Below are positions 1 through 31,420 of a DNA stretch of 31,420 nucleotides, one piece after another. Both the position numbers and the translations under genes were made by a program. Below the pieces are notes generated by a model, which worked only from the letters and a program-made list of their open reading frames with translations, was not told the DNA's origin and ran no database searches. The first letter of the stretch is position 1. Every line of letters begins with the position of its first letter. Source of the DNA: an uncultured Hormoscilla sp. GTDB lineage: Bacteria > Cyanobacteriota > Cyanobacteriia > Cyanobacteriales > Desertifilaceae. The stretch covers positions 1-31,420 of the forward strand of contig CAWUFA030000002.1 of NCBI GenBank assembly GCA_963921275.4. The letters are read 5' to 3'.

Positions 1-126
1 TAATCATAAAAAAAGAAAAAAAATAAGAAAAAAAATTGTATAAAAATTTTCCTCACAAAAAATAATTTGAAATAAAAAAAAAAAAAGAATAAAAAAAAAA
101 AAATCTAATGAAAAAAAAAAAATCAT
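1..126 (-). CDS. nad6: NADH dehydrogenase subunit 6, 5' part (cut by window start)
   Basis: Same sequence as 14994-15119; ATG at 126. Confidence 0.85.
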
Positions 127-127
127 A

Positions 128-198
128 TAAGAGGTATCATTATTATAATAATTTCTGTTAAACCGAAAATAACTATTTTAAATATAAAATAAACTCTT
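128..198 (-). tRNA. trnR: tRNA-Arg(UCG)
   Basis: Acceptor AAGAGTT/ACCTCTT; anticodon arm GTTAT-TTTCGGT-TTAAC. Confidence 0.8.
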
Positions 199-200
199 AA

Positions 201-263
201 TATCGACTTAATTTCTTACTTTAGACAAAAATATGAATTATTATAAATATATTCTATATCGAT
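201..263 (-). tRNA. trnD: tRNA-Asp(GUC), apparently lacking T arm
   Basis: Acceptor ATCGATA/AGTCGAT; D stem GAAT/ATTC; anticodon arm TATTT-TTGTCTA-AAGTA. Confidence 0.85.
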
Positions 264-320
264 AGAAAAATAATTTTTCTTAATTATCACAAAATTAAAT
301 TTTACATAAACTACTAAAAA
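264..320 (-). tRNA. trnH: tRNA-His(GUG), 3' acceptor strand truncated by trnD
   Basis: 5' TTTTTAG-TA-GTTT; anticodon arm TAATT-TTGTGAT-AATTA; only CT of the 3' acceptor strand precedes trnD. Confidence 0.8.
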
Positions 321-388
321 TAAAGGTGATTATTATATCACATATTTAGTTTTATCAAAACAATTCGTTTATAATCCGACACTTTAAA
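321..388 (-). tRNA. trnI: tRNA-Ile(GAU), 3' truncated by trnH
   Basis: 5' TTTAAAG-TG-TCG; anticodon arm TTGTT-TTGATAA-AACTA; T arm GTGAT/ATCAC. Confidence 0.85.
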
Positions 389-447
389 AATCACTTTTTG
401 AAGATTTTTAATTTGGAAAATTAAAGTATTTTTTATACTACAATTAA
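389..447 (-). tRNA. trnG: tRNA-Gly(UCC), 3' truncated by trnI
   Basis: D stem GTAT/ATAC; perfect anticodon arm TTAAT-TTTCCAA-ATTAA. Confidence 0.88.
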
Positions 448-1514
448 AAAATAAATAAAATAAAATCCTTTCGTACTATTATTTTATATTTATCAAAGAA
501 AAAAAACCAAACTAAATTACTCCGTTCTAAACCCAACTCACGTAAAATTTTAAATGAGGAACAATCATTATTATTTTAAATACTGCCCCAAAAAAATATT
601 TTGAGCCGACATCGAGGTCGTAAATAAATAAATTAATATGTTCTCTTTTTATTTATTGCGCTGTTATCCCTAGGGTTAATTTATTTTCTTTTTAAAGGTT
701 TAAAATTAGTATTTATATTAATAAAAAAAAAAATAATTGTTTATTTTTTAACTATCACTGCCCCAGTCAAGTTTTTTAAAAAAATTTTTTTTAATAAACC
801 TAAATTACCAAGGGTCTTTTCTTTCTTTTAAAAAGTAATAGCTTATTTAACTATTAAAGTATTTTCATTTTTAAAAAATAAAAAAAAAAAAATATTTTTC
901 ATAAATATATTCTTTTAAAAATATACCATATGTAAAAAAAAAATTAATCTTTTCTTAAAATACTTTAAAATAAAAATCTATAAAGTAAGTGTTTAGTAAA
1001 CTTTTAAATTTTTTTTCTAGTCATTTATTTTTTTTTTATTCATAATGTGATATATTTAAAATATTAATATTAGTGCAAAAAATTACTCATATATACCATT
1101 TTTTTAATATTTATTAATAAGTAATAATATATAAAAAAAATAAAAAAAAGTTTTTATACTTCAAAAACACTTTAAATAAAAAGTTTATATTATATTTTGT
1201 AAATTTTCCATAAAATCTTATTAAATTAAAAGCTGACCCTTTAAAATATAATAAAAAATTTTTATTTAATATATTTCAATATTAAATATATATTTAAACT
1301 CTTGTTTAACATATAATCACTTCTTTTTTTTTTATTTTTTTAATCCAAAATAGTACATAAAAAAGAAAATCGAGTATTTTCGATAAAAAAAATTTTTTTT
1401 TAATTTTTTTGTATATCCATTTCCAAAAAGGAAAATTTAATATAATGATTAAAAAATAAAAGATTCACATCTTTTTATTTATTAAAATAAGATTTTTTAT
1501 TATAAAAATTTTTT
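448..1514 (-). rRNA. rrnL: Large subunit (16S-like) mitochondrial rRNA; ends inferred from flanking tRNAs
   Basis: Reverse complements of conserved LSU motifs: CCTTTCGTACT (sarcin-ricin loop), CTCCGTTCTAAACCCAACTCACGT, CCGACATCGAGGTCGTAAA, CGCTGTTATCCCTAGGGT. Confidence 0.93.
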
Positions 1515-1577
1515 AAATAATTTTAATTTTTTTGTTAGAAAAACAAACGTTTTATTAATATTATAAACTAAATTATT
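1515..1577 (-). tRNA. trnE: tRNA-Glu(UUC), apparently lacking T arm
   Basis: Acceptor AATAATT/AATTATT; anticodon arm TTTGT-TTTTCTA-ACAAA. Confidence 0.8.
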
Positions 1578-1587
1578 TTTAAAAAAA

Positions 1588-2078
1588 TTAAAAATATTAA
1601 AAATATTAAAAATATTAAAAATATTAAAAATATTAAAAATATTAAAAAAAATTAAAAATATTAAAAAAAATTAAAAATATTAAAAAAAATTAAAAATATT
1701 AAAAAAAATTAAAAATATTAAAAAAAATTAAAAATATTAAAAAAAATTAAAAATATTAAAAAAAATTAAAAATATTAAAAAAAATTAAAAATATTAAAAA
1801 AAATTAAAAATATTAAAAAAAATTAAAAATATTAAAAAAAATTAAAAATATTAAAAAAAATTAAAAATATTAAAAAAAATTAAAAATATTAAAAAAAATT
1901 AAAAATATTAAAAAAAATTAAAAATATTAAAAAAAATTAAAAATATTAAAAAAAATTAAAAATATTAAAAAAAATTAAAAATATTAAAAAAAATTAAAAA
2001 TATTAAAAAAAATTAAAAATATTAAAAAAAATTAAAAATATTAAAAAAAATTAAAAATATTAAAAAAAATTAAAAATA
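1588..2078. repeat. G/C-free tandem array: 6 x TTAAAAATA then 23 x TTAAAAAAAATTAAAAATA
   Basis: Counted directly; the 19-mers span 1642-2078 (437 bp). Confidence 0.95.
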
Positions 2079-3708
2079 TTAAAAAAGATAGAAAAAAAAT
2101 TTTTTTTAATCTTACGTAATATACTAAACTCTTTCTAGAAAATAAAAAAACACTTAATAATTTTTCTAATCAAAAAAATTCATACGTTAAATAAAAGTTA
2201 CTCAAAAATAATATCCAAAAACTAATATTTCGATGAAAAATAGGATTGTAAAAAAATATATAAAACCTCATAAAAAAATTATAAAAAAAAAAAATAAAAA
2301 AAAAAAAAATTCCTAAAAGCAAGATAATTAATGGAATTATTTTTAGTATAACTAAAAACTCTTCTATTATAAAAAAAAAACTAAGTATAAATATTCTTAA
2401 AAAAATAGATCTAAAAGATAATGAAATTAATCAAGAAATATTTAATCTTATTTTTTCTAAATACAAAATTTTAAAATTTTTTATTTTATTTTTTAATCTT
2501 AAATTTCTTAAATAAATCAAACGAAAAGAATAAGATACCGTAAAAATAGATCTTATAAAAAAAATTATAATAATTGTTGAATTTAATAAATTGCCTCATA
2601 AATTTTCTAAAATTAAATCTTTAGAGTAAAATCCAGAAAAAAATGGTATTCTCATTAAGGAAAAAGATGCAATCACAAAACAAATATTAGATATATTTCT
2701 CCCAATTATTCTTACTAAATTTTCTACATCTTGATTATTATTTGATCTATGAATATATAGTCTAGATGTTATAAACAAAAGACTTTTAAAAAAAGAATGT
2801 ATTCTTAATAAAAAAAAACAAACTTTAGATCTAAGAATTCTGCAAGTTAAAATTATAAAACCTAATTGACTTGTAGTACTAAAAGCAATGATTTTTTTCA
2901 CATCAGATTGTCTAATGCTACAAATACCTCTAAATAATATAGTTATTCTTCTTAAAAATCTAATTAAATTTAAATTAAGAAATCTAAAACAATTTACTAA
3001 TCGAATAAACAAAAAAACTCTAGCTACTACTATAGTTGAAGAATGTAATAAAGAAGATACTGGAGTAGGTCTTTCTATAGCATTAGGTAATCAGGGATGA
3101 AAAAAAAACTGCGAAGACTTAGCAATAATACAAATAATTAAAAAAAAACTAAAAAAATTATTATGTATAAAATCTAAATTTTTAGTAATTTCTAAACAAT
3201 ATCTTGAAAAAATAAATATTAAACATAAATAAAATCTAAAATCTCCTAATCGATTGTAAATAACAGCTTGAATAGCGGATTGAGTTGCTTCAGAACGTCC
3301 AGTTCATCAGCAGATTAATAAAAAAGATATAATTCTTACTCTTTCTCACCTAATTAAAATGAAAAAAAAAGAATTAGATATAATTAATATGAATATAAAG
3401 TAAATAAATAAAAATAAATAAATTAAAAAAATAAATTTCCTTGGTTCGTACATAAAATATCAAATGCTATATCATATAATAAAAATTCTTACTGTTAATA
3501 AAATTAATATAAAAAAGTTAGAAAAAAAATCTAATTTAAAAGATATTAATATTTTGTTTATTTTTCTAAAAAAAAAAACTCCATCTTTAAAAGAAAAAAA
3601 AGAAACAATAAAAAAAAAGAAAAATAATTTAAATAAATTAAAAGAAAAATTATTTTTAATTAAGAAGAAAAAACAAATAAAACAAAAAAAAAACAAAAAA
3701 AAAAACAT
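2041..3708 (-). CDS. nad5: NADH dehydrogenase subunit 5 (555 aa, table 13)
   Basis: ATG 3708; motifs PTPVSSLLHSST, DVKKIIAFSTTSQLG, PFFSGFYSKD; frame read to TAA at 2043-2041 inside the tandem array. Confidence 0.93.
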
Positions 3709-3773
3709 ATTTAAGACTTTTATTTTGTGTTTTTAATTCCTAAAATTAATAGATTTTATTATCATACTTAAAT
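3709..3773 (-). tRNA. trnL1: tRNA-Leu(UAG)
   Basis: Acceptor ATTTAAG/CTTAAAT; anticodon arm TTAAT-TTTAGGA-ATTAA. Confidence 0.88.
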
Positions 3774-3837
3774 AGATTTCTTCAAACTTTTTACGTAACA
3801 AAAACGCACGTTTTATAAAAATATAAACTACTAAAAA
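3774..3837 (-). tRNA. trnQ: tRNA-Gln(UUG), 3' truncated by trnL1
   Basis: 5' TTTTTAG-TA-GTTT..AAAC; anticodon arm TGCGT-TTTTGTT-ACGTA; T arm GTTT/AAAT; only CT before trnL1. Confidence 0.8.
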
Positions 3838-3910
3838 AAAAAATTAATAAAAAAAAAAAAAAAAATATACATAAAAAAAAAAAAACAAATCTTAAATTTA
3901 TATGAGGCAA
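3838..3910 (-). CDS. atp8: ATP synthase F0 subunit 8 (about 24 aa, incomplete T stop)
   Basis: TTG CCT CAT ATA AAT = MPHMN, resembling the MPQL N-terminus, then a hydrophobic stretch; in-frame T at 3838 abuts trnQ (ATA at 3913 is an alternative start; readthrough TAA at 3791). Confidence 0.7.
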
Positions 3911-3927
3911 TATTATAAAATTATAGT

Positions 3928-4710
3928 TTAAACATAACTTCTTCATCAATATATTGATACATATAAAAAAATTCAAACTACATCAACAAAATGTCAATAT
4001 CAAATTGAACACTCTAATCTAACGTGTTGATTAGAGTTAAAATGTCTAAAAAGTATACGAAATAAAGAAACTAATAAAAAAATAGATCTAACTAAAACAT
4101 GAAATCTGTGAAATCTAGTAGTTATAAAAAATACAGACCTATAAACTGAATCAGAAATATTAAAAAAACTATCAACATATTCTACATATTGTAATATAGT
4201 AAAAAAAATACCTAAAATAATAGTAAAAAAAAGTCTGATTAATCTATTTATTAAATTTCTTTTAAAAATACTATAATGAGATAATGTAACTGTAATTCTT
4301 GAGCTTAATAATACCACAGTATTTAATAAAGGTACTCTATACGGTTTTAACACTTCAATTCTAATAGGAGGTCATATTAAAAACAAATTCACACTAACTC
4401 TTAAACTAGAATGAAAAAAAGCTCAAAAAAATCTAAAAAAAAAAAGAACTTCTGAAGAAATAAACAAAATCATTCCGATTAATAAATTTTTTTGAACAAA
4501 ATTAGTATGAAATCTTAATAAAGAAGATTCTCGGATTACATCTCGCCATCATATAATTCTTACAATTATTATAAAAAAAAAAAAGAATATAAAAAGCCTT
4601 TTTTTCTGAAAAAGAAAAAAGAAATTAGATATTAAAAAAAATATTCTAGAAGAACTTAGTAAAGGTCAAGGAGAATTATCGACTAAATGAAAGGGGGTAA
4701 TACGTCGCAC
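3928..4710 (-). CDS. cox3: Cytochrome c oxidase subunit III (260 aa)
   Basis: GTG start [49 protein letters not shown] at 3930-3928. Confidence 0.96.
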
Positions 4711-4755
4711 AAAAGCCTTATCAATAACTTTTAGTTTCAAACTAAATATTTTTAT

Positions 4756-4770
<15 letters not shown>
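4711..4770 (-). tRNA. trnS2: tRNA-Ser(UGA)
   Basis: Acceptor AAAAGTT/GGCTTTT; anticodon arm TTTAG-TTTGAAA-CTAAA. Confidence 0.82.
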
Positions 4771-6303
<1,533 letters not shown>

Positions 6304-6306
6304 TTA

Positions 6307-6672
6307 TTAAAAAACTTTACTAAATATTTCGTATAATAATCTAAATATTAAAAATATTAAAAAAATAGAAAAACTAATTATAGATATTCTGTAAAAAAAA
6401 AATACATAAATATAAGGTATCAATAAAACAATTTCTATATCAAAAAGTATAAAAGATAGTGCTACAATGAAAAATAATAAAGAATAAAAATTTTTAGAAC
6501 TGTTTATTTCAGTATATCTACATTCATAAACAAGGTATGTTTTTTTTTTAGTAAAGGAAAGATTTCTTTTATAAATAAAAAATCTTATTTTAAAGAAAAA
6601 AAAAGAAAAAAAAACTGTAAAAAAAAAAAAAAATCTAATATTAAAACTAAAAAAAAAAAAAAAAAAAAACAT
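6307..6672 (-). CDS. nad3: NADH dehydrogenase subunit 3
   Basis: YECG and FILFDMEI-type motifs; ATG to TAA. Confidence 0.92.
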   Translation of the reverse strand: MFFFFFFFSFNIRFFFFFTVFFSFFFFKIRFFIYKRNLSFTKKKTYLVYECRYTEINSSKNFYSLLFFIVALSFILFDIEIVLLIPYIYVFFFYRISIISFSIFLIFLIFRLLYEIFSKVF

Positions 6673-6674
6673 TA

Positions 6675-7352
6675 CTAAATCAAAGCTTTAATATAATTAT
6701 TTCATTTAATAAACTCTACATGAATAGGTATAAAACTATGATTAATTCTACAAATTTCACTACATTGACCATATAAAGACCTAGGTATTGTAGAAAACAT
6801 GTTTAAAGTATTCAATCGCCTAGGAACAGCATCTACTTTTAAGCATATTATTGGAAGACTTCAAGAATGTAACACATCTGAAGAAGTAATAATTATTCGA
6901 ATTTTTGATATATAGGGTAAGATTAAAGAATTATCCACTTCCATTAAACGATAATTCCTTTTATTTAAATTTTCCAATCTAATTATATAAGAATCAAATT
7001 GTAAATTAAAATCAAAATCATTATTTTCATAAGACCAATATCATTGATGCCTAATTCTTTTATAAGTTAGATCTCTTTTAGATTCCCTTTCTAAATAATA
7101 TATTATTAAAAAAGAAGGTAATCTTAATGACAATAAAAAAAATATAGGTATAATAGTTCAAGATATTTCTAAAAAATTAGATCTAATAATTTCTTTTATT
7201 GTATAATTTATACGATTAATGCTTATAAAAAGCATAAAACAAACAAAAAAAAAAATAGTAATAATTAAAATCAAACAAAAATCATGAAATAAAATTATGC
7301 AATTAGAAATTATATTAGATCTATCTATTAATCTTAAACGACCATAAAACAT
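6675..7352 (-). CDS. cox2: Cytochrome c oxidase subunit II (225 aa)
   Basis: GHQWYWSYE, DVLHSW, DAVPGRLN and CuA motif YGQCSEICGINHSFMP; ATG to TAG. Confidence 0.97.
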
Positions 7353-7419
7353 ACTAAAAGGGTCTTATTATCCATTTTTTTAATGTAAATAAAAAATATT
7401 ATCTATATAATACTTTTAG
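7353..7419 (-). tRNA. trnV: tRNA-Val(UAC)
   Basis: Acceptor CTAAAAG/CTTTTAG; anticodon arm TTTTA-TTTACAT-TAAAA. Confidence 0.87.
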
Positions 7420-7474
7420 TAGAGGTTAAACCTAAAAAATTTTTTGCAAAAACTTTTATAATCTAATCTACTAA
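7415..7474 (-). tRNA. trnC: tRNA-Cys(GCA), D arm replaced by loop; overlaps trnL2 and trnV
   Basis: Acceptor TTAGTAG/CTACTAA; anticodon arm AGTTT-TTGCAAA-AAATT; T arm AGGT/ACCT. Confidence 0.78.
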
Positions 7475-7533
7475 AGGAATTATAACTCATTGTAAAATCT
7501 TAGATTTTATGCATATATTTCTGCCACCTTAGT
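7469..7533 (-). tRNA. trnL2: tRNA-Leu(UAA)
   Basis: Acceptor ACTAAGG/CTTTAGT; TGGCAGA D region; anticodon arm TAAAA-TCTAAGA-TTTTA. Confidence 0.88.
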
Positions 7534-7534
7534 T

Positions 7535-7593
7535 TTGCAATTTAATTTTTTAAGTAATAAACTTAATGGTTTAATTACATAACCTAAAATGCA
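7535..7593 (-). tRNA. trnM2: tRNA-Met(UAU), tunicate extra Met tRNA, apparently lacking T arm
   Basis: Acceptor TGCATTT/AATTGCA; D stem GGTT/AACC; anticodon arm TTAAG-TTTATTA-CTTAA. Confidence 0.83.
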
Positions 7594-8926
7594 ATATAAT
7601 CGTATCTAAAAAAAAAGTCATTAATAAAAAAAAAAACAAAAATAAATAAAAAATAAAAAAATCTATTTTAGTTTCTTTAAAAATCTTACACATTATTTTA
7701 GATTGAGAAAATAATCTCAGCATATTAAACAAATAGATTGCATTAAAAACAAATCCTATAAAAATTACAATTATAAAAAAAAAAAAATTTTTTGAAATTC
7801 TAATCATAATAAATATTTCTGAAAAAAAATTAATAGTAGGAGGTATCCTTATATTAAATAAACAAAAAATAAGTATATAAAAAAATAAAAACTTATTATT
7901 ATTAATAAAACTTTTTATACCAACCAAATTCCGAGTGTTATAGATTTTACTAAGTAAAAAAACTATAAAAAATATAGAAGGAGATACTAATCTATGTCTT
8001 AAATATATAAAATACCTACCTTTAAAACTTATGTATAACCTAGAAATAGATCTAACAAAAGCTAAACTCATATGACTTACTGAACTAAAAGCAATAATTA
8101 CCTTAGAATCTAATATACGTAAACAAATAAAAGAAGTAAAAAAATATCTAAAAGATCCTAAAAAAAAAAATAAAAAAGATAATAAATAAGAAAAAGAATA
8201 ATTAATAAAAAAAATACTACGTATCACTCCATATCTTCTTAATTTTAATAAAACTCTTGCTAAAATTATAGATCTTCTAATAGGAGCATCTACATGGGCT
8301 TTGGGTAATCATATATGAAGCCTATAAATCGGAAGTTTTCTTAATAATCTTAATATTATCCTCAAAATAATATATAAATGAATTTTTTTCTGATAGTGTT
8401 TTAATAATGTATAATATATTAATCTTTCTCCATTTTTTATGAAATAAATTACAACTAAAAAAAGAGGTACACTTAAAATAATTGTAAAAAAAAAAAAATA
8501 ATATAAAGAAAAAATTCGTTCTTTATAATCTCTAAAAAATTTTACTAAAAAAAAGATAGGTAGTAACGATAATTCAAAAATAATAAAAAAAAAAAAAAAA
8601 TTAGAAGTAATAAAAAAAAAAATAAGAATAAAAAAAATTAAAACCATAGAGAAAGAAATAATAAAAAAATCTATATTGATTAATAATAATATAGATAGAA
8701 AACTTAAAATTACTACAAAAACAGATAATCAAACTAGTACTGATGAAATATTATCTACATATATAAATCTATAATGAAAAGATCTTATGATTTCTCTTGT
8801 TTTTAAAAACAATTTAAAAAAAAAAATCACAAAAAAAAACATATAAAAAATAATTCAAAATTTTTGTTTTTTTTTTTTTATCATAATACTTATTATTAAA
8901 AAACTAAACAATAAATGCAGTAACAT
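7594..8926 (-). CDS. nad4: NADH dehydrogenase subunit 4 (444 aa plus incomplete T stop)
   Basis: ATG 8926; WLPKAHVDAP, DSKVIIAFSSVSHM, PPTINFFSE; in-frame T at 7594 abuts trnM(UAU) (readthrough TAA at 7571). Confidence 0.93.
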
Positions 8927-8995
8927 AGTTAATACTTAATTATAAATGTATCTAAAACTACCAAAGTTTTTATTTTGATAATAAACTAATTAACT
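8927..8995 (-). tRNA. trnP: tRNA-Pro(UGG)
   Basis: Acceptor AGTTAAT/ATTAACT; anticodon arm AAAAC-TTTGGTA-GTTTT. Confidence 0.88.
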
Positions 8996-9599
8996 AAGAT
9001 CCTTCAATTGTGTATAAATTAAGAAGCATTGAGAAAACATAAGATTGAATAGCTGCTACACACATTTCTAAAAAAATCAATATTAATAATAATGGTAAAA
9101 GAAAAAATCTAAATAATCTTAAATTAAAAAATCTTAAAGATATAAGATGTATAAGCAAGTGTCTAGCTGTAATATTAGCTATTAATCGGATTCTTAAAGA
9201 AATTGGTCGAGTAAAGTTGCTAATAGTTTCAATAATAATTAATAAAAAAATTAAAAGAAAAGGAGTTCTTGTAGGTAAAAAATGAGAAATATTCTTATTT
9301 AAATTTTTAAAAAATAAAAAAAAAAAAATTGAAGATCAAAGCATTCAACTTAAGAAAAAAGTAGATTGAATGGAAGAAAATCTAAATCTATAGGGAATAA
9401 GGGAAAAAAAATTCAAGAATATAATAAAAAGAGGAATAAGTAATATAATTTGAAAATTAAAAAAATTTTTTGAATAAATATAAATTAATATTTTTTTTAA
9501 AAAAACTTTTTTATTAAGAAAAAATACTAAAAAAAAAAAAAAGATTAATAAAAATAAAAAAGAAAAAGGGAAGTAAGTAAATTCAAAATTAATAAACAA
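8994..9599 (-). CDS. atp6: ATP synthase F0 subunit 6 (201 aa)
   Basis: TTG start; HFLPTGTP, RPISLGIRLMANITAGHLL, EMCVAAIQSYVF; TAG (or incomplete T before trnP). Confidence 0.93.
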
Positions 9600-9656
9600 T
9601 AAAACCCAAAAACTTTACTATGCAAAAGTAATATTTTAATATTAAAATAAGGTTTT
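9600..9656 (-). tRNA. trnA: tRNA-Ala(UGC), lacking T arm
   Basis: Acceptor AAAACCT/GGGTTTT; anticodon arm TTACT-TTTGCAT-AGTAA; 7-nt loop in place of variable and T arms. Confidence 0.85.
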
Positions 9657-9780
9657 AAGTATTTATTGAATTATAAATGATAAAAATTTTAATAAAATAT
9701 ATATTTATATAGATTTTTAATAATAAATTATTTAAAAATAAATTTAATAAAGAAAGGATGTGTTAAAAAAAAAGGAAATA

Positions 9781-10746
<966 letters not shown>

Positions 10747-10819
10747 GTATATATTAAATTAATAAGATAATTTAAATAACATTATTAACTATCATTTTAT
10801 TTTTTTAATTAAATTATAT

Positions 10820-10888
10820 TGTAAAAAAAATTAAAAAATTTATCTATTTTTTTTCAAAAAATTATTTTTATATTTATACTATTTTTAC
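10820..10888 (-). tRNA. trnF: tRNA-Phe(GAA)
   Basis: Acceptor GTAAAAA/TTTTTAC; anticodon arm ATTTT-TTGAAAA-AAAAT. Confidence 0.8.
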
Positions 10889-10956
10889 AGACACTCTTAT
10901 TTAAGAGTTTTTAGGATCATGAGACCTATAACTTATTAATATTAGTTTATATCTAA
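10889..10956 (-). tRNA. trnM: tRNA-Met(CAU), 3' truncated by trnF
   Basis: D stem AACT/AGTT; anticodon arm TAGGT-CTCATGA-TCCTA; T arm CTCTT/AAGAG. Confidence 0.9.
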
Positions 10957-11018
10957 TTCAATAAATTTTTTATAATTAACAGTTATAATGTAATAAAATT
11001 TTTATATACTATATTGAT
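10957..11018 (-). tRNA. trnN: tRNA-Asn(GUU), apparently lacking T arm
   Basis: Acceptor TCAATA/TATTGA; anticodon arm TATAA-CTGTTAA-TTATA. Confidence 0.85.
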
Positions 11019-12103
11019 TAAAAAATACATAAAATAAATAATAAAAAAAAATAAAAAAAACCTCTTAATTGTGATAAATAATTAAAAATATCTTTTACAA
11101 CACATCTTCTTAATCAAGTTAATAAAAAAAAATTAAACACTCATAATCAAAAAAAAAACTGATAGAAAAAAGTAATTTTTAAATTTTTAGTTAAAAAAGG
11201 TATTAGAAAGAAAACTAAAATAGAAAATAGTAAAGCTAAAACTCTAAATAATTTATTAGGAATGCAACGTAAAATAGCATAAGCAAATAAAAAATATCAT
11301 TCAGGCTTAATATGATCTGGAGTAGTTAAAAAATTAGCCTTTATATAATTATCTGGATCTGAGAAAATGTCTGAAAAAAAAAAGACAATGAAAAAAAAAA
11401 AAAAAAATAAAAAGAAAAACCTTAAAATATCTTTAATTCTAAAAAAAGGTCAAAAATCAATTTTGATACTACTAAAAAATCTAAGAGGATTTCTTGATCT
11501 TCTTCTAGAATGAATATAAAATAAATGTAAAAAAGAGAATAATACAATAATTAGTGGGAAAATAAAATGAAAAGTATAAAATCGAGTAAGTGTTGGAGGT
11601 CTTACAGAATATCTCCCTCATAATCAAAATACTATATTTTTTCTAAAATAAGGAATAGAAGAAATTATATTAGTAATAACAGTAGCTCTTCAAAAACTTA
11701 TTTGTCTTCAAGGTAATACATATCTTAAGAAGGCAGTTAACATAGATAATATTAACAAAATTACTCTAATTATTCATGCTATTAAATTAGAATATCGCTT
11801 ATAATAAACACCACGTATTACATGAAGATAAATTAAACAAACAAAAAAACTAGCTCTATTTATGTGAATATAACGAATAATTCATCTTCCATTAATATTT
11901 GTAACGATGTGATTAATTGAATTAAAAGATAAATTAATATCAGAAATATAATGTATTGTTAAAAATAATCTTGATAAAATTTGAATTATAAGGAAAAAAC
12001 CCACACAAGAACCAAAGTTTCAAAAATAAGAAATATTAATAGGTGTAGGTAAGCGAGAAAGGGAGTTATAAATTGGTTTAATGATATAATTATTACGAAA
12101 CAA
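11018..12103 (-). CDS. cob: Cytochrome b (361 aa); absent from the ORF track
   Basis: TTG start; [53 protein letters not shown] at 11020-11018. Confidence 0.97.
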
Positions 12104-12165
12104 AGTGTATATTTTATTAATATTTTAAACTTTGAAGGTTTATAGTTTATTTAACTTAAAACACT
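12104..12165 (-). tRNA. trnW: tRNA-Trp(UCA)
   Basis: Acceptor AGTGTTT/ATACACT; anticodon arm TAAAC-CTTCAAA-GTTTA. Confidence 0.88.
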
Positions 12166-12783
12166 AATTTTATTATCTAGTATATCTTTTTAGATAAACT
12201 ACCTTGTTACGCCTTAATAATAAATTAATAATATTTGGCGGGCGGTGAGTACTCTTTTTTATTTCATAAAATTTTTTTTTTATTACTTATAAGTTCTCTT
12301 TTTTTTTTCCTTTTTAATTTTTTAACTTGAACCTCATTAAGTTGATTAACAAAGGTGCATGGTGACCTATCTTTTTTTTTTTAAAAAAAAGTTTTTTTAT
12401 TTTAAAAAAACTAGATGGACATACACAACCTATAATTAAACTAAAAATAACGGGGATCATCATATTAAACCACAAGGCTCCCTATTATTTTTACCGTCTA
12501 GTGTTTTAATTTTTATCTTCTCCTTTACTAATTTAATACACGGGTATCAAATCCGTTTTTTTTTTATTAAAAAAATTAAACATTTGTTTTTTTTCTATAT
12601 TAAACAATATTTTTAAAAAAACTTATTTCAATAGTGTAACCGCAGCTGCTGGCACTATTTTTGCCGAAATTAAAGCTGAGTAAAATATATTATAGCTCAA
12701 AAATATATATTAATAAATATTTTAGACTTCAAATTATATATATACAGCTATATCAATGTTTTTTTAAACCATCACAAAATTTA
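12166..12783 (-). rRNA. rrnS: Small subunit (12S-like) mitochondrial rRNA; ends inferred from flanking tRNAs
   Basis: Minus-strand GTGCCAGCAGCTGCGGTTACAC, GGATTTGATACCC, GTACTCACCGCCCGCCA, GTAACAAGGTAG. Confidence 0.93.
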
Positions 12784-12840
12784 CAAAAGTGTGTATTTTA
12801 TGATACTATTTCAAATTAGCAATTTGTTTTTTTCACTTTT
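12784..12840 (-). tRNA. trnS1: tRNA-Ser(GCU), lacking D arm
   Basis: Acceptor AAAAGTG/CACTTTT; anticodon arm CAAA-TTGCTAA-TTTG; T arm GTAT/ATAC. Confidence 0.87.
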
Positions 12841-12892
12841 TTGCTGTATTAATAGTATACTTATTATAAAGTTACGATATTATTGTGTAAAA

Positions 12893-13786
12893 TTATAAAA
12901 TGAAAAATAATATAAATATTGTAACTAAAGGTAATATAATTTTTCATGTTAAAAAAATCAAGTCAAAAAATTTATAACGAGGCAAAGTTGCTCGAATGTG
13001 AATAACTATTATAATCAAACAACAAACTATTATAAAAAAAAATAAAAAATAGCCGAAAAAAATAATAGAAGTTAAAAAAGATATAAATCAAATACTTATA
13101 TATTCAGATAAAAAAAGTAAAGTAAACCTAGTTCTTGAATATTCAACATTATATCTTCTCACTAATTCTGATTCTCTTTCTACTAAATCAAAAGGTGTTC
13201 GATTTAGTTCTGCAGAAAAGATTACTGTCCAAAAGAAAAAAAAAAAAAAAAAAAAAAAATTTTTGAAAAAATCAATATTAAAAAATAAAAAAACACCTCA
13301 TGAAAAAGAATTAAACTTTAAAACAAATATAAAAATAAAAAAACCTATTACAATTTCATATGAAATTATTTGAGCTACTGCTCGAATTCTTCTCACTATA
13401 GAATATGTATTACTAGAACCTCACCCAGCTCAAATTAAGGCATAAACTAAAACGCTTCTAAATAATAAAGTAATTACTACTGAACACTCTAAGAAACTGA
13501 AATTATAAAAAATAACAAAAAAAAATCAACTTAAAATTGATAAACAAAATCTATACAATGGAGATATTAGAAAAAAAAAAATTCGCATATTAGGTGTGTT
13601 CAAATATTTTTTTAAAATCAATTTTATTCTATCTGAAATAGTTTGAAGACACCTAAACCATCTCACTATGTTTGGTCTTTTTCGTTTTTGATCTAATCTT
13701 AAAAAATTACGCTCCAATAATACTAAAAAAGCTACTAATAATAAAATTATTAAAATAAAAAAAAAAGAAAATAAAACTTTAAACAA
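12893..13786 (-). CDS. nad1: NADH dehydrogenase subunit 1 (297 aa)
   Basis: TTG start; [54 protein letters not shown] at 12895-12893. Confidence 0.95.
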
Positions 13787-14059
13787 TTAATAAAAAAAAA
13801 TAAAATTATATAAAAATACATAAATACTAAATATAGATATTTATTTATGTTTAAATATTTATATATATATATATATAAATAAATATATATGTATTTATAT
13901 ATTATGTGTTTATTTATAATTTAAATTATATGAGCATATATACTTAATTTTATATAATTTTATTTTAAAAATTACATTCTATATTTATATAATATTATTT
14001 ATTTTTTATAAATATATTTTTATATTAATATAAATTTTAAAGTAATTAATAAGAAGTAA
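13787..14059. promoter_or_regulatory. Longest unique non-coding region, candidate control region / origin
   Basis: Almost pure A/T; (TA)n palindrome 13856-13881 and hairpin 13818-13850; function inferred only. Confidence 0.45.
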
Positions 14060-14123
14060 TGAAAGAACAATTAAATAAGATCTGAATTTTAGAAGAATTC
14101 CATTTTTTTTAAACTATTCCTTT
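14060..14123 (-). tRNA. trnG2: tRNA-Gly(UCU), reads AGR in the ascidian code
   Basis: Perfect anticodon arm GAATT-CTTCTAA-AATTC; acceptor AAAGGAA/TTCTTTC. Confidence 0.87.
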
Positions 14124-14190
14124 TTTAAAAGGAACATAATCTTCTTCATATTAAAAATATAATGCTTAAATTATTAAAAGCTTCTTTTAA
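14124..14190 (-). tRNA. trnK: tRNA-Lys(UUU)
   Basis: Acceptor TTAAAAG/CTTTTAA; D stem GCTT/AAGC; anticodon arm TTATA-TTTTTAA-TATGA. Confidence 0.85.
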
Positions 14191-14199
14191 AACAATAAA

Positions 14200-14263
14200 T
14201 ACATTAGGGTATTTAAACCATTAAAAATTTTACAAATTTCCACTTTTTTCAGACACTTAATGT
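14200..14263 (-). tRNA. trnY: tRNA-Tyr(GUA)
   Basis: Acceptor ACATTAA/CTAATGT; anticodon arm GAAAT-TTGTAAA-ATTTT; T arm GGT/ACC. Confidence 0.83.
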
Positions 14264-14507
14264 AAAAAAATTTTAAAAAAATATTTCTTTTATTTTTTAT
14301 ATATGTCATAATTAAACTAAAAATAAAAACACCCTCTGAAGCAGTTAATACTATAAAAAAAAAAATTATGTTTATTTCTTTAATATAAAAAAAGAAAATA
14401 AAAATAACAACTAATAAATATATAAACTCTAGAAAAATTACCAATTTTAAAAAATTTATTTTTCTAAAAAAAAAAAAAATTACATAAATAAAAAATAAAA
14501 AAAACAC
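14264..14507 (-). CDS. nad4L: NADH dehydrogenase subunit 4L (about 81 aa, incomplete stop)
   Basis: LVIFLEF and VLTASEGVF motifs; GTG just after trnT; in-frame T abutting trnY. Confidence 0.82.
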
Positions 14508-14509
14508 TA

Positions 14510-14570
14510 ATATAAAATCTAATAGAAACTTCATTTTACAAAAACGATATTTTTTTTAAACTATATTATA
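14510..14570 (-). tRNA. trnT: tRNA-Thr(UGU)
   Basis: Acceptor TATAATA/TTTTATA; anticodon arm TCGTT-TTTGTAA-AATGA. Confidence 0.82.
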
Positions 14571-14660
14571 TGATTAAAAATTTTATAATTAATTTATTTT
14601 AATTATAAATAATAATGATCCCTTTTATTTAATTTTAAAAATAAATATTATTAATATAAA

Positions 14661-15119
14661 TTAATATTGTTTTTCTAAAGATATATTAACAGATATAAAC
14701 AAAACTATAATTAAAAAGAAAACTCTTAAAAAAAGAAATAAAATTCTATAATTAGTTATTAATCTACTATAATCTAAGGACTTATTTAAATTAAAATAAA
14801 TTAAATTTATTTTAGATTTTAATATTATAATAAGATAAAAAAAAAAAATATAGTTTAATCGGGATTTTTTATTAAAAAAAAAAAAAGTGCTTATTAATAT
14901 TCTATAACTAAAAAAAAGAAGTAATCTTCTTAAATATAAAATTCTTATTAAACACACAAAAAAACTATGTCTTAAAAAAAATACAAAAAATAATAATCAT
15001 AAAAAAAGAAAAAAAATAAGAAAAAAAATTGTATAAAAATTTTCCTCACAAAAAATAATTTGAAATAAAAAAAAAAAAAGAATAAAAAAAAAAAAATCTA
15101 ATGAAAAAAAAAAAATCAT
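14661..15119 (-). CDS. nad6: NADH dehydrogenase subunit 6 (152 aa), intact across the copy1/copy2 junction
   Basis: ATG 15119; ILYLGGLLLFFSY motif; TAA at 14663-14661. Confidence 0.9.
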
Positions 15120-15120
15120 A

Positions 15121-15191
15121 TAAGAGGTATCATTATTATAATAATTTCTGTTAAACCGAAAATAACTATTTTAAATATAAAATAAACTCTT
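15121..15191 (-). tRNA. trnR: tRNA-Arg(UCG), copy 2
   Basis: Copy of 128-198. Confidence 0.8.
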
Positions 15192-15193
15192 AA

Positions 15194-15256
15194 TATCGAC
15201 TTAATTTCTTACTTTAGACAAAAATATGAATTATTATAAATATATTCTATATCGAT
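15194..15256 (-). tRNA. trnD: tRNA-Asp(GUC), copy 2
   Basis: Copy of 201-263. Confidence 0.85.
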
Positions 15257-15313
15257 AGAAAAATAATTTTTCTTAATTATCACAAAATTAAATTTTACAT
15301 AAACTACTAAAAA
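15257..15313 (-). tRNA. trnH: tRNA-His(GUG), copy 2
   Basis: Copy of 264-320. Confidence 0.8.
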
Positions 15314-15381
15314 TAAAGGTGATTATTATATCACATATTTAGTTTTATCAAAACAATTCGTTTATAATCCGACACTTTAAA
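15314..15381 (-). tRNA. trnI: tRNA-Ile(GAU), copy 2
   Basis: Copy of 321-388. Confidence 0.85.
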
Positions 15382-15440
15382 AATCACTTTTTGAAGATTT
15401 TTAATTTGGAAAATTAAAGTATTTTTTATACTACAATTAA
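15382..15440 (-). tRNA. trnG: tRNA-Gly(UCC), copy 2
   Basis: Copy of 389-447. Confidence 0.88.
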
Positions 15441-16506
15441 AAAATAAATAAAATAAAATCCTTTCGTACTATTATTTTATATTTATCAAAGAAAAAAAAC
15501 CAAACTAAATTACTCCGTTCTAAACCCAACTCACGTAAAATTTTAAATGAGGAACAATCATTATTATTTTAAATACTGCCCCAAAAAAATATTTTGAGCC
15601 GACATCGAGGTCGTAAATAAATAAATTAATATGTTCTCTTTTTATTTATTGCGCTGTTATCCCTAGGGTTAATTTATTTTCTTTTTAAAGGTTTAAAATT
15701 AGTATTTATATTAATAAAAAAAAAAATAATTGTTTATTTTTTAACTATCACTGCCCCAGTCAAGTTTTTTAAAAAATTTTTTTTAATAAACCTAAATTAC
15801 CAAGGGTCTTTTCTTTCTTTTAAAAAGTAATAGCTTATTTAACTATTAAAGTATTTTCATTTTTAAAAAATAAAAAAAAAAAAATATTTTTCATAAATAT
15901 ATTCTTTTAAAAATATACCATATGTAAAAAAAAAATTAATCTTTTCTTAAAATACTTTAAAATAAAAATCTATAAAGTAAGTGTTTAGTAAACTTTTAAA
16001 TTTTTTTTCTAGTCATTTATTTTTTTTTTATTCATAATGTGATATATTTAAAATATTAATATTAGTGCAAAAAATTACTCATATATACCATTTTTTTAAT
16101 ATTTATTAATAAGTAATAATATATAAAAAAAATAAAAAAAAGTTTTTATACTTCAAAAACACTTTAAATAAAAAGTTTATATTATATTTTGTAAATTTTC
16201 CATAAAATCTTATTAAATTAAAAGCTGACCCTTTAAAATATAATAAAAAATTTTTATTTAATATATTTCAATATTAAATATATATTTAAACTCTTGTTTA
16301 ACATATAATCACTTCTTTTTTTTTTATTTTTTTAATCCAAAATAGTACATAAAAAAGAAAATCGAGTATTTTCGATAAAAAAAATTTTTTTTTAATTTTT
16401 TTGTATATCCATTTCCAAAAAGGAAAATTTAATATAATGATTAAAAAATAAAAGATTCACATCTTTTTATTTATTAAAATAAGATTTTTTATTATAAAAA
16501 TTTTTT
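15441..16506 (-). rRNA. rrnL: Large subunit rRNA, copy 2
   Basis: Copy of 448-1514 with a 1-bp homopolymer difference. Confidence 0.93.
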
Positions 16507-16569
16507 AAATAATTTTAATTTTTTTGTTAGAAAAACAAACGTTTTATTAATATTATAAACTAAATTATT
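16507..16569 (-). tRNA. trnE: tRNA-Glu(UUC), copy 2
   Basis: Copy of 1515-1577. Confidence 0.8.
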
Positions 16570-16579
16570 TTTAAAAAAA

Positions 16580-17061
16580 TTAAAAATATTAAAAATATTA
16601 AAAATATTAAAAATATTAAAAATATTAAAAAAAATTAAAAATATTAAAAAAAATTAAAAATATTAAAAAAAATTAAAAATATTAAAAAAAATTAAAAATA
16701 TTAAAAAAAATTAAAAATATTAAAAAAAATTAAAAATATTAAAAAAAATTAAAAATATTAAAAAAAATTAAAAATATTAAAAAAAATTAAAAATATTAAA
16801 AAAAATTAAAAATATTAAAAAAAATTAAAAATATTAAAAAAAATTAAAAATATTAAAAAAAATTAAAAATATTAAAAAAAATTAAAAATATTAAAAAAAA
16901 TTAAAAATATTAAAAAAAATTAAAAATATTAAAAAAAATTAAAAATATTAAAAAAAATTAAAAATATTAAAAAAAATTAAAAATATTAAAAAAAATTAAA
17001 AATATTAAAAAAAATTAAAAATATTAAAAAAAATTAAAAATATTAAAAAAAATTAAAAATA
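16580..17061. repeat. Tandem array, copy 2: 5 x 9-mer then 23 x 19-mer
   Basis: Counted directly. Confidence 0.95.
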
Positions 17062-18691
17062 TTAAAAAAGATAGAAAAAAAATTTTTTTTAATCTTACGT
17101 AATATACTAAACTCTTTCTAGAAAATAAAAAAACACTTAATAATTTTTCTAATCAAAAAAATTCATACGTTAAATAAAAGTTACTCAAAAATAATATCCA
17201 AAAACTAATATTTCGATGAAAAATAGGATTGTAAAAAAATATATAAAACCTCATAAAAAAATTATAAAAAAAAAAAATAAAAAAAAAAAAAATTCCTAAA
17301 AGCAAGATAATTAATGGAATTATTTTTAGTATAACTAAAAACTCTTCTATTATAAAAAAAAAACTAAGTATAAATATTCTTAAAAAAATAGATCTAAAAG
17401 ATAATGAAATTAATCAAGAAATATTTAATCTTATTTTTTCTAAATACAAAATTTTAAAATTTTTTATTTTATTTTTTAATCTTAAATTTCTTAAATAAAT
17501 CAAACGAAAAGAATAAGATACCGTAAAAATAGATCTTATAAAAAAAATTATAATAATTGTTGAATTTAATAAATTGCCTCATAAATTTTCTAAAATTAAA
17601 TCTTTAGAGTAAAATCCAGAAAAAAATGGTATTCTCATTAAGGAAAAAGATGCAATCACAAAACAAATATTAGATATATTTCTCCCAATTATTCTTACTA
17701 AATTTTCTACATCTTGATTATTATTTGATCTATGAATATATAGTCTAGATGTTATAAACAAAAGACTTTTAAAAAAAGAATGTATTCTTAATAAAAAAAA
17801 ACAAACTTTAGATCTAAGAATTCTGCAAGTTAAAATTATAAAACCTAATTGACTTGTAGTACTAAAAGCAATGATTTTTTTCACATCAGATTGTCTAATG
17901 CTACAAATACCTCTAAATAATATAGTTATTCTTCTTAAAAATCTAATTAAATTTAAATTAAGAAATCTAAAACAATTTACTAATCGAATAAACAAAAAAA
18001 CTCTAGCTACTACTATAGTTGAAGAATGTAATAAAGAAGATACTGGAGTAGGTCTTTCTATAGCATTAGGTAATCAGGGATGAAAAAAAAACTGCGAAGA
18101 CTTAGCAATAATACAAATAATTAAAAAAAAACTAAAAAAATTATTATGTATAAAATCTAAATTTTTAGTAATTTCTAAACAATATCTTGAAAAAATAAAT
18201 ATTAAACATAAATAAAATCTAAAATCTCCTAATCGATTGTAAATAACAGCTTGAATAGCGGATTGAGTTGCTTCAGAACGTCCAGTTCATCAGCAGATTA
18301 ATAAAAAAGATATAATTCTTACTCTTTCTCACCTAATTAAAATGAAAAAAAAAGAATTAGATATAATTAATATGAATATAAAGTAAATAAATAAAAATAA
18401 ATAAATTAAAAAAATAAATTTCCTTGGTTCGTACATAAAATATCAAATGCTATATCATATAATAAAAATTCTTACTGTTAATAAAATTAATATAAAAAAG
18501 TTAGAAAAAAAATCTAATTTAAAAGATATTAATATTTTGTTTATTTTTCTAAAAAAAAAAACTCCATCTTTAAAAGAAAAAAAAGAAACAATAAAAAAAA
18601 AGAAAAATAATTTAAATAAATTAAAAGAAAAATTATTTTTAATTAAGAAGAAAAAACAAATAAAACAAAAAAAAAACAAAAAAAAAAACAT
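17024..18691 (-). CDS. nad5: NADH dehydrogenase subunit 5, copy 2
   Basis: Copy of 2041-3708 (+14983). Confidence 0.93.
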
Positions 18692-18756
18692 ATTTAAGAC
18701 TTTTATTTTGTGTTTTTAATTCCTAAAATTAATAGATTTTATTATCATACTTAAAT
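18692..18756 (-). tRNA. trnL1: tRNA-Leu(UAG), copy 2
   Basis: Copy of 3709-3773. Confidence 0.88.
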
Positions 18757-18820
18757 AGATTTCTTCAAACTTTTTACGTAACAAAAACGCACGTTTTATA
18801 AAAATATAAACTACTAAAAA
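18757..18820 (-). tRNA. trnQ: tRNA-Gln(UUG), copy 2
   Basis: Copy of 3774-3837. Confidence 0.8.
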
Positions 18821-18893
18821 AAAAAATTAATAAAAAAAAAAAAAAAAATATACATAAAAAAAAAAAAACAAATCTTAAATTTATATGAGGCAA
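18821..18893 (-). CDS. atp8: ATP synthase subunit 8, copy 2
   Basis: Copy of 3838-3910. Confidence 0.7.
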
Positions 18894-18910
18894 TATTATA
18901 AAATTATAGT

Positions 18911-19693
18911 TTAAACATAACTTCTTCATCAATATATTGATACATATAAAAAAATTCAAACTACATCAACAAAATGTCAATATCAAATTGAACACTCTAA
19001 TCTAACGTGTTGATTAGAGTTAAAATGTCTAAAAAGTATACGAAATAAAGAAACTAATAAAAAAATAGATCTAACTAAAACATGAAATCTGTGAAATCTA
19101 GTAGTTATAAAAAATACAGACCTATAAACTGAATCAGAAATATTAAAAAAACTATCAACATATTCTACATATTGTAATATAGTAAAAAAAATACCTAAAA
19201 TAATAGTAAAAAAAAGTCTGATTAATCTATTTATTAAATTTCTTTTAAAAATACTATAATGAGATAATGTAACTGTAATTCTTGAGCTTAATAATACCAC
19301 AGTATTTAATAAAGGTACTCTATACGGTTTTAACACTTCAATTCTAATAGGAGGTCATATTAAAAACAAATTCACACTAACTCTTAAACTAGAATGAAAA
19401 AAAGCTCAAAAAAATCTAAAAAAAAAAAGAACTTCTGAAGAAATAAACAAAATCATTCCGATTAATAAATTTTTTTGAACAAAATTAGTATGAAATCTTA
19501 ATAAAGAAGATTCTCGGATTACATCTCGCCATCATATAATTCTTACAATTATTATAAAAAAAAAAAAGAATATAAAAAGCCTTTTTTTCTGAAAAAGAAA
19601 AAAGAAATTAGATATTAAAAAAAATATTCTAGAAGAACTTAGTAAAGGTCAAGGAGAATTATCGACTAAATGAAAGGGGGTAATACGTCGCAC
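18911..19693 (-). CDS. cox3: Cytochrome c oxidase subunit III, copy 2
   Basis: Copy of 3928-4710. Confidence 0.96.
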
Positions 19694-19738
19694 AAAAGCC
19701 TTATCAATAACTTTTAGTTTCAAACTAAATATTTTTAT

Positions 19739-19753
<15 letters not shown>
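19694..19753 (-). tRNA. trnS2: tRNA-Ser(UGA), copy 2
   Basis: Copy of 4711-4770. Confidence 0.82.
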
Positions 19754-21286
<1,533 letters not shown>

Positions 21287-21289
21287 TTA

Positions 21290-21655
21290 TTAAAAAACTT
21301 TACTAAATATTTCGTATAATAATCTAAATATTAAAAATATTAAAAAAATAGAAAAACTAATTATAGATATTCTGTAAAAAAAAAATACATAAATATAAGG
21401 TATCAATAAAACAATTTCTATATCAAAAAGTATAAAAGATAGTGCTACAATGAAAAATAATAAAGAATAAAAATTTTTAGAACTGTTTATTTCAGTATAT
21501 CTACATTCATAAACAAGGTATGTTTTTTTTTTAGTAAAGGAAAGATTTCTTTTATAAATAAAAAATCTTATTTTAAAGAAAAAAAAAGAAAAAAAAACTG
21601 TAAAAAAAAAAAAAAATCTAATATTAAAACTAAAAAAAAAAAAAAAAAAAAACAT
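21290..21655 (-). CDS. nad3: NADH dehydrogenase subunit 3, copy 2
   Basis: Copy of 6307-6672. Confidence 0.92.
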   Translation of the reverse strand: MFFFFFFFSFNIRFFFFFTVFFSFFFFKIRFFIYKRNLSFTKKKTYLVYECRYTEINSSKNFYSLLFFIVALSFILFDIEIVLLIPYIYVFFFYRISIISFSIFLIFLIFRLLYEIFSKVF

Positions 21656-21657
21656 TA

Positions 21658-22335
21658 CTAAATCAAAGCTTTAATATAATTATTTCATTTAATAAACTCT
21701 ACATGAATAGGTATAAAACTATGATTAATTCTACAAATTTCACTACATTGACCATATAAAGACCTAGGTATTGTAGAAAACATGTTTAAAGTATTCAATC
21801 GCCTAGGAACAGCATCTACTTTTAAGCATATTATTGGAAGACTTCAAGAATGTAACACATCTGAAGAAGTAATAATTATTCGAATTTTTGATATATAGGG
21901 TAAGATTAAAGAATTATCCACTTCCATTAAACGATAATTCCTTTTATTTAAATTTTCCAATCTAATTATATAAGAATCAAATTGTAAATTAAAATCAAAA
22001 TCATTATTTTCATAAGACCAATATCATTGATGCCTAATTCTTTTATAAGTTAGATCTCTTTTAGATTCCCTTTCTAAATAATATATTATTAAAAAAGAAG
22101 GTAATCTTAATGACAATAAAAAAAATATAGGTATAATAGTTCAAGATATTTCTAAAAAATTAGATCTAATAATTTCTTTTATTGTATAATTTATACGATT
22201 AATGCTTATAAAAAGCATAAAACAAACAAAAAAAAAAATAGTAATAATTAAAATCAAACAAAAATCATGAAATAAAATTATGCAATTAGAAATTATATTA
22301 GATCTATCTATTAATCTTAAACGACCATAAAACAT
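21658..22335 (-). CDS. cox2: Cytochrome c oxidase subunit II, copy 2
   Basis: Copy of 6675-7352. Confidence 0.97.
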
Positions 22336-22402
22336 ACTAAAAGGGTCTTATTATCCATTTTTTTAATGTAAATAAAAAATATTATCTATATAATACTTTT
22401 AG
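22336..22402 (-). tRNA. trnV: tRNA-Val(UAC), copy 2
   Basis: Copy of 7353-7419. Confidence 0.87.
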
Positions 22403-22457
22403 TAGAGGTTAAACCTAAAAAATTTTTTGCAAAAACTTTTATAATCTAATCTACTAA
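22398..22457 (-). tRNA. trnC: tRNA-Cys(GCA), copy 2
   Basis: Copy of 7415-7474. Confidence 0.78.
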
Positions 22458-22516
22458 AGGAATTATAACTCATTGTAAAATCTTAGATTTTATGCATATA
22501 TTTCTGCCACCTTAGT
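22452..22516 (-). tRNA. trnL2: tRNA-Leu(UAA), copy 2
   Basis: Copy of 7469-7533. Confidence 0.88.
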
Positions 22517-22517
22517 T

Positions 22518-22576
22518 TTGCAATTTAATTTTTTAAGTAATAAACTTAATGGTTTAATTACATAACCTAAAATGCA
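22518..22576 (-). tRNA. trnM2: tRNA-Met(UAU), copy 2
   Basis: Copy of 7535-7593. Confidence 0.83.
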
Positions 22577-23909
22577 ATATAATCGTATCTAAAAAAAAAG
22601 TCATTAATAAAAAAAAAAACAAAAATAAATAAAAAATAAAAAAATCTATTTTAGTTTCTTTAAAAATCTTACACATTATTTTAGATTGAGAAAATAATCT
22701 CAGCATATTAAACAAATAGATTGCATTAAAAACAAATCCTATAAAAATTACAATTATAAAAAAAAAAAAATTTTTTGAAATTCTAATCATAATAAATATT
22801 TCTGAAAAAAAATTAATAGTAGGAGGTATCCTTATATTAAATAAACAAAAAATAAGTATATAAAAAAATAAAAACTTATTATTATTAATAAAACTTTTTA
22901 TACCAACCAAATTCCGAGTGTTATAGATTTTACTAAGTAAAAAAACTATAAAAAATATAGAAGGAGATACTAATCTATGTCTTAAATATATAAAATACCT
23001 ACCTTTAAAACTTATGTATAACCTAGAAATAGATCTAACAAAAGCTAAACTCATATGACTTACTGAACTAAAAGCAATAATTACCTTAGAATCTAATATA
23101 CGTAAACAAATAAAAGAAGTAAAAAAATATCTAAAAGATCCTAAAAAAAAAAATAAAAAAGATAATAAATAAGAAAAAGAATAATTAATAAAAAAAATAC
23201 TACGTATCACTCCATATCTTCTTAATTTTAATAAAACTCTTGCTAAAATTATAGATCTTCTAATAGGAGCATCTACATGGGCTTTGGGTAATCATATATG
23301 AAGCCTATAAATCGGAAGTTTTCTTAATAATCTTAATATTATCCTCAAAATAATATATAAATGAATTTTTTTCTGATAGTGTTTTAATAATGTATAATAT
23401 ATTAATCTTTCTCCATTTTTTATGAAATAAATTACAACTAAAAAAAGAGGTACACTTAAAATAATTGTAAAAAAAAAAAAATAATATAAAGAAAAAATTC
23501 GTTCTTTATAATCTCTAAAAAATTTTACTAAAAAAAAGATAGGTAGTAACGATAATTCAAAAATAATAAAAAAAAAAAAAAAATTAGAAGTAATAAAAAA
23601 AAAAATAAGAATAAAAAAAATTAAAACCATAGAGAAAGAAATAATAAAAAAATCTATATTGATTAATAATAATATAGATAGAAAACTTAAAATTACTACA
23701 AAAACAGATAATCAAACTAGTACTGATGAAATATTATCTACATATATAAATCTATAATGAAAAGATCTTATGATTTCTCTTGTTTTTAAAAACAATTTAA
23801 AAAAAAAAATCACAAAAAAAAACATATAAAAAATAATTCAAAATTTTTGTTTTTTTTTTTTTATCATAATACTTATTATTAAAAAACTAAACAATAAATG
23901 CAGTAACAT
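22577..23909 (-). CDS. nad4: NADH dehydrogenase subunit 4, copy 2
   Basis: Copy of 7594-8926. Confidence 0.93.
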
Positions 23910-23978
23910 AGTTAATACTTAATTATAAATGTATCTAAAACTACCAAAGTTTTTATTTTGATAATAAACTAATTAACT
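23910..23978 (-). tRNA. trnP: tRNA-Pro(UGG), copy 2
   Basis: Copy of 8927-8995. Confidence 0.88.
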
Positions 23979-24582
23979 AAGATCCTTCAATTGTGTATAA
24001 ATTAAGAAGCATTGAGAAAACATAAGATTGAATAGCTGCTACACACATTTCTAAAAAAATCAATATTAATAATAATGGTAAAAGAAAAAATCTAAATAAT
24101 CTTAAATTAAAAAATCTTAAAGATATAAGATGTATAAGCAAGTGTCTAGCTGTAATATTAGCTATTAATCGGATTCTTAAAGAAATTGGTCGAGTAAAGT
24201 TGCTAATAGTTTCAATAATAATTAATAAAAAAATTAAAAGAAAAGGAGTTCTTGTAGGTAAAAAATGAGAAATATTCTTATTTAAATTTTTAAAAAATAA
24301 AAAAAAAAAAATTGAAGATCAAAGCATTCAACTTAAGAAAAAAGTAGATTGAATGGAAGAAAATCTAAATCTATAGGGAATAAGGGAAAAAAAATTCAAG
24401 AATATAATAAAAAGAGGAATAAGTAATATAATTTGAAAATTAAAAAAATTTTTTGAATAAATATAAATTAATATTTTTTTTAAAAAAACTTTTTTATTAA
24501 GAAAAAATACTAAAAAAAAAAAAAAGATTAATAAAAATAAAAAAGAAAAAGGGAAGTAAGTAAATTCAAAATTAATAAACAA
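23977..24582 (-). CDS. atp6: ATP synthase subunit 6, copy 2
   Basis: Copy of 8994-9599. Confidence 0.93.
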
Positions 24583-24639
24583 TAAAACCCAAAAACTTTA
24601 CTATGCAAAAGTAATATTTTAATATTAAAATAAGGTTTT
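24583..24639 (-). tRNA. trnA: tRNA-Ala(UGC), copy 2
   Basis: Copy of 9600-9656. Confidence 0.85.
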
Positions 24640-24763
24640 AAGTATTTATTGAATTATAAATGATAAAAATTTTAATAAAATATATATTTATATAGATTTT
24701 TAATAATAAATTATTTAAAAATAAATTTAATAAAGAAAGGATGTGTTAAAAAAAAAGGAAATA

Positions 24764-25729
<966 letters not shown>

Positions 25730-25802
25730 GTATATATTAAATTAATAAGATAATTTAAATAACATTATTAACTATCATTTTATTTTTTTAATTAAATTAT
25801 AT

Positions 25803-25871
25803 TGTAAAAAAAATTAAAAAATTTATCTATTTTTTTTCAAAAAATTATTTTTATATTTATACTATTTTTAC
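25803..25871 (-). tRNA. trnF: tRNA-Phe(GAA), copy 2
   Basis: Copy of 10820-10888. Confidence 0.8.
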
Positions 25872-25939
25872 AGACACTCTTATTTAAGAGTTTTTAGGAT
25901 CATGAGACCTATAACTTATTAATATTAGTTTATATCTAA
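25872..25939 (-). tRNA. trnM: tRNA-Met(CAU), copy 2
   Basis: Copy of 10889-10956. Confidence 0.9.
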
Positions 25940-26001
25940 TTCAATAAATTTTTTATAATTAACAGTTATAATGTAATAAAATTTTTATATACTATATTGA
26001 T
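25940..26001 (-). tRNA. trnN: tRNA-Asn(GUU), copy 2
   Basis: Copy of 10957-11018. Confidence 0.85.
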
Positions 26002-27086
26002 TAAAAAATACATAAAATAAATAATAAAAAAAAATAAAAAAAACCTCTTAATTGTGATAAATAATTAAAAATATCTTTTACAACACATCTTCTTAATCAA
26101 GTTAATAAAAAAAAATTAAACACTCATAATCAAAAAAAAAACTGATAGAAAAAAGTAATTTTTAAATTTTTAGTTAAAAAAGGTATTAGAAAGAAAACTA
26201 AAATAGAAAATAGTAAAGCTAAAACTCTAAATAATTTATTAGGAATGCAACGTAAAATAGCATAAGCAAATAAAAAATATCATTCAGGCTTAATATGATC
26301 TGGAGTAGTTAAAAAATTAGCCTTTATATAATTATCTGGATCTGAGAAAATGTCTGAAAAAAAAAAGACAATGAAAAAAAAAAAAAAAAATAAAAAGAAA
26401 AACCTTAAAATATCTTTAATTCTAAAAAAAGGTCAAAAATCAATTTTGATACTACTAAAAAATCTAAGAGGATTTCTTGATCTTCTTCTAGAATGAATAT
26501 AAAATAAATGTAAAAAAGAGAATAATACAATAATTAGTGGGAAAATAAAATGAAAAGTATAAAATCGAGTAAGTGTTGGAGGTCTTACAGAATATCTCCC
26601 TCATAATCAAAATACTATATTTTTTCTAAAATAAGGAATAGAAGAAATTATATTAGTAATAACAGTAGCTCTTCAAAAACTTATTTGTCTTCAAGGTAAT
26701 ACATATCTTAAGAAGGCAGTTAACATAGATAATATTAACAAAATTACTCTAATTATTCATGCTATTAAATTAGAATATCGCTTATAATAAACACCACGTA
26801 TTACATGAAGATAAATTAAACAAACAAAAAAACTAGCTCTATTTATGTGAATATAACGAATAATTCATCTTCCATTAATATTTGTAACGATGTGATTAAT
26901 TGAATTAAAAGATAAATTAATATCAGAAATATAATGTATTGTTAAAAATAATCTTGATAAAATTTGAATTATAAGGAAAAAACCCACACAAGAACCAAAG
27001 TTTCAAAAATAAGAAATATTAATAGGTGTAGGTAAGCGAGAAAGGGAGTTATAAATTGGTTTAATGATATAATTATTACGAAACAA
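26001..27086 (-). CDS. cob: Cytochrome b, copy 2
   Basis: Copy of 11018-12103. Confidence 0.97.
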
Positions 27087-27148
27087 AGTGTATATTTTAT
27101 TAATATTTTAAACTTTGAAGGTTTATAGTTTATTTAACTTAAAACACT
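27087..27148 (-). tRNA. trnW: tRNA-Trp(UCA), copy 2
   Basis: Copy of 12104-12165. Confidence 0.88.
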
Positions 27149-27766
27149 AATTTTATTATCTAGTATATCTTTTTAGATAAACTACCTTGTTACGCCTTAA
27201 TAATAAATTAATAATATTTGGCGGGCGGTGAGTACTCTTTTTTATTTCATAAAATTTTTTTTTTATTACTTATAAGTTCTCTTTTTTTTTTCCTTTTTAA
27301 TTTTTTAACTTGAACCTCATTAAGTTGATTAACAAAGGTGCATGGTGACCTATCTTTTTTTTTTTAAAAAAAAGTTTTTTTATTTTAAAAAAACTAGATG
27401 GACATACACAACCTATAATTAAACTAAAAATAACGGGGATCATCATATTAAACCACAAGGCTCCCTATTATTTTTACCGTCTAGTGTTTTAATTTTTATC
27501 TTCTCCTTTACTAATTTAATACACGGGTATCAAATCCGTTTTTTTTTTATTAAAAAAATTAAACATTTGTTTTTTTTCTATATTAAACAATATTTTTAAA
27601 AAAACTTATTTCAATAGTGTAACCGCAGCTGCTGGCACTATTTTTGCCGAAATTAAAGCTGAGTAAAATATATTATAGCTCAAAAATATATATTAATAAA
27701 TATTTTAGACTTCAAATTATATATATACAGCTATATCAATGTTTTTTTAAACCATCACAAAATTTA
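27149..27766 (-). rRNA. rrnS: Small subunit rRNA, copy 2
   Basis: Copy of 12166-12783. Confidence 0.93.
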
Positions 27767-27823
27767 CAAAAGTGTGTATTTTATGATACTATTTCAAATT
27801 AGCAATTTGTTTTTTTCACTTTT
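27767..27823 (-). tRNA. trnS1: tRNA-Ser(GCU), copy 2
   Basis: Copy of 12784-12840. Confidence 0.87.
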
Positions 27824-27875
27824 TTGCTGTATTAATAGTATACTTATTATAAAGTTACGATATTATTGTGTAAAA

Positions 27876-28769
27876 TTATAAAATGAAAAATAATATAAAT
27901 ATTGTAACTAAAGGTAATATAATTTTTCATGTTAAAAAAATCAAGTCAAAAAATTTATAACGAGGCAAAGTTGCTCGAATGTGAATAACTATTATAATCA
28001 AACAACAAACTATTATAAAAAAAAATAAAAAATAGCCGAAAAAAATAATAGAAGTTAAAAAAGATATAAATCAAATACTTATATATTCAGATAAAAAAAG
28101 TAAAGTAAACCTAGTTCTTGAATATTCAACATTATATCTTCTCACTAATTCTGATTCTCTTTCTACTAAATCAAAAGGTGTTCGATTTAGTTCTGCAGAA
28201 AAGATTACTGTCCAAAAGAAAAAAAAAAAAAAAAAAAAAAAATTTTTGAAAAAATCAATATTAAAAAATAAAAAAACACCTCATGAAAAAGAATTAAACT
28301 TTAAAACAAATATAAAAATAAAAAAACCTATTACAATTTCATATGAAATTATTTGAGCTACTGCTCGAATTCTTCTCACTATAGAATATGTATTACTAGA
28401 ACCTCACCCAGCTCAAATTAAGGCATAAACTAAAACGCTTCTAAATAATAAAGTAATTACTACTGAACACTCTAAGAAACTGAAATTATAAAAAATAACA
28501 AAAAAAAATCAACTTAAAATTGATAAACAAAATCTATACAATGGAGATATTAGAAAAAAAAAAATTCGCATATTAGGTGTGTTCAAATATTTTTTTAAAA
28601 TCAATTTTATTCTATCTGAAATAGTTTGAAGACACCTAAACCATCTCACTATGTTTGGTCTTTTTCGTTTTTGATCTAATCTTAAAAAATTACGCTCCAA
28701 TAATACTAAAAAAGCTACTAATAATAAAATTATTAAAATAAAAAAAAAAGAAAATAAAACTTTAAACAA
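27876..28769 (-). CDS. nad1: NADH dehydrogenase subunit 1, copy 2
   Basis: Copy of 12893-13786. Confidence 0.95.
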
Positions 28770-29042
28770 TTAATAAAAAAAAATAAAATTATATAAAAAT
28801 ACATAAATACTAAATATAGATATTTATTTATGTTTAAATATTTATATATATATATATATAAATAAATATATATGTATTTATATATTATGTGTTTATTTAT
28901 AATTTAAATTATATGAGCATATATACTTAATTTTATATAATTTTATTTTAAAAATTACATTCTATATTTATATAATATTATTTATTTTTTATAAATATAT
29001 TTTTATATTAATATAAATTTTAAAGTAATTAATAAGAAGTAA
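28770..29042. promoter_or_regulatory. AT-rich non-coding region, copy 2
   Basis: Copy of 13787-14059. Confidence 0.45.
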
Positions 29043-29106
29043 TGAAAGAACAATTAAATAAGATCTGAATTTTAGAAGAATTCCATTTTTTTTAAACTAT
29101 TCCTTT
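29043..29106 (-). tRNA. trnG2: tRNA-Gly(UCU), copy 2
   Basis: Copy of 14060-14123. Confidence 0.87.
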
Positions 29107-29173
29107 TTTAAAAGGAACATAATCTTCTTCATATTAAAAATATAATGCTTAAATTATTAAAAGCTTCTTTTAA
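29107..29173 (-). tRNA. trnK: tRNA-Lys(UUU), copy 2
   Basis: Copy of 14124-14190. Confidence 0.85.
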
Positions 29174-29182
29174 AACAATAAA

Positions 29183-29246
29183 TACATTAGGGTATTTAAA
29201 CCATTAAAAATTTTACAAATTTCCACTTTTTTCAGACACTTAATGT
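29183..29246 (-). tRNA. trnY: tRNA-Tyr(GUA), copy 2
   Basis: Copy of 14200-14263. Confidence 0.83.
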
Positions 29247-29490
29247 AAAAAAATTTTAAAAAAATATTTCTTTTATTTTTTATATATGTCATAATTAAAC
29301 TAAAAATAAAAACACCCTCTGAAGCAGTTAATACTATAAAAAAAAAAATTATGTTTATTTCTTTAATATAAAAAAAGAAAATAAAAATAACAACTAATAA
29401 ATATATAAACTCTAGAAAAATTACCAATTTTAAAAAATTTATTTTTCTAAAAAAAAAAAAAATTACATAAATAAAAAATAAAAAAAACAC
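29247..29490 (-). CDS. nad4L: NADH dehydrogenase subunit 4L, copy 2
   Basis: Copy of 14264-14507. Confidence 0.82.
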
Positions 29491-29492
29491 TA

Positions 29493-29553
29493 ATATAAAA
29501 TCTAATAGAAACTTCATTTTACAAAAACGATATTTTTTTTAAACTATATTATA
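29493..29553 (-). tRNA. trnT: tRNA-Thr(UGU), copy 2
   Basis: Copy of 14510-14570. Confidence 0.82.
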
Positions 29554-29643
29554 TGATTAAAAATTTTATAATTAATTTATTTTAATTATAAATAATAATG
29601 ATCCCTTTTATTTAATTTTAAAAATAAATATTATTAATATAAA

Positions 29644-30102
29644 TTAATATTGTTTTTCTAAAGATATATTAACAGATATAAACAAAACTATAATTAAAAA
29701 GAAAACTCTTAAAAAAAGAAATAAAATTCTATAATTAGTTATTAATCTACTATAATCTAAGGACTTATTTAAATTAAAATAAATTAAATTTATTTTAGAT
29801 TTTAATATTATAATAAGATAAAAAAAAAAAATATAGTTTAATCGGGATTTTTTATTAAAAAAAAAAAAAGTGCTTATTAATATTCTATAACTAAAAAAAA
29901 GAAGTAATCTTCTTAAATATAAAATTCTTATTAAACACACAAAAAAACTATGTCTTAAAAAAAATACAAAAAATAATAATCATAAAAAAAGAAAAAAAAT
30001 AAGAAAAAAAATTGTATAAAAATTTTCCTCACAAAAAATAATTTGAAATAAAAAAAAAAAAAGAATAAAAAAAAAAAAATCTAATGAAAAAAAAAAAATC
30101 AT
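29644..30102 (-). CDS. nad6: NADH dehydrogenase subunit 6, second complete copy
   Basis: Copy of 14661-15119. Confidence 0.9.
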
Positions 30103-30103
30103 A

Positions 30104-30174
30104 TAAGAGGTATCATTATTATAATAATTTCTGTTAAACCGAAAATAACTATTTTAAATATAAAATAAACTCTT
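30104..30174 (-). tRNA. trnR: tRNA-Arg(UCG), copy 3
   Basis: Copy of 128-198. Confidence 0.8.
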
Positions 30175-30176
30175 AA

Positions 30177-30239
30177 TATCGACTTAATTTCTTACTTTAG
30201 ACAAAAATATGAATTATTATAAATATATTCTATATCGAT
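30177..30239 (-). tRNA. trnD: tRNA-Asp(GUC), copy 3
   Basis: Copy of 201-263. Confidence 0.85.
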
Positions 30240-30296
30240 AGAAAAATAATTTTTCTTAATTATCACAAAATTAAATTTTACATAAACTACTAAAAA
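30240..30296 (-). tRNA. trnH: tRNA-His(GUG), copy 3
   Basis: Copy of 264-320. Confidence 0.8.
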
Positions 30297-30364
30297 TAAA
30301 GGTGATTATTATATCACATATTTAGTTTTATCAAAACAATTCGTTTATAATCCGACACTTTAAA
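30297..30364 (-). tRNA. trnI: tRNA-Ile(GAU), copy 3
   Basis: Copy of 321-388. Confidence 0.85.
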
Positions 30365-30423
30365 AATCACTTTTTGAAGATTTTTAATTTGGAAAATTAA
30401 AGTATTTTTTATACTACAATTAA
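30365..30423 (-). tRNA. trnG: tRNA-Gly(UCC), copy 3
   Basis: Copy of 389-447. Confidence 0.88.
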
Positions 30424-31420
30424 AAAATAAATAAAATAAAATCCTTTCGTACTATTATTTTATATTTATCAAAGAAAAAAAACCAAACTAAATTACTCCG
30501 TTCTAAACCCAACTCACGTAAAATTTTAAATGAGGAACAATCATTATTATTTTAAATACTGCCCCAAAAAAATATTTTGAGCCGACATCGAGGTCGTAAA
30601 TAAATAAATTAATATGTTCTCTTTTTATTTATTGCGCTGTTATCCCTAGGGTTAATTTATTTTCTTTTTAAAGGTTTAAAATTAGTATTTATATTAATAA
30701 AAAAAAAAATAATTGTTTATTTTTTAACTATCACTGCCCCAGTCAAGTTTTTTAAAAAAATTTTTTTTAATAAACCTAAATTACCAAGGGTCTTTTCTTT
30801 CTTTTAAAAAGTAATAGCTTATTTAACTATTAAAGTATTTTCATTTTTAAAAAATAAAAAAAAAAAAATATTTTTCATAAATATATTCTTTTAAAAATAT
30901 ACCATATGTAAAAAAAAAATTAATCTTTTCTTAAAATACTTTAAAATAAAAATCTATAAAGTAAGTGTTTAGTAAACTTTTAAATTTTTTTTCTAGTCAT
31001 TTATTTTTTTTTTATTCATAATGTGATATATTTAAAATATTAATATTAGTGCAAAAAATTACTCATATATACCATTTTTTTAATATTTATTAATAAGTAA
31101 TAATATATAAAAAAAATAAAAAAAAGTTTTTATACTTCAAAAACACTTTAAATAAAAAGTTTATATTATATTTTGTAAATTTTCCATAAAATCTTATTAA
31201 ATTAAAAGCTGACCCTTTAAAATATAATAAAAAATTTTTATTTAATATATTTCAATATTAAATATATATTTAAACTCAAAATAGTACATAAAAAAGAAAA
31301 TCGAGTATTTTCGATAAAAAAAATTTTTTTTTAATTTTTTTGTATATCCATTTCCAAAAAGGAAAATTTAATATAATGATTAAAAAATAAAAGATTCACA
31401 TCTTTTTATTTATTAAAATA
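30424..31420 (-). rRNA. rrnL: Large subunit rRNA, copy 3 (5' cut by window end, 45-bp internal deletion)
   Basis: Same LSU motifs as 448-1514. Confidence 0.88.

What the first reader, a model, noticed from the sequence alone, without database searches (positions are those of the whole stretch)
3709..3837. Hidden tRNA-Gln truncated in exactly the same way as tRNA-His
Seen: a good cloverleaf (TTTTTAG-TA-GTTT..AAAC-G-TGCGT-TTTTGTT-ACGTA-AAAA-GTTT-GAAG-AAAT-CT) stops where trnL1 begins at 3773. The genomic continuation ATTTA gives three T.T mismatches, whereas AAAAA gives a perfect stem. The 5' strand TTTTTAG and the 3' remnant CT are identical to those of trnH at an unlinked locus. It is the only UUG candidate I found, so tools could report trnQ as lost. 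Inference: independent support for A-addition repair, possibly with a shared recognition element.
Basis: partly seen in the sequence, partly recalled or inferred. Interest (0 to 1): 0.7.

Follow-up and report, generated by a model that had tools for sequence, protein, structure and literature searches.

The report
Overlapped sea-squirt tRNA-Gln, likely A-repaired
This is the glutamine tRNA gene of a sea-squirt mitochondrial genome; its end overlaps the next tRNA gene and is likely completed by added A residues, a repair known from snails, squid and humans and predicted here for four tRNAs, although a shorter fold needing no repair is also possible.

Summary
The window is 2.1 tandem copies of a 14,983-bp aplousobranch ascidian mitogenome inside a bacterial assembly. 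In detail: trnQ(UUG) starts at 3837 (- strand). As a cloverleaf it overlaps trnL1 by 6 nt, has three T.T mismatches, and A-filling gives a 7/7 stem, as in trnH. It is the best UUG candidate and resembles Phallusia trnQ. It is not hidden: ARAGORN's mitochondrial mode finds it, though barely.

The pattern is wider. trnI and trnM(CAU) are also perfected by A-filling, and 8 of 8 mismatches inside tRNA overlaps face a 5' T. Two other overlaps (trnL2/trnC, trnC/trnV) are already perfect and would be broken by A-filling.

Chance tests favour the cloverleaf 2- to 16-fold. A shared Q/H recognition element is not supported.

Best reading (0.62): RNase P cut at trnL1, then poly(A)-polymerase repair. This is a known mechanism that I did not find reported for tunicates. 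No RNA data were available.

The parts
3774..3837 (-). trnQ(UUG), part encoded upstream of trnL1 (positions 1-67 of the cloverleaf reading); anticodon at 3801-3799
3768..3773 (-). 6-nt overlap: positions 68-73 of trnQ in the cloverleaf reading = positions 1-6 of trnL1; three T.T mismatches for trnQ
3778..3791 (-). alternative reading of trnQ's 3' part: 6-nt TV-replacement loop (3791-3786), acceptor strand 3785-3779 pairing 7/7 (4 Watson-Crick, 3 G.U), discriminator 3778; no overlap
3708..3773 (-). trnL1(UAG), 7/7 acceptor stem; its discriminator is the A of the nad5 ATG
3838..3910 (-). probable atp8 (MPHMN..., TTG start): a cut at trnQ's 5' end leaves an incomplete stop T after 24 codons; the frame otherwise runs to TAA 3793-3791 inside trnQ (39 aa)
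   Evidence: named from position and N-terminal motif (recalled); no family or homolog hit
15251..15313 (-). trnH(GUG): 6-nt overlap with trnD, 5/7 genomic, 7/7 A-filled; no T-armless alternative
15311..15381 (-). trnI(GAU): 3-nt overlap with trnH, 5/7 genomic, 7/7 A-filled
10886..10956 (-). trnM(CAU): 3-nt overlap with trnF, 6/7 genomic, 7/7 A-filled
7353..7533 (-). trnL2-trnC-trnV chain: overlaps of 6 and 5 nt with 7/7 genomic stems that A-filling would break (to 3/7 and 5/7); counter-class
18691..18820 (-). second tandem copy of trnQ-trnL1 (offset 14,983), identical

Best explanation
This is the single mitochondrial tRNA-Gln gene of an aplousobranch ascidian; read as a cloverleaf, its last six positions are the first six of tRNA-Leu(UAG), and it is likely matured by cutting at the Leu 5' end and refilling the missing end with A residues. 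Shown: the gene, the overlap, the three mismatches, the five U's facing them, and the same pattern in trnH, trnI and trnM(CAU). Inferred: (1) mitochondrial RNase P cuts the polycistronic RNA at 3773|3774 and at 3837|3838, releasing a tRNA-Gln that ends in C66-U67; (2) mitochondrial poly(A) polymerase adds an oligo(A) tail, which pairs with U1-U5; (3) RNase Z or a deadenylase trims it to A73; (4) CCA is added. No special recognition element is needed: the polymerase would act on any free 3' end, and only tRNAs with U's opposite the gap survive the overlap.
For: Identity: best of 15 TTG stem-loops, best of 8 ARAGORN Gln calls, 35 CAR codons in 12 reading frames need it. It shares G7, D stem GUUU, G26 and 3 of 5 anticodon-stem pairs with P. 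fumigata trnQ. Register: a cut at 3837 leaves the upstream frame with an incomplete stop T, as at 3 more of 6 protein-tRNA junctions examined; human mtRNase P cuts mostly at the canonical site even with an extra -1:73 pair (PMC12630138, passages). Pattern over all 24 tRNAs: 5'-strand T at 17 of 23 overlap-facing positions against 43 of 145 others (p=9e-5; without Q 12 of 18 against 43 of 143, p=0.003); mismatches 8 of 23 against 10 of 145 (p=7e-4); 8 of 8 overlap mismatches face T against 4 of 10 elsewhere. Per tRNA, 5 of 6 overlapped ones start TT against 3 of 18 (p=0.007; without Q p=0.017). A-filling raises ARAGORN scores of Q, H, I and M(CAU) (100.3 to 106.2, 100.6 to 108.2, 100.9 to 107.5, 101.2 to 104.6) and lowers L2 and C (107.5 to 95.7, 100.1 to 99.1). 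Energy of the imposed fold: genomic +1.6, T-armless -2.1, A-filled -4.2 kcal/mol. Cloverleaf features arise by chance in 0.4-2.4% of T-armless-compatible random sequences, T-armless pairing in 4-6% of cloverleaf-compatible ones. Mechanism known: PMC4284800 section 3.1, PMC4787750.
Against: No RNA was seen. The T-armless fold pairs 7/7 without any editing, ARAGORN scores a T-armless version 102.2 against 100.3 for the genomic cloverleaf, and 6 of 24 tRNAs here are T-armless by my reading. Two overlaps of like size (L2/C, C/V) cannot be A-repaired, so another route exists in this organelle and could serve trnQ too. The test that mismatches prefer T within overlaps is borderline (hypergeometric 0.05; Fisher 0.058). 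Positions within one tRNA are not independent, the genome is 82% A+T, and I set the registers by hand. trnG(UCC), which I counted as T-armless, would fit neither class if read as a cloverleaf overlapping trnI (5/7 genomic, 4/7 A-filled). The A-filled constructs also carried CCA, which may add to their scores. No minimum-energy fold reproduced the full cloverleaf. No close relative was available for covariation.
Confidence: 0.62

Rival explanations
1. tRNA-Gln is T-armless: a 6-nt TV-replacement loop, acceptor strand 3785-3779, discriminator 3778, a 4-nt spacer, then trnL1. There is no overlap and no editing; the CT before trnL1 is a coincidence or a relic.
For: 7/7 pairing with 4 Watson-Crick and 3 G.U pairs. 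ARAGORN draws a TV-loop tRNA-Gln scoring 102.2 when given the sequence up to trnL1, in a register one base off mine. Six other tRNAs have 7-8 nt between anticodon stem and acceptor strand, among them trnE, the closest to trnQ outside the acceptor stem (23 of 29 positions). Phallusia trnQ stems are G.U-rich.
Against: Chance ratio 2.2 to 15.7 in favour of the cloverleaf, depending on strictness. Weaker fold than the A-filled cloverleaf. The loop is shorter than in the six T-armless tRNAs (6 against 7-8 nt). Both Phallusia trnQ have a T arm and G7-C66. It leaves the five-U run and the match to trnH, which has no such alternative, unexplained.
Confidence: 0.2
2. Alternative processing: in some precursors RNase Z cuts after position 73 inside trnL1, so tRNA-Gln keeps its genomic end and works with a 4/7 acceptor stem; trnL1 comes from other precursors.
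For: The L2/C and C/V overlaps have perfect genomic stems and point to such a route. The cox1 and nad4 stop codons lie 12 and 21 nt inside downstream tRNAs. Alternative cutting in vitro is mentioned for human Tyr/Cys (unpublished data cited in PMC4787750). U1-A72 and A73 are present in the genomic form.
Against: Three adjacent mismatches: none of the 18 non-overlapped tRNAs has more than two. The imposed fold is unstable (+1.6 kcal/mol). It does not explain the T enrichment opposite overlaps.
Confidence: 0.08
3. Template-directed fill-in, as in the centipede Lithobius: the truncated end is copied from the 5' strand. For trnQ the product equals the A-filled one, and the same enzyme would repair trnL2 and trnC.
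For: One mechanism would cover all six multi-base overlaps. Precedent in PMC4284800 (passage).
Against: It predicts no bias toward T opposite overlaps and free decay of 3' strands; instead 8 of 8 overlap mismatches face T and only 10 of 145 other positions are mismatched.
Confidence: 0.07
4. The locus is a decaying trnQ, or mainly atp8 coding sequence; tRNA-Gln is imported.
For: The upstream frame runs open for 15 codons into it. Position 37 is T. The ARAGORN score is marginal.
Against: D and anticodon stems are intact and match Phallusia trnQ. T37 occurs in 5 of 24 tRNAs here and in Phallusia trnM(UAU). There is an incomplete stop exactly at its 5' end.
Confidence: 0.03

Closest known systems
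A-addition editing of overlapped mt-tRNAs in the land snail Euhadra herklotsi and the squid Loligo bleekeri (as reviewed in PMC4284800 section 3.1, read whole; PMC11571959 passage; the original snail paper was not held)
   Same: Same-strand overlap of up to 6 nt, mismatches in the overlapped acceptor strand, U stretch on the 5' strand, downstream gene intact.
   Different: Shown there by RNA sequencing, only predicted here. Here four predicted cases sit beside two equally long overlaps that A-filling would break, and trnQ has a T-armless alternative.
Human mt-tRNA-Tyr/Cys repair by mtPAP with PDE12 or RNase Z (PMC4787750, abstract, introduction and passages)
   Same: Supplies the enzymes and order of steps; the authors state that the reaction is not specific to tRNA-Tyr.
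   Different: One nucleotide (the discriminator) against six here, five of them in the stem. The tunicate enzymes were not examined.
Template-dependent 3' editing in Lithobius forficatus (PMC4284800 passage)
   Same: Restores mismatched acceptor stems at the 3' end.
   Different: 21 of 22 tRNAs and all four nucleotides there; here only A is ever needed and most stems are intact.
Gene overlaps annotated in ascidian mitogenomes (PMC2220002 passages, section 14 and supplements S3, S4; PMC3698926 passages and section 18; PMC13757907 part 1 of 3; PMC2785839 passages)
   Same: tRNA-tRNA overlaps (trnL(CUN)-trnT in Phallusia, trnT-trnY 4 bp in Rhopalaea crassa), 24 tRNAs on one strand, incomplete stops completed by polyadenylation, stops lying far inside a downstream tRNA.
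   Different: In the passages I read, none links overlaps to A-repair of acceptor stems. The detailed overlap supplement of PMC3698926 (.doc files S3, S6, S7) could not be read.

Membership tests
Mitochondrial tRNA-Gln (trnQ, UUG) | UUG centred in a 7-nt loop with U33 on a 5-bp stem; U8-A9; 4-bp D stem | tested here: met
   5/5 anticodon stem, 4/4 D stem
Mitochondrial tRNA-Gln (trnQ, UUG) | Only candidate outside other genes, and similar to orthologs | tested here: met
   Phallusia trnQ from machine-read figure text: 5 of 7 letters of the 5' strand, D stem, G26, 3 of 5 anticodon-stem pairs (P. fumigata)
Mitochondrial tRNA-Gln (trnQ, UUG) | U1-A72, the amidotransferase identity pair in bacteria (PMC9976931 passage) | tested here: met
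   present in the genomic, A-filled and T-armless readings, so it does not separate them
Mitochondrial tRNA-Gln (trnQ, UUG) | Expressed and aminoacylated | not testable with these tools
   needs RNA
Template-independent A-repair of overlapped mt-tRNAs (Euhadra/Loligo/human type) | Same-strand overlap of 1-6 nt with the downstream gene | tested here: inconclusive
   6 nt in the cloverleaf reading, none in the T-armless reading; chance ratio 2-16 for the cloverleaf
Template-independent A-repair of overlapped mt-tRNAs (Euhadra/Loligo/human type) | Downstream tRNA complete with a canonical 5' end | tested here: met
   trnL1 7/7 stem from 3773
Template-independent A-repair of overlapped mt-tRNAs (Euhadra/Loligo/human type) | Mismatches in the overlapped strand facing a U run, so that A's restore pairing | tested here: met
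   4/7 to 7/7 for Q; same for H, I, M(CAU)
Template-independent A-repair of overlapped mt-tRNAs (Euhadra/Loligo/human type) | Non-genomic A's in the mature tRNA | not testable with these tools
   needs RNA
Template-independent A-repair of overlapped mt-tRNAs (Euhadra/Loligo/human type) | Host encodes mtPAP, RNase Z, a deadenylase and the CCA enzyme | not tested
   host nuclear genome not at hand; incomplete stops at 4 of 6 junctions imply polyadenylation
T-armless (TV-loop) mt-tRNA | 7-bp acceptor stem closing 5-10 nt after the anticodon stem | tested here: met
   7/7 with three G.U, loop 6 nt
T-armless (TV-loop) mt-tRNA | No T stem-loop available, and orthologs lack the T arm | tested here: not met
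   a 4-bp T stem follows a canonical 4-nt variable loop; 2 of 2 Phallusia trnQ have a T arm; no aplousobranch ortholog was available
Template-dependent 3' editing (Lithobius type) | Most tRNAs mismatched at the 3' end, and bases other than A required | tested here: not met
   10 of 145 non-overlap positions mismatched; 8 of 8 overlap mismatches need A only
   AG/CT in Q, H, I, C and in non-truncated L1, V, K; absent from M(CAU); TAGTTTA in 7 of 24

The most novel reading that the evidence does not exclude
One poly(A) tail does two jobs. RNase P at trnL1 releases an atp8-trnQ RNA ending in CU; its poly(A) tail first makes it the mRNA of a 39-41-residue ATP8 whose stop lies inside trnQ, and then folds back on U1-U5 to build the acceptor stem that lets the same molecule be cut into tRNA-Gln. 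More broadly, this organelle sorts overlapped tRNAs into two routes by their stem: perfect stems are cut 3'-first and kept genomic, mismatched ones are cut by the neighbour and rebuilt from A's, six bases deep, in a chordate.
Probability: 0.12. Interest if true: 0.65.

Novelty: new member of a known kind. Interest (0 to 1): 0.32.

Why it matters
If confirmed, it extends multi-base A-repair of tRNA acceptor stems, shown in molluscs, to tunicates, the sister group of vertebrates, where I found no report (searches; most subscription papers are not held). One genome with four A-repairable and two non-repairable overlaps is a ready test of how mitochondria choose between repair and alternative cutting. 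That tolerance may help explain how ascidian gene order reshuffles so freely. For annotation it shows that an overlap with mismatches must be checked against a T-armless reading before editing is invoked. The mechanism itself is established.

Tried and rejected
No RNA holder listed among 6 runs. Laying contigs of 4 runs on 3702-3838 gave none from the two same-organism runs and only five 35-40-nt partial matches under 90% identity from the other two; not interpretable.

No ascidian mitogenome among the 160 loci from the metagenome and genome scans with cox3: none favoured code 13 by more than 2 bits. None in 13 related bacterial assemblies or viral contigs.

atp8 length is unresolved: no Pfam hit for 2 of 2 versions, no homolog among 4 candidates, no atlas result.

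Recent duplication of trnH into trnQ was considered and rejected: outside the acceptor strand Q matches E (23 of 29) better than H (20 of 29).

An 8-bp trnL1 stem starting at 3774 was considered and rejected: a -1:73 pair is possible in 13 of 24 tRNAs, including trnP, where the -1 T supplies the incomplete atp6 stop.

One search had wrong coordinates for four tRNAs (M-UAU, W, S1, E) and lacked Y; the counts cited come, except the within-overlap Fisher value and the T-armless scan of overlapped tRNAs, which those errors do not touch.

Gissi and Pesole 2003 and Yokobori and Paabo 1995 were not held.

Full report
CONTEXT. The window is contig C3 of assembly G000. It has 17.6% G+C against 42-49% for the other six contigs, and holds a 14,983-bp unit repeated about 2.1 times. 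Twelve respiratory-chain genes plus a short probable atp8 lie on the - strand, and conserved glycines are read only with AGA/AGG = Gly, NCBI code 13. COX1 is 84% identical to Rhopalaea idoneta and 82% to Aplidium conicum. It is an aplousobranch ascidian mitogenome co-assembled with a bacterium. All 24 tunicate tRNAs can be placed: ARAGORN -mt gave 26 calls on the - strand, 22 real and 4 with implausible anticodons, and I placed trnY(GUA) and D-armless trnS1(GCU) by hand.

THE OBSERVATION. The quoted structure is in the sequence. trnQ runs from 3837; read as a cloverleaf, positions 66-67 are CT at 3775-3774 and positions 68-73 are the first six bases of trnL1, which has its own 7/7 stem. The genomic stem pairs 4 of 7 with T.T at pairs 2-4; A-filling gives 7 of 7. 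trnH has the same 5' strand, remnant and overlap length. Genomic and A-filled trnQ differ only at positions 69-71. The gene is the best of 15 TTG stem-loop candidates and of 8 ARAGORN Gln calls; the other seven score 90.4 or less and lie in protein genes, rRNA or on the + strand. CAA and CAG occur 30 and 5 times in 3,661 codons of 12 frames. T at position 37 is unusual but shared by 5 of 24 tRNAs here and by Phallusia trnM(UAU). Phallusia trnQ, read from machine-extracted figure text whose columns can be off, has 5' strand UUUAUUG, D stem GUUU, G26 and, in P. fumigata, 3 of 5 identical anticodon-stem pairs. The gene is real and is not hidden from the right tool: ARAGORN -mt scores it 100.3 against a cut-off of 100. 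Plain ARAGORN and Rfam see no tRNA in the window at all.

IS THE REGISTER RIGHT? The argument needs trnL1 to start at 3773. I set position 1 seven bases before the 8-9 connector for every tRNA. With that rule, 4 of 6 protein-tRNA junctions examined leave a T or TA that polyadenylation would complete: atp8|Q, atp6|P, cob|N, nad4L|Y. The other two, cox1|S2 and nad4|M(UAU), leave none. An extra -1:73 pair is possible in 13 of 24 tRNAs, and human mtRNase P still cuts about 75% at the canonical site with a G-C pair there (PMC12630138, passages).

THE GENOME-WIDE PATTERN. Six tRNAs overlap the next tRNA by more than one base. Four are mismatched and perfected by A's: Q/L1 (6 nt, 4/7 to 7/7), H/D (6 nt, 5/7 to 7/7), I/H (3 nt, 5/7 to 7/7), M(CAU)/F (3 nt, 6/7 to 7/7). 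Their 5' T runs (5, 5, 3, 2) cover what is needed (5, 5, 2, 2). Two are perfect as encoded and broken by A's: L2/C (7/7 to 3/7) and C/V (7/7 to 5/7). Over all 24 tRNAs, T faces 17 of 23 overlapped positions against 43 of 145 others, mismatches are 8 of 23 against 10 of 145, and all 8 face T. The enrichment survives removal of Q (12 of 18 against 43 of 143, p=0.003). Per tRNA, 5 of 6 start TT against 3 of 18 (p=0.007). ARAGORN scores rise on A-filling for the first four and fall for the other two. Against this: the within-overlap test is borderline (0.05), positions are not independent, and trnG(UCC) fits neither class if read as a cloverleaf overlapping trnI. I counted it as T-armless with two A.A mismatches, whereas ARAGORN drew it as a cloverleaf.

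The 5' strand also pairs 7/7 (4 Watson-Crick, 3 G.U) with 3785-3779, after a 6-nt loop. This gives a 60-nt T-armless tRNA ending four bases before trnL1. ARAGORN, given the sequence up to trnL1, draws a TV-loop tRNA-Gln of 102.2 in a neighbouring register. Six other tRNAs here have only 7-8 nt in place of the variable loop and T arm, so the form is normal for this genome. To weigh the two readings I drew random 18-mers with the tRNA base composition. T-armless pairing appears in 4-6% of cloverleaf-compatible sequences, cloverleaf features in 0.4-2.4% of T-armless-compatible ones, a ratio of 2.2 to 15.7 (criteria set after seeing the sequence). Imposed-fold energies are +1.6 (genomic), -2.1 (T-armless) and -4.2 kcal/mol (A-filled). 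Both Phallusia orthologs have a T arm and G7-C66. trnH, trnI and trnM(CAU) have no comparable alternative (best 3/7, 4/7, 5/7), so the case for A-repair in this organelle does not depend on trnQ. trnQ is the least clean of the four.

THE SHARED ELEMENT. Q and H share their first 15 bases and CT. The parts are generic. Positions 8-14 TAGTTTA occur in 7 of 24 tRNAs, and AG/CT at 6-7/66-67 in 7 of 24, including non-truncated L1, V and K and excluding A-repairable M(CAU). The U run is required by A-filling, and Phallusia trnQ and P. fumigata trnH already begin UUU. Outside the acceptor strand Q resembles E more than H, as expected if one non-discriminating GluRS charges both (PMC9976931 passage on bacteria and archaea; its application to animal mitochondria is recalled). 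Human mtPAP repair is described as not specific to one tRNA.

MECHANISM. Shown: gene, overlap, mismatches, U run, parallel cases. Inferred: RNase P cut at trnL1, oligoadenylation by mtPAP, pairing of the tail with U1-U5, trimming to A73 by RNase Z or a deadenylase, CCA addition (0.62). Rivals: T-armless (0.20), genomic end by alternative cutting (0.08), templated fill (0.07), non-functional (0.03). The L2/C and C/V overlaps need a second route, most simply 3'-first cutting of some precursors. The review states that alternative processing was excluded for human Tyr/Cys, while the mtPAP paper cites unpublished in vitro data for it.

COMPARISON AND NOVELTY. It works like the snail and squid A-addition editing, and meets every DNA-level feature of that class under the cloverleaf reading; the defining RNA feature could not be tested. 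In five searches and in the ascidian papers I read in passages I found overlaps annotated but not linked to A-repair. The review has no occurrence of ascidian or tunicate. [quoted passage not shown] 2010) may bear on this. Verdict: a new, predicted member of a known kind; interest 0.32. The boldest reading not excluded is that the atp8 frame, open for 15 codons into trnQ, is really used, so that one tailed RNA is first mRNA and then pre-tRNA. An open stretch of that length is not rare, nad4L likewise reads 74 nt into trnY, and a similar case is noted for Halocynthia nad4L (PMC2220002 passage), so I give it 0.12.

Noticed in passing
window 1-31420: An ascidian mitogenome (2.1 tandem copies; repeat offsets 14,993 and 14,983) is a contaminant contig in a 7-Mb bacterial assembly. 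COX1 is at most 84% identical to other proteins found, so the species may lack a public mitogenome. The copies differ near 15777 and in the repeat region.
   Followed up: partly
window 7353-7533 (-): trnL2, trnC and trnV form a chain in which each 3' acceptor strand doubles as the next 5' strand, all three stems 7/7; A-filling cannot resolve these overlaps.
   Followed up: partly
window 4756-4770 and 7571-7594 (-): The cox1 and nad4 stop codons lie 12 and 21 nt inside trnS2 and trnM(UAU), with no incomplete stop at the tRNA 5' end: alternative processing, non-stop mRNA, or a homopolymer error in the assembly.
   Followed up: partly
window 7541-7594, 9599-9657, 10956-11018, 15194-15256, 15386-15440, 16507-16569 (-): About six tRNAs (M-UAU, A, N, D, probably G-UCC and E) appear T-armless, with 7-8-nt replacement loops; the ascidian passages I read mention D-arm loss and only sporadic T-arm loss.
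   Followed up: partly
anticodon loops of trnQ, trnE, trnP, trnD, trnM(UAU): Position 37 is T in 5 of 24 tRNAs instead of the usual purine.
   Followed up: partly
window 3838-3916 (-): Probable atp8 would be only 24-26 residues if it ends at trnQ, essentially one hydrophobic helix; no family or homolog hit.
   Followed up: partly
window about 1580-2060 and 16570-17040: Array of 9-10-nt units (period 19) that runs into the 3' end of nad5 on one side and abuts trnE on the other.
   Followed up: no
window 12784-12840 (-): D-armless trnS1(GCU) between rrnS and nad1 with a 7/7 acceptor stem and a mismatch at the top of the anticodon stem; missed by ARAGORN -mt at default, as is trnY(GUA) at 14200-14263.
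   Followed up: partly
window 13790-14050: AT-only non-coding region with a TA repeat and an imperfect palindrome (13816-13917), a candidate control region.
   Followed up: no
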